Part shown: positions 1 to 64,000 of the stretch, one piece after another
How the letters are laid out: each line of letters opens with the position of its first letter
Numbering within the stretch: position 1 is the stretch's first letter
From: Oikopleura dioica
Taxonomy: Eukaryota; Animalia; Chordata
Direction of reading: 5' to 3'
Length of the DNA stretch: 64,000 nt
NCBI GenBank assembly: GCA_907165135.1
Contig: OU015566.1
Coordinates: forward strand, 6,944,001 to 7,008,000
The notes under the pieces: generated by a model
What the model was told of the DNA's origin: nothing
Databases searched by the model: none
Seen by the model: the letters and a program-made list of their open reading frames with translations, nothing else
Program-made: the position numbers and the translations under genes

Positions 1-65
1 GTTGAGGAATTCGAATTCGTCTTTCCGCGGCGAGAGGAGCTACTCGACGGCGGAGCGGACTGAAT

Positions 66-2665
66 TTATTCTGTAAGGAGTACAGTAAGATGAGCAAAGA
101 AAACAGCAGCGCAATGATTAAAAATCGAAAAATGGAATGCTTGCCAAAGTAGCCGGCAGAAAGCCGAGAAGTCAACACGGAGGAAAATAAGAATCAAATA
201 TGTATCGATGAGGATGGGTGATTGGTTATTTATTACCTGTACAGAGCCATCGGCGCCTGTCACCACTTCGATAATGCGCGGCCGCTCGATCACTGTCGCA
301 TCTCCTTCACCGTCTTCGACGATTCCGACGATCCAAGCTTGGTGGCCCTCGATTCGTCGCAGCTCGGCGCAAAATTTCGCAGCCTGAATGACTCCAATTG
401 AGTTCGCGAAATTGGAGAGCTTATGATCAATTTCTGCTCGCCAAGCAGTTTCAAGAATTGTATAAAAATAAATTATACATAGCAAGAGTCAGGACGAAAA
501 ACCACGAGTCAATCCTCATTTCACAAAGAATTAAGTAACCTCACTGTGACAAGAATCAATCGATAGTATAGTTTCAGGGCATTAATCATTTACAGCTCTT
601 GCTTTAATTTGGCACATAAGCTCAAGCCAAGAGGATTTGTTATTTCCTACCTCTTCGCGAGGGAGGGCAATGAGCATCCCTCCGGAGATTTCAGGAGCGA
701 CGCCTTTTGCTAGACCGAAGGAATTGCCCATTGCTTTCGCGATCGTGTTCATTTTCGCGAGAACCGGCAGATTGTGGATCACAAAGTTGACCTTTTTCTT
801 CTGTCGCTTTGCAAGGAGTTTAGCGTGACCCAGAATTCCGTAGCCTTGTAAGTTTAAAAAATAATGAGTAGATTCTAGCATGGGTTCGAGTTACCGGCGA
901 CAGCTGTTGCGCCATGCGCGTTGAATTGAGCCATGAAGCGTGAGGCGTCGCGATTTAATCTCACCATATTAAACATTGCATCCTAAATAATAAATTTCCT
1001 TCTTCCCGAGGATCGCTCATCAATTTAAAATGAAATTTGTGAGGAGATAATAACCAATGTTTCTATTCGCCAAACATATTACAGTAGAGTCTATTCAAAA
1101 GACTATAATCAGATTGAGAATATTTCAGACTAACGACATAATTGGCAATTATGATGGGTAGGATGACTGGACTGTCAAAAATACACTAATTCTTCTGGAA
1201 CTGAATAATTGGCTGATAGAGTGGTCGTCTTTTGCCCAAATTGTCTATTGCCCAACTTGGGTAAAAGTCGGCCTGGGAAAAAGTCCTATCCTCCGACAAA
1301 CCTATGAATGTCAAATCGTTGAATTCCTCCTATTGAAGGAAATGCCCTCAAAGAACCATTTTTTCCAAAATTAACATAAGGGGTCAGATCTGAAAGTAAG
1401 GAGAGCTTACCTGATAGCCTCGTTCGACATCCTGTTCGGTAACAACTTGCTTCAGTCGATTCCATTTTTCTTGGTTCTGTTCCATCCACATATGCGCCAT
1501 ACACGCCACGTGAGTTCCAAGTGGCTTCGTTAAGACTAATTGGTTGATTTAATTAACGGGAGCTTATTCAATCTCCTTCTATGGATTGACCGAAAAACCT
1601 TACCTAAGACATCGCCCTTTTGTGCCGCGTCGGATGCCACAAACTCGCGACTGCCAACGTTCATGAACGCATTTACTTGACCAGAAATGGTCAGTGACGG
1701 GTTCAGCGCAAGCGGCGACTGGGTCATTATTGCGTTTGCCCTTTCACAGCATTCTTGAAAACCAGCCACGATCTTTGGAAGGACAACATCGCGTTCACGG
1801 TCGGACATTTTCGTCGACGAGGTCATCAGAAGATTGACTGTTTCTACTTCAACGACTCCAGCGGCGTAGATTGGGGCAAGACAATGAGCACATGCTGCTT
1901 GACCGGCTATGTGCGGGTCGTCTACTGGTGGCAGGGTTTGAAATCTGACGAGCTCACGAGCACGTGAGCACGTGAGTGAGCTCGATGAGCATGCTCACGC
2001 GTGCTCATGCTCACAGAATTCTGGGCCCCTCGTGCTCACGCGTGCTCATGCTCACTGAAATTTGAGCAGCCCCGTGCTCACGCGTGCTCGTGCTCACGCG
2101 AAATATTCAGATTTCAAACCCTGACTGGTGGGTAAACGACGTCTACAGTGAGTTTCTTACTGTTACTTTCGGAAAGAAAAAGAGGATCAACTCGTTTGAA
2201 CTCACAAAATGAAACCTTCCTGATGCGACAAAGATATCCGTGAATCCATTCTTACTGCGGACAATCTGACAGGAGCCTGAGACTGCGCGCGGCGGAGGGT
2301 AAGTCGACTTCTGAACGACTGAAGCTTGTTCAGGAGATGCTTCAGGCGGCGATCGCTCCAGGAGTTTTTTATTGACCTCGGCAGGTGCACGGCAAGCGCT
2401 TCCCAGAAGATTGGAAAACCTTATTTGCTCAGTTAATGCGTAATTTTGCTCAAAGTTCAAACTGTCCAAAGATAGCCTTATTGATTCTGCCTTCAATAAA
2501 GGACATAAAAGTGTCGAGAAGTGGCTTGAACTCTTCTATTATTAAAAAATCAGCCGCTGGCAAAACTTTATGCGAGTATGAATGTGCATAAGTAACTCAC
2601 CTGGTGAGCCTGAATGATTCTTCTAGCCCTGAGGAAACCGGGTCGAAGAGTTTCCCCACGGACAT
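66..2665 (-). CDS. Selenophosphate synthetase-like protein (SPS1-like, probable pseudoenzyme), multi-exon; interrupted by a MITE; last exon may run past the window start
   Basis: Spliced peptides [22 protein letters not shown] / [21 protein letters not shown] / [29 protein letters not shown] / [12 protein letters not shown] / [11 protein letters not shown] / [12 protein letters not shown] / [13 protein letters not shown] / [14 protein letters not shown] / [18 protein letters not shown] are colinear with metazoan SEPHS1/2. Confidence 0.92.
1932..2123. mobile_element. hAT-type MITE (192 bp) inserted in a SEPHS-like coding exon
   Basis: Perfect 17-bp TIR cagggtttgaaatctga / tcagatttcaaaccctg; 8-bp TSD actggtgg at 1924-1931 and 2124-2131; internal gtgctcacgcgtgctc repeats. 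Confidence 0.92.
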
Positions 2666-2946
2666 CTCGCCTGCTTCTTACAATTGTGTCCGATGCTCAA
2701 CAGTCTGATCACCCATAATTAAGAACTTTTCAAACCGAGTATAAAAAGAGATTTTTGAAAGATTAAAAACTAGAAACTCTCCATTCTACATGTAAAAAAG
2801 GCCTGAATAAAGCAAAGAATAAAAACAACTTGCGGTATTTGTTGTGATAAGGGAATGTGGTGAATTCAAATTGTGAACTTTCTTAGAATAAATCTTAGAT
2901 TGATAACTGGGCAGTGAATAAATGTACAGTAATTTGACAGTAGATT

Positions 2947-5100
2947 CTAGCCTTGCATGTTCATGTGGCGCGTGAGGTATGTTTCTTTTGTTGCGGCGCG
3001 ATACTCGTCGATCAGATCGCCGACTACCTCCCGGGAGCGGTCGAACTCGAGCAAGTCGTCCTTGAACATCTCGTGCTTCCGGAAGGGCTCGGTGTACGCG
3101 TTACGCTTCTTCATTTTGTCGAAGTCAACGGCTGATCGATGGAAGAGCCTGAAAAGACGGAGATGTTAACGAAGAAGCAAAACGGATATCTAACTTACGA
3201 AGAAACGATAGTATGATTAGCGAGCATGAGTCCGGAAACCTTGTTTCTCGTCTCAATGTACGGCGATCGTCTAGCAAGAACAAGCTCTGGCGCCGCTGGA
3301 GCCCAGCTAATGAATTTGACCAAGTTCCGCTGTCTGATCCTCGTCAAGCTAAAAGCATTGTAAGGAGTTGCAGCAAGGGCACAGGTGAAGTGTACCTTTT
3401 GTAGCAGTCCGCCGGGTCGACGTCTCCTTGGATTATGTTCAGCAAAGAAATGTACACGTGATTGAGCTTCGAGCTCAACGCTCGCGCGCCCACATTCATC
3501 ATCATATTCTTTGTGTTGAGGAGACGCCTCATAACGTCCAGCGCAGTAGTCTTTAATTAGAATAAAAAGGTATTCAAAAGAAGGTGAGTTTTGAACAGGG
3601 AAGAACTTACTCGGGCGACTGTTGATTCTGATTCGGAAACCGCAAGGGGCGTGTAGCCAGTCATCAAAAAGTGAAGCTTGGGGACAGGAATCAGCGGCGA
3701 AAGAATTGATTGCAGATCGTTGTGGACGTACGTTGGGTAGCGAAGTGTGGCTGTGCAGGCAGACATCACTGAAGAAAGAATGAACGGTGGAAATGAAAGA
3801 AGACCGTACCTGTAGCAACGAGTTTGTTGATAACGGTAAAGTCAGGATTTGGAATGAGCAATTTTTCAACAGCAATCGAGTGAAGCGCCGCATTATCAAG
3901 AACCACGCAGGAATCAACATTTTGCGTAAGTCGCTAAAAGAGGCATTATGAAAAGTCACGTGATTACACGACTTACTTTAGTAGTCAATATCGTGTTATA
4001 CGGCTGCACAACGACGTCAGATCCTCTTTCGGACTCTTGCGATGGGAAAACAGAAAATGTCTAAATGGAGGGTCAACGATACTAATAAGACTAACAGGTT
4101 TCAAATAAGTCGGACATAAATTGGTGGAGCGATTTTGAAAGTGTTAGAGTCGAGATATTTCGATTCTCTCTTTTGCACCATGTTGGGGAGGGTCTGATGT
4201 GTGTTAAATAAGATTTTGGTGTTATTTGAATATGTGGAGGTGGAGTAATGACGTCACAAAGTTGATAGTGCCCTTCTATAATGCATTTTCATGACGTCAT
4301 AACTCCACCACCAGAAACTTTATTGACACCAATTCTTCTTAAAATATGTAAAATTATATCCGGCTACAGTCTGCAAGTTACAGATCGTAATTATCTTAGC
4401 CCAATCGAAAGTTACAGACATCGTATGTCCGACTTATTTGAAGCCTGTTACTACCATTCCAAATGAACCTGAATAATTTTCTTTGGATAACGATCGTGAA
4501 GATTCTCGAGTAAATAGCTTCCCAAGCCGGAGCCAGTTCCACCAGCTGTTGAATGACAAATATTAAAAGCTTGCAGATTGTCACTTCCGTCCGCTTCTCG
4601 ATCGATCATGTCAAAAATCTAAATTTATAGCGATCTGAAGCAACCAAGATGGTCAAGTACCTTTTCACTGATTTTGCCTCCTTGCTCGAATCCGGACGCC
4701 CAGTTGTTCCCAGCGCCACCTCCGTGCTCGGATATGTAAAAGTTCTCAGGGTTGAAGAGGTTCTTATGCTCGGAGTTTCGAATGTTTGAAATAACTCGCG
4801 GCTCCAAATCGATCAGCTGAATAAAAAGTTAATACCTTTTGTTGGTATTTGAGGTACTCACGAGAGCGCGAGGAATATAATGCTCATCGTCGGCTTGGTA
4901 GAAGAAAACGTCTTTGCGATCGTATCCCTCACGAGCGAAGTCTTCTATGATTCCATCGGGTCGGATGCCGTGCTCTTTCACGATCTGAAATCATATAGGA
5001 AACCCGACCGAATTTGAGCTCTCTTTACCTGTTTCCAAAACTCGCATCCGACTTGATTCCCGCACTGTCCAACCTGTAGTGTGATAATTTCTCGGGGCAT
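2947..5100 (-). CDS. TUBG1: Gamma-tubulin
   Basis: [86 protein letters not shown]; GT-AG introns. Confidence 0.97.
4094..4448. mobile_element. MITE in a gamma-tubulin intron
   Basis: 25-bp TIR acagg(t/c)ttcaaataagtcggacata with one mismatch, flanked by TA on both sides; internal inverted repeat ggtggagt(a/t)atgacgtca. Confidence 0.8.
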
Positions 5101-5392
5101 TTCTTAAAAAAATCACAAAAATTCAAGCGTGTGATCGGAAAAAATATTATTTTTCGAATGGAAACAACCGGTCACAAACGAGAAAACAAGGCGATCGTGA
5201 ATCAGGAAAATAGGTGTCAGTGAGGAGAAGTCGTTATTTCGAGCCCGCCGTTTTGAAAAACATGAAAACGGGAATTTTCCGTTTTCGTTGTCTGTTAGAA
5301 TCTGTACAGAATAAGAGCGCACTTCGTTTTGCTGATTAATTTTGGCAATTACAAATGAATGAACAAGACGGGCAAAAAGGGAAGCAATCAAA

Positions 5393-5993
5393 TCAGAAAT
5401 CATCGTCAAGATCGATTTCCTCCACAGTTTTTATCAGCGAGTTATTTACAACTTTAATTAGATTTGGATTCTCAAGGGCAGCAGCTACGCGTTCTTTGTC
5501 CTTTAGCTGCCTGTTTACTTGGTGCTCCTTTTAAAATTGTGATTAATGATTGAAGGTTTAGTTTCCTCGATTACCTGTGCGTGCGTTCCGGGAGTAATGG
5601 CCAGGTTGACTTTGAACCTTCGCGGCAAGGAGCGGATCAGTTTGACTGAGATGGATAAACCGATCAGCGTTGCCATCGAGCAGTGCGGAATCGTCGGTGT
5701 AAAAGTCACATTTATCTCGTTTTCCTCGTCGTTAACAGTGATCAACTCTTCCTACAAAACTCATTTCACTCGGCTAGGGAATGGGACGGTACCTGAACGA
5801 CACCAAGCTCTTCAAGAGACATGGGATGCTCGGGATCTCTGATTTCTCGAATCAACTCAAACACTTCCCGTGCGTCCCAAGGATCTCTAACATCGTCGTC
5901 CCAGTCCGAAGCTTTTTGCTCTCTTGGTTTGGCTTTTTGAAAAAGAGTTGGAGTTGCGTTTTGAAGCGCTTGATCTATCGATGCGAAGACCAT
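5393..5993 (-). CDS. CIAO2B: Cytosolic Fe-S assembly component 2B (FAM96B/CIA2)
   Basis: [72 protein letters not shown]. Confidence 0.95.
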
Positions 5994-6034
5994 TCTATGG
6001 AGAGCCAATTAGAACTAAAAATTGAGTGTTGGTT

Positions 6035-6980
6035 CTAGAGTTTTGAGAATAATACAGAAACAGTAGACGATCCTTCTTTCCCTCCAAATTTGAATTTCGG
6101 TACTTTCAGCTCTGTAACCAGCTCAAACTGCTTCGAAAAGTGCTTCTTTAATTCGTCGGTCGTCCAATTGCAACTAATACGGAATAAACTTTTGATCCTA
6201 TAAACCGATTTCTAACCTAGTTATAAACAAATAATCGCCTTTCTTTTCAAGCATTTGGGCGACGTTCTCCGAATAATTGGCGATGGCAGTCTCCTTATCG
6301 CTAGGCGTGAGGCTGATCGCGTCAAACGTGCCTTTATCCATGGCGATTTTATATTTTGCGGTGAAGCGCTCGTCAGATTTTAGAATATCTGCTTGAAAGA
6401 GATGATCCACCAGATTCGGGCAGATTTGAGCAGCGAGCTTTATCGAGCTGGGCGAGTAATCGATCCCAGTCAAATTGGTGAAGCCGAAGTCTTCTAGCTC
6501 CCGAAGCATCACACTATCAGGATTTCTTTATCAAACGATATTTCAGAAAGGGAATTTCATACCCATTTCCAGTTCCAAGATCAATAATCGGATCGTTTTC
6601 TTCAATCTTATCCTCTTCTACAAGCCGCTCAAGATGCTTGATCATTCTGTACATAGCATCTTCTCCGAACCAGACTTCTCCTTCGTCTCAAAAATACAGG
6701 TTCGCAAAAGGTATTTGTCAAGTTTATGTTTCTCTGTGCTCGGAAACCTGTGTAGAAAACTGATTCAGGGTCCTGAAAGTGCCTTTTTCAAAACATAAAG
6801 CCCCTGACTAAGGATTCTACTCAGGTTCCTAAGCCCAGATCTTCCCGCTACTAGAATCACGAACCCTTTCCCATGATGCTCAAAGTTCTCATTCTCCTTC
6901 TGATACAAACTTTCCCAATATTCCTGCGTGCCCAACCTCGACGAGTTCAACATTTCCACCGTTTCTTCTTTAGCTTCCAT
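6035..6980 (-). CDS. EEF1AKMT2: eEF1A lysine methyltransferase 2 (METTL10/Efm4)
   Basis: SSRLGTQEYWE, GEVWFGED, IIDLGTGNG, LTGIDYSP, DKGTFDAISL, SCNWT, PKFKFGGKEG. Confidence 0.93.
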
Positions 6981-7216
6981 TCTACAAGAAACAAAACTTT
7001 CAGGACGAGTACTTCCTTATTACACATACTGAGATATTTTGAATATTTAACCATTCATTACATGTAGAGCTTGCTAGTAGAATCGAGAAATATAATCTTG
7101 AGAAAAAAATGTAGCTATAGAATTCTTTATCTGTAAGAGTGATGGTGTGTCGGAATCGAGAAACAAGAGAGAAAGTTGAGAAAACAGAAATTGCTTTTCA
7201 TCCCATATCATTTTAT

Positions 7217-8594
7217 TTAGTTGGGCTTATCGTCGTCACCTTCTTTCTTCTTCTCGCCAAGGGCGCCTTTAACAGCATCGGAGTTCGGATCGACTTCTGG
7301 GAGCGTCTCGATAATGGACCGGAGGAATTCGGGGTCAGTCACTAGCTCTTCTGCGTTTTCTGAATAATTCTTAGAGTCGATTCAACAAGATGCCTCTCTT
7401 ACGATCAGTTTCCATTGATTCTGCTGGAGCAGCAGCAGCAGGAGTTTCCTCTGCCGGAGCCGAGTCGGCCATTGACATCCTCAGAGCATAAGCGATTTGC
7501 TCCTCTTCCGTCATTGCAGCAAAGTTTGGTTCATCATTTGATGGAGCAGCTGGAGCACCGCCCTGAAATCGTTTTACATACAGAAAAACGGCTGGAAACT
7601 CACCATGCTCATGCTCAAAGCAGCGTTTAGCATTGCTCGATCTTCGTCCATTGCTTCCGTTTCAGCTGGAGCAGCTCCACCGGAGGTCTCTTGTTCTCCA
7701 CCACCGTCCTAAATAATTCATAGAAGATCAGAAAGATTGGAATGCCTTACGGTCTCTTGTCGAGCTCTCTGTTCCTCAAGAGAGATACGAAGAGCCATAG
7801 CAAGTTCTGGATCAGTTTCAGCGTCGTCCATGGCAAAGGCACCGCCAACTGGGCCATCATCGCCGACTAAAACGATAAGAAATAAGAAAGTAAGAGCTGA
7901 ACATACTGATTGGAGACTGACGAAGAGCTTGGTCGAGATTGTTGCCACTAGAAATTCGAACAAGGTGGCTTCCACTGCCGTCTTTGCCGTTGAGAGTATT
8001 GATGAAAGCGGTGAGTTTAGCCTGGTTGGCTTCGTCTTCGCCGAAAGAAACGATGTCAAGGTTGACCTTTTGGTTGTTTTAGGTCTTGTTGATCTATGAT
8101 TTCGGGTACCTTTTCTTTTTTCAATCGCTTGGCAACTTTGATCAATTCCTTTTCATCTTCAAGAATCGGCGAGCAGATGAAAACGACGATTCGTTGTCGG
8201 TGATTTTTATGCTGAAAAAGATATCACAAACGAAGAAATTTCTCTCTAACCATTCGGTGTTTAAGTGAGAGTTGAGCGACTCGGACAGCTGCTGAAAGCT
8301 TGACCTCTCCTTCTGGCTGGACCTTGGCCATCACGGATTGGAACTTTTGCTGGTCCGCGGTTAAAGTCGTGACCAAGTAGTTGTTAGACATAGTAAGAAG
8401 ACCAACGTCATTTTCAGGGTTGGATTTGAGCTTCGTTCTAAGACAGGATATGAGGCGAAATGAGGGAAGAAGTAACAGTACCTAGCGACGAGATTAGCCG
8501 CATCTTGCTGGGAAATAAGCCGATTGAGACCAAAATCACCGTTTCGGCAATATTCCGAATTATCAACGCAAATAATTGTACTTTCAAGTGTCAT
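7217..8594 (-). CDS. PSMD4: 26S proteasome ubiquitin receptor Rpn10
   Basis: [21 protein letters not shown] (vWA domain); [23 protein letters not shown]; further [17 protein letters not shown]-like segment. Confidence 0.96.
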
Positions 8595-9133
8595 CAGATC
8601 TTTTCTCTAAAAACAGGAATAGAGATCTTAGACAAGATGATTTTTTTTTCACATAGAAAAAGAAAAGTGCAGCGCAAGCATAACAGACTTTATTTTGCCC
8701 GAAGAGACTTGAGATAACAAATCTTTAGATTTTCTAGAGACGCTTTTTGTCTCGTTTCCTGCTGCGCGGATTTTTTTCTAAGGTTTTTTGAAAATTCGAA
8801 GCCACCAAAAAAGCATAAAAAGGAGAAATTTTTAATTGGGCGAATGTAAATTTGATGGATTGGAAGGCCATATTGTTGGATATTTCGTAGCGTTTCAGAA
8901 CTGTGCCAAGTTTTTAAATAAAATAAATGCAGTAAGTAGATGTCCTGAAGTCATACGGTGTATGAACTTAAAGCTTTGGAAAAGAAAAGTAAGGATCGCT
9001 TATTTTGAAATAGAGTCAGTAAGTAGTTTAAAATGCTGAGAAAAAAGATAGAAGCAGTGCAGTGCATATTTTTTAACAATTCGGCAAATAGGATGAATTG
9101 GAAAATACAGAATTATTGGCTTGATAGATGGTT

Positions 9134-11830
9134 TTAGGCTAGAGCTCGTTGTTGAGTTTGGTAACATCGCATTCGTGTTGACTCCAACTCTATAACAACT
9201 CCTTTGGACACTGATTTTAATTGAAATTTGCATACTTTTATTTTCTTTTCGAAGTATTCTAGCGCAACGTGGACGTCAACTGTATGATGCTGGCCTGGAA
9301 TATTGACTAAATGCTCGTTGACGGCAACTTGGAGGACTAAATCCGGCCCGGGCGTGTCCTCTTCCGATCCGGGATTATTCTTTTTGTAGAGCAAAAATGA
9401 GATGTTGGCGGCGAAAGGAGCTATTTTTGTGCAACGGAAACGTCTGTGCCTTGCTTTTTTGAGAGTTGAAGACGAGTTTATCAATAAAACATCATTTATT
9501 AATTTTGGAAGCATTCAGAAATACTGTGCGCATGAGAGGGAATGGAATACTTTTAATATAGTTATCATTTTAACGCGATTTTAACTGATATATTAAAGTA
9601 CAGAACAGATTTTTATGCAATTTTATCTTCAAGAAATTTCATGATAGAAAATTGCGCTTTAGAATCGCTTTAGTTTTGTCGCAATCATTTTATGATAAAA
9701 ACATATTTATAGATAGGGAGAATTATTAACACTGAAGCTTGGACCATAGACCATTGTATATGCTCCATAGAATATTCAAAGAGTTGTATGCGTCAAAAAG
9801 AACTGTTTCATTTTGAAAATCATGTTTTTCAATCAAATTCAGGTGTAGGAAACTGTGGTAATGGGAAAATAGGTGACGGTGATTTCATTTCACATGTGTC
9901 TCATTATATTGTGACTTCGTAGAATGAATCGAAGAAAATTTGGTATTCATTTTGTTTTCAAAAAATCTCTATGAAATACATTTCGTCGATACACTCGAAA
10001 TTCACACTGGGGATGGTCAATTATATAATGAAATTATTGCGCAGCCATGAAATCGATAAGCATCTTTTCATTATAAATAGAGCGTAAGCTTGAATTCCCA
10101 CTGAAACAAACCATTTCTTAGCTAATTCTTCAACCTTTCCTAAAACAAAACTATCAGCAGTCAAAGGAGCCCCTTCAAAAAGCCCTAAAAGTGCCATAAG
10201 CGGAACAGCTGTTTCAGCATGTCCGAAGTAAAGATCTGCTCTCGGTTTTGCGTCCGGGTTTTCGACCATTTCCCGGATGATCCCAACCATATCATCGAGC
10301 AAAGGCGTGGCGGAACGGTAGTTAAGGGCGTAGCCATAACCAGTTTTGTAGTAGTGCTTCAAATCGGAGACGTATTCCAGCACTTCAAATGCGTCTTTTT
10401 GCAAGTTTAAAATAGTCTCTTCGAAAACCAAAACTCTCTAAAACATTTTTAGTCAAATTCATTTCAAACTTTCCTTCTGTTCTGAAAAACTCCTTGAGCT
10501 CCGATTTCCCAAAGAGCGCCGTTTCAAAAACCACCAACTGATGCAAATCCACCACTTGTCTGTTAGTTATGTATTTGAGTCCCAACGTCCTGGCAATTTC
10601 CTTTCGTATGCTCGAGACATGACCGCCTGCGATAAACTTTCGGGACTCGTTTTCGCATCTTGGTGATTCCTCCCAATCCACATGGCGACGGCAGCTATCG
10701 AAAAAGCGCAACAGACGGTTGTTGATTTCGATTTCAGTTTCGAGATATGTTACGGATCGTTCTGTGGCGTCCACGTGATCCATATCTGTAGAGAAATCGG
10801 AGTATTCTTCGGGATGGAGACCGGCGATGAAGCCACGCGCGGAAGAAACACAACGAGCTGGAGAAAAATTCGTTGTTGAATTCGAAGAAAAGATACCTTT
10901 GAAAGAAGATTTTACGGAGTATCTTCTACTGTCAAAAATTTCTGGGTTGAGACTTTTGAAGCGTGAAGCGAGGCCTTTGAGTTCGGCCCAGCCGACATCA
11001 TTTAATAGCCACGCGAGATCGACGTCCATCTGAGGCTCCCAATCTTCAAGCCACTCGGGAAGATTTTCTGTTGCATTATTTTGAACACTGGAATACATTT
11101 GATGATGACGTATGGAGAGTTTCTACGATACGATACCTGTAAATCAGCGTTGCCCATTTTTGAATCTTGCTCGATGACGGATATCTTGTACCATGACGAT
11201 ATAACGCACTGAGACCAGTTAATGTGTAGTCTTTAGGGACGTTCTTAAAAACTTGTTTAGAGATTGCTCAAGAGAAGAGAAGCCATCACCAAATAGACAG
11301 AGTTTCGGGCCTTAGCAAAAATATACTTTTCACGACTTTCGAGAAGAGTTTACAATAACAACTAGATTATAAAAATTTCAAGTATAAATCGGAAATGATA
11401 GCTGAGTGCAAATTTTATGAAATCTACGACCACTTAAATCCTATAAAATCGATGATTCTTTGAAAGAATTGTAAACTCTGCTCATTGTTGCCCGAAAGTT
11501 GTCTCTTTATGAGAGTTTTGAGAGTTCAAAAAAGCAAGGTCGCCAAGTGACTTGGTCGGGCCATAAAAATGACATGTTTCATTTGAATAATATTGAAATT
11601 AATTGAAGCAAAGAAATGATGCCAACTGTACCTTGTATAGATATAAAGACGAGTCCTGGAATTTTTGACTAGTTGCGTATGCCGTCTTCGTGCCTGCAGG
11701 ATACTGAAAAAGAGACAAAGAAGTAGCGACTCAGGAGGGAGCGGACTGTACCTCGTCAGAAAGAGAAAATGACTCGGAAGAGCAGCCGCTAGTAGGCGAC
11801 CAGACGAGCTTCAGAAGAATCTGTTCATCG
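9134..11830 (-). CDS. MINPP1: Multiple inositol polyphosphate phosphatase (histidine acid phosphatase); both ends uncertain
   Basis: GTKTAY, RHGTRYP active-site motif, DLKHYYKTGYG, FGHAET, RFRCTKIAPFAANISFLLY, LQVAVNE. Start codon not resolved. Confidence 0.88.
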
Positions 11831-12250
11831 GGTCAACGATTTTCAAAATTAAACTAGACAAAGTCAACTTTCTGGAGCTCTCGATTTCTGCTCGATCGCG
11901 ATCGTTAAACCCTTAGATCAGAGACAGCAAGTTCATTCAACCTGTCAATTTAGCCTTTTTAGCACTGCAGAATTGATAGACACGGTCTTAAAAAGAAACA
12001 CACAAGTAAATATATGTTTTTCTTATTTTTTAATATATTTCATTATTAAAAATCGCCGCAGGGCAGATGATCTATGTTTGCCTAAGGGTAGTGGTTGAGT
12101 TTTTGAACTTCTCAGGAGAACAGGACAGAGCCAGTCAATAAATAAGGTGGTTTTTCGAGCGAAAAAATATTCGTAGAGCGAATTAGAATTAATGATGAGC
12201 CAACAGAATCAATCAGTACTTGACAGGAAGAATACAGAGAGCGAAGGACT

Positions 12251-13962
12251 TTACTTGGGCAGGGCAGCGACGGCCTTGACGGCAGCCTCACCGAATGAGT
12301 CTAAAATTTTAGTAAAAGGATCGATTTTCTTGTTTATTTCTTACCGGAAGTGATGACTGGGTGGCCAGCCTGAGCAAGAATAGACTTGGCAGAGTCGACA
12401 TTGGTTCCTTCAAGTCGGCAGACAAGTGGGATGGTGATTCCAAGCTCTTCGTAGGCTCGGTTGACACCTCGAGCGATGATCTCGCAGTTGACGATACCTC
12501 CGAAGATGTTGACAAGGACGACCTTGACGCGAGCATCAGAAGTGATGATTCGGAGGGCTTCGAAGACTCCGGATTCCTGGACTCCACCACCTGAAACGAT
12601 TTTGAGAATAAATTCAAGCGCTGCCACTTACCGAGATCGAGGAAGTTAGCGGGCTCACCACCTTCGAGCTTGATAATGTCCATGGTGGCCATAGCAAGAC
12701 CAGCACCGTTGACGAGACATCCGATGTCACCATCCATACCGACGTAGTTGAGTCCGAATTTTTCAGCTTCAACTTCTCGGGGGTCGGTTTCGGTGTCGTC
12801 GCCCATGGCGAAGATTTCCTGCTGTCGGTAGGCGGCGTTGTCGTCGAAGTTGATCTTGGCGTCGAAGCAGACAACTTCTCCCTGTGGAGTTTCACCGAAG
12901 GGGTTGATCTCAACCTATGAAACAATGATTCTCTATGAAATTCTATCAATGCGTACCTGGGTAGCATCGACAGCAATGAACATGTTGTAAAGCTTGATGA
13001 TTTGCTCGGCGGCGGTGTTGGCTTTCTCGCCAGTGAACTGGAGGTTCTTGGCCATTTCGAGGGCCTAAAATTGATAAGAAATGATTGAAGAAGTACTAAG
13101 TACCTGGTTCATGTTGATTCCATCATTGATATCAATTGGCATGGTGAAAATGCGCTCAGGAGTCTTCTCAGCGACTTCTTCAATGTCCATACCACCATCT
13201 GGAGATCCGACAATGACTGGTCCGTTGAATTCTCGGTCCATAAGGACGGCGAGGTAGGTTTCTCGAGAGATGTCGAGGGCATGGGCGACCATAACCTTCT
13301 GGACGGGGACACCTTCGGGCAAAGTCTGCTTGGTAGTGAGACGGTTACCGATCATTTGCTTGACGTACTCGCCGCACTTGACGGGGTCAGTGGCGAAGTG
13401 GACTCCTCCCTAGTCACGATTGAGGTGAATCCGTTTAGTTGGACAGGTTACCTTGAATCCGGTATCGAAAGTTCCCTTTCCTCGGCCACCAGCAAGGATC
13501 TGAGCTTTGATGACGAGCTCGGGAGCACCAGTTTCCAACAGATATTTTCCACCTTCAACAGCTTCGGCTTCGTTTTCTGCCATTCGGAATCGCTGGACAC
13601 TAGGATAAATTGGTTTTACTTGAGTCAATTTTCCGTAATCATCAATCAAGAGAAATCTTTGATATTCTATTAATCGGAGTTTCAAAGAAAATACGAAATC
13701 TATTTTCGAAAAAAATTGTCGGTGTATTGGTGTGATAAGTTTACGCTAATCGGAGGCGAAAACAATCCATCAAACTTTTTGACAGGCTTATGCGGAGCTC
13801 GATTTGAATCACTCTAACCCGAACCTCCGGACATGAAGTGTTTACGCTTTTTCATAATTGACTTTCTACTAACCTGAGGCCGTGCTTTTCCATAAGCTGC
13901 TTGGAAGCGAATTCCTGAAGGTTGAGAGCTCGTCGGCCGGTAGTAGCGAGTTTTCGGAACAT
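12251..13962 (-). CDS. SUCLG2: Succinyl-CoA ligase [GDP-forming] beta subunit
   Basis: [79 protein letters not shown]. Confidence 0.93.
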
Positions 13963-14087
13963 TTTCAAAGATCTGAACTTTCATCTCGATTTTCCAATTT
14001 GAATACACCTTTTCAGCGGGTTTTGTTTTCCATGAAATATGAAAGTAGCAGAATTATGTACAAGCTTGGATAGTAGTTGAATTAGAC

Positions 14088-15662
14088 TCAATAGGTATGG
14101 CCAGTAGGAACGGGGTTAGCAGGGCTGCGAGTAGAGACTTGATTTTTACAGAGAAACGTCTTTGAAAAGCTTTTTGAGCGTCGACATTTGACCTTGATAT
14201 TGACAGCGGAAGAGGTAAGGTTGAACGTCACAGAAATTACATTCGTAAACAAGACCAAGATCTGATTGATTCGGAGTCTGAAATACAACTTACTAAAGAG
14301 CTGATGAGTGAAAGCATACTTTTGGAAGGAAACTGTTTGAGTTGTTGATCTTCTCAGCAATGGAGACCATGTTTGTCACGACTGACTCGGCAGGAGTTTC
14401 CTTGGAGTTTTGCGAGGGTTCGACGAATGTGATCGCCCAAACCTCCCATGGCACTGGCTCCTCACTTGAAAAAGGCCATCGACCTCTTTTCTTTTGGAAG
14501 AACTGAAAGATGATTTTCAATATAGTAGTTTTAGAAAATTTTGCACCTCAAGTGTAAGTGTTTTATTTCCACTATTGTATTGCTGGACAAATTGTCGAAC
14601 ATTCTCCAGTAGGCAAGTATGGAGCTCTGCTGATTCCGTCTTCACGTAGGTAAGGTTGATAGTTTGGCAATGCACATCTTGATATCCCAGCGTTCCTATC
14701 AGGAACTCGCCTTTTTTCTAAAAATAGAGATTAATTATTTTCTTTGATGACACGAAACGATGTACTTCAGTAGAAACACGCGAATCTACCGATTTTATGA
14801 CTTTGATTGATAACAATAGGAAAACTATTATGGAACATCGCCCTCGTGTGGCAGCTGTCTCTCGAGAGACATTGTCCGAGATTCCTAGCCCGCAAATATT
14901 TACAGAACTAAGTACATTTTAGCTGCTTCCATGATTTTAAATTTAAGTAGTTAGTTACAAATAAATTTTCAGATGTCAAGTGATAACAAGAAAATTCCGA
15001 GCACCTTTCCGGTAAGAAGAATAGCGAATCCGATGAGGGACCTGTTGGACCAGAAAACATTTGGTAGCGATCACGAAGTTACCAACCCTTTTTCATTTAT
15101 CGGTAAAAAAATTTACGACTTTATTATTTTCTTATCTAGCGCATGCGAAAAAATATCTTGACCAGCACAGTGTAAACTTTGAAGAGGACGAAAGTGGAAA
15201 TATATGCTGTTCATCATGGATGCTCGGAAGCGAAAGAATTCCTCTTTTCGGATTAACTATATTCAAAGCAAATGGTATGAAAAATAATTTTAGAATATTT
15301 ATTCAGCAGTTGCTTAAGGACTTCTGCGAAGAAAATCAACAGACGCGAAGTACCGCTCAGTTGAAAAGAAGTTCGGAACGTGGGACCTATCAGATCTGAG
15401 GGTTGAAGAGCTTGCGAAGAAGTCAACTTCATGAATGAGACACACTACTGCCTTTATTTTCTGCTATCACATAGAAAAAATATTTTGCTATAACTGAAAA
15501 CTATCTACTACGTCCACTGCACAAAATATATGAATTTCTTACCTGATACTTGAATTTGCCAGTTGTCCGATGAAATAAGATCGTATGCAGAAGACACAGG
15601 GCAGATTCCTCCAGCTGTTCAGGGAAAACATTCACTTGAAACTCGTATCTTGTCGCATTCAT
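14088..15662 (-). CDS. ATG101: Autophagy-related protein 101
   Basis: Exon 1 MNATRYEFQVNVFPEQLEESALCLLHTILFHRTTGKFKYQ; ~820 bp intron; then IGTLGYQDVHC and FFQKKRGRWPFSSEEPVPWEVW. Confidence 0.92.
14973..15399 (+). CDS. Putative small antisense gene nested in ATG101 intron 1, unknown function
   Basis: tttcag|ATG start; exon 14973-15090 joins in frame across a short GT-AG intron to AHAKKYLDQHSVNFEEDESGNICCSSW. No recognised homology; 3' structure unclear. Confidence 0.35.
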
Positions 15663-15884
15663 CGTTTAAATAATCCCTTTTGACCGATTTGATGAATCTA
15701 AAGAACATCCACTATCGAAACCGTTCCATGATTGATTAGCCTTTTGAAGAATTGACATAAACGAAAAATAGTGAAACGCAGAATTAGTGAACAACGGTGG
15801 TCACGCTGGAAGGATGTGGAGGTGAGAAAAGAGACAGAATTGTTCAAATATAAATGGATAAATTCTAAAACTGAAAAAGACAGT

Positions 15885-17524
15885 TCAATACTGCTGCGCT
15901 CTTCTGTTCTTTTGGTCGAGCTTTTGAAATTTCGGACGAATTCGGTCGATCGCCTTTCGCCAGTTCCACATTGCTAGAATTCTGTTAGCTTCGAGCAAAA
16001 GGGAGATGTCTTACGGATATCAGGATTGAACGAAACTAGCATTATACAAGTGTAGTCGGTAAAAATCTGCATGATAGCCGAGAACGTGCTCGTTCTTATT
16101 TCAAGAGACTCGAAATTTGTCGCCTTTCGCCAACATATCAGCTTGAAATTCTTCAAATAATGGCTCAAACCTAAAAACTCAATATCAACTGGAGACATGG
16201 AGGACTCACCTTCCATGCGCTCCGCAATGATATCTTCGTCGTCCTCAGTTTTGTGACCATTAGCATCGTTTTTGATGTAGCAAATGTTCAACATCGTAGC
16301 TTTTTCGAACAACAGCACTACAGTACTTTAAAAAAATTCAAAGAAAATACTCTCACCTTCGTTCGCACCAGATTGTTCGGCCAAATTCTGCAGCTCCGTT
16401 TGGAACTTCTCTTTTTTCGGGATCAACTGAGTCACAATCTTTGACCACGCGCTGTATAAAGTCTTGTCCCAAATCGACGTTTTTGCAATGTCCACGGTTA
16501 ATCTATTCGTATGCGCAATCTCTTCAAGCTCTTTTTTCTTCGCCTCAAAGACAGTGTTCTTCTCGTGGTCATGGAGTAAATCCATTTTATGAACGAGGAC
16601 GAATATCTTTGCTCCTGCCGAGTAATCTGCGATCGCCTGAAAAATACACGTCAAATTTGCACGGAGAAGTTGTTGTATAGTATTATACCATGATTCTCAT
16701 TTCTGACTGACGCGTTCGCCCTATGTTTTTAACATTGAAAATGTGACATAATTTGACTGACTGGAAATTCCGTCAGTCATAAATGATAATCGCGGTACTA
16801 TCCTACAGTTGTACGTTTATTTTAATTAACAGTAGATCAAGAACTATGGCTAACAAAAGATCCCAAAATAGAAGAACCCATCGTCATCAGTGAGGAAGAG
16901 TCTTTTGATTTATTTCAAATTCATAAAATTGTGAATGGGAACATTCATTTACCCGAACGTTTATGAAAAAAAGAAACCAAAAGAGGGCGGTCTCGAGATC
17001 GACACGCCGGGGGGACTATTTATCAGTGGATCGAACCAACGCGATTATGATTATCTAATCTGATAAAGATTTTAAACAGCGTGATTTAAGCTCAAGTACT
17101 TTGCGGAATTTTAGCTCATTGATCTATTTTATTGAAATATACTTACGGCAAGGCAGTCTCTGTATCCTTGAAGATCTGCTTCTGGTCGCTCTGATTTTAC
17201 GTCGATGACATAGATGAGAACCTCGCATCCTCTGAAGGTAAAAATAATCTCAAGTTCACGAAACACAACTTACTTGAAGATCTGTTCTTTTTGGAACATA
17301 AAATAACTGTCCATGAAGGAATCCTGTCCTCCACAATCCCACAAATTCACAACCAGGTTGCCGAGCATCCTAACGTGAGCGTGCTCAATATCCATCGTCA
17401 TTCCAAGTCTGTATACATCATCTGCGACGTAAGATGCAAAAATGATCGATCTCATCGAGGTCTTTCCCGCACCAGATTTGCCCATCAAAAGGACTTTCTT
17501 TCTCTCTACCTTTTTCGAGCTCAT
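15885..17524 (-). CDS. RRAGA: Rag GTPase A/B (Gtr1 family)
   Basis: [65 protein letters not shown]. Confidence 0.94.
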
Positions 17525-17589
17525 TCTAGCGCGAGCATGATTTAGGGATGAAAGTGTTGAACTTTTTTAAGATTCGACAGGCAGTGGTT

Positions 17590-20500
17590 TTACAATAACT
17601 GGACAGGATGGATACGATTTCGCGTGGTGACTTTTGCGGAAATCGGCTGCATCATTAAAGTTCCTATTTGTCGGGAAATCGCTTCTATCATTCGATCCTT
17701 TGCTCTAAGTCGTATTGGCAGTCGGAGATTACACTAGAATATCTTCAAAGACAGATAAATCGTGGGTTACTTACATGTTCCTCGATGTATTGAAGCTGGA
17801 CATCATTAGCAGCGTTTTTGTTGTCTTCCGTGAAAACTGAAATTCGTGGCGGATTGAGCGGATAATTTGGCGAGAAAGAAATGTACGCGAACATCTTTTT
17901 CTCATCAATATGTTGGATCGACACTTTGAAGAGTTTTCCATCTTCGTATGGCTAAAGGTCGGCTTTTTGAAGGGACTAAGAGGAAGGAGACAAACCTTAA
18001 GACCACGTGGAGACTCGTAAGTGTCTGACTCTTCGAACTTCGTGATGACGCCGGTCATCATGAGCTCATTGGACAGATCGAGCGGCAGTTTTTTATCCTT
18101 CAACGTATTCACATGCGTCTGGACAAGCTCAGAGTGCTATTTGCAAGTTGTAATAAAAGCTGATGGTTCAAACATTTTTTTACGGCTGGGCGGGAGAATA
18201 ATTCTGTGAACAGAACTATTCTGTGGAAACAGAACTATTCTGTGAAAAAACAGAACTATTCTGTTTGAAACAGAACCATTCTGTTTGAAACAGAACTATT
18301 CTGTGTCGAGCTTAGCAAAATTCACTTTGATTATGTCGTAGATAGCTTATAATACTTTTGAACTCATGTCTAAGAGTGGAAAAGGATTGACTTTAGTTGG
18401 TCTTCGAATCTTGCAGCCAAAAACAATCTATATCAATGATAGTTTGTTAATAGAAGCTGAACCGAAGAGGCTATGAAGCACGCTACGGGCCTACGGCCCT
18501 TGCGCGCATTTTCTGATAGAGAACTCATTGGGTTGGCAGGAGCAGTCTTTTTCTACCGCTGGGACTCATTTTTAGCAGCAAACAACTTCTTCATTCGCAG
18601 TATAATAGTTGTTTTCGCCAAGAAAAATTTTTTTTTCACAGAATTATTCTCCCGGAAAGGGGGGGGTCTTATCGTGAGAATAATTCTGTTTTTCACAGAA
18701 TAGTTCTGTGCACAGAATTATTCTCCCGGTTGCCCTTTTTTTACCTTGAATCGATCCTGAATCGCCTCGACAACTCTTCCAAGATAATCGGAATAGGTCT
18801 CATCGCCTGAAGGAGCTTGCCCAGTTGCGATTTGTCCGGCCCACTCGTAACATCTTCCAAAGGAAAGTGTCTTGCCACCGTCATTTGATGTTTGACGACC
18901 TGTGTCATTGTTGAACAAACAACTAAGTTCTGGAGTTGCGGACGACTCTGACGACTCGGCTAAAAATTAATTGCGTTCAAAGAACTTCATCAATAAATCA
19001 GAGCCCACTATTTATAATTATATATTTAAAGCCTTCTGAGAACCGAAAATACCGTACTTGAATCGCGAAAGCTTGAAACTTATTAGTCCACTTATTTCAA
19101 GTTATTTCCTACAAGCAAATCGCTGCAAACGCGCCATTTGCCAACAAGGAAATACACAAGTCTCGCGCGATGAAATATAAATTACCGTAGATGAGCTTGT
19201 TGTAGATATTTTGCTTGAACTTGACTGGTTTCGATCCGATCTTCCACGTGATAAACACCGGGAACCATCCTTTTGAGGCTTTATCTTTCTTGTCCTTTGA
19301 ACTTTTCTTTCGACTGCGCTTTTGGTTTTCTTCTTCTTCCTCCTCTTGCTCCATCTCACCATCTTCGAATCCTTTACCTTTGACAACTGTTAGAAAAGTC
19401 CTAAAGAATAGTCTACCTTTGAGCTCTATCGCTTCTTTATGATCACCCTCCATCAGCACTTTTACATCCGACCTTGTCTGGGAAAGCGCTCTACCAGCTT
19501 TATAAATCTTCAACAGCGGATCTGTCAGTACTTCCGTCGCTGTACCCATCGCACCAACAGTTCCATCGAGTCCGAGAATGGATCTGACTCCATTTGCGGC
19601 TAAATAGTTGTTGAAGTAGTGGTACTGTGACCAGAGCAGTGAATCAGAGGCCAAACATCTAATTAGCACTATTTTCTATTCTACGATATTAGAGAGTTCC
19701 ATTTAGCGAGTAAAACCCGTATAAGTATTCATGAAGTCCCAGCTCAGGACAAATCGGACATCCGTGAATCTACGACACGAGTAAATGATCTCTTTAGTTA
19801 ATTTTTAATCCCAAGACATCTATAATGGGCTCCTTGGCTACATCAATGCGGTCGTAGAAGCATGTTACCTTCAAGCATCGTGCTCAGTTGCGGTCGGAGA
19901 TCATTGAGATTCGATCTCACGCGACTGGCGTCGTTTTCCAGCTTGCTCCGTTTCGTTTTGATTTGTTCGATCGCCGATTTTAGTTCCTCGCGCTGCGCCA
20001 GTTCCCAGCCAAGTCTGGCCTTTACCATCTCGTGATCGGATGATTCTGCTTTTTCGACAATGTCCTGAGGCGCTGATTCCTTGAAGCTTTCTTCTGGAAC
20101 CATTTCGATCGTCTTATGCAGGGAGTTGAAGCCGAGACAGGCGTCGATTTCGGTTTTAAGATGGTGCGTCTGATACTGTAAGTTCTGTAGTTTCAAATTG
20201 ACTGCATCTGAACGGCCCAGGAGGGTTTTCGTCTCATCTCTCGATTCTCTAGTGAGCATTTGGGCGAAGCGATTCAACTGCTTCAGCGTGGAAATGGCCA
20301 AAACGGCCTCTGTTCGCGTCTGAAAAGTTGTCCTCTGGTCATTTTCTTGGCTTTAGAATGAAGAAAAAACCTGGTAAAGAGCGTCTTTATCCTCCGTTTT
20401 TGCATTTTTGAGGTCGGAAATATCCATCATGTGATCTTTAATAGTTTTGACAATGGCGCTGTAGCTCTCGGAGATCTTTTCTAGCGACAGTTTTTCATCT

Positions 20501-20901
20501 GCCAGAAGTTTGGTCTCATGGAACTTCGGGAACTTCGTGTCTTTTTCCTTCTTAGTTGACTTTTTCGTTGTTTTTGATTTTTCTTCCGCAGCTTCGAAAG
20601 GACAAATAAAGCAACAGTAAGTGATATGAAGTCCCTACCTTTCGATTCTGCTGCTTTTTGACGGGCTAGTTTTCCGATAACAGGTTTTTCCGAAGAACTT
20701 TTTTCACTTTTACTATTCGACCTCTCAATCTTCATCTTTTTATCCGTCGCACTTCCAGAGTCAGACAATTTTCTCTTTGCTACTTCTTTCTTGTCTGAAG
20801 GAAAAAGCTTTACAAAGCGGTAAAATAAGCTCTTTACCGTCTTTTGAAGAACTGGTGGAACCTGAACGACCACTACGGATTTTATCTTTCGATTCGACCA
20901 T
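17590..20901 (-). CDS. THOC5: THO complex subunit 5
   Basis: TLKQLNRFA, LKLQNLQYQTHHLKTEIDACLGF, KARLGWELAQR, acidic/basic linker, C-terminal SFSPNYPLNPP. Confidence 0.88.
18191..18728. mobile_element. MITE-like element in a THOC5 intron
   Basis: 35-bp TIR cgggagaataattctgtg(a/c)acagaactattctgtg; arrays of acagaaNNNttctgt mini-palindromes at both ends; central gggcctacggccc hairpin. No clear TSD. Confidence 0.78.
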
Positions 20902-22281
20902 CTGATCTTAATGAAAAAACTTCGGTTGGGGCCTTTTTCTAAATTCAAACCATCAACAATTTGCAGTTTCAGTATTTTCGCGGTGAAAATTTAAAACTGA
21001 ATAAAAATGAGCTCAATGCTCTTTGCTCCATCTAGCCGAATTGTCATGTTAATTAGCGAAAAATGCGAATTGGTCGGATTAAAGATTTGCCCTGCCAAAT
21101 AACAGAACAGTTACTTGAAGTGAACAGGACGAAGTGTACTGTAAGAGTCGCCCTATCAATTTTTCACAAAAGAGGAAAAGAGCAAGCGCGGAATAAACTC
21201 GCTGGAATCGTCACTCGCCGCCGGCACTTTTTTTGACTTTCCGAGCTTTAGAAGCCCGATGGACTTTAGGGCACAAAATAGAGGAGTACCGCTGAATCAG
21301 ATATTTACGATAAGTTCGTCGAAGTGCTCAAGGTCAGTTGAGAATTCTCAAAAAAGTTTATTTCAAGGGCACTCGTTCCCGTAGTTTTTTGAAAAAATCT
21401 ATTTGTCGATCGCATTGAATTATTCATATTTGTACGGTCCGAGCTTTAGATTCCATCAATTTTTGACCTATTATTACCCGTTTTTACTGTAGGTCAAGGA
21501 CCTAAGGTCACAGAAATATGGTTTCATCATCAGTTTACTGAATGTAAAGAATCATTTTTCGACCTTCAATTTAATCCTTCAATCGCCATTGAGTCTCCGA
21601 TAATTAACATTCGAACCTCTACATTTTAAACATGTCTTTTGACGGAAAATATTCTCAGCAAAAATAAGACCCAGATCAATTCCTGAAGGGTTGATATTCA
21701 TTGTTCGCCGATTGCCAAGAATTCGAACATCTTTTCGAAGCGACTTTTTGGATACTGATGCGTGCAGGGACGATCAATCAAGTCTGATTGAGACAGGGGT
21801 GGAAATAAATGACACAAAGATCATTTGTAAAACAGGTACTACTTCATCAATGACTGAATAAATCATTGAGAAACATAGAGTACAAGGATAGAGACAAGAG
21901 TCCGAGGGTGACTTTTCTGGCAGAAGGGTGGGAATCGACAGACTGCGGAAAAAGGAACCAGGGTCTGGAATATGGTCGGAAAATGTATAACAAATGTATT
22001 AACCGCTCCCGCTCAATTATTCAGAACTATTTATAGAGACCCTAAAGAAAAGCCTTGAGAAAATAAATGCTTCGTCTGATGATTCAGGCATCTACTGCGG
22101 CTCCTTTAGTAACCCTTACACTGGCAAAGTTATCCAGCAGAATGAATGCTTCCTAGAATCAATAGCTGTTTTTAATTCTGTTGCTTGGAGTTAGAGTTCA
22201 ATAAAAGCGGTCTGTTATTCAGAAATAGACAGATAGAATATAATTATATATTATCGTTATTCTCATCATGGAAGCACAGTA

Positions 22282-22536
22282 TTGAACTCAATTGACAGTC
22301 TCGTGATAACAATTTCAATAATATTGGTGGCGCTATCTGTCACGTGGGCAATTATGGCAAACAAAAGGCTTGATGCTCCGGTGGATGATGGAACAGTCTG
22401 CAAGCACAATTTAGAAAAGAGCAGTATGGAACACGAAATATCTTCAGAAGGAAAAACTGACTTTACGGGAGAAATTTCAGCGATTGAAGAAGAAGCCTCT
22501 TCCAGGAGCGATCTGACGATGTCAGATCCTATGTAA
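22282..22536 (+). CDS. Possible exon of a small single-pass membrane protein, unknown
   Basis: Hydrophobic stretch LVITISIILVALSVTWAIMA followed by an acidic tail; no ATG start or homology identified. Confidence 0.25.
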   Translation: MNSIDSLVITISIILVALSVTWAIMANKRLDAPVDDGTVCKHNLEKSSMEHEISSEGKTDFTGEISAIEEEASSRSDLTMSDPM

Positions 22537-22995
22537 GTCGAAATTAAAGCGATCGTCTTCCTTGTTGATTTCACTTTCAGGAGAATCGGCACACGAATTG
22601 TCTACAGTAGCCAAATACCACCTCTTTCCGGACGCAAGAAATTCACCTGCGAAGTAGTTGAAAATCAGTCTGAACTTCCTGAGCAATTACAAGACGACGA
22701 AATTTATATAAGTTTTTTTCTTGTTTTTTGGAGTTTACGATTGACTTAAAGACTTAGAATTAAGATGATTTAGCTTATATTGATTTCGAAAACAGAACTC
22801 GACGCGTTTCTTAGCAATGTCTAATTTTAGCGGAGCTGCCAGGATTCGAAGTAGGGTTTCTTTTAGACTAGATGAACTTCAAGAGTAAATTGAGATATTA
22901 ACCTAACAGTCAAGACACCATTTTGCCATTTTCAGGTTGTTTTATTAACGTTTCATGGCTGGTAGTGTTGTGGAGTGGAGGTGGTGAGCTATTTA

Positions 22996-23031
22996 CGCCG
23001 CATCTAGCAAAAATTGATGCTAGATGCGGCG
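22996..23031. repeat. Perfect 14-bp stem hairpin downstream of EIF3F
   Basis: cgccgcatctagca-aaaattga-tgctagatgcggcg. Confidence 0.8.
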
Positions 23032-23189
23032 CGCACGAAAGAATGGTGCTCATATGGAGGGTATGGAGATCAATTTGAGACTAGAGTTGTTGCGTTTTTG
23101 ATTGGTACAGAAAGCAAGGCTCAAAATGAGAAAGAGAGAATAAGATGTTCTTCGGTGGGTGTTTGTTGAGTGGGGTGAGCTTGAGCTTC

Positions 23190-24238
23190 TTACTGCGCCA
23201 TGATAAGCTTCTCGTTCAGGGCTAACTCTACGTTCGCAAGCTGGGATAGGTACAGCACCATCAAGTAGTCGTTCACGTTGCTATTGAGCATCTTCTCGAA
23301 GACCTCGGCGTCAGCGTGGGGGATCGAGTGGAAGAAGTCGGTCAGCAGGCGGCCCGCGATCGAGTTTGGCTTTCTCTTTCCTTCCAAAATATCCTGAAAG
23401 ATTGATTGAATGAAATCAAGGTGGATATCATACGTTAACATATTCCTGAATGACTTTCAAGTTATCGATGATACTGTCGACGGAGCTCTTGAGGGGGTCG
23501 ATTCCAGTGGGCAGCGTGAGTTTCCGACTGCTGCTGGCGGAACATTTTCTAAGCTCGTCGAGGATGGTTCGATCGGCGTCCGAGTACATAATCTCTGTCT
23601 GAAGCCAAAGAGGCATCGAACCCTCAATTTGACGCTAAAATGGATTTAGATTTTAGCGAAGAAGAGGGAATTTCCGCCGACCTTTCCGATCTTAGTCTTC
23701 AAAAGAGTGTAGACTTTGATGTCGATTTTGCCATTGGTAGGAGCGGTGTCGACCATCAGGACGATTGGGTGAACACCGCCCTTACCCTGTCGAGCAGTGC
23801 TCATCAGCCGTGCGTAGTAATCCATAAATGTCATATCATTATTGTCGATTTCTGAAGGCTGCGGTTAAATCTTTCCATCTTCCGAGGCACTTACGCTTTG
23901 AGGTAGTAAACCAGCCGATGATCATATCATTGGGAGCTACTTTCTTCTGGAGCTTGAAGAGATCTTCATTAAACTGCATGTTAATAGCGACCTCGTTGTC
24001 ATCTTCTTTGTGTGGGACTTTGTAACAGCTTCCAACAGTCACGACTCCGCCATCAATCGAGCCACAGAGTGTACCGATAACCCGGCTTAGCAACATCAAT
24101 ACTCATTTCTAATAAAAAAACTTACTTGGGAGCCTTTTCCTTCTCTGAAATATTTGCCCCCTTTCGTTCGTGGTAATCAATGATCTGGAAGAGAACTGTG
24201 GGCTGTATCTTGCACAAGTTCGGCTGAGTGGCCTCCAT
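23190..24238 (-). CDS. EIF3F: Eukaryotic translation initiation factor 3 subunit F (MPN domain)
   Basis: IQPTVLFQIID, RVIGTLCG, VPHKEDDNEVAINMQF, KKVAPNDMIIGWF, NSIAGRLL, NDYLMVLYLSQL. Confidence 0.92.
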
Positions 24239-24324
24239 ATCTGTCTAGTTCTTCCTTACAACGACACCCAGTCTAAATTAAGCACCTTCAGAATTTCATT
24301 TTCGTTAAATAAAAGCTCTTTATT

Positions 24325-27300
24325 TCAATCATTTCTATCGAGAAACCGAACGAATTCTTCTACGGTTTGGATTTGCAGATTGTTCGCTGATGCCATTTGA
24401 AGTGCTTTCTTCACTTCCGGCGTTGTCTGAAACAATGATTAAGGACAACGTTATTATACTTTGGATGAGAACCTGTGAGTTAGCAGAATCAATTAGTAGC
24501 ACCACATGTTTTCGTTGCCGTTGTAATCGTATTCCTTGATTCACAAGGTGATGTAGCAGCCATCCAGTGAAGTCAAATCGACGAAGTCGTTGAAGATTCT
24601 TTTGCTCGTGTTGTTGGATGCTCTTCAAGTTTCCTTCGCATCGACTGAAGGCGATGTCTAACCATCTTGTTACCTCACGCGCTTCCTTGAAAAAAATTGA
24701 AATCAAAAGTGCTGAAAACATGGAAGACTCACCTTCGAGTCTTTCTTCATCATGTCGAGACCATCAATAATTATGTTCGTGATAATCATGTGGACATCAT
24801 CGTTTCGGTTTATCTTTTTGATACTATCAATGCCACCGCATAAAGCTGCTGGAGTTGGAATAACATAAGTCCCTGGCATCTTCTGATCTAAACCAGCTCT
24901 CTCGCCATAGAACGTTCCCTTGATGTTGAACTCGTCATCAACCTCTTTCACCTCTTTTCCAGCGAACTGGCCATCCTCGCCTAAAGTCACCCCCGTTTTC
25001 GGGTACTTTTCTACGCAGCTCTTGAGCAATTTCTTTATCGAACAAAATCTGAGTAGATTTTCTTCCCAGTGAGACAGCTTCGGATTCGTTTTAAAATCGA
25101 CGTGTTCGTGGCAATCAGACATTATTGGAATCCCGTTGAGAAATCTATCTTCCCAAAGTGAAAATGGTTGAATCCAGGTCTCATCGCCAGTGGCTATTTT
25201 TAGGGCAGTCTCACTCACATTCTTCTTCTCCTCAAGAAGCAGTTCAAGGTCGAAGGAGTTGAAAAGCTTGACAAGCCTCGACCAAAGAGGAGAACCTTCA
25301 CATTCTTCAATAATGTCGCCATTCCCAAGAAGCCAGTCGCAAATTATCTTGAGCGATGAAAGACCGTGAAACTTATTGAAAAGCTCAACGATGAGGGCGT
25401 AGTCGAGAGTTTCAACTTCCGCTTCTTCGTCCTGATCCTCGATGTTTTCCTCTGTCTCACTCAGGTCTTCTTTCTCTTCCGCTACTTCATGAGTCTCATT
25501 TTCCACCCCATCATCAAACTCAAAGATCATTTCGTCGTCATTTGCGTCATCCTCGGAGTTACTATCTTCCGAATCACTCTTTCGTTCATCGTTCCCACTA
25601 GTGTCGCCACCTCCATTGATTTTAATCCCGAAGCTGCAAGCCAATTTTCTTGGCGCATCAGCCCGAGAAATGCTTGCAGAAGATTGTGCCTCCGCCGATT
25701 CCGACTCTTCTTCCTCCATGATTGTTTCTGGCCCATCTTTTGGTCCATTTGTGTTGTTATTCGTATTCCTAGAGCTACTAGCAAACAGTGGCGCAGTTTG
25801 GGTTGGTCTTGGCTCGTCGTCAGAGTCCATTTCTTGCGAAAAAGTCGAGTCGTCCGCGGAATCAGTTGAATAACAAATCTCGTCTTCTTCCTCTTCAGAG
25901 ACTTCTGATAGGTCTGATTCACCTTCGGATAGATCCGCTTCTAGTCCTCCACGGCGAAATCTCGACATAGCCGATTTTGGTGGCGATACTCTTTTAGAAA
26001 CCGGCTTTTTTGGCCGGTTTACCACAGGTTCTGGAGGAGGCTCTTCTTCTAGAGCGGCGTCATTGTCAGAGTCGCCAAAGTCAGGTCCATCCGGGAAATC
26101 AGGAGTAGCACATGCGGAAGAGCGCGATGCAGTGACAGGCTCAAGACGAACGCACTCAAGAATTTGCTGAATCGCGTGATTGACGACGTGATCAGCTGCA
26201 GCGACGAACAGAGCATTCGCAGCTAGAAATACGAGTAAGTAGACTTCTCAAAAAGAATCTTTCACCTTTGAGTCGATTCGATTTTTGTTTCCTCAGGTCG
26301 TCAAAATTTTGAATCAGCGTCGCAAAAACAACCACCAAAAAGTTCGATTGCAAGCTATCAGGGCCTTCGATATTTACTGCTGCTCTTTTGATAAAGCCTG
26401 GTTTGTTGTCTGCGTTCGGGTCAAGATCAGCTTCTCCGTCAGAATCGGCAGGATCGAAGTACATACAGAGATCGAGAAGGTCGAGCATTCGACGGCAGCC
26501 TGTATTGAGCTCGCGCTCGGTACAGTAAGTAGCGGGATGGAACATTCCGTTGAGATGAAGGAAGACGATGCAAAACCAGTAAACAGCTTGTTTTCGCTCA
26601 CTCGTTGACGCATCTGGGTTGTTGGTCACGTGAACAATGGAGTATTTAGCTTACCTAGTGATAGATTGTCCATTTGATTTCTCGGGTACATTTGGTAGCT
26701 CTTTTTAGCGCGGTCGGTCATTCGCTTCAGATTTTGGAAGGAATCAGAATACGGGTTCTCGGATTGAAGGCAGCGGCGATAGAAAAATAGAGAAAAGACA
26801 CCGTGATATTTGTTGGACATGAGGGTTCCCACTTGATTCCAGGGCATTCCCAGATTTGGGAACAGATGCAGGGCTTGCATGTAATATCTGAAGTTACGTT
26901 TATTGAAATTTGGCCGCTGATGTTATTAATAGTACCTGTAAGGCAATTTTGAACTATAAATCCCAGGAAGCAGGTCACAAGCGTAACGGCAAATATCACC
27001 AAGATACATAAGACACTAGAATAATCGATTCAATTATGAATTAGGAAAAAACCGGGTCTGCTCACCTTATAACATAAATTAAGCAGAATTGTATTCACTT
27101 TGTTTTTGTCAGCAGTTTGGTCCTCATTTTCGTCGACTTTCTTGTCGTCGTCATCGTAGTTGTCGGCACTCCACCAATCGAAATAAATGTTCTCCGCTCC
27201 TCCATTTTCATTCAGCTTGTCCAGCACTAGAACACTCATTAAAACATATTTGAAGTCTCCCAACTTACATTGAAACATGAAACTCTTGTACCATCCGTAC

Positions 27301-27762
27301 GAACAGTCCAAAAACATTCGCACTGAAAACGATGATAAATATTATACTCCCAAAGATGACCCTACTATTGAGTTGAGTCGCTTCTGACTTGGAGCCTTTG
27401 TAGTCTCTCTTGAGCCTTTGAACGACTCCATGAACGGTGTACTTCCAGGCCGTCTCTTCCAATTTCATGGGGCCGTATTCTTCCGGAGATGCAAGTATAC
27501 ATCTTCGCACTACGATTTGTTAGGCACAGGATATCGAAAGGAATCTTACTGTTGTCGCGAAGCTTTTGGCGCATCTGCTTTTGCGAAACGGTGAAAATGT
27601 CGGTCTTGTCATTTCCGGCCTTGATCCGGCGAGCAGCGTCGAGGGCGACCTTGTATGCTCGGCGGATTTGGCTACTCGCATCTAAAGAGACCTTTGGATA
27701 TTACAGTGACATAAGGTCGTACCTTGGGAAGAAGATTTAGCTTCTGGTGCAATCAGAGACAT
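24325..27762 (-). CDS. SMG5: NMD factor SMG5 (EST1/14-3-3-like domain plus C-terminal PIN)
   Basis: RQKLRD..CILASPEEYG..EETAWK, ALHLFPNLGMPWNQVG, YRRCLQSENPY, KIICDWL, LWEDRFLNG, VIPTPAAL..IIDGLDMMKK..AREVTRWL. Confidence 0.85.
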
Positions 27763-28045
27763 GGACTACTGTTACAATCGAAGAAACATTTCGATTTCAC
27801 GACAAAGAAAGTTCATTTAGGGTTCTCGAAAAACCCCAAAAGCCGTGATTTCACTCCATCTTCAAAATAAAGAGTTGAGTTATTTTTAATTAATAATAAA
27901 GCTCTTCAGCGATCTGAGTACAGAAATAGTATTGCACCTGTATGCATATGGTAAGGAGGATAAAAGGAAGATTGATAAGTTTTCATAGATTAACTTTGTT
28001 ATGTTACATAAACATAAATTAGCATAGAATAGGTAAAGGAAACTG

Positions 28046-30433
28046 TTATAAAAATGCGTCGACTTCGAACAACTGGACTTTAGCAACGTCCCAGCCGATT
28101 TGCGAAAAACTGCGGTAAATCACTGACCAAGTGTAAGGCACGAAGAATTTTTCAGGAGACTCGTCTTCCTCGTAATGGAACTTTAGCGGCGGGAATTGTC
28201 TGAAAAACGTTTTTGAAGCTTCAAATAATCGAAAAAAGCATACTTTAATTTTGATCTGGGCAATTGTCGGACGACTTGGCTGATAATCGCCTGGATCTCG
28301 GATGTATTCAATACAGGAGTTTCTTCTTGCCCAAGCTTCAAATGCCCGGAAAAGAAGCCAATGACAAGCTCGATGTTGTCAACTAGCTCTGCAAATCCAG
28401 GAATGGACCTGAGCTTGTTGATCGAAGCTCGTTGATGAAGGAGATGATAGACAAGCTCTAAGTTCTGCTCGAGAGATTGACTCAAACATGCGTTTATGAT
28501 GTCCAGCAACGTCTTCAAAATTGCCACGTGATTTGCCTCTGAAAAGTTGAATGAAAAAGACGAGCAGAAAATTGAGCTTAGAGCTTACCATCGTTGGAAA
28601 TATCGAGGCGCTTGGAAATGATGGTAATAAGGTTGAGAAATCGCTGGCTCACGCGTCTATGGATACCCTTCAGTCGTATCCCGACGTTGGAAAGAGCGGC
28701 CAGGCAGTTTGTGTGAAGATACTGGTCCTTCACTCGCGACAAATTGAATTGAATGACTCTCATTAGCACCAACTAGTAATTTTACATTGAAAGTCGTGAA
28801 CTAAACAAAGAAAGTTACCTGAACAAGGCTTGATAAATTGATGATTTCGATGATATTTGCCGTTGCTTGATCTTCATTGTAAAAATCCAAGTCAGCCTTT
28901 TTCAACACAACTTCATTAATTTGCGCGCAAAACGTATCATCTTCAGTGAGAATCAGAAGCACAACCAATGTCATGTAAAGATGATGCGAAGAGTTCTTTT
29001 CAGGGCGAGAAAGAATCTTCAAAATGGGAAGGATGAGTCGGTCGATATCGGTTTTGCTCAGCACGTAGTTTTTGAACGACTCGTTTTCGTGGATCAAAAT
29101 GTACAGAAGCAACACTCCTGGCTCCGTACTGATCGATTCTGATTATTAAAATGAATAAGAAAAAAAAAGAAAAAGGGGACTTACCAATCATCGCTTCATA
29201 AATTTTTCCAAAGGGGAGTTGAACTCGATCTTCTTCTAATATTCCGTTCGGGACTGAAGTGAGGATCGATTGTTTCAAGGAATTTTTTTCCTGGTATTTT
29301 TCTGGCAGTGGAGTCATTGTGAAAGATAGTAGAAGCGTTTCGGATAATTTTGATATGCTACAAATTTTCATCAGATACCTTAAAGGGCGTACCTAGGACT
29401 GTACCTGTGTTTTCTCTGATTTGGAACTTCTGGGGAACTCGAACCAAGCATCGACAAGATTCCAAAAACGAACCCGCTTGAAGAGTTGATCGCTTCCGTC
29501 CTTGGATCTTCACTGAACAGAGAATTTCAATGAATCAAGAATCAAAAATCAAGCTTACGCACCATTCGTACCTTTTCGCTTCCATAAAAGCAATCAGCGC
29601 TCTTGGCAAATTTTTCGAATTTTCGGCCGATATTTTGTCGAAGATTTTCGAAACTTCGGATTGGTAGTTTTCGCTTGATTGAAACATCGTCACAGATTGA
29701 AAGATCAGGAGCAGTTGAAGAGCTTCTTCGGTGAAAAAATAAACGGCAGAAAAGAGTTCTTCCGTGAGCGAAGCTAAATCGCAAAGAACGTCTACCAGAC
29801 ATTTGAGGAGATTCTCCACCGTCGTTTCTTCGTTTTCATTCAAAATCGCGAGGAAAGTCTTTTCGTCGAAATTCTCAACGAGATGAAGGACTAGTCGTCT
29901 GATGACATACAAAGAGTTTGTACAATGCCAGGGGAAGATGTTGTCACCATACTCGACCGCTGTCAGTATTTCTTGATGCCGAACTGTAAATTGATCGATC
30001 AGAGATTTCAAGTTGCCATTTGAGCGGGAATTCGCCAGGAAGTTTCGACAAATATTCCGGACGACTAGAATTGATGATAAAAAAGGAGAACGAAGAGGAA
30101 AATTTTATACCTTTGTCGGAAGCTGGAGAGGGTTTTTCATATTGAGGGGATTTGAATGACAGGAACTGGTTCCAGAGAGGGTCGGCAGATGTTACTTTCT
30201 CATTTAAAAGTCTTTCAAGAGGAATTTTCAACAAGAAAACTTACAGGCTTTTATTAGAAAAAAACGGTCAAAATCACAAAAAGTCACTTTCCCCGAATTA
30301 AAATTCCAACTAAAATGATTGAATGATAAATTAATTATCTAGTCACAGTCAGGTAGCAATCCCATTGCCTAATTAACAGCGGATGTTTCTCTAATTCGTC
30401 CCATTCGACTGTCCTGGACGGACCCGAGCCCAT
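28046..30433 (-). CDS. DYM: Dymeclin
   Basis: MGSGPSR, DPLWNQFLSF, LLLYILIHEN, HHLYMTLVVLLILTED, DQYLHTNCLAALSN, KFPLREDESPEKFFVPYTW. Confidence 0.93.
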
Positions 30434-30808
30434 CTACAAAACAGAATTTCAGGCTAATCTCTTTCTTCATCGTAAAATACAGTCGTATCACTCAAGGGCT
30501 TATCAGTTCTCACGTTTGGGTACAGAAGAAAATCTTTGAGTTTTTGAGTTCTTTGTTGAAATTGATTGGGCAAAGAGCAGCGGCCAATCGCCACCGCCGC
30601 GCTGCGCCTGAAATTCTCGCCGCTCAGAAGAATCAAAAAGAATCGCAATTGTGGTGTTCAGCTCTAGAATTTTTACTCAGAGAAGGGAGTTGAAGAAGAA
30701 AGGAACGAACGAAGGATAGAGAAATGAGTGCAAATGATCCGGAAAATGATATGCACGGGCTCTCGACAAGAAAAACTAGCGAAGTTGAGTCTGAAAAACG
30801 TTATTTTT

Positions 30809-30983
30809 TGACCGTCGGTACGCTGATGGGTTAAAATTTTGTGTTACAAAAGTGCGTAAAAGCGGTTATTCGACACTTAATTATTACTTATCTACAGAAA
30901 AACTTGAAGAGATGGCAAGAATTTAGTCTGGTGGATAATAATTGAATTTTCTGACCGTCGGTGCTCTGATGGGTTAAAATTTT
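30809..30983. repeat. Two 32-bp direct repeats in the divergent intergenic region
   Basis: tgaccgtcggt(acgct/gctct)gatgggttaaaatttt at 30809-30840 and 30952-30983. Confidence 0.75.
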
Positions 30984-31241
30984 CTTAATTGAATATGTGT
31001 ACGAAGTTTCATTAAAAGTTTTTACTGGCATTGATTTTCGAAAGACTCTGTAGAAATAGTTTTATAGCGACATAAATCTTGAGTTTTCCTCAATAAAATC
31101 GACCTTTTTCTTGAATCTCCGGTCATCTAAAATGTTTGTTGGATCTTTCGAGAAACAAGATAAACACCTTTTTACGTCAGCTGGTCAAAATTGACCCAAA
31201 GTTTGAGCTAGGCAAATTTCAAATAATTTCATTTTGAAAAA

Positions 31242-31720
31242 ATGTCCGAAGCGGAACAAACCTCAAGTGAAATCGAGGAAATTGAAATTCCAGAGCCCGA
31301 TGAAAGTAGACGTCCTCCCCCATTGAATTTCAGCGAAAGCGATGAATCGAGCTTGTTTAACAAAACGGAAGATACGACGCATGTTAGTGATCAGAGCACG
31401 TTTGAAATCGATAAAGGTGAGGATTCTAGTACTGAAGATGTGAAGTTTACCGATTATATAATTCAGAGAATAAAGTTGGTTCTGGACCGTCAAGAGCAGC
31501 AAGATTAGCGGAGATTGCCGAAGAAGCTGATTATCATATCGAGGTAAATCCGTTAAATTTGGAGATCATACAGGACTTAAATTAGCAGAAAACTAAGGGT
31601 GTCACTTTGTGAAGTTCCCGAGAGTCTTGATAGTAATTCATCTCATCAATCATTGAAATTTTTCTTCAGAAAACTGCTTGGAAATACCGCTCAATCAAAG
31701 AAATCCTCAACGATCCCTAA
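31242..31720 (+). CDS. Small acidic protein of unknown function (putative, spliced)
   Basis: ATG ORF MSEAEQTSSEIEEIEIPEP...; plausible GT-AG joins to EIAEEADYHIE and KTAWKYRSIKEILNDP*. No homology recognised. Confidence 0.4.
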
Positions 31721-32003
31721 AACAGAGACGACCATCGTTTTTCTTCTTCATAATCACCTCACAAGACCTATATCACCTTTTTTGTTCTTTTATCTTCACT
31801 GCCTTTATCTGTCACTATTCAACTTTCACTACATCGATAACCAGTTTCGTTTTCGTTTCTTAGACTTTCTGAATTTATATTTCAAGTTTTGACCAAATAC
31901 TAGACTAACACCACTTTTTGAATTATTTTTCTTTTTGAAAATTTTTGAGATTTCAACATCTGTTTGTTTTGACAATTTTTTGGGAAGGTTGTGTTTAGAA
32001 TCA

Positions 32004-34610
32004 ATGTCTCGGACGTTTGGCAGACGTCTTGGGACGCTGGTGGACAGTCACGGTCGACCGCATGATTATTTGAGAATTTCCCTCACGGAAAAATGCAACT
32101 TGCGATGCAGGTACTAACCGGAAGTTCAGGGTCAAAATTGGAGTTGTTTTACAAGTCGAACAAGTGAAAGAAGCTGGTGTAACCGCTCATTTTGCTTGGC
32201 TCTAGAATTATTGAAAAAATGCTCAAATTTTAAGGATATCCCCTGAATTTTCGGACTAAGGGGGCCACTTTCAGATTGAAGAATTCTAGAGCCAATCAAA
32301 ATGACCTGTTGTATGAGTTCGTGGTCTCTTATCTATTCATTTTCCTTAGTCAACTCACCAACATATCGTTTGGTAGACCCTTAATTTTCTTTGTTTAGGT
32401 ACTGCATGCCAATTGAGGGCGTGAAGCTCACCCCCTCGGATCAGCTGTTATCTGCTCAAGAGCTCTACCGTTTCAGGTCTCTTTCCTTTGTCCTCCCTTT
32501 TGTCTAACCCTGTTTTCAGCTCCTTGCTTGTGAAAAACGCCGGCGTCTCCAAAATACGTCTCACTGGTGGGTAAGCCACTTGCAAACGCTTGAAAAGCTA
32601 ATTTTACATTTTGCAAAGAGAGCCACTCGTCAGAAAAGAAATTCAAGAGATTATTTCTGACTTGAATTCGCTCAGAGAAGATGGAGTCAAGCAAATAGGA
32701 ATAACTACGAATGGCGTTTCTCTTTCAAGAAGAAAGGCTAAACGACTGAAGGAAGCGGGACTCGACACGGCGAATATCAGCTTGGATACGTTGGAGCCGA
32801 TGAAAGCGGAGTTTATCACGAGGAGGCCGAAGGAGATGCATTTTTCGGTCATGAAAGCGATTGAGAATTCGATTGATGCTGGAATAACGACAAAGGTAAA
32901 CGTAGATTTTGTTTTTTTTTTGTTTTATTTTTTTCATTCTTTCAGTAATACTGTTGCCTTCGGCGCACAGTTTGCACAGTCAAACTACAGTCATTTTTTC
33001 TTTATCATTCTTCCATTTTCTTCGTACCATTCAGTCCATTTCGTTCTTGCCATCGTAGAATATCAGATACAGGAATTTGGTCCCAAGTCCATTTTTCAAA
33101 GGGTTGCACCCAACTTTTCTCGGAAGAGGTATAAAATCTCACCGTGGTACAGGGTACCCAATTTACGTAAAAAACGTATTCAGTTCCTCGGCATGTTTCT
33201 GCCCGAACAAGTACATTTGCGTGTTTATTCTGATACCAATAGATGCCTCTAGCATCGTAATATTCCTTGATATCGTCAAGTATATGAATTGGATGCGGAG
33301 GTTTTTTAAAGATATCAATATCATCCTCTCTATCATTCTCAAGAAGCTTTTCGATTATATAATCGTCATGATTATGAATCGCTTCGCATTCTTCCTCAAA
33401 GCCCTCGTCTGAGCCTTTAGTAATCTCTTTTTCTTTTTGAAAAAATAACATTTTTTTGGTTGTGGTGGTTGGTTTGATAGTTTTTATTTTTGGCACTGGT
33501 GTGTGAGATTTCCATTTTCGCGCGCCTTTATATACCCGGTGAAAAGGGAAAACTTTCCCTTTTTCATCAGGATGGATCGGTGAGTCATCATGACTCATCG
33601 CGCGCTGTGGCGCCACCACTTTTGTTTTCCCTTTTGAATTCGTCATATTGATGACACATCGATGAGAACTGATGAATCAATATGAGTCAAGATGAACAAT
33701 AATGATTCATCATGAATTTGAATCATCGTAAGTCATTATAATGAGTAGTTATTACTCATTTTTTGATTTTGGTTGCCCTTCCTGGGTCTTAACTTATCCA
33801 ATTAAGATCAAACTTCTGGTGTTTACTTTTGACAGTCAGTAATGATTAGTAATCATCGATTAATTCAGATCAACTGCGTACTCCAGCGTGGGCTGAACGA
33901 CGACGAAATCATCGACTTCGTAAAGTTGTCAAAGGACCTCCCAATCACCGTCCGATTCATCGAATTCATGCCTTTCAATGGAAATGAATGGGCAAAAGGC
34001 AAACGCTTCATTTCGCTACGTGAAATCCTTCGAATTGTAACAGCCGAGTTCGGCGAAATAGAGCATCAACGAGGCGAGAGATCAGATGTCGCGAAAAACT
34101 ACCGTGTTCCGGGCTTTGCTGGCAACTTTGGGATTATTGGCTCGATGAGTCAACCTTTTTGCTCTGGCTGCAATCGAATTCGGCTCACTGCTGATGGGAT
34201 GATTAAAAATTGCCTCTTTTCGAACGAAACAGACGACTTAGATTTGAGAAAGTACCTCCGGGATTCAAGCATTAGGTGAGTCACAATCAGCCCTTGAGTT
34301 TATCTCTCTAACCCGAGCTCAATTACGATGCTTTATCGCATAATTGAGGCTTGATTACCGTCCCTCATTTTTTAGCGTTCGTGACCGTAATTTTCACGAT
34401 TACGAGGGAATAATTTTTTGTCTAGCGTATCAGTCTATCTTTTATTTTATTGCGAAGTTGATTTATTGTAACATCTATTTCCGCAGCGATGACGAATTAC
34501 TCACCATCGTACAAGATCATCTTCAACACAAGAAGGCTTCTCACGGCGGAATGGAGTTTCTAGAGAAAACACGTGACCAAAACCGTGCCATGACGTCTAT
34601 CGGAGGATAG
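32004..34610 (+). CDS. MOCS1: GTP 3',8-cyclase MOCS1A (MoaA, radical SAM); MoaA part only
   Basis: [19 protein letters not shown] (CxxxCxxC), [49 protein letters not shown], terminal MTSIGG*. Confidence 0.96.
32187..32304. mobile_element. Small inverted-repeat element (MITE-like) in MOCS1 intron 1
   Basis: 23-bp inverted repeat tcattttg(c/a)ttggctctagaatt with one mismatch. Confidence 0.55.
33005..33646 (-). CDS. Intronless antisense gene nested in a MOCS1 intron (213 aa; chromo-like C-terminus, tentative)
   Basis: Uninterrupted ATG-to-stop ORF wholly inside the 32896-33868 intron; C-terminal [39 protein letters not shown]. Confidence 0.65.
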   Translation of the reverse strand: MTNSKGKTKVVAPQRAMSHDDSPIHPDEKGKVFPFHRVYKGARKWKSHTPVPKIKTIKPTTTTKKMLFFQKEKEITKGSDEGFEEECEAIHNHDDYIIEKLLENDREDDIDIFKKPPHPIHILDDIKEYYDARGIYWYQNKHANVLVRAETCRGTEYVFYVNWVPCTTVRFYTSSEKSWVQPFEKWTWDQIPVSDILRWQERNGLNGTKKMEE

Positions 34611-34848
34611 AGAGATGCTTCTTTATAAGCATACGCTTCACTGTTTTTCTAATCAATGACTACCGAGTGCCTTCGTAAATTCCCGCTTCAAGACCTCACA
34701 ATTTTTTCTTCCTCAATCTTTTCAAATCTTTCAATCTCAAAATCTTCTCTGATTCTGTATAATTTGACGACTGTGCGATCAAAGTTCAATTTAATTTTAT
34801 TCTTTGTAATTATTTCTTTCAATTCGCTTGTCATAAAAAGGGGTTAAG

Positions 34849-37344
34849 ATGGACACGGCAAAGCTAGAAAGTTTGCTGGTTAGATTGGAGACTGCGGTCG
34901 CCAAGTTGGAAGGGCGCGCCGGAGGAGCTGCTGCCCCCGCTGCTGGTGGTGATTCTAGCGCTGATGCTGCTTCAACCAGGTAAAAAGATGTTCTTCTCCA
35001 ACTCTCTCAAGCTTTTCAAGTCCATCCTTCCTTGATTACTCAGCGTGGCTCGACTCCTCCATCAAGCCCTTTGTCGACGCGTCCACTGCCCTCGGCGACG
35101 ACATCGCAAAAATGGGCGCTCTCGTCCAAAAAGTCTTCGACGCGCAGAAGACCTTCATCCTCCTCGCCGCAAAACATTCCAAACCCGCCGACAGTGACCT
35201 CCAAAAGATCCTCGAACCGCAGGTCAAAGCAATTACTGGCGTAACGGAGTTCCGCGAGGCATCCCGCCGCTCGAAATACTTCAACCACTTGTCGGCCGTC
35301 TCCGAAGCCATTCCGGGTATGTAATTATCGGGCGCTTTTTATGCATGAATTTTGTTGTTTATGCAACAATAGAGCTCCAATACTAAAAAATACCAAAATA
35401 GCAATTGTTAATAAACTTCAACGATACGTTTCTGAACCCTTCTCATTAACCCGTTGTTTACACAAAATTCAGCTGTGTCCTGGATCTGCGTTTCCCCAAC
35501 ACCTGGCCCTTATGTCAAGGAAATGAGCGACGCTGCGATGTTTTACACGAACCGAGTTCTCAAGGAATACAGAGAGACATCGCCCGAGCATGTTGCGTGG
35601 ACTAAATTGCTCTTAGGGGCGCTTAGGGAGCTCCAGGCTTACATCAAGCAGCACCATACTACTGGACTGACTTGGAATCCACAGGTACTTCAACTCAAGC
35701 CCCATGTAATTTATCATCCCTTCAGGGATCACGGCTAGAGCCAAAGCACATTATGCGCCCTGTTCTTTCCCCAAAGCCCAACCGAAAATCCCCCACCCCT
35801 CCTCCTCGGTCTTCATTGCCTCCCCTCCACCTCCTTCTAGCCCTCCCCCACCCCCTGTCCCCAATTTTATCCCTCCTCCACCGCCCATGGGACCTCCTCC
35901 TCCACCACCAGCATCCGCCAAGCCCGCTCCTCCCACGAGTGATGAAAATACGCTCGCGTTATTCAATGAAATCAACTCGAAAGGACTTGGCATCTCACAG
36001 GGTAAAGATGATTGAGTTTTGATTTGAGTCAAATCATTTGACCCCATCTGAAAAAAGTGTGAAAAGAGCATGTGTTTTTTGGTTTTGTGTGACATTGTTT
36101 TGAAACTAACCTACTTAGGGTTCACCTGCGAAGCCAGGCGCTGCCGGATCCGAAAAGCCAAAAGTGGCGCCTAAACCTCGCGCAGCAGCTGGAGGTGCTC
36201 CGCCACCACCACCTCCATCAGCGCCCGGAGGACCTCCACCACCTCCACCACCAGCAGAGGGTCTCCCAGCGGCCTCTGCTGGCGGCAACGAGGAAATCGA
36301 CAGATCGGCACTCTTCGCCGCGCTCAATAAGGGATCTGATATTACTGCAGGTACGCAAATCGAGCTAAAAGAGCGAAAGAACAAAGCTTAAAGTTCTGGC
36401 TATTAGAATTACTCTGGGACTTAACGGAATATGTCAGATCGCTTTTGGGTAATAAAGATCGACTTCTAATCGGGTTTTCTGAATTTGAATGTATTAACTC
36501 ATCTGCGTGGCTATTTTCTAACACTCTCCTTCGCGAGGAAAAGCTCTCATTTTTCTTTAGGCTTGAAAAAAGTAACGAGTGATATGCAAACACACAAGAA
36601 CACTGCCCTGAGGAAAACCAGCCAGGTCAACTCATCTGCAAAGCCCTACAGCGCGCCTAAGCCAAAAAGCGTCGTCAAAACTGAAGTTGTCAAGGATCCC
36701 GTCTTCGAGCTCGACAGCAAGAAATGGATGGTAATAAACTGACCTTTCTCCTTCCAAAATCTAAAACCCTTCTTTTAGATCGAGTATCAACGAGGAAACA
36801 AAGGTCTCACAATCGATGGAAACATGAAACAAACTGTCTATGTCTTCAAATGCCAGGACTCAACAATTACTGTCAATGGAAAGGTCGGCTTTATCAACCT
36901 CTTGCTCTCCATAAATTAACCCTGTTGTAGGTGAATAGCATCATCCTTGACACCTGCAAAAAGTGCGCACTTGTCTTCAACGATTCCGTCGCCGGTATCG
37001 AAGTTATCAACAGTCAGCGAATCCAGGCGCAAGTCACTGGAAAATGCCCAATCATTAATGGTATCTTTGATCGTTTTCGTCATTTTTCACTGTGCTTTAG
37101 TCGATAAGACTGATGGCTTCCAAATGTATCTGAGCAAGGAATCGATCGACTGTGAAATCATTACTGCTAAAGTTTCTGAGGTAAGGTCAAACAAAGATGA
37201 TCAGATGTTAACTCTCTTCAGATCAACATCATGATCCCCGAAGGAGACGACTACACCGAGAAAGCCGTTGTCGAGCAGTTCAAGACCGTCTGGGATCCCG
37301 TCAAGAAGCAAATGGTCACGACACCCGTCGAAATCTGCGGATAA
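34849..37344 (+). CDS. CAP1: Adenylyl cyclase-associated protein (CAP/Srv2)
   Basis: LESLLVRLETAVAKLE, FNHLSAVSEAIP, AAMFYTNRVLKEY, YIKQHHTTGLTWN, poly-Pro, RSALFAALNKG..GLKKV, CARP domain, EQFKT. Confidence 0.96.
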
Positions 37345-37944
37345 ATGCAAAATGAACAAACCCTGAAACAACAATTCCATTTCAACTTGAATAAACTTCT
37401 TCTTTTCTTTGATCCTTTCTTTATTGAGAGATTCTTTATCAATTTTACTACATTTTTACTTGCGCACAGAATGTTCACATTTCAACTCAAACAAACGCTG
37501 GAGAAAAAATTTTCAAGATCAATATCTCCAGCGAATTTTTACTGCACTAACACATGTTCTTTTGTTTATTTACTTATCTTCTTTACTTTTAACCTAATTG
37601 TTGATGTTCCACAAAGATCAAATGATTTTCAATTGTTGCATGAATTCAAACCAACCCGTTTCTCCTAGCCATGTCAAATTTCAAATTTAGACCAATTCAA
37701 GACTCTAACACTTCAAGGCAAGAATGCAAAATTACAAGCTCTACTCCCAATTTAATGCCAATCTGTTTTTTTTAACCAATCATCAATTTTCACGCTTTAC
37801 ACTTTCTTTTACTCTTTATATTGGTGACTTCAAATATTCAATATCTTATCAAGAAAATACTATACATCCTATATTACTACATGTCCATTGAATAAAGTGC
37901 CTGATTCTTTCAACCATAATTCGCTCAAGTAAGATATTCAAAGA

Positions 37945-38644
37945 ATGAACTTTCTCAGAAACTTGCTTCACGGGCAGCGCCACTTGACCATGCGAACTCT
38001 TCCCAAAGTCGGTCCTGTGGCCGAAGAACATCATGTGAATGGCAACTCGCTGTTTGAATTCCCGGATAACACCCAGTCCATTACTTTCGGACTGGGCTGC
38101 TTCTGGGGCGCGGAACGACGATTCTGGGAGCAAAAGGGAGTTTGGTCCACTCAAGCTGGCTATGCAGGCGGCGGGTACCCGAATCCGACCTATGAGGAGA
38201 CTTGCAAAGGACATGCGATGAAGAATCAACATGCTGAGGTTGTCCGAGTCGTTTATGATCCATCAGAAGTGCCGGTAATGCTCATTCCTCCCTTTCAATA
38301 ACTTAATTTCTCTCCCAAAGCTCGAGAGCCTCATCCAAGTCTTCTGGGAAGCTCACGATCCAACTCAGGGCGACCGACAAGGAAATGACCGAGGGCCCCA
38401 GTACCGCAGCGCTATTTACACCAACAGTGAAGAAGATCTCGCTCTTGCCCGCTCCTCTCGCGACTTTTACCAAAACGAATTGAAGAAAAAGAACATCAAC
38501 TCCGTAATCACTACTGAAATTAAAATGCTGGACGAGTTCTACTACGCCGAAGACTACCATCAACAATATTTGAGCAAGAACCCATGGGGTTATTGTGGCC
38601 TCAAGGGTACTGGTGTTTCATGCCCGCTTCCACCGAAGAAATAA
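37945..38644 (+). CDS. MSRA: Peptide methionine sulfoxide reductase A
   Basis: [71 protein letters not shown]. Confidence 0.97.
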
Positions 38645-38798
38645 ATAGTTCCAAACTTTATTCTGAAGCTTTTTCTTGAAACTGATGATTTCCTGCTTTG
38701 AACAAAAATAACTGATATTGACCTTCTCTCTATTCCCTCTTCATTAAATCAAAGTATTATTCACGAACTTGTCGCCTTTCAACCTTTTCAATTCAAGA

Positions 38799-39429
38799 AT
38801 GCGGTCGGTTCTCAGTCGCCCCATCGCTTCGCTTCGAAATTCGCTTCGTCGCGGTGGCGAGTGGCACGCACCAACCCCTGAACAGATGCGAGGAGCCCAG
38901 AACAACTGGCTTTACATGCACTTCTTCTCCGAGCGTGGTTGGTTCCCCGCTGAGGTAAGACCCGCTTCTATCCCCAACCTCATCGTGTTTTTAGTCGAAC
39001 ACAACATACGAAACCGAGCTTGCCCGGATCTCCAAAGAACTCGGTTGGGATGCTGAACATGCTCATCTCCCCGCTGCTGATTTTACTCTCGAAGAACGAC
39101 GATACTGGGCCTGGAATGACCGATTCTGGACCATTTCAATTGGCTTTGCTCTTGGCCTCTTTCCTTTTATGACCGGTAGTTTTGCTTTACGAAGGCTCCT
39201 AACATAATTCGCCCTAGATTACCTTGGAAACCAAAGTGAACATTCCCGACGGGAAGCAATTCTGCGCATCCGAGAAGCCGCTGCTGCCGGCAAATCCCCC
39301 ATCGACCCCGACTACGTTCCCAATGAGCTCATCGAATCCATGGTCCCACCAGCCGGCGACTGGGAAAAGATCTGGCTCAGCCGACAGCCCTCCACCATGT
39401 CTAGAGGATCTGCCAAGTGGTGCTGGTAA
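38799..39429 (+). CDS. NDUFB11: Complex I ESSS subunit-like (NDUFB11-like)
   Basis: Presequence-like MRSVLSRPIASLRNSLRRG; one TM (WTISIGFALGLFPFM); EHSRREAILRIREAAAAGKSPIDPDYVP resembles the EWxRREA..REAxGxP..xYxDP motif. Confidence 0.62.
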
Positions 39430-42400
39430 TTTCTTAAGCCCGCCGCGCTGACGAATATTTATTATAACTTGCAACAATTACTTCGCGAAAAAATACATGA
39501 AAATATTATGAAAAACTTGACTATTGGGTTCGACATTCAAGTCAGTTCCAGTGCAAGTGTAAAATTTAATGTTTATTTAAGACAATTTAATTTCAATGGG
39601 AGAATTAAAAAATATCAAAAAAAAATAATGATTCGGCAGGGTGATGTTTATTTCACAGCGGCATTGGCATGAAAGTTTCTATACTAATGTTTTTGTTTCA
39701 TCAAAAAAATAATTTTTAACATGATTTACAGATCAGATTCTAAGATTCAGATGAGAAAACAGATCATGAAGATGTTTTAGACTCATTTTGTCAATAAAAT
39801 CGCATTTTGAACGAGTAAAAAAGCAAGTTTATCTTAACTTTTGGGCAGGTACTCTGTCAATGCTGAACTTTTATACCGAGGATGTCATACCAAAATGCCT
39901 AAAAATGGATCGATCCAAAACATAAGCTGAAGCAACCACGACATCTGAATTTTTAGCGTGTTTGAAACTTCAAGTTGAAGTTCAACCACAACCCAATCAT
40001 TTTCCCAGTTTAAACGGTCATGTGTTTATTGAGGTGTTGTCAGCGTTTTCGCGGAACACTAATTAGAATAAAAACAAGAGCTTCAGATTCATTTCATAAC
40101 TGGAGAAGGAAAATGGTAAATTTCGTTGTCTCTAAAAGTTAGTTAAACTTTAACACTACACATTGAGGCTTCTTCGGATTCATTTCATCACTCGTAAAAA
40201 ATGTAAAATATTCCTCCATCAAATCATTGAAATCGGGCTTTTATACTGCCTTCTTTCAGATTATGATCAGCATAAAATTCGCATTCAAAGAAGCAAGAGG
40301 CCTCAAATGGATCGATCTAAAGCATAAAGTGGGCCAAGAACGAAATCTGTATATTTTCAGCCCGTTTGAAACTTCAACCGCATCCCAAGCCACGCATCAT
40401 TACAGGTGCTCAAGGATGAAAGCGCGCCGCCGCCAAAATAGCCCCTTTTAAATATTTACATAAAGTCTTGACGCCCAAGTCTTCCATTACCCAGATAGCC
40501 AGCGCCTTTCAAAAGCAAAAGGAAGCAGAAGTAACTTGAAGCGGAGGAGAATGTAAATATCAACAGCATGTGTGGCTTCTCATGACCTACTAAATAGCGA
40601 AGTGAGCGCGAAATTGGATTATGGTGATTTTGCAGCGAATGGGTGGGGCGAAAGGCAAATCTCTTGGAAAATTGAGGAGCTTGATGCCTTGAGGATGGGC
40701 TTATTTCTAAAATAAGGACATCTCTGATTCAAGAATCGTCTAATTTATCCTTCGGGATGGTCTTATTTTGAAGGTCTCCGTGGCCTTTTAAACGCTCTTT
40801 TCTGACAATTCTTCTTTTGCCTTTTTAGAATAGTACTGGGTTTACTAGATAATCCGATTTGCCGAAGCCAAAATAGGCTGCGCTTCGATCTCGCCGCAAA
40901 ATTTTAACCATATTCCTGGATAAGGTTAGGGACGGGAACAAGACAAATTCCGAAAATGCCGCGACGTGGTTCGCCGCCCGCAAATGACTTTCCCATGCAG
41001 CAGCAGTAGCGCCTTGCCACCTTTAGACATTCAATACACGTTCGAGGTTTCATTTTGTATCAAGTTTATTTCATCAAGTTTATTTTATTGAGTTTACATG
41101 ATAACAGGTAGACTAATTTTTTAGAAAAGCCATGAAGCTTTTAGCTTATACCCAAAAATCAATAGTAATGAAGATTTCCATTTTATAAGTTCAAATAATT
41201 TGCTATTCGATTTGATTCTAACTTCAGCATGAGCTTTATCATTTTATTTTCACATAGTTAATTTTAGAATATAAGGTCTATTCTTTTCGATATCATTTTC
41301 TTTTTTCTCCATTAATTTTCTCCGTCAAAGGTTTCATGCCGAATTTTGGTAATAGACTGTTATTTGGTTCATTTTACTTTTGGTAATCGAATTTCAAGAC
41401 TCATTCCTTTTATACTTTATCAATGATGGCGCTGTACAAACACCAAAATTTATTGAGTTTTGATAAGAATCAACAAAAACGGGCCCAAATTCGAAGCGCT
41501 CAAATTTAAGCGCTATTGAAAGCAATAAATAAATCTTCAAGGAGTCGCAATAAATCAGGGCATCTGATTTCTAATCCGCCCGTATCAGCTGTTCCCGGCG
41601 GTGCAATTTCATGCGGGTACTACTACGGGTGGTGGCGGTGGTGTTAGTGGCGTTAAAACGCAGCGCTGATTGGTGGAATCGTTGGCGTTTGGCGCCGTTC
41701 CCAATTTGTCTTTTTTGTTATTTTATCGCGGACGAGGATCACGCCCGGACAGAGTGTGGTAGCTTGAGCCGAAGCGCGCGCTACCGCACTCGTGTTTCCA
41801 ATTCTGCCCACTCGGCAGAAGAACGAACCAAATCAACCCGTCAGATGGCGCTGTCGAGCTGCGGCGAGGAACCAGGCGCGTGCTGTTTTTCTGGACGAGC
41901 GGATTTACTAAAGTGGGCGTAGGCGAAGCTCTAAGGGCTTCGAGCAAGGAGCTATCGATTGAAATCAACTGAAATCAACGAGGACAACCAGGTCTTTCAT
42001 CGGAGCCGGAAGGATCATCAACTGTCTTGTTTCTAGCGTATCATTTTGCTTGAAGAAGTCGCCTGTTAATAAATTAAGTGATATGGAAGAAATGATAGGT
42101 CCTTTCAACGACAATCAAAAAAAAATTACGATCTCTTCGGATATTCTAATTGCCGTAGCCAGTAAGATAAAGCTTGGAATTAAAAGCAATTTCCGCCAAC
42201 ATTAAAATCATCAGAAACAACTTTAATTTTAAATTATTTTGAAAGGTATCAATTCGTTGATTTCAACATTTCAACTTATCTTTTTAGCTTCATTTCGTCG
42301 AATTAAAGTGACAGTAGAATCACAATCAGCTTTATATCAGCTACAGATCTCACTGTAACTCATCCATCTTCGTTTTCGTCCGCCTTTTTTGTATAATTTA

Positions 42401-45400
42401 CCGAAACTAAACGTGTAACTTAGTGACAGATTTTATTAATATGAAATCATTACTGGAATTTATTCTTGTTTTTTTCATGCTAAAAGCTTCTTTGTCCCAA
42501 GAAATCGAGTGTCGCTGAGATAGAGCGACGCGAGACAAGTCCTGTCAGTTGTAATTTATACCAGCACTCGGCAGCATCCGTCCGCTGCTCTTTTTAGCAG
42601 GAAATAAATAAAAGTTGGTCGAAAAGAATATTGAGGATGAAAGTATTTGCTCAGCTGCTTTGGATGCAAGAAAGAGAATATAATTTGCGGAGTGCCATCT
42701 GGAGTTTATTTTGACGCGTTTTTGCAGCGATAGAAGTCGTCAAAAAAGTGTCAAGCGAGGCAAAAGCTCTTGAGTGGTGGCGCTGTCGAGTGATTTCGTA
42801 CAGCGCAAATTAAACCATTCACCAGCGAAAACCAAAACGCGAAAAAAGCTCATGCACCACACTCAGCGCCTCAAATAATTCTTATTTTCAAAAGACGACT
42901 ACATTCTGCGTTAGGGTGTGCAGAAATCTCAAAATTTCTTCTTTTTTATTGATCAAATTTTGGATTAAATATTGGCTAAACTATATTGTGAATTAATATA
43001 TTGAAACGTGTTATTCAAAAATTTTAATGAATATTTCAAAATTAATGTCCTAATAGAATTTTTGCTAATAAGATCGATACGTATATAGGGAGCATTCTCA
43101 ATCCGTTTTTAGGGTGTCCAATCAGGCAAATAATTTGCATGTCAAAAGTCAAAATTGTCAATTTTCTTTTGAATTTTAAATTTTCTGAAGAATTGAATTC
43201 TTTTCTAGGAATACAGTAAATACAACAGTTAGAATCCTGTCCGAAAACACTGAAGAAGCGTGGCGCACCCTATTCAGCAATTTTACTAGACCGGGGACTT
43301 GGGGCGCGCGATGTGTGCGCTTGATCCCCCGACCCGTCGTGTCGTTTAGGAAATTGATCACTCTCGTAGACACGGCCTCGTCAAACACTAAAATATTCAA
43401 CCAGCAATAGAAAGAGCCGTTTTTTCATATCGGGGCGACATCAAGTGGCCATCAAAGTTTTATTTCCTGTTTTTTTTTTCTTCTAAAAAATCAGTTTTGA
43501 AATTTAAATCTTGAACAAATGGAAACAAGTTTGAAAATTCAAAACTCGAGGGAACAAGGCGCGCCAAATGGACGTACTCAACCTGTGGTTCATGCCAATT
43601 ATGTATAATTACTAAACAGTATGCTTTGTGGTTTTTAAGACAGCCGCAAAGGCCAAGAAGACGGGCAGGCGCCATCATGCGTTAAAGAAATTTCACGGAC
43701 AACAAGGGGTTTTTCTCGTTTATTTTAACAGGAATGACAACTTCAGACTGGCTTTTAATTTAGGAACTCTTTTCGAAACTCATTTGATGTTCTTGATTTT
43801 TCATTTTATCATTTTTTTCTCACTCTCATGCCATTTTTCACCTGAACTTCCAGTTTTATCCGAAAAAACTGGGTCCCGTAAATACACGCAGCAGGAAGTC
43901 CCACCCCGGAATAAACCAATTTTGGCCTAATTTTCTAAACCGAGCCATTTTTTTATTTAGGCCAACATGCTTTGACTTGCAATATTTATCATAAACTGCT
44001 TCATGTTATTTTCTATGGGCAGAAAACGCTGAGCTTATCCTTATCGGATCATTCACGGCGCCCATAAATGGAACTCACGCAGAGAACTCCAAATATCATC
44101 TTGCTTCTAATGCTTGCGCGCGCCACCTAGACCGCGGTCGTTTTTTCAGCTTCTGGCCGCCAAGGAGCGTCCGGAAACGCGTAATTATCATTTGATGGGG
44201 TCGAAATTTGCATCATACGTTGTTTACAAGCATTTTTTGGTAGAATAAGATGCTTGAATTGCTTTTTTAAAAAGGTTTTCTCTATGCTCCGGAGCGCCCT
44301 CAGTTTATTTTTATAGTGCGATAAGGATTTCAACGAATAGTTTTTATTTCAGTGTATAGATCTCAATTAATTTGCTGAATTTTATCGGGATGCAAGGCTT
44401 GAATCAGTTTCATTCTAATGTTTCTACTGAAAATTCAGTTTCAATCTGCGCTTATATTTGAAAATTTTCACGGTTAAATTTTCTGGTCTGTTTGTTCGGA
44501 ATTCGAAGTTCAAACCATTTTTTGAAATTTCAATTTCTTTGAAAATCGATTGAGAAAGAATTTTGTAAGCAACAAGTTAAAGGATGAAGTAAAATTAATC
44601 AATTCTCAAGAGCATATTAAGCGTGATATTGATAGGATTTACGAGCGGCGAAAAGCGCGAAAATAAGCAGATTAGACCCACGAGTTGCAGATGATGGTTT
44701 TTCGCATTGCTATTTTTCGTGTCCTCGTCGATCTACTGTTAGATGAATGAAAGAAGGAAGACCAGTCCTTTCTTGGAGCTGGAGACCTGTAGAAAAAGAA
44801 CGAACCGGAAAAATGGCGCGTTCCTGAAAATGGTGGTTCATTTCTTGGCATCGTGAAATTTTACCAGATGAACATTTGTGCACTCCGAAGGTGAAATTAT
44901 CATTCATTCTTCAAATGAAAACGCAATGAATTTTAAACATTTTTTATTCGCCAGCACAAACAACATCTTTTCTGTAATCAAAAATTTCAAAATGAAACAA
45001 ATACCTTCCTATTTTTTGCCTGCTCTGCGATTGTTGAATTCTAAATAAATGAATACAGTAAATCAGTCATATGTTCATTACTTTGAAGGATGAGGCCGAA
45101 ACAAATCGTCAGTGCTGGATAAAAATTCATACGATTATTAGTTCAACAATGTTGTTGAAATAGTGCGTTCCCGATGGTTCACTTTTGGGACTGTAAAATT
45201 TTTATCAGATTGACTCGTCAATAAAAGGTGCTAGCATCAACAAAAAATATAGAAAAATAAAATGATGAACCTAACTAAATTTATGTGTACTCACCGTTAG
45301 CTGAACAGAGATGACTGGATCTTATGGAAGTCAACTGAATTAAAAACATATAAAATGCAACTCGACCTCTTCCAATGACTTTACATAGGATATTACCGTA

Positions 45401-46430
45401 GGTATTAATTTTTTTGTCTTTCACTGTATTCAAACATTTATAATTTTAAATTTTGCATTTCCTGTTCAAAATAAAGGGGTTTTCATTGGAATAAAATGGA
45501 TTTTGGTATCTTCTTTTTAATTCTTCTTTGGCAGAGGTTTCTTTACTCCCCGCGTTGGGAAAACAAAAACATGCGGATTTGGGCACAGCAGCTGTCTTAT
45601 TGTCCGTTTGAGCGGGGGAGAGCTGAGCTCCTTATCTGCGCTGACCTCGATTTAATCCTAATTTAGGATAGAGAGCTCTTGCGTTTTGGCAAAAACAATC
45701 ATCGACTCTTGGCGCCGCATTTCTTACAAATGCGAAATATTGATATCATATCAACTCGACAGACTTATCAACAGGAACTCTTTGTCAAAACTTGACTTGA
45801 TTATCGACCTACAGAAAACAATCATTTTAACATCATCACGTGATCTTTCAGGCCCCGATTCATGGAGCTAGAAAACCTAAGTCAGATTCTGAAAAAGCTT
45901 AAATATAAAGCCGCGTAGCGGCTTTTACAGTCACAAAGCCGCCAAGCGGCTTTGCAAATATCAGCATCACAATCAAAACATTCTAGTTTTTCCTAAGAAG
46001 GTATTTTGCTCGTATTAAATCAAGTCCTTTCTGTATAACTATAATCAGAAGAAATCGAAATAGGAGCAAAAATAAACCTGTGGGAAGAAGCAAAAACTCG
46101 ACTCAACGTCAATTTATTCACATCAAATATTTCCACTTCTGTCACCGTCATTGTATTCCTCTCACAATTTATTTGTCCCAGCCCTTTTTAAGCGATTTTA
46201 ATTACCCTCTTCAAGCTTTAATTATCCATTTTGCTTACATGTGTTTTTGATGAGATTGAGACCCTTTTTACAGTAAGTAATTAAATACTTTTTGTATTTC
46301 TCAAATAAAATTTGTAAATAACAAAGATTTGTTTTGACATATGAAGGAAATATAATTTTTCAGAAAAGAGAAAAAGCCGCAAGATCATCTTTTCGATAAT
46401 CTTTGTTTTTTGAGCAAAAACTCTGTTGTA

Positions 46431-46654
46431 CAGGGCTCGGCAATCTTTGTAGAAAACCTGAGTCAGGGTCTGAAAGACTGAAATTAAAAGCCGCATAGCG
46501 GCTTTCTTTATAAAGCTAGAACTTTTTATAGAGTGTAATGGTAATATTCGCGAAGCCGCCGAGCGGCTTCGTTCTCAAAAAAGCCGCTGCGCGGCTTTTC
46601 ATTTCAGCTCTTTCGGACCCTGACCCAGGTTTTCTACACAGGTTGCCGAGCGCA
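46431..46654. mobile_element. Composite hAT-like MITE (outer cagggctcggcaa end; inner cagggtctgaaa..tttcggaccctg unit at 46464-46622)
   Basis: ~60-bp imperfect inverted repeats; three aagccgc-N-gcggctt hairpins; a degenerate related copy at ~45890-45960. Confidence 0.75.
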
Positions 46655-47213
46655 GTTTTTGTTAGAATTTCTAAATTGTTGTTTGAATTTGAGTAATTTT
46701 AGAACGTGTAAATTTCTACTGTACTCGAAAGTTGCAAAGTCTTTATTTTAGCTCAATATTTGCAAAGTAAAGTTTTACAGTTTACGCAGTGTTTCGTAAC
46801 TATTTTTTATATTTCGCTGCGGAAATGACGATCAAAAGGCATGCCGCCGTGAGCCATCATAATTGGATTGAGCGCATTTTCGTGGTGGCGTTTTTGAGTT
46901 GTGTTCGGATCTGGCGGAGGTGAGGGGGTCTGGTGCCGCGCCCGCAGGAAGGAGCTGCACTTCTAATGCCACTACGAGCACGACGGCGTTGTAAAGACTC
47001 TTATCTGCCAATAAACAGCCAGCAATAGTATTGATTTTGCAAACTAGCAAGAAGAATAATCCATTACGCATGCTAAGGCGCATATTGCCGATTTATAAGC
47101 TCTCGTATCGAGCTTTACTGTCAAAGCACTTTAGTTTATCCAATAAGATTGTTTAAAATGATGATTGCAGACTAACTAATAGTTTATACAAAGAATTTAT
47201 GATTATTTATGTC

Positions 47214-47447
47214 ATTTATTGTAAAAAACGTATTTTTCGAAGAAAATCGACTAAAAATTTATAAGATTCGCGACTTTAACACGAGAAGCCGCTTGCGGCT
47301 TCGAGATTCAATAGAAGAAAGCCGCGCAAAGCGCGGCTAAAATATTAATATCTCAAAGCCGCAAGCGGCTTCTCGAGTTAAAGTCGCAAATGTTATGAAT
47401 TTTTAGTCGAATTTTTTTTCGAAAAAACTCTTATTTTGTCAATAAAT
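47214..47447. mobile_element. Palindromic MITE-like element
   Basis: ~95-bp imperfect inverted repeats (atttattg..tttttcgaa..tcgactaaaaatt..cgactttaac.cgagaagccgcttgcggctt) around a central aagccgcgc..gcgcggct hairpin. Confidence 0.78.
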
Positions 47448-48611
47448 TAAACAACAAAATTGAAGTTTAGCATTTAACATGTTGATTAAAGTGGCTTCGA
47501 ATGAACAGCTCTTATTTTATACGTTTTGAAGAGAGACCAGAGAGCTCTTATTTTGGGAATTAATCTTGGTTAGTATTGGTTATTTTAGTTTTGAAATCAG
47601 TGCGCGCCCTTATTAGCCGCAATTATATGCCCCTTTCAAGGTGGGTATCGAGTGGGGCGTATAAAAATTGAGTTTTTAATTAACGGTGGCGCTTTTGAAA
47701 GGTGTCATTTGGCGGAAAGTGAAAGAAATTCAATATTCATGAATTAGCTCAGTGTCGCGCTCAACACACAAGAAAAATCGAAGGAACAAAAAACTGTAAT
47801 TCGGCGCGCTTATTTCCGGATTTGGAGGCCCTTTCGTAAATACGCTGTGTATTGTAGTTTTATCAGAAAGGAAGCAGGATCTTGAGAGAGAGGATAATTC
47901 TTTGAGAAATCGTTTCCGGCGCTACTTGAGTGAACCGAGCCAGGTGTCTTTCTCAAACTTTTGCTTTCGTATGCAAATTCAGATTGTTCTCAAATCTATT
48001 TCAATCATATTTTTTCTCCTCTCTGACATGCGAGAATTGACAGGCGCCTGATGTTCAAGAGTGCTTTTTATTGAAAACTGATTCAGGAGGAAGGCATCAT
48101 GAATCGGGGTTCTCGTTTTCTGATTAAAATAAAAGTGTTACTGCTACATTGGGACACCCTTAATTTTTTAACTAAAAGAAAGATTAGGTCTTATTTTTCA
48201 TAAATTTTTATAAAATCTTCACTTAAAATTGACTTATTTTGCAAAAATGGCCGGTTCTGGTGGCGAATTTTCCTAGTAATAGTGAAAAATGATGAGTTTT
48301 TATTAGAGTTTTCTGATATCTTGAAAAATAGAAGTAAAAATACCATAGCAAATATCCATTTATACAAAAGCAATCAGAGTGAGATGAAAGAATGCTAAAG
48401 AGAAAGAAAGAGGGCAAAGAATGTTAATTCTATCAAAGTCCACTTTTGAAGCGCCTCGCTTTGAGGTTACGAGAATGTTTCCGCGATAAATTTAATTTTA
48501 CTTTTTTATCTTGAACCGGCGCTCAAGTACTCCAAAATGACACGACACTCTAATTACCCTTTTTTAAAATCCATTTTCGAATCTTTTGTTACAGTTGAAA
48601 AATAGAAAAGT

Positions 48612-48768
48612 AGCCCTTTAGAGCCTTGCTCTAGAACTTTCAGCGTGGATCTAAAGACAGATTTCAGAGAAATTATTCTAGTGCCTGATTTCTAGAACGA
48701 TTCTTCTGAAAACCATCGTTAGATCCTCGCTGAGAGTTCTAGAGGAAGATAAGAAGCTCTAAAGGGCT
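48612..48768. mobile_element. Degenerate inverted-repeat element
   Basis: agccctttagagc..ctctagaact(t/c)tcagcg(t/a)ggatctaa is matched in inverted orientation, with a 7-nt indel. Confidence 0.6.
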
Positions 48769-50655
48769 TCTTCTCTACTTTAGAATGAAATTTGCTTTTG
48801 AGCATTATTCTATCAACTCCTTTTGCCCCATCAGCGAGCCAGCTTGATGTTCTTTCTAGAGCGAGAATGTCTAATTTCCATGTAGCCCTGCATCTGCAAG
48901 AAGCTGCTCCTTCTCCGGCTACACGTGATGTTCAGACAGACTTTAGGCGGGCTATTCAAATCGCCTGATTTGTCGTCTTTTTCGTCCAATGAGCTGCTGC
49001 TTGGGGCGCTCGGGCTGTCTGGCACTAGACTAACTAGACAGCGCGACTGTTGTTTTCGATTCAAAACACGACACCAGGCCGCTAATTTACCACACCTCTT
49101 GAGCGAAAAAAGCGCTAACCACCGACACAAGCTCGTTCTTCCTCAATTTTATTTCGCTCCTTCGAATCTTTTCTTTACTCCCGCTTTTTCAAAGACTAAG
49201 AAAAATATGCAAAAGCCAAATAAAAAAAAAATTGTAAAATTCATGAAAACTCATGGCGCGCCGCGGTGGCGATGGTGGCGCCACCAGGTGTTGCATAAAT
49301 CTAGAATAAGTAAATTTTCGGATTGGAGATTTGATTTTATACTGTGGTTCATAATTATACAGGGCCTTAATTGAAAAATTGATTTGATTGAAATAGAGGG
49401 CAATTATCATATCAAAGGGGATCTCCTCCGTCGCCGGATTTCAAATTCATCGAATCTTATAAGTTGATTTTGGTAATTATTTATTTTTGAGATTATGGTC
49501 AGCTTGCTCTTAAATTGCAAGATTTCCAAGAAGTGACTGAAAAGTCTTTTGTAGTACGGCTAGAATCTCATAAATTCACGCGTCGTTTGCTTTGTTTTAC
49601 TGGCAAACAAGTCTCCCCGCCCAGCAGTTTTATGAGAAGCAGACGATCAGACACTCTTCAAAAACACGCATTTCCATGGCAAAAGTTGGTAACATCTGCT
49701 CCTTAGGCCTTCATTATCTGAAGGCTTCTGCGACTCATGGATCTCGGATGACTGTGTCCCTCCCTGTTTATTTGCGTGTTAGACTCATTCTTGCTTTTTT
49801 CAGGACACTAATATCTTTGTCCCTTTTGCCTCTTCTTATTCCGTTTTTCTGGATACTGGGTGATAAAATTAGTTTCAAAGACATTTCATTTGAACTTTGA
49901 GCCTCTTCATTTCAATAAAATTTTAATAAAAAAGCTCGCTACATATTTCTCAATTATTCAAAATATTCTGTGCAGGGTCATTGCTTTTTACACTTCTAGA
50001 AGTTTCCTCCTTACTGCTTACAAGTTTCTAGAGAATACGAAAATTGAGAGCGAAAGTAAAAGTCTAAAAAATGAGCTATTTTGTCTGATATTTTTCAGAA
50101 AATAATTTGAATTCTAATGAGGCATGATCGCCGTTTATCAAGTTGAAAATGTAATTATAATCAAGGCAGGGTTGAGATAATCGATGCGAAGCATGCTTCT
50201 GCAAGACTCTCATCAGACCTGAGAGAGAGGGAGCGGGTGAGCAGCGTGTTAGAGCGTTTATCTCCTTCGCCGGTCGACCTGGCCCCTCGGTAAGAGCTTG
50301 TTAGTTTGTCACGCGGCTTGCGAGCGCCCGCGCGTGGCCCCCAGTCGCAGCTTCGACCCTGCTGATTGGCCGCGCGGATGGAAATCGTGGGCGTTATCTC
50401 GTCCTCACTGGGCCTCAGTGTTTTTTCGTTCTCCGGGCAGTGGTGGCGCAGTTCGCTGGCTCACCTTACAAGTCGCCAAAAAAAAAAACTGAGAGACTCA
50501 CAGCGAAATCTTTCTCTCCGTCCCGGCCGCCGTCCTGTCGAGAAAAACGGCCAGAAACGGCGAAAAGAAGAGAAAAATGCCCGTCCTATAGCGAGAGAAA
50601 TATTTTTCAGCGAAGAAAAACGAAGAAAACGCGACTTTTTTGACGAAAAATCGCC

Positions 50656-53600
50656 ATGTCGAAGTATTATGCAACGATTACTGGTCCCGATGGGAAGGAA
50701 ATGAAGGTGATGGTCATTCCTGTGCGTGAGATAAGGGATCAGAAAAGTCGTTTTCTAGAAATCGAGGAAAGTTGGCGCGGGCGCAGCGCAGAGGACGCGC
50801 GGGCGGTGACTCGCTCCTCGTGCCGCCGCACGGTGGCGCTTTTTGTCAAGCGGCGCGAGGCGAAAAAGAAATGGTTTATGCCCGCCTCATCACTTCTTCA
50901 CTAATAAAAATGCATAAAAACAACAAATTAGCCATCAATTTACGATTATTCATAAAACCAAAATGTAAATTTCAAAAAAAATTTTCTGATCCCGAAAATA
51001 CGAAGGGCAAGATGAAGCTCCGAATCCTCCTGAACACGCTGAAGGAAATCGACCTGTCGCCGTTGTCAATCCTTCTAACTCCGCATCTGGTTCCTCAAAT
51101 CAGGAAGAAGTAGCTCAACCCTCTTCATCCCTGAAAAGCCAGCCCAGCCCGCCGAGAGAATCGCCCGCCCCGCCCGCCGCTGTTGCAAATCCTACGCCAC
51201 AAAAGGAAATGGTTCATTTTTATTCAGACCTCTTTACAGTCAGTCATAGTCACTGTGATTGTCAGGTGATCTCACGGGATATACCCCCACTCATGTGATT
51301 AGCGAGAGATCAATGTGAAATCCGAAAATTACGCCGAGAACAAGTTTTTTCTCCGGGTTTTAAGACGCAATCGATTTGCGAGCGTGATTGATCCCCGCTC
51401 AGAGCAGCCCCACGGGACGTCCCCTCTTAGCTCACTAACTATAACAAAATGGGCGGACTGAGTGTTCCACTGTAAAATTCAAAACTCGCCAGCTGTCTCG
51501 ACTTCTTGATCAAGTACTCTAGTTTCTTATTCAATATAGATGTAGATGCTATTTGACGCGGTAATAGGCTTATCTACAGTAGCTCAAGTGGGAGACTCGT
51601 TATTGAACCAGATAAAAGAATGTCAAGCAGCGCAGAAAGCAACAAAGGCTCAATGGAATCCTCGAAAAGCTGGCTCAGAAGAAAGGCGGCAGCGATCAAT
51701 CTCCATCGTCGAGCTCATCTCCTTCCACGTCTTCACCAGAACCGATAGTGGAGAATGCGATTCCCAAGACAGAACCGGTCAAATCTCCGGCTGCTCAGCC
51801 AAAGAAAAATGGCGACCTGCAAATAAATAAGAACTTTGGAATCAAACTTGGGGATAAAGGAAGTGGCCAAATCAAGATCCTTGGCAAAATCACGGAAGTC
51901 CCAGTGCAAGGACCTTCAACCTTGAAGTCAGAATCTGACGATGATCAACCCCCAGCGCTCGAAAAAGCCTCGCCACCACGATCGCCCAGCCCGCCACAGT
52001 TGGATTACCTTTCAGATCGCTCACGGTCACCCTCGCCGGGGGCAACTAAGCCGGAAAAGCTTCGGCAAAGTGCTCTCAAGAAGACGGCGCCAGTTTCAAG
52101 CCAGCCCGAGTCTCAAGGGAAATCCCCTGCGCAGAAGAATGGCAAGCCAGGATTACTGGGAAGAGGAATCCCAATCGGAAACCTTGGAAACGTCGTCGCA
52201 TCGGTTTCAGTTCCGAACAGACGGCTTTCAAATGGGAATCAACCCAAAACAACTCCAACGCGTCAAGTTTCTGCAACTCCTCCGAAACGCGGACCACGCC
52301 CAGCTCCGATCCAAGTCCAAACTACTCCTAAAACTCCAAGTCCAGTCAAAACTCCTCAACCTTCTTCAACCGCTGTTCCTTCTAGTTCACCATTGACGAC
52401 TCCAACCACGAGCCAGTCAAGCTTCAAGCCCATTAACATGGCCGGACGTACAATCATCGCTCCTAACATGGTCAAATCGCTCGTTTCGCCAAAACTTGCG
52501 TCGAATGGAAAACAACCAATTCCATCGCCGACCAACTTCAAGCCCAAATCTCCTGATGTTCCTAACAATCGACCAACGCAGCGAACAGCGTCAAGTGGTA
52601 ACAATATTCAACGAGCAGCTTCCTCCTCGAAGCCTAATCCGGCCTCGGTGAGACCATCCTCGCGACCGAATATCCGACCACCGCCACCACCACCGGTCGC
52701 TGCTACGAGAGGTCCTGCTCCTCCACCACCAACTCTGCCAACTTTTCAGCCTCGAGCAGCTACTCCTGTCAGTTCTTTTGTGGCATCACAGACAGTAAAC
52801 GTTAACACTCAACAACGTTCTCTGGCAACAATGCCTCATCGAATCATCAGTCGACCGGTTGGGCGTCCTCCTCTGAACTCGTACCCAGTAAGAGCACAAA
52901 CCAAACCGAGACAACAACAGCATTCTCAGCCAGCCTTGGATCCAAACTTGGTGGATATCGTCAAGGTTCGTCCAGCTAAGAAATCCGGCCATCACAAGTA
53001 CCCGCCACCGACTCTTGTTGAAGGAGGAATTTCAAAATTCGGCGCGAATATCAAAACGATCAAAATGGCTGACGGCTCCACCTGCGGAATAAAAGTTCAG
53101 AGTCAGAGCCTTTACCAAAAGGTCAATATCACGAACTCAAAGCTTCGAGAAATCAAGCGAGGGCTTGCTGATAATCTCAATACAGAACATCTGACACAGT
53201 TGGAGAAAAAGAAAAAAGTTTCACAGCAATTTGCGGAAAAAGCAATGAAGCAGGCGAATAATCAATCGAACAATCTCGTCCCAGTAACGGTAGACAGGCG
53301 AAAATCATCCCCGCCGCATTCTAGCAAGGGAATCTCAAGTGGAGCACCGACCTTGGCGCCCAAGGCGACAACTCCTATCAAGGAATGTTGTTGAAAATAA
53401 TGAAAGCGTAAATTAGCATTTCAAACAATCTTGAGCCCACTCTTATTTTTTCTCAAAAATATTTTCTCAACACTGAAAAAGGGAAACCTGCTCTCCCGGT
53501 TTCCAACCGTCGGTACGGCGAAATTGAAGACATCCGGCACTACGCCTCAGAAGCACGGCAACCGAAAACACAAGGCCGAGACCAAAACGGAGGTGAATTT

Positions 53601-56600
53601 TTGTTATTGTATATAAGCAAGTGTTTACATAATCATAAGAAGGTCGAGGATGGCTGCCGCCGCTGCTGCCCTGCGCCCAAATCCGCTCCATCTAAGCCGA
53701 TTGTGGATCTGCCTCCGAGCGGCCAGAATCTTGTATTGTCGCCGGAAAATCAAAGTAATTTTCACTCAAAATTTCTGGAATCGTTTCTAACCAAAATTCT
53801 ATTTAGTGCTGGTCCGCAAATATCTCGACAAGCATCCCGGGCAAAAGATGGACTTTGCTCTCTGTCCTGTTCAGAAAAATATGGTGATCGATCCGTCCTT
53901 CCCTCTGGTCAAAGTCGGCGATAATCAGTTCCAGCTGATCCCGAAGGAGATCATGGAGAAACAGCAAAAGGCACAGCGTCAAATCATTCCGAAAAACAGA
54001 ACCCTTGCTCCGCTTCAGCCAAAACCCGACCAAAGCGACTCGAATGGCTCTCAAAATGGTTCAGAAGAAGAAGGATCCGCGGAATCGAATGTTTCTAGTG
54101 ATGATAAGAGGATTGAGAAGAAGAACTTGTTCGTATGGAAAGAAGCGGAGATCACGAATGAAGAGGGTAAGATATTCTTTTGAAGTTCAAGTTAAGGGAC
54201 CACGCGCACCTCGCTCGCGCCGCTTTTCAAAAAATCCGTTCACTACCTTATTTTTTGCCAAACTTTATGAATTTTTCAGGACATATGTAGTTTTTTCTCC
54301 TCTTTCATCTCCAGTTTGAATTATTTTCATACGATTATTTTTGGACTCAGGAGGCAGAAAACGAGATGCTCAACTTTAAAAGGCATCAACTCCTAAACTA
54401 CTTGTCACCTGAAGTTATAAATACCCTCACCAAAAAGCTCATTCGATTCTGACCAGGAATACGGTCACGTGGTCTCAAAATAGTATTTGTATTAGATCGT
54501 AATCAGGGATTTATCAAGTGTAAGCCCTCGCGCTGCGGGGAATTGTCACGCTCCGGGAGATTTTTTTTGTTTGCATTGGTCCAAGCAATCAAGAGACAAT
54601 TATTTGGGACCTTTATTTTTTATAAACAATATGTATAGGTAAATAGGATATTATTCTTCGATCTCTTCGTCGATTGAATTTTGTTCTCCTTCGTTTTCAA
54701 GAAACTCTTCATAGGAAGGAAAATCATCGTCTGTGGTTTCGGCTTCGACTGAATGATTCTTTCGAGAATTCTCAATATCTCTGTCGACTTGAGAGGCATA
54801 CAATCCAGGTTTCTGAAATTGCTGTTGCTCTCTTCTTCTTTTTGATTGAGTTTTGGCTTTGATTTTCTGCTTTTCTTCGGCTTTGCTTTTTCGTTCATCT
54901 TCATATTTCTGCAAGCGCTTCAGACAAGCTTCAGGGACACGATATTCCAATTCTTCGAGAACCATTCGGAAAGCTTGATCCTGACCATGATTGTAAATCA
55001 AAAGTGCGGCGCCTGCTGAGACCTCATATCGCATGTTGATCGGGCTAGCAAATGTTCCTTTGACATGTAGTCTTCTGCGAATGATTTCAGCATGGTAGTA
55101 CTCTACTGGAGAAGTCGTTCCGGTATTCGAGAGCTCTTTGATGAAGCTTTCTGGGAAGTTCTTGTCCATGAATTCCTGGAGTTTTCGAATGCAGTCTTCT
55201 TGTGAAAGATCACCATGTGGTTGAATTATTCCTGGCTTTCGAGGGCAATTTTCGTCACAATATCTGTGATCGCCGCAAGCGTGATGAATCGTTTTCTTCA
55301 CCTTTTTCATAGCATCTTCATGTGACCATTCGCCAGATTTTCGTTTGTCCATAATTTCTTTGAACATACAGCGCAATCTTTGATGAACTTCGAGCTTCTG
55401 ATTTTTAGTAAATTTTGATCTCGATGAGCCAGCTTCTAAGTTTCGACCACAGGTTCCCCATAGGTTTTTCAGAACATGAGCAACGTCTTTGCTGTAAATG
55501 ATTTTTTCTTGCGGAATCATCTCTTCATCTTCTTTCTCCGGATCTTTGAAGACATTCGTGTTCTTTGGGTCTCGAATTTTCGCGTCACCGTCGCAGCAGA
55601 TGTTGATCATGTGATTTGGTAGCTCCTGGTGAATCGGAAGAAGAGTTTTTTCGTAGATTTCTCTTGTTCCAATGGTTTCCAAAGTCGATGAGCATGTTCC
55701 CTTTGGTGCGATTGTTCCGCGACTGTGCTTCTGAAGCTGCTCCTCTGAATATTCCTGGCGTTTTTTGACGACCTCCTGGCCGATGATTTTGTAGTCACCT
55801 CTGACTTTTGCTACACAGGAAACGATGCAGCCCTGGGCGCTGTTCTTCTTGTGGCCTGAATAAAATAATGAATTTATTAAATATTTTGTTTGAAAAAATG
55901 CTAGTCTCAGTAAAGCCTTTTTGGAAAAACGCTTATTTTTAGACAATATTCTAGTCTCCGTAAAGCCTTTTTGAAAGAAGCCTATTTTCAGAGAGATTTC
56001 TAGTCTCAGTAAAGCCTTTTTGAAAAAAAGCCTATTTTCAGACAATTTTCTAGTCTCAGGAAAGCCTTTTTCCTGTGTCTCACCTGTGTCGTTATAAGTG
56101 CCATCAAAGCTGACATCGACTTGTTTTGGATACTGGATACGACGCTCGGCCACAAGAGATTTTCGGAAATTCAGCATGGACTCTGATGCAAGGTTGAGGA
56201 TGATGTTGTCGACGATTTTTTGAAATTTTGAGGATGCTTTGCCACCTTGTACGAAATCGGGCACGCAAGCTTGTCCAGATGTTGTTGTTACTGAGAATCC
56301 GCCGAAACAGAAAGCGCGTTGAGCTTGAGGTTTTGTGATGCCTGCCATAGTGAGACCGCCGTGGAAAGCAGCATTGAATTTTTGGTGAAGAAGCCAGGTG
56401 CTCTTTGAAGCATTGCATTCATCACAGGTAATCCGGAGGTAGTTGTTGAAGAAATCTGTCTGCGTGATCGCCAGGGTCAAACAATTGCTCTTCTTGCAAT
56501 CAAAGCAGCGAAAAGAAAATCTCCAAAAATCTCGCAAAATGGGCAAACTTGCCATGATCGTTTCTTGTGGCTCCAAAAGAACATGAGATTTTGATTTTTT

Positions 56601-59600
56601 AGCGTCGTTAGCAATTATAGAAGCCTTTCTTCTTTTTGAAACATGCGGCATTTCGGTCATTTTCATGATTCAGATTCATTACTTATACGTTTTGTTGCCA
56701 AAAGATGGCGGTAGAATCACAAGTTGCTCCAGAAATATGCTCTCCCGGAGAGAGGAATTAGTTTGATTACCCACCACGAAAAAAGAGCGAAACAAGCCCC
56801 GCGCGCACCAGAATTCCCGCTGCGCGCTAAGAGTACCTGGATTAGATCGTCGATAATGAGCTCCGGAAATTGAGTTAATAAGACCACGTGACCGTATTTC
56901 TGGTCAGAATCGAATGAGCTTTTTGGTGAGGGTATTTATAACTTCAGGTGACAAGTAGTTTAGGAGTTGATGCCTTTTAAAGTTGAGCATCTCGTTTTCT
57001 CCCTCCTGAGTCCAAAAATAATCGTATGAAAATAATTCAAATTGGAGATGAAAGAGGAGAAAAAACTACATATGTCCTGAAAAATTCATAAAGTTTGACA
57101 AAAAATAAGGTCGTGAACGGATTTTTTGAAAAGCGGCGGGAGCGAGGTGCGCGTGGTCCCTTAAGTGATTGTGTTTTTAGTCCATGGAAACCTGTCAAAG
57201 AAAATCTTCCTCAGAACCTTTGCCGAGGACGATCACGAATGTTGCCATCACGCAGGCAAACCACAGCAAGTTCTTGTCCGTCGAGAATCGAATCCAGCCC
57301 GAGCGAAGCCCCGAATCACAGTCAAAGGAGAGCAGGTTTGTTCGCTAGTTCGTTATCAGCTGGTCTGCCGCAGGGCGAATTTCGCGAGGCCAAATTGGTT
57401 AATTACTGATTCTAGGTCCATTATGTGGAGCATCAGCAAGGCCACCAGCACTCGACTTCCAAATCTGCGAATCAATTTGTTATCCCTCAAGCCAGCGACG
57501 ATGATAACGAGATCATTCTCGAGCAAGTCCAGGACAAGAGAGGCAACGTTATTTATTACGGCGATGGGCAGGCGTCATCACAGCCACCTATCAACACCGC
57601 GCCAGATGGAAATTATGACGGCAGTTTGATAACAACAGGAGGTTACAGAGTGGAGACCCTCGAGGAAATCAAAGCCAAAGTGTCGCAGGAATTCACAACT
57701 CAAGGTAACAGTTTTCACATCTTTAAACTGAAAATAATTCATTTATCAATAGACGACGATGAATACAGCGATGATGACCGGTTGGTGATCGACCAGCTCG
57801 CAGAGGAGGACACTCCTCAGAGCGAAGCTACTTCTACAAAGTATCGCTTCCCATCCGGCCCGTACATCGAGACCGACTCCGAAGCAACACCGACCAAGCC
57901 CAAACACATCCCCGTCGATACCTCAGATGATGAAAGCATGCCCGATCTTGAAGATGCGGCTGAAGAAATGCCTCTCTTAGGTATAAAACTTCATTTGAAA
58001 ACCGTTCTCTAACTCTGTTCCACTAGAACCGCTTCCAGAACTCGACGACATTGGAGCGCTAGAAACACAGTCCACGATCCAATCCGAGATTCGAAAGCGC
58101 AAATCCCTCCCAGCCGGATCTGGGAGCCTCTCACCGGTCAAACGCCAACGACGCGGAATTCGCCGCAGTCAATCCACCACTGAAGCGTATGTTAAAAGCG
58201 TGGGCGCATGATTTTTAACCGCGCATGTGGCCACTGCTCTAATGGTGCACGCGCTTTTTATTTTATTATTTTCAAATCTGCCTTTTTGAATTTGGACACT
58301 TTCACATTCGCTCCTGTATCACAGATCTAGCCCGGATCGCGCTTTACTGTTAAAAAAGAATGAAATACCCTAAACAAACCTCTTACTTTATCATATTCCG
58401 AAAAGACTTTACCTACAATTTACCGCTTTCTCTATCTGCTTCTGTAGGAATCTCGTGTCTATGATTGGATTCTTGTTAAAAAAACAGTACTCGTGTCCGG
58501 GGCTAGGTCTGTTCAGGAACATGCTTATACTTTAGACTTGCTCAATCCGCTTTAGATACAATACGCACTAGCTAAATAACACGATATAAGCAAAAGCTAA
58601 ACCCGAACCGGACCGACCCCCTAAATTGTTGCTCACCAATCATCAGACAAAGAGTTCCATGAGAGTTCATTTTTTACATTCCTGTATCATAGGTTTTTTA
58701 ACATTTTATCACTTTTACGATTCCGTTAATACATTAACTTTCCAGTCAGTCGATGAGTGTACGCTTTACAATATGAAAGTAACATTGAATAATTTTTGGC
58801 CTGGCGCCAGAGTAGGCACTGACATATGAACAATGAAAGCCCTCTCTTTTTTCGTTTCTGATTTGAGAATCGTTGCTTTACGAGAACAAACAGAAATCTG
58901 ACACGCCATCAGACAAAGCCTTCAAGCCTGAAGTAGCGACATTTCGGGCCTCCTAGATTTATAAATTTAGGTTCAGCTTAATCTTTAGAGCATCAGTTGA
59001 AATCATAGAAGAAAACCTAAAATTAACCCTAAAATGAAGATGTGCCATTGGCAACTTCACTATAAATTTGTAAGATATTCTAAAACAATAGCGCTTGAGT
59101 GAATTCAAATTGTCTTATCGCCTCAAGACTGACGTACTTTTATACTCGTTTGCATTTTTAAATATTGCTTTCACTAAAAGTGAAAGTGAGAGCTAATAAA
59201 CTCCTCGAAAATCCTCTTTTTCATCGGTGTTTTTCAGGCGTCAAAATCCAAAATCGAGTGCGTCTAATCGACTTACTTCGTTGATCGAAAAAACGCGTGA
59301 GATCTGCGAGAATCCAACGAGTCAGCCAAGCCAAAAGAAACGAAAGGTCTTGACCAAACGATCGCCCAAAAAGCGCCAGAGATCTGAGTCTGCCTCAAGT
59401 TCCGAAGACGAAGCTCATCCAGAAGTGTTCCACCCAAGCAGCAGTCACTCTCGCCAGGGCCACAACCCGGTAAATATTTCACCAAAAGACTCATTCACTC
59501 ATTCCTCACCAAAGACAAAAATGCATGCAAAGGCAAAACATCAGCGCATTCGGTCAGACCCCGAGCTGCCTCGAAACTCGACAACGCCCGTCCTGAGGCC

Positions 59601-60995
59601 AGAGCCCTGCGCGAATGAGTCAAGGATTGACTCTGACCGAGGTGGATCAAGCTCAGACGGCATTCCCGACCTTTCACAAACCGCCATGCGAAAGAGGGTA
59701 CATCTAAAAATACTCTCATAAAACTCACATTAATTCAATCATCTCTTATTTATATCTCAACATGACTCTTAGCGTCGAATTCTCGACCAACTGAAGGACA
59801 CGCCTGAATTCGAGAATGCGCGTCTCTCTGGTGGTGGCCGAGCACGCCGAACAGCAGCTGGTCGACCTGCCCGTTCCGCCGCGCGGACAGCATCAGAGAA
59901 GACCAAACAAAATCTCAACGACGAAAAAGGACGACTGAAGCCTATCGTCGTGGAAAAGACAGAAAAAGTCAAACAGGAGAAAAAAGAAGTCAAGTCGGAG
60001 TTCGCCGAACCAAAGCCAAAGCCAGGACCAACTCGACGACAACGACGACCGAGCAAAAAGACCAGGAGAAAATCCGATCACTACGTCGACAATCACGGTT
60101 GGGAGCCCGTCGGTGTTTGCGAAAATCGATGCATACTGAAACCGGTATTACTAAAAAAACCCTCTTGAAACCATTTCTTATCGGCTTTAGGGCGAGAACA
60201 CCTACATCGACCGCGTAAGCTTCGACACCGTCCGGAACGTCAACACCGACCGAGTGGTTAATCGACTGGACTCGGTAGCCATCTACGCGGGCGAAGATGA
60301 GCCTCCTATGTATGCCATTATCGTCGATTTGTACCGGGAAACTTCTGGGCAGATCATGGCCTGGGTGTATTGGTATTACAAGTAAGCATCATTTATCACA
60401 ACTGAAAACTGATTCTTTTCCTTCGAAGACGCGAAGACGCTGAAGCTCCTAGCAGTACCTACGTCGCTGGAGAGCAGGAACTTCTTGCCAGCCGCCACCA
60501 CGACAGCATCTCGATCGCGTCCCTTCTTCGTTCGTTCCACACTCTTACCTACTACGAGTACCGCCGGTGAGTTACTGCTTTGTATTCTAGTACTCATCTC
60601 TTTCTAGTTGGCGCGCACAGGGCGCCCACGAAGGTGCTAACAACTACAGTTCCTCTGATGAAAATCACGTGACGGTGAAAAAAGAAGAGGACATTCCCAG
60701 TCTAAATGGGGAGAGTGCAAGTTGGGAGCGAAAACCAAGTGACCGAGAACCAAGGACCAATTTCAACTTCATCAAACCTGGCGACGAAGTTTTCTTTGTG
60801 TAAGTTCTTGAGAATTGCCACCGACGTGAAATTTATCCCAATTTTAGGAGGAGGTTCTACGATCACTCGACGCGCTCGATCGTCATCACCCCGTCTTTCC
60901 TGAAAGACAAGTCCGAAAGTTCAACAGTGACTCGTCCTCGATCCCGCCGATTACGACGACCTGCTAACACTGAAATGCTGCATCCCACATCCTAA
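50656..60995 (+). CDS. BAHD1: Large disordered Pro/Ser-rich protein with C-terminal BAH domain (BAHD1-like); middle exon structure approximate
   Basis: C-terminus HGWEPVGVCE..YAIIVDLY..WVYWYYK..ELLASRHHDSISIA..TLTYYEYRR..EVFFVRRFYD parallels BAHD1 (NGWVPVGAACE..LLWYYR..EVFASRHQD..LTFAEY..VFLCRHVYD). Exon phases are compatible across the Kolobok intron and the 58188-59236 intron. Confidence 0.7.
54651..56666 (-). CDS. Kolobok (Mutator-like) DDE transposase with a 228-nt in-frame intron (55856-56083)
   Basis: N-terminal CxxC..CxxC, VSFDGTY..GH (D1), SSTLE, CCDGD (D2), KDVAHVLK, HHACGDH..C, TTSPVEYYH (E). Confidence 0.87.
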   Translation of the reverse strand: MKMTEMPHVSKRRKASIIANDAKKSKSHVLLEPQETIMASLPILRDFWRFSFRCFDCKKSNCLTLAITQTDFFNNYLRITCDECNASKSTWLLHQKFNAAFHGGLTMAGITKPQAQRAFCFGGFSVTTTSGQACVPDFVQGGKASSKFQKIVDNIILNLASESMLNFRKSLVAERRIQYPKQVDVSFDGTYNDTGETQEKGFPETRKLSENRLFFKKALLRLEISLKIGFFQKGFTETRILSKNKRFSKKALLRLAFFQTKYLINSLFYSGHKKNSAQGCIVSCVAKVRGDYKIIGQEVVKKRQEYSEEQLQKHSRGTIAPKGTCSSTLETIGTREIYEKTLLPIHQELPNHMINICCDGDAKIRDPKNTNVFKDPEKEDEEMIPQEKIIYSKDVAHVLKNLWGTCGRNLEAGSSRSKFTKNQKLEVHQRLRCMFKEIMDKRKSGEWSHEDAMKKVKKTIHHACGDHRYCDENCPRKPGIIQPHGDLSQEDCIRKLQEFMDKNFPESFIKELSNTGTTSPVEYYHAEIIRRRLHVKGTFASPINMRYEVSAGAALLIYNHGQDQAFRMVLEELEYRVPEACLKRLQKYEDERKSKAEEKQKIKAKTQSKRRREQQQFQKPGLYASQVDRDIENSRKNHSVEAETTDDDFPSYEEFLENEGEQNSIDEEIEE
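55901..56072. repeat. ~50-bp minisatellite (about 3.5 units) inside the transposase intron
   Basis: ctagtctc(a/c)gtaaagccttttt..aa..gc(c/t)tatttt.agacaat units start at 55901, 55951, 56000 and 56050. Confidence 0.9.
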
Positions 60996-61507
60996 ATTAT
61001 CTTAGCAAGACTCTCAACCCTACAAAGTTACACTTATTTTTGCAATTTCTTAATTTAGTTCCCCCCTTTATTTATTTTCCCTTCGCTTTTTCACTCTTGA
61101 GTCTGAACCACTCTATTTATAACTGTAAATAGTCACATTCTGCAAAAACTATTATTGCCCTTCATCTGCAATAAATGTTCAAGCCACCAAGTTGGTACCA
61201 CACAAAAAGAAAGAGATTTTGTTTTTGAGGAATGGGTCACTTTGTATTTTCTTTTACAAATAATAATTGAACGAGAGTGAATGAATGAACTTGAATAAAT
61301 TGAACATATAAAGTACAGAAAGGAAGGAATTTTATTGCACGGAGAACCACGTGACGTAGGAATTTATATTTACTGCTTGGAAAGTTGTCTTGCGTCTGAG
61401 ATAAATCTCCAGCCAGAACAGGTGGCAGTGAAGTTGCTGAATGAAGTCTTGGGAAAGAGAAAGAGAGGATGAACTAACCGTTTCAAAAAGAATGAATGCT
61501 GATTGTC

Positions 61508-62985
61508 TCAGGAATAGCAGAAATCGTTGAAAACGGATGGTGGCACTTGAAGTTGGTGAGGCGCGTGCTGCATTAGGGTCAGTTGTAGAATCTCGCAGTT
61601 GGCCGTGACTTGAGCATCGCTCAGTTCAGGCATCAGCATTTTTGCACCGAGCATTGATGCAGCTACTTGCAACGCACATCGAGAGCGCATGCTGAAAGGA
61701 AAAGTCAAAACTAGATCATTATTTTGCACTTCTTACCTTGGAGAAAGCGAACTAAACGCAACCGAAACGCATCCGTGCATGAGGCAGTAGCGTGCAACTG
61801 CTTGATGTCGTATAATCTCCATTGCGTTCTCCGCCCGAAAGTTGATCTTGGCGAGTAAAAAGCCGATGTGGAAGTCGAGGAATGTATGCGAGGTCGGCAT
61901 CTCGATTCGCCAGTCGAGGATCACCAGAATATGCTTTTCGTATTTTTTGAGTTCTTCTGCGTTGTAAACGAACTAAAGTAGAATGATGATGAGAGGCAAA
62001 ATCATCGAAATTTACCTCGCAAAGATGCAGAAGATCCTTAATTTCCGGCGGATCGTAGAGGAGTTTCTTAGAAGCAAGCAAAAAGCACGTGATTCCAAGC
62101 AATTGGAAGTCGGATCTGGCCACTGGCTCCTTGCTCAGAACTGTATCGACCAATGCGATGCACAGATACATCACTTCTTTGTGCATGCACTGAAAAAAAT
62201 TTCCAGAACAGACTTTGATCAGCCAGTCGACGAGTTTGTATCGGTCTTGGTCGGTGATTTCCATCTGGATTTGGAGGATATTCGGCCTGAAAACTGTTAC
62301 AGAAAATTCCATGATGAATGAAGTCTTACCTGTGAGTCTCCTTCTCATGCTGGAGAAGATTCATGTAGTATTCTTTGGCCGAATATTCATTGGACCATGA
62401 TTTTGCGCACTTTATACTTTCTTGGTTCACTAAAAATCGGATGAGAGGTCTAATGTGTGAATTAACTTACCGATTTCTTGAATAGATCTAATGGAAGGGC
62501 CAAAAACTGGAAGATGGTTTTGCGGAAAGACAGGATAAGGGGAATAAAGCGGGAATGCGTAGGAAGCTTGTGTAGGTAACGGTTGAAAGTTGCGGAAATG
62601 CTCGCCGGGCGGTAGTAAAGCGGGCTGAATAGGTGCTGCAGCTGGCGCCTGAGCTTGATTGAAAACGGCGCCCGACTCGGTGAAATGCACGTGCGTCGGT
62701 AAAGGCGCTGGGGGAGCCTAAACAGTGGCCGTTGCGATTTCAGGGATGAAGATCTTGATAACTAGGCGGTTTACGTACCGAAAATGAGGTATCTTCATCG
62801 ATAAAGCCCGACTCGTCTAACCGCGAATCTCGTCGATACGAGCTTTTTCTTCCATTGATATCTGAAAAAAGTCTGCTAGTCAACCGGTATTAAAATTCTT
62901 TGTTAAATGACTATAGGTTGTCTTTTTTCTCAAACTTACCTTTATCAAATGAAAAATCATCACTAAGAAACTCACTGGCAACCAT
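61508..62985 (-). CDS. CCNO: Cyclin O-like
   Basis: EITDQDRYKLVDWLIKV, PVARSDFQLLGITCFLLASK..PPEIKDLLHLC, EKHILVILDWRIEMPT..FL; closest to the cyclin O box I recall ([30 protein letters not shown]). Confidence 0.72.
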
Positions 62986-64000
62986 GAAAAATTCTTTGAG
63001 AAAACATGCTTAGCAAATTCTTCTTTCAAAAATATATACTAGAAAATCCCAAAAGAACGCATTTGAAATCAGGTAACCTATTAAAAATTTATGATGTGGT
63101 CATATTTTCAAATAAAAATAAATGATTCCAAGATGAAGATCAGTCTTTAGGACGAGAATAATGCTCAAAAACATAAAAACAGTGCCTATCAGAATGGAAA
63201 AATCTCTGGTCGATGGAGATTTGAGTGCTTATTTAGGACTTTTCCTCCTTGATTCCACGAAAGTTTCAACACTTCCTTAGAATGGAAGCCAGTTCTTGTG
63301 AAATGAAAATATCTAGGAACGCTCAAACTCACTGGATCTTTGACTGAAAGACCTTGTATTCTACAAACCTCTGAGATTGTAGCGATGGCCGGAAATACTC
63401 TCATTCTGCTTTGCTGTTTCAGAATCGTCAAAGGCGTTTGTCAAAAGCCCTCGCGACTTGGAAAAACTATTTGGTATGTTGACTGGCTGGGACATAAAAA
63501 ATAATGACTGGGAGAAATATTTTTTGCCAGCGCGAATTTATCGAAAATTTGAAAAACAAAATGCTCAATCGTGCCCTCTCTAAAACGATGCATACAATCT
63601 CAGAGAGGCACGAAAGAGCAGATAACGAGGTCACAGCAGGTTCGACCTCGTGGTCGAAAAATATTTTCAAGCTGATTGAAGGGACTTTTGAGCTTCAAGT
63701 GGGCGGGGAAATTTAGATATGTTTTATTTTGTTTACAGTGAAAACTTAATTTATTTGCCTATTGTAAAAATCAAGCCGACTTGAAGTGAAAAGAAGCCGT
63801 TTTAATTTCACTTCTAGATGTATCATCAAAATACTTCACTTCAAGATTCATATTTTTCATGAGTTTATGTGCCAGACTGGTTTAGTTATCAAATCTGTGT
63901 GAACGAGTCTTTCAAAAAAGATATAATGCTTTTTGCATTTTTATTTTTTTCAGAGTGAATAGAGAATGAATCATCAATGGGGTTGCGCCAGTGGGAAAAT

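What the first reader, a model, noticed from the sequence alone, without database searches (positions are those of the whole stretch)
66..2665. Selenophosphate synthetase homolog with a dismantled active site (candidate pseudoenzyme)
Seen: the spliced protein aligns almost gaplessly with metazoan SEPHS. The Sec/Cys-Gly-Cys-Lys loop reads G-S-A-C-R. Of the four metal-binding Asp (human SEPHS1 D69, D87, D110, D265), GMD reads SGS, LSDLY reads LAPIY and ATDIT reads ATAVA; only D87 can be retained. The rest of the fold and the C-terminal PRIIEV are conserved. Known: SPS1-type paralogs replace Sec but generally keep these Asp, and human SEPHS1 disease variants cluster at the Arg of PRIIEV. Inference: this is a fully non-catalytic SEPHS kept for a scaffolding role, distinct from the described SPS1 classes.
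Basis: partly seen in the sequence, partly recalled or inferred. Interest (0 to 1): 0.8.

Follow-up and report, generated by a model that had tools for sequence, protein, structure and literature searches.

The report
Catalytically dead selenophosphate synthetase paralog
The tunicate Oikopleura keeps a strongly conserved, transcribed copy of the selenium-activating enzyme that has lost almost every ATP/metal-binding residue, while a separate normal enzyme lost a different invariant residue, so the protein's two jobs appear split between two genes.

Summary
The window is Oikopleura dioica OKI2018_I69 chr1. The minus-strand gene (annotated g1826) is a selenophosphate synthetase (SPS) homolog with K32R, D69S, T85A, D110P, GGQ161-163→QSP and D265A; D87, C31 and R371 (PRIIEV) are kept.

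- D87 lies in an 18-nt mini-exon (2125-2142).
- A 192-bp hAT-like MITE with an 8-bp target duplication splits that exon in this genome.
- The stop at 66 is intron read-through. The CDS splices 237→59 into a Q/S/H-rich tail that runs off the window.

Spliced transcripts of orthologs exist in two other O. dioica lineages and at least seven other larvacean forms, all with the same substitutions. dN/dS is 0.02-0.05, as low as for the true SPS2-Sec gene (0.04-0.11).

Larvacean SPS2 keeps every catalytic residue but has lost R371, which is a reciprocal loss. The tree and a shared tail motif place the gene with the ascidian SPS-ae/SPS1-Gly gene. Mariotti 2015 reported only SPS2 in O. dioica.

Best reading: a non-catalytic SPS1-type protein, possibly a Zincore-like co-regulator. 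Activity and partners are untested. The scan also noted this gene in an overlapping window (s1-390034).

The parts
2601..2665 (-). Exon 1. ATG at 2665; encodes [21 protein letters not shown](R).
   Evidence: cDNAs L002/L003 align to 2604-2707. Identical to the start of P0160.
2420..2600 (-). Intron 1 (181 nt, GT..AG). It holds no alternative Sec-loop exon.
   Evidence: None of the three frames shows a GCK-type loop.
2220..2419 (-). Exon 2. Holds the degenerate catalytic loop LLGSACRAP (Sec->Ser, Gly->Ala, Lys->Arg) and AVSGSCQIV (G67S, D69S).
   Evidence: A sister lineage keeps the same amino acids despite 10 synonymous differences. The exon end at 2220 is seen as a loose end in RNA reads and in cDNA.
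2143..2219 (-). Intron 2 (77 nt), non-canonical GA..AG.
   Evidence: The junction position matches ortholog cDNA and reads. O. dioica has 11-12% non-GT/AG introns (PMC8008620).
2125..2142 (-). Mini-exon (D)VVYPP(V), carrying the only retained metal-ligand Asp (D87 equivalent).
   Evidence: cDNA is collinear across E2, the mini-exon and E3. Alignment.
1924..2131 (.). hAT-like MITE (1932-2123) with terminal inverted repeats CAGGGTTTGAAATCTGA, flanked by the 8-bp target-site duplication ACTGGTGG (1924-1931 and 2124-2131). It is inserted inside the ancestral coding exon.
   Evidence: It is absent from ortholog cDNAs. A second copy with different flanks appears in metatranscriptome X1 (record 2).
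1604..1924 (-). Exon 3. Holds [23 protein letters not shown] (D110P) and [11 protein letters not shown] (GGQ->QSP).
   Evidence: (E 3e-18 to human SEPHS1). The X1 contig is 100% identical over 1604-1757.
1536..1603 (-). Intron 3 (68 nt, GT..AG). One metatranscriptome contig uses an alternative acceptor at 1563.
   Evidence: The alternative junction is (X1 record 1, 16 loose letters).
1411..1535 (-). Exon 4 ((V)[41 protein letters not shown]).
983..1410 (-). Intron 4 (428 nt, GT..AG).
   Evidence: Junction 981->1410 seen in RNA reads of three runs (table 5).
895..982 (-). Exon 5. Holds [11 protein letters not shown] (D265A).
651..844 (-). Exon 6 ([10 protein letters not shown] ... [15 protein letters not shown]), after the 50-nt intron 5 (845-894).
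   Evidence: Loose ends at 897 in reads join exon 5 to exon 6.
237..383 (-). Exon 7 ([49 protein letters not shown]). Keeps R371 of PRIIEV.
60..236 (-). Intron 7 (177 nt, GT..AG).
   Evidence: cDNA jumps from 237 to 62..22.
1..59 (-). Start of the exon encoding the Q/S/H-rich tail (SAPPSSSSSRRGK...). The CDS continues about 1.4 kb beyond the window start.
   Evidence: The tail motif is shared with ascidian SPS.

Best explanation
This is the larvacean member of the tunicate tail-bearing SPS gene line (ascidian SPS-ae/SPS1-Gly). It has become a non-catalytic SPS1-type protein.

Shown:
- It keeps the PurM-like two-domain fold.
- It has lost the residues that hold ATP phosphates and metals and the catalytic Sec/Cys-x-x-Lys loop: K32R, G67S, D69S/N/G, T85A, D110P/A, GGQ->QSP, D265A/E.
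- It is transcribed in sister lineages and other larvaceans, and it is under purifying selection as strong as for the real enzyme, in the degenerate N-domain too.
- A separate Sec-encoding SPS2 keeps the whole active site but has lost the otherwise invariant R371.

Inferred:
- The two ancestral functions were partitioned between the two genes: selenophosphate synthesis in SPS2, and a binding or scaffolding function dependent on the C-domain and R371 in this gene.
- The protein acts by binding partners rather than by catalysis. The most likely role resembles vertebrate SEPHS1 in the Zincore (SEPHS1:QRICH1) zinc-finger co-regulator, with its own glutamine-rich tail contributing.
For: Residue losses:
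- Alignment to human SEPHS1.
- Six of the seven ATP-phosphate ligands listed for SPS in PMC7595633 are changed wherever covered in all 11 larvacean orthologs, against 0-3 changes in 107 other metazoan SPS.
- Of 173 near-invariant columns, 38 are lost clade-wide: 30 of 75 in the N-domain against 8 of 98 in the C-domain (Fisher p 7e-7).

Profile and fold:
- Pfam AIRS scores 22.3, below the 24 cut-off, against 53-56 in normal SPS. AIRS_C is intact at 68.
- TIGR00476 scores 131 against 266-304.
- AF2 pLDDT is 86.5, with TM 0.95 to 3FD5.

Selection and expression:
- dN/dS is 0.024-0.045 overall and 0.02-0.03 in the N-domain. The SPS2 control gives 0.04-0.11.
- Spliced transcripts come from many independent runs.

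Partition between the two genes:
- Larvacean SPS2-Sec keeps all ligands but R371 is Q/K/E/T/G.
- Domain identity to vertebrate or ascidian SPS1 is 32-35% (N) and 62.5% (C) for the paralog, against 50-54% (N) and 47-48% (C) for SPS2.

Orthology and Zincore link:
- Clade with ascidian SPS, support 99/100, and a shared tail motif DG[ST]VQS[AV]PP..RR.
- SEPHS1 has a solved role in a transcription co-regulator complex: 9hjt.
Against: - No biochemical data exist. D87, C31 and Arg32 remain, and non-Oikopleura larvaceans have Glu at 265, so residual nucleotide or metal binding is not excluded.
- The replaced residues (QSP, Arg32, Ala85) are themselves invariant, which would also fit a remodelled ligand site.
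- The Zincore link rests on homology and on R371 only. Whether larvaceans have QRICH1 was not tested.
- In this genome a MITE interrupts the exon, and no RNA from this lineage covers the site.
- One low-depth contig shows a splice that would truncate the ORF.
- The AU test does not reject a larvacean-specific duplication (p 0.17).
Confidence: 0.72

Rival explanations
1. Neo-functionalised enzyme. The active site was remodelled rather than abandoned, and the protein still binds a nucleotide or another small ligand and catalyses a different reaction.
For: - The substituted positions are themselves fixed across larvaceans: Arg32, Ser67, Ala85, Gln-Ser-Pro161-163.
- The N-domain dN/dS of 0.02-0.03 is as low as in the C-domain.
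- D87 and C31 are kept, and Glu replaces D265 in most larvaceans.
Against: - Three of the four metal-ligand Asp are lost, and the residues at 69, 110 and 265 vary among larvaceans (S/N/G, P/A, A/E). That pattern fits released positions, not a new site.
- The AIRS N-domain profile score collapses.
- Gly161/162, which were invariant in all 107 other SPS compared, are replaced by bulkier residues.
Confidence: 0.15
2. In this particular genome (Okinawa I69) the copy is being inactivated. The exonic MITE prevents production of the normal protein, so the locus is a young pseudogene even though orthologs elsewhere are functional.
For: - The MITE with perfect target-site duplication lies inside the coding exon.
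- Precise removal would need TC..AG or GT..CA ends.
- The annotated model has to skip 19 residues, including D87.
- One X1 contig uses an acceptor at 1563 that gives a premature stop.
- No transcript of this lineage was found in the protein collection.
Against: - All other exons are intact and no other frame break exists.
- The branch leading to this lineage has dN/dS of about 0.02 (derived).
- Three in-frame splice solutions exist that use GT..AG or GG..AG ends.
- O. dioica tolerates G-non-T donors.
Confidence: 0.1
3. Artefact: a wrong gene model or alignment makes a normal SPS look degenerate.
Against: Continuous ORFs in independently assembled cDNAs from seven or more samples carry the same substitutions. 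HMMER, MAFFT and structure-based alignments agree.
Confidence: 0.01

Closest known systems
Ascidian SPS-ae Gly isoform / SPS1-Gly gene (Ciona, Styela, Botryllus; Mariotti et al. 2015, PMC4561486)
   Same: - Nearest clade in the tree (99/100).
- Shares the tunicate-specific C-terminal extension that begins DG[ST]VQS[AV]PP..RR.
- Has a non-Sec, non-Cys residue at the Sec position.
- Coexists with a Sec form.
   Different: - Ascidian proteins keep K32, D69, T85, D87, D110, GGQ and D265.
- The larvacean protein has Ser/Ala instead of Gly and has lost six of those seven ligand positions plus GG161-162.
- Its tail is about twice as long.
- It was not reported for O. dioica in that paper.
Vertebrate SEPHS1 (SPS1-Thr), a subunit of Zincore with QRICH1 (PDB 3FD5/3FD6, 9HJT)
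   Same: - Same fold (TM 0.95, 47-49% identity).
- R371/PRIIEV and most of the C-domain are conserved (62.5% identity).
- Non-Sec paralog that sits beside a true SPS2.
   Different: - SEPHS1 keeps the complete ATP/metal site and was crystallised with nucleotides (entry titles).
- It has no Q-rich tail. In Zincore the Q-rich region belongs to the partner QRICH1.
Clitellate annelid SPS1-Leu (e.g. Helobdella robusta)
   Same: A described SPS1 class that has also lost metal-ligand Asp residues (D87S/C and D110N).
   Different: Only two (at most three) of the seven ligand positions are changed there, and K32, D69, GGQ and D265 are kept. It arose by an independent duplication (Mariotti 2015).
Insect SPS1 (Drosophila SelD/patufet; named 'inactive selenide, water dikinase-like protein' by NCBI)
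   Same: Non-catalytic for selenophosphate by annotation, and kept beside or without SPS2. Drosophila SPS2 has also lost the R371 equivalent (..DVEFIEV), which mirrors larvacean SPS2.
   Different: Insect SPS1 keeps all Asp ligands, K32 and GGQ (65 of 65 sequences).

Membership tests
SelD/SPS (selenide, water dikinase; PurM superfamily) | AIRS N-terminal plus AIRS_C domains and the SelD fold | tested here: met
   AIRS_C scores 68.5 bits. AIRS scores 22.3 bits, just under the 24 cut-off, in the O. dioica ortholog P0159, and 28.7 in P0002. AF2 model TM is 0.95 to 3FD5.
SelD/SPS (selenide, water dikinase; PurM superfamily) | Reaches the curated equivalog score (TIGR00476 selD, cut-off 125) | tested here: inconclusive
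   131 bits (P0159) and 147 (P0002), barely above the cut-off. Ascidian SPS scores 266, vertebrate SPS1 304 and larvacean SPS2 212. NF010705 and NF002098 are far below their cut-offs.
SelD/SPS (selenide, water dikinase; PurM superfamily) | Catalytic Sec or Cys in the N-terminal Gly-rich loop, and the essential Lys three residues later | tested here: not met
   The loop is G-[S/A]-A-C-R in all 9 orthologs that cover it, and K32 is replaced by R in 9 of 9.
SelD/SPS (selenide, water dikinase; PurM superfamily) | ATP-phosphate and metal ligands (human D69, T85, D87, D110, Q163, D265; list from PMC7595633, mapped) | tested here: not met
   Only D87 is kept. D69->S/N/G, T85->A, D110->P/A, Q163->P and D265->A/E in every larvacean ortholog covering the position.
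Metazoan SPS1 (non-Sec, non-Cys paralog of SPS2; Mariotti 2015) | Derived from SPS2, with a residue other than Sec or Cys at the Sec position, coexisting with an SPS2-Sec gene | tested here: met
   Ser/Ala at position 29. The SPS2-Sec mRNA L009 has an in-frame TGA and a SECIS-like stem. OdB3 SPS2 is in Mariotti's supplement.
Metazoan SPS1 (non-Sec, non-Cys paralog of SPS2; Mariotti 2015) | Shared SPS1 function (rescue of Drosophila SelD-ptuf) | not testable with these tools
   Mariotti 2015 did this for Ciona SPS-Gly. It needs a fly experiment.
Zincore-type co-regulator subunit (SEPHS1:QRICH1) | Invariant Arg of PRIIEV (R371) and a conserved C-domain | tested here: met
R371 is kept in 11 of 11 paralogs and lost in 12 of 12 larvacean SPS2. 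C-domain identity is 62.5%.
Zincore-type co-regulator subunit (SEPHS1:QRICH1) | Binds the DUF3504 domain of a QRICH1 ortholog and zinc-finger factors on DNA | not tested
   No QRICH1 reference sequence could be handed to the search tools, so its presence in larvaceans is unknown.
hAT-type MITE | Terminal inverted repeats, an 8-bp target-site duplication, no coding capacity, more than one copy | tested here: met
   17-nt perfect TIRs (41 nt at 76%) and the TSD ACTGGTGG twice, 200 nt apart. A second copy with other flanks is in X1. Assignment to the hAT superfamily rests only on TSD length and the CAG start of the TIR.

The most novel reading that the evidence does not exclude
Larvaceans have done a natural separation-of-function experiment on SPS. 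One gene keeps only the chemistry (all ligands kept, R371 gone). The other keeps only the non-enzymatic role (ligands gone, R371 and C-domain kept) and carries its own glutamine-rich region. It would thus act as a single-chain Zincore-like zinc-finger co-regulator that may replace or bypass QRICH1. If so, the ancestral second function of SPS that drove repeated SPS1 births in animals needs no ATP binding or hydrolysis at all.
Probability: 0.2. Interest if true: 0.85.

Novelty: new variant of a known kind. Interest (0 to 1): 0.66.

Why it matters
SPS1/SEPHS1 is essential in flies and mice and is mutated in a human neurodevelopmental disorder, yet its molecular job was obscure until it was found in the Zincore co-regulator in 2025. 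All well-studied SPS1 classes keep an intact nucleotide site, so whether that site matters for the second function is open.

A larvacean ortholog under very strong selection with the site dismantled, next to an SPS2 that lost the invariant Arg instead, offers a direct test. If this protein rescues SPS1 loss or binds the same partners, catalysis is dispensable.

It also revises the published history of tunicate SPS genes. O. dioica was scored as having a single SPS2, and the Gly isoform was dated to the ascidian root.

The locus also shows a transposon landing in a coding exon of a constrained gene, in a genome known for unusual introns.

Tried and rejected
- Pfam on single exons gave only a weak AIRS hit for exon 3, so full-length orthologs were needed.
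- Rfam found no SECIS in the paralog cDNAs, but it also found none in the genuine SPS2-Sec mRNA. That test says nothing. A SECIS-like AUGA..GA stem is visible by eye in L009, with a weak fold z-score of -1.2.
- I looked for an alternative Sec-encoding exon in intron 1 and upstream, as in Ciona SPS-ae, and found none in any frame.
- My first partial dN/dS from read differences had a one-base coordinate slip that produced a false stop. It was superseded by full cDNA comparisons.
- RNA runs under the same species label map only at 90-95% identity, so they come from a sister lineage. They therefore cannot show how the MITE is spliced in this genome.
- No Okinawa-lineage transcript was found among the cluster members.
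- The AU tests could not decide between a larvacean-specific duplication (p 0.17) and orthology with the ascidian gene. All-tunicate monophyly is also not rejected (p 0.31).
- Paper searches for the human metal-ligand numbering and for Arg371 found nothing usable. D69/D87/D110/D265 as metal ligands rest on the Leishmania paper's list mapped by alignment, plus my recollection of Wang et al. 2009.
- My first coordinates for two splice options were wrong and were corrected.
Full report
**Identity of the locus.** The first 8.6 kb of the window are identical, base for base, to the reverse strand of Oikopleura dioica OKI2018_I69 chromosome 1 (GCA_907165135.1, OU015566.1:6936581-6952665). The gene on the minus strand is annotated there as g1826 (P0160, 617 aa), which UniRef names 'selenide, water dikinase'.

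**Gene model.** I rebuilt the exons from the three-frame translation and splice sites.
- Two spliced cDNA contigs of O. dioica sister lineages (L002, L003) align to the window exon by exon.
- RNA reads from three runs show the 981->1410 junction and the exon 5/6 and exon 2/mini-exon joins.
- The CDS starts at 2665.
- Exon 2 (2220-2419) ends at a non-canonical GA..AG intron (2143-2219).
- An 18-nt mini-exon (2125-2142, 'DVVYPP') follows.
Exon 7 ends at 237 and splices to 59, which opens a Q/S/H-rich tail of about 230 aa that leaves the window.

**The observation.** HMMER aligns the ortholog P0159 to full-length human SEPHS1 over residues 6-377 with only three short gaps (E 5e-110). A 118-sequence alignment gives the same picture.

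| Human SEPHS1 | This gene |
|---|---|
| G-T-G-C-K (Sec loop) | G-S-A-C-R |
| GIGMD | AVSGS (G67S, D69S) |
| QTTD | VASD (T85A; D87 kept) |
| LSDLY | LAPIY (D110P) |
| TGGQT | TQSPL |
| ATDIT | ATAVA (D265A) |
| PRIIEV | kept (R371) |

The ATP-phosphate ligands listed for SPS structures in PMC7595633 are Lys, Asp, Thr95, Asp97, Asp120, residue 173 and Asp279 of Leishmania SEPHS2. They map to human K32, D69, T85, D87, D110, Q163 and D265 through. Six of these seven are changed here.

**More than chance, and more than fast larvacean evolution.**
- The profile search with exon 3 and the word search with its full-length hit P0002 recovered eleven larvacean orthologs: three O. dioica lineages and eight other forms, mostly full-length ORFs on transcript contigs from Logan and JGI samples.
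- All carry the same losses wherever the position is covered. Positions 69, 110 and 265 vary (S/N/G, P/A, A/E), while Arg32, Ser67, Ala85 and Gln-Ser-Pro161-163 are fixed.
- Of 173 columns that are at least 95% invariant in 107 other metazoan SPS, 38 are lost in every larvacean ortholog. That is 30 of 75 in the N-domain and 8 of 98 in the C-domain (p 7e-7).
- Profile scores agree. Pfam AIRS is 22.3 bits against 53-56 in normal SPS, AIRS_C is unchanged, and TIGR00476 is 131 against 212-304.
- An AlphaFold2 model is confident (pLDDT 86.5) and matches 3FD5 with TM 0.95. The fold is predicted to persist, though the input alignment contained normal SPS.

**The internal control.**
- A degenerate DNA pattern built from the O. 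dioica SPS2 sequence in Mariotti's supplement found a JGI metatranscriptome contig, L009. It encodes a complete SPS2 with an in-frame TGA in the G-U-G-C-K loop and a SECIS-like stem in its 3'UTR.
- Its relatives form a second larvacean clade.
- That clade sits on an equally long stem (1.19 against 1.06 substitutions per site). It still keeps G67, D69, T85, D87, D110, GGQ and D265 in 12 of 12 sequences.
- It has replaced R371, which is invariant in the 107 other SPS, by Q/K/E/T/G. The OdB3 gene ends ..HEVQIIDV.
- Domain identities are reciprocal as well. Against vertebrate or ascidian SPS1, the paralog is 32-35% identical in the N-domain and 62.5% in the C-domain, while SPS2 is 50-54% and 47-48%.

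**Selection and expression.**
- Nei-Gojobori dN/dS over the 380-codon core is 0.024-0.027 between this lineage and the two others (dS about 1.4, near saturation). It is 0.045 between those two (dS 0.39).
- The degenerate N-domain (0.02-0.03) is as constrained as the C-domain.
- SPS2 among O. dioica lineages gives 0.04-0.11.
- Splitting the pairwise distances gives about 0.02 for the branch leading to this genome.
- RNA reads of a sister lineage carry mostly synonymous differences, including ten across the SGS segment.

**Origin.**
- A careful maximum-likelihood tree joins the paralog clade to ascidian SPS with support 99/100, away from larvacean SPS2.
- The AU test does not reject a larvacean-only duplication (p 0.17) or all-tunicate monophyly (p 0.31).
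- Independent support for orthology comes from the shared C-terminal extension, PR[IV]IEV.T..DG[ST]VQS[AV]PP..RR followed by a Q-rich region. Ascidians and the paralog have it; larvacean SPS2 and vertebrates do not.
- Mariotti et al. 2015 state that O. dioica has a single SPS2-Sec gene and date the Gly isoform to the ascidian root. This gene was not reported there, and no other paper in the library links Oikopleura with SEPHS.

**The MITE.**
- Positions 1932-2123 form an element with 17-nt perfect terminal inverted repeats. It is flanked by the direct repeat ACTGGTGG at 1924-1931 and 2124-2131.
- The ortholog cDNAs run straight through the insertion point, so the element landed inside a coding exon.
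- Exact removal would need TC..AG or GT..CA ends.
- Three in-frame alternatives exist:
  - the annotated GT(2255)..AG(1925), which deletes 19 residues including D87;
  - GT(2215)..AG(1945), which swaps DVVYPP for GRFQTLPP;
  - GG(2121)..AG(1925) after the normal GA intron, which adds one Ile.
- No RNA from this lineage covers the site, so which form is made is open.
- One metatranscriptome contig that matches this lineage exactly (1604-1757) uses an acceptor at 1563, which would truncate the ORF. It has depth 2 and only 16 letters lie beyond the junction.

**Mechanism.**
- Shown: loss of the ligand set, retention of the fold by prediction, strong constraint, transcription, a separate intact SPS2, and reciprocal loss of R371.
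- Inferred: the protein no longer makes selenophosphate and works by binding.
- Solved structure 9HJT shows human SEPHS1 with QRICH1 on a zinc-finger factor and DNA. Papers describe this Zincore complex as a co-regulator and QRICH1 as a long glutamine-rich region plus a DUF3504 domain that binds SEPHS1.
- A catalytically empty SPS1-type protein that keeps R371 and the C-domain and carries its own Q-rich tail fits such a role. I rate that sub-claim at about 0.35, because neither QRICH1 presence nor any interaction was tested.

**Comparison and novelty.**
- It is an SPS homolog by descent but fails the functional membership tests for SelD.
- It meets the definition of an SPS1 (non-Sec, non-Cys, beside an SPS2).
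- It differs from the Thr, Arg and Gly classes, which keep every ligand. It goes well beyond clitellate SPS1-Leu, which has D87S/D110N.
- I class it as a new variant of a known kind.
- Two other first-stage notes of this scan describe the same gene's Q-rich tail (s1-390034) and the MITE with a GT-donor solution (s1-409218). I reached both points before reading them and checked the second.

Noticed in passing
window 1924-2131: A 192-bp hAT-like MITE with a perfect 8-bp target-site duplication sits inside a coding exon of a strongly constrained gene. It is a candidate transposon-born intron, and three in-frame splice solutions are possible.
   Followed up: partly
window 1563-1603: One metatranscriptome contig (X1, 100% identical over 1604-1757) joins 1604 to 1562, a 41-nt GT..AG intron in place of the 68-nt one. 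This would read ..GDVLAPVN and then stop. The evidence is depth 2 and a 16-letter overhang.
   Followed up: no
window 2256-1924 (public annotation P0160): The public gene model g1826 skips 19 codons ([19 protein letters not shown] -> I) to get around the MITE. Ortholog cDNAs contain these codons.
   Followed up: yes
L009 (JGI contig Ga0123377_1042450), also L010 and L011: Larvacean SPS2-Sec mRNAs keep the whole active site but have lost the otherwise invariant Arg of PRIIEV. Drosophila SPS2 in Mariotti's alignment has lost it too, while the young Botryllus SPS2 retrocopy keeps it.
   Followed up: partly
L009:100-170 (minus strand): A SECIS-like AUGA...AA...UGAU stem lies in the SPS2 3'UTR. Rfam's SECIS models miss it even at E<=1, so Rfam is a poor SECIS detector for this animal.
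   Followed up: partly
protein P0032 (402 aa, source unknown): Another divergent SPS-like protein on a very long branch. Its Sec loop is gone (..FGDLNERSQKTPKD..) and D265 is Ile, but D87, D110, GGQ and the C-terminal Arg are kept. It may be a second, independent degenerate SPS.
   Followed up: no
proteins P0231, P0239, P0246, P0248, P0255, P0218: SPS1-Leu sequences (Helobdella and relatives) carry D87S/C, and five of the six also D110N. Partial loss of metal ligands therefore already exists in a described SPS1 class.
   Followed up: partly
tails of P0160, P0158, P0159, P0156, P0002, P0151-P0157 (beyond the window start; L001 8665-10085): The low-complexity tail holds short conserved islands: LTELQPTT in about half of the larvacean tails, a TLTP/TPVT island shared with ascidians, and a basic C-terminal end (HRRNPNV or RHSTS). 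They look like linear binding motifs.
   Followed up: no
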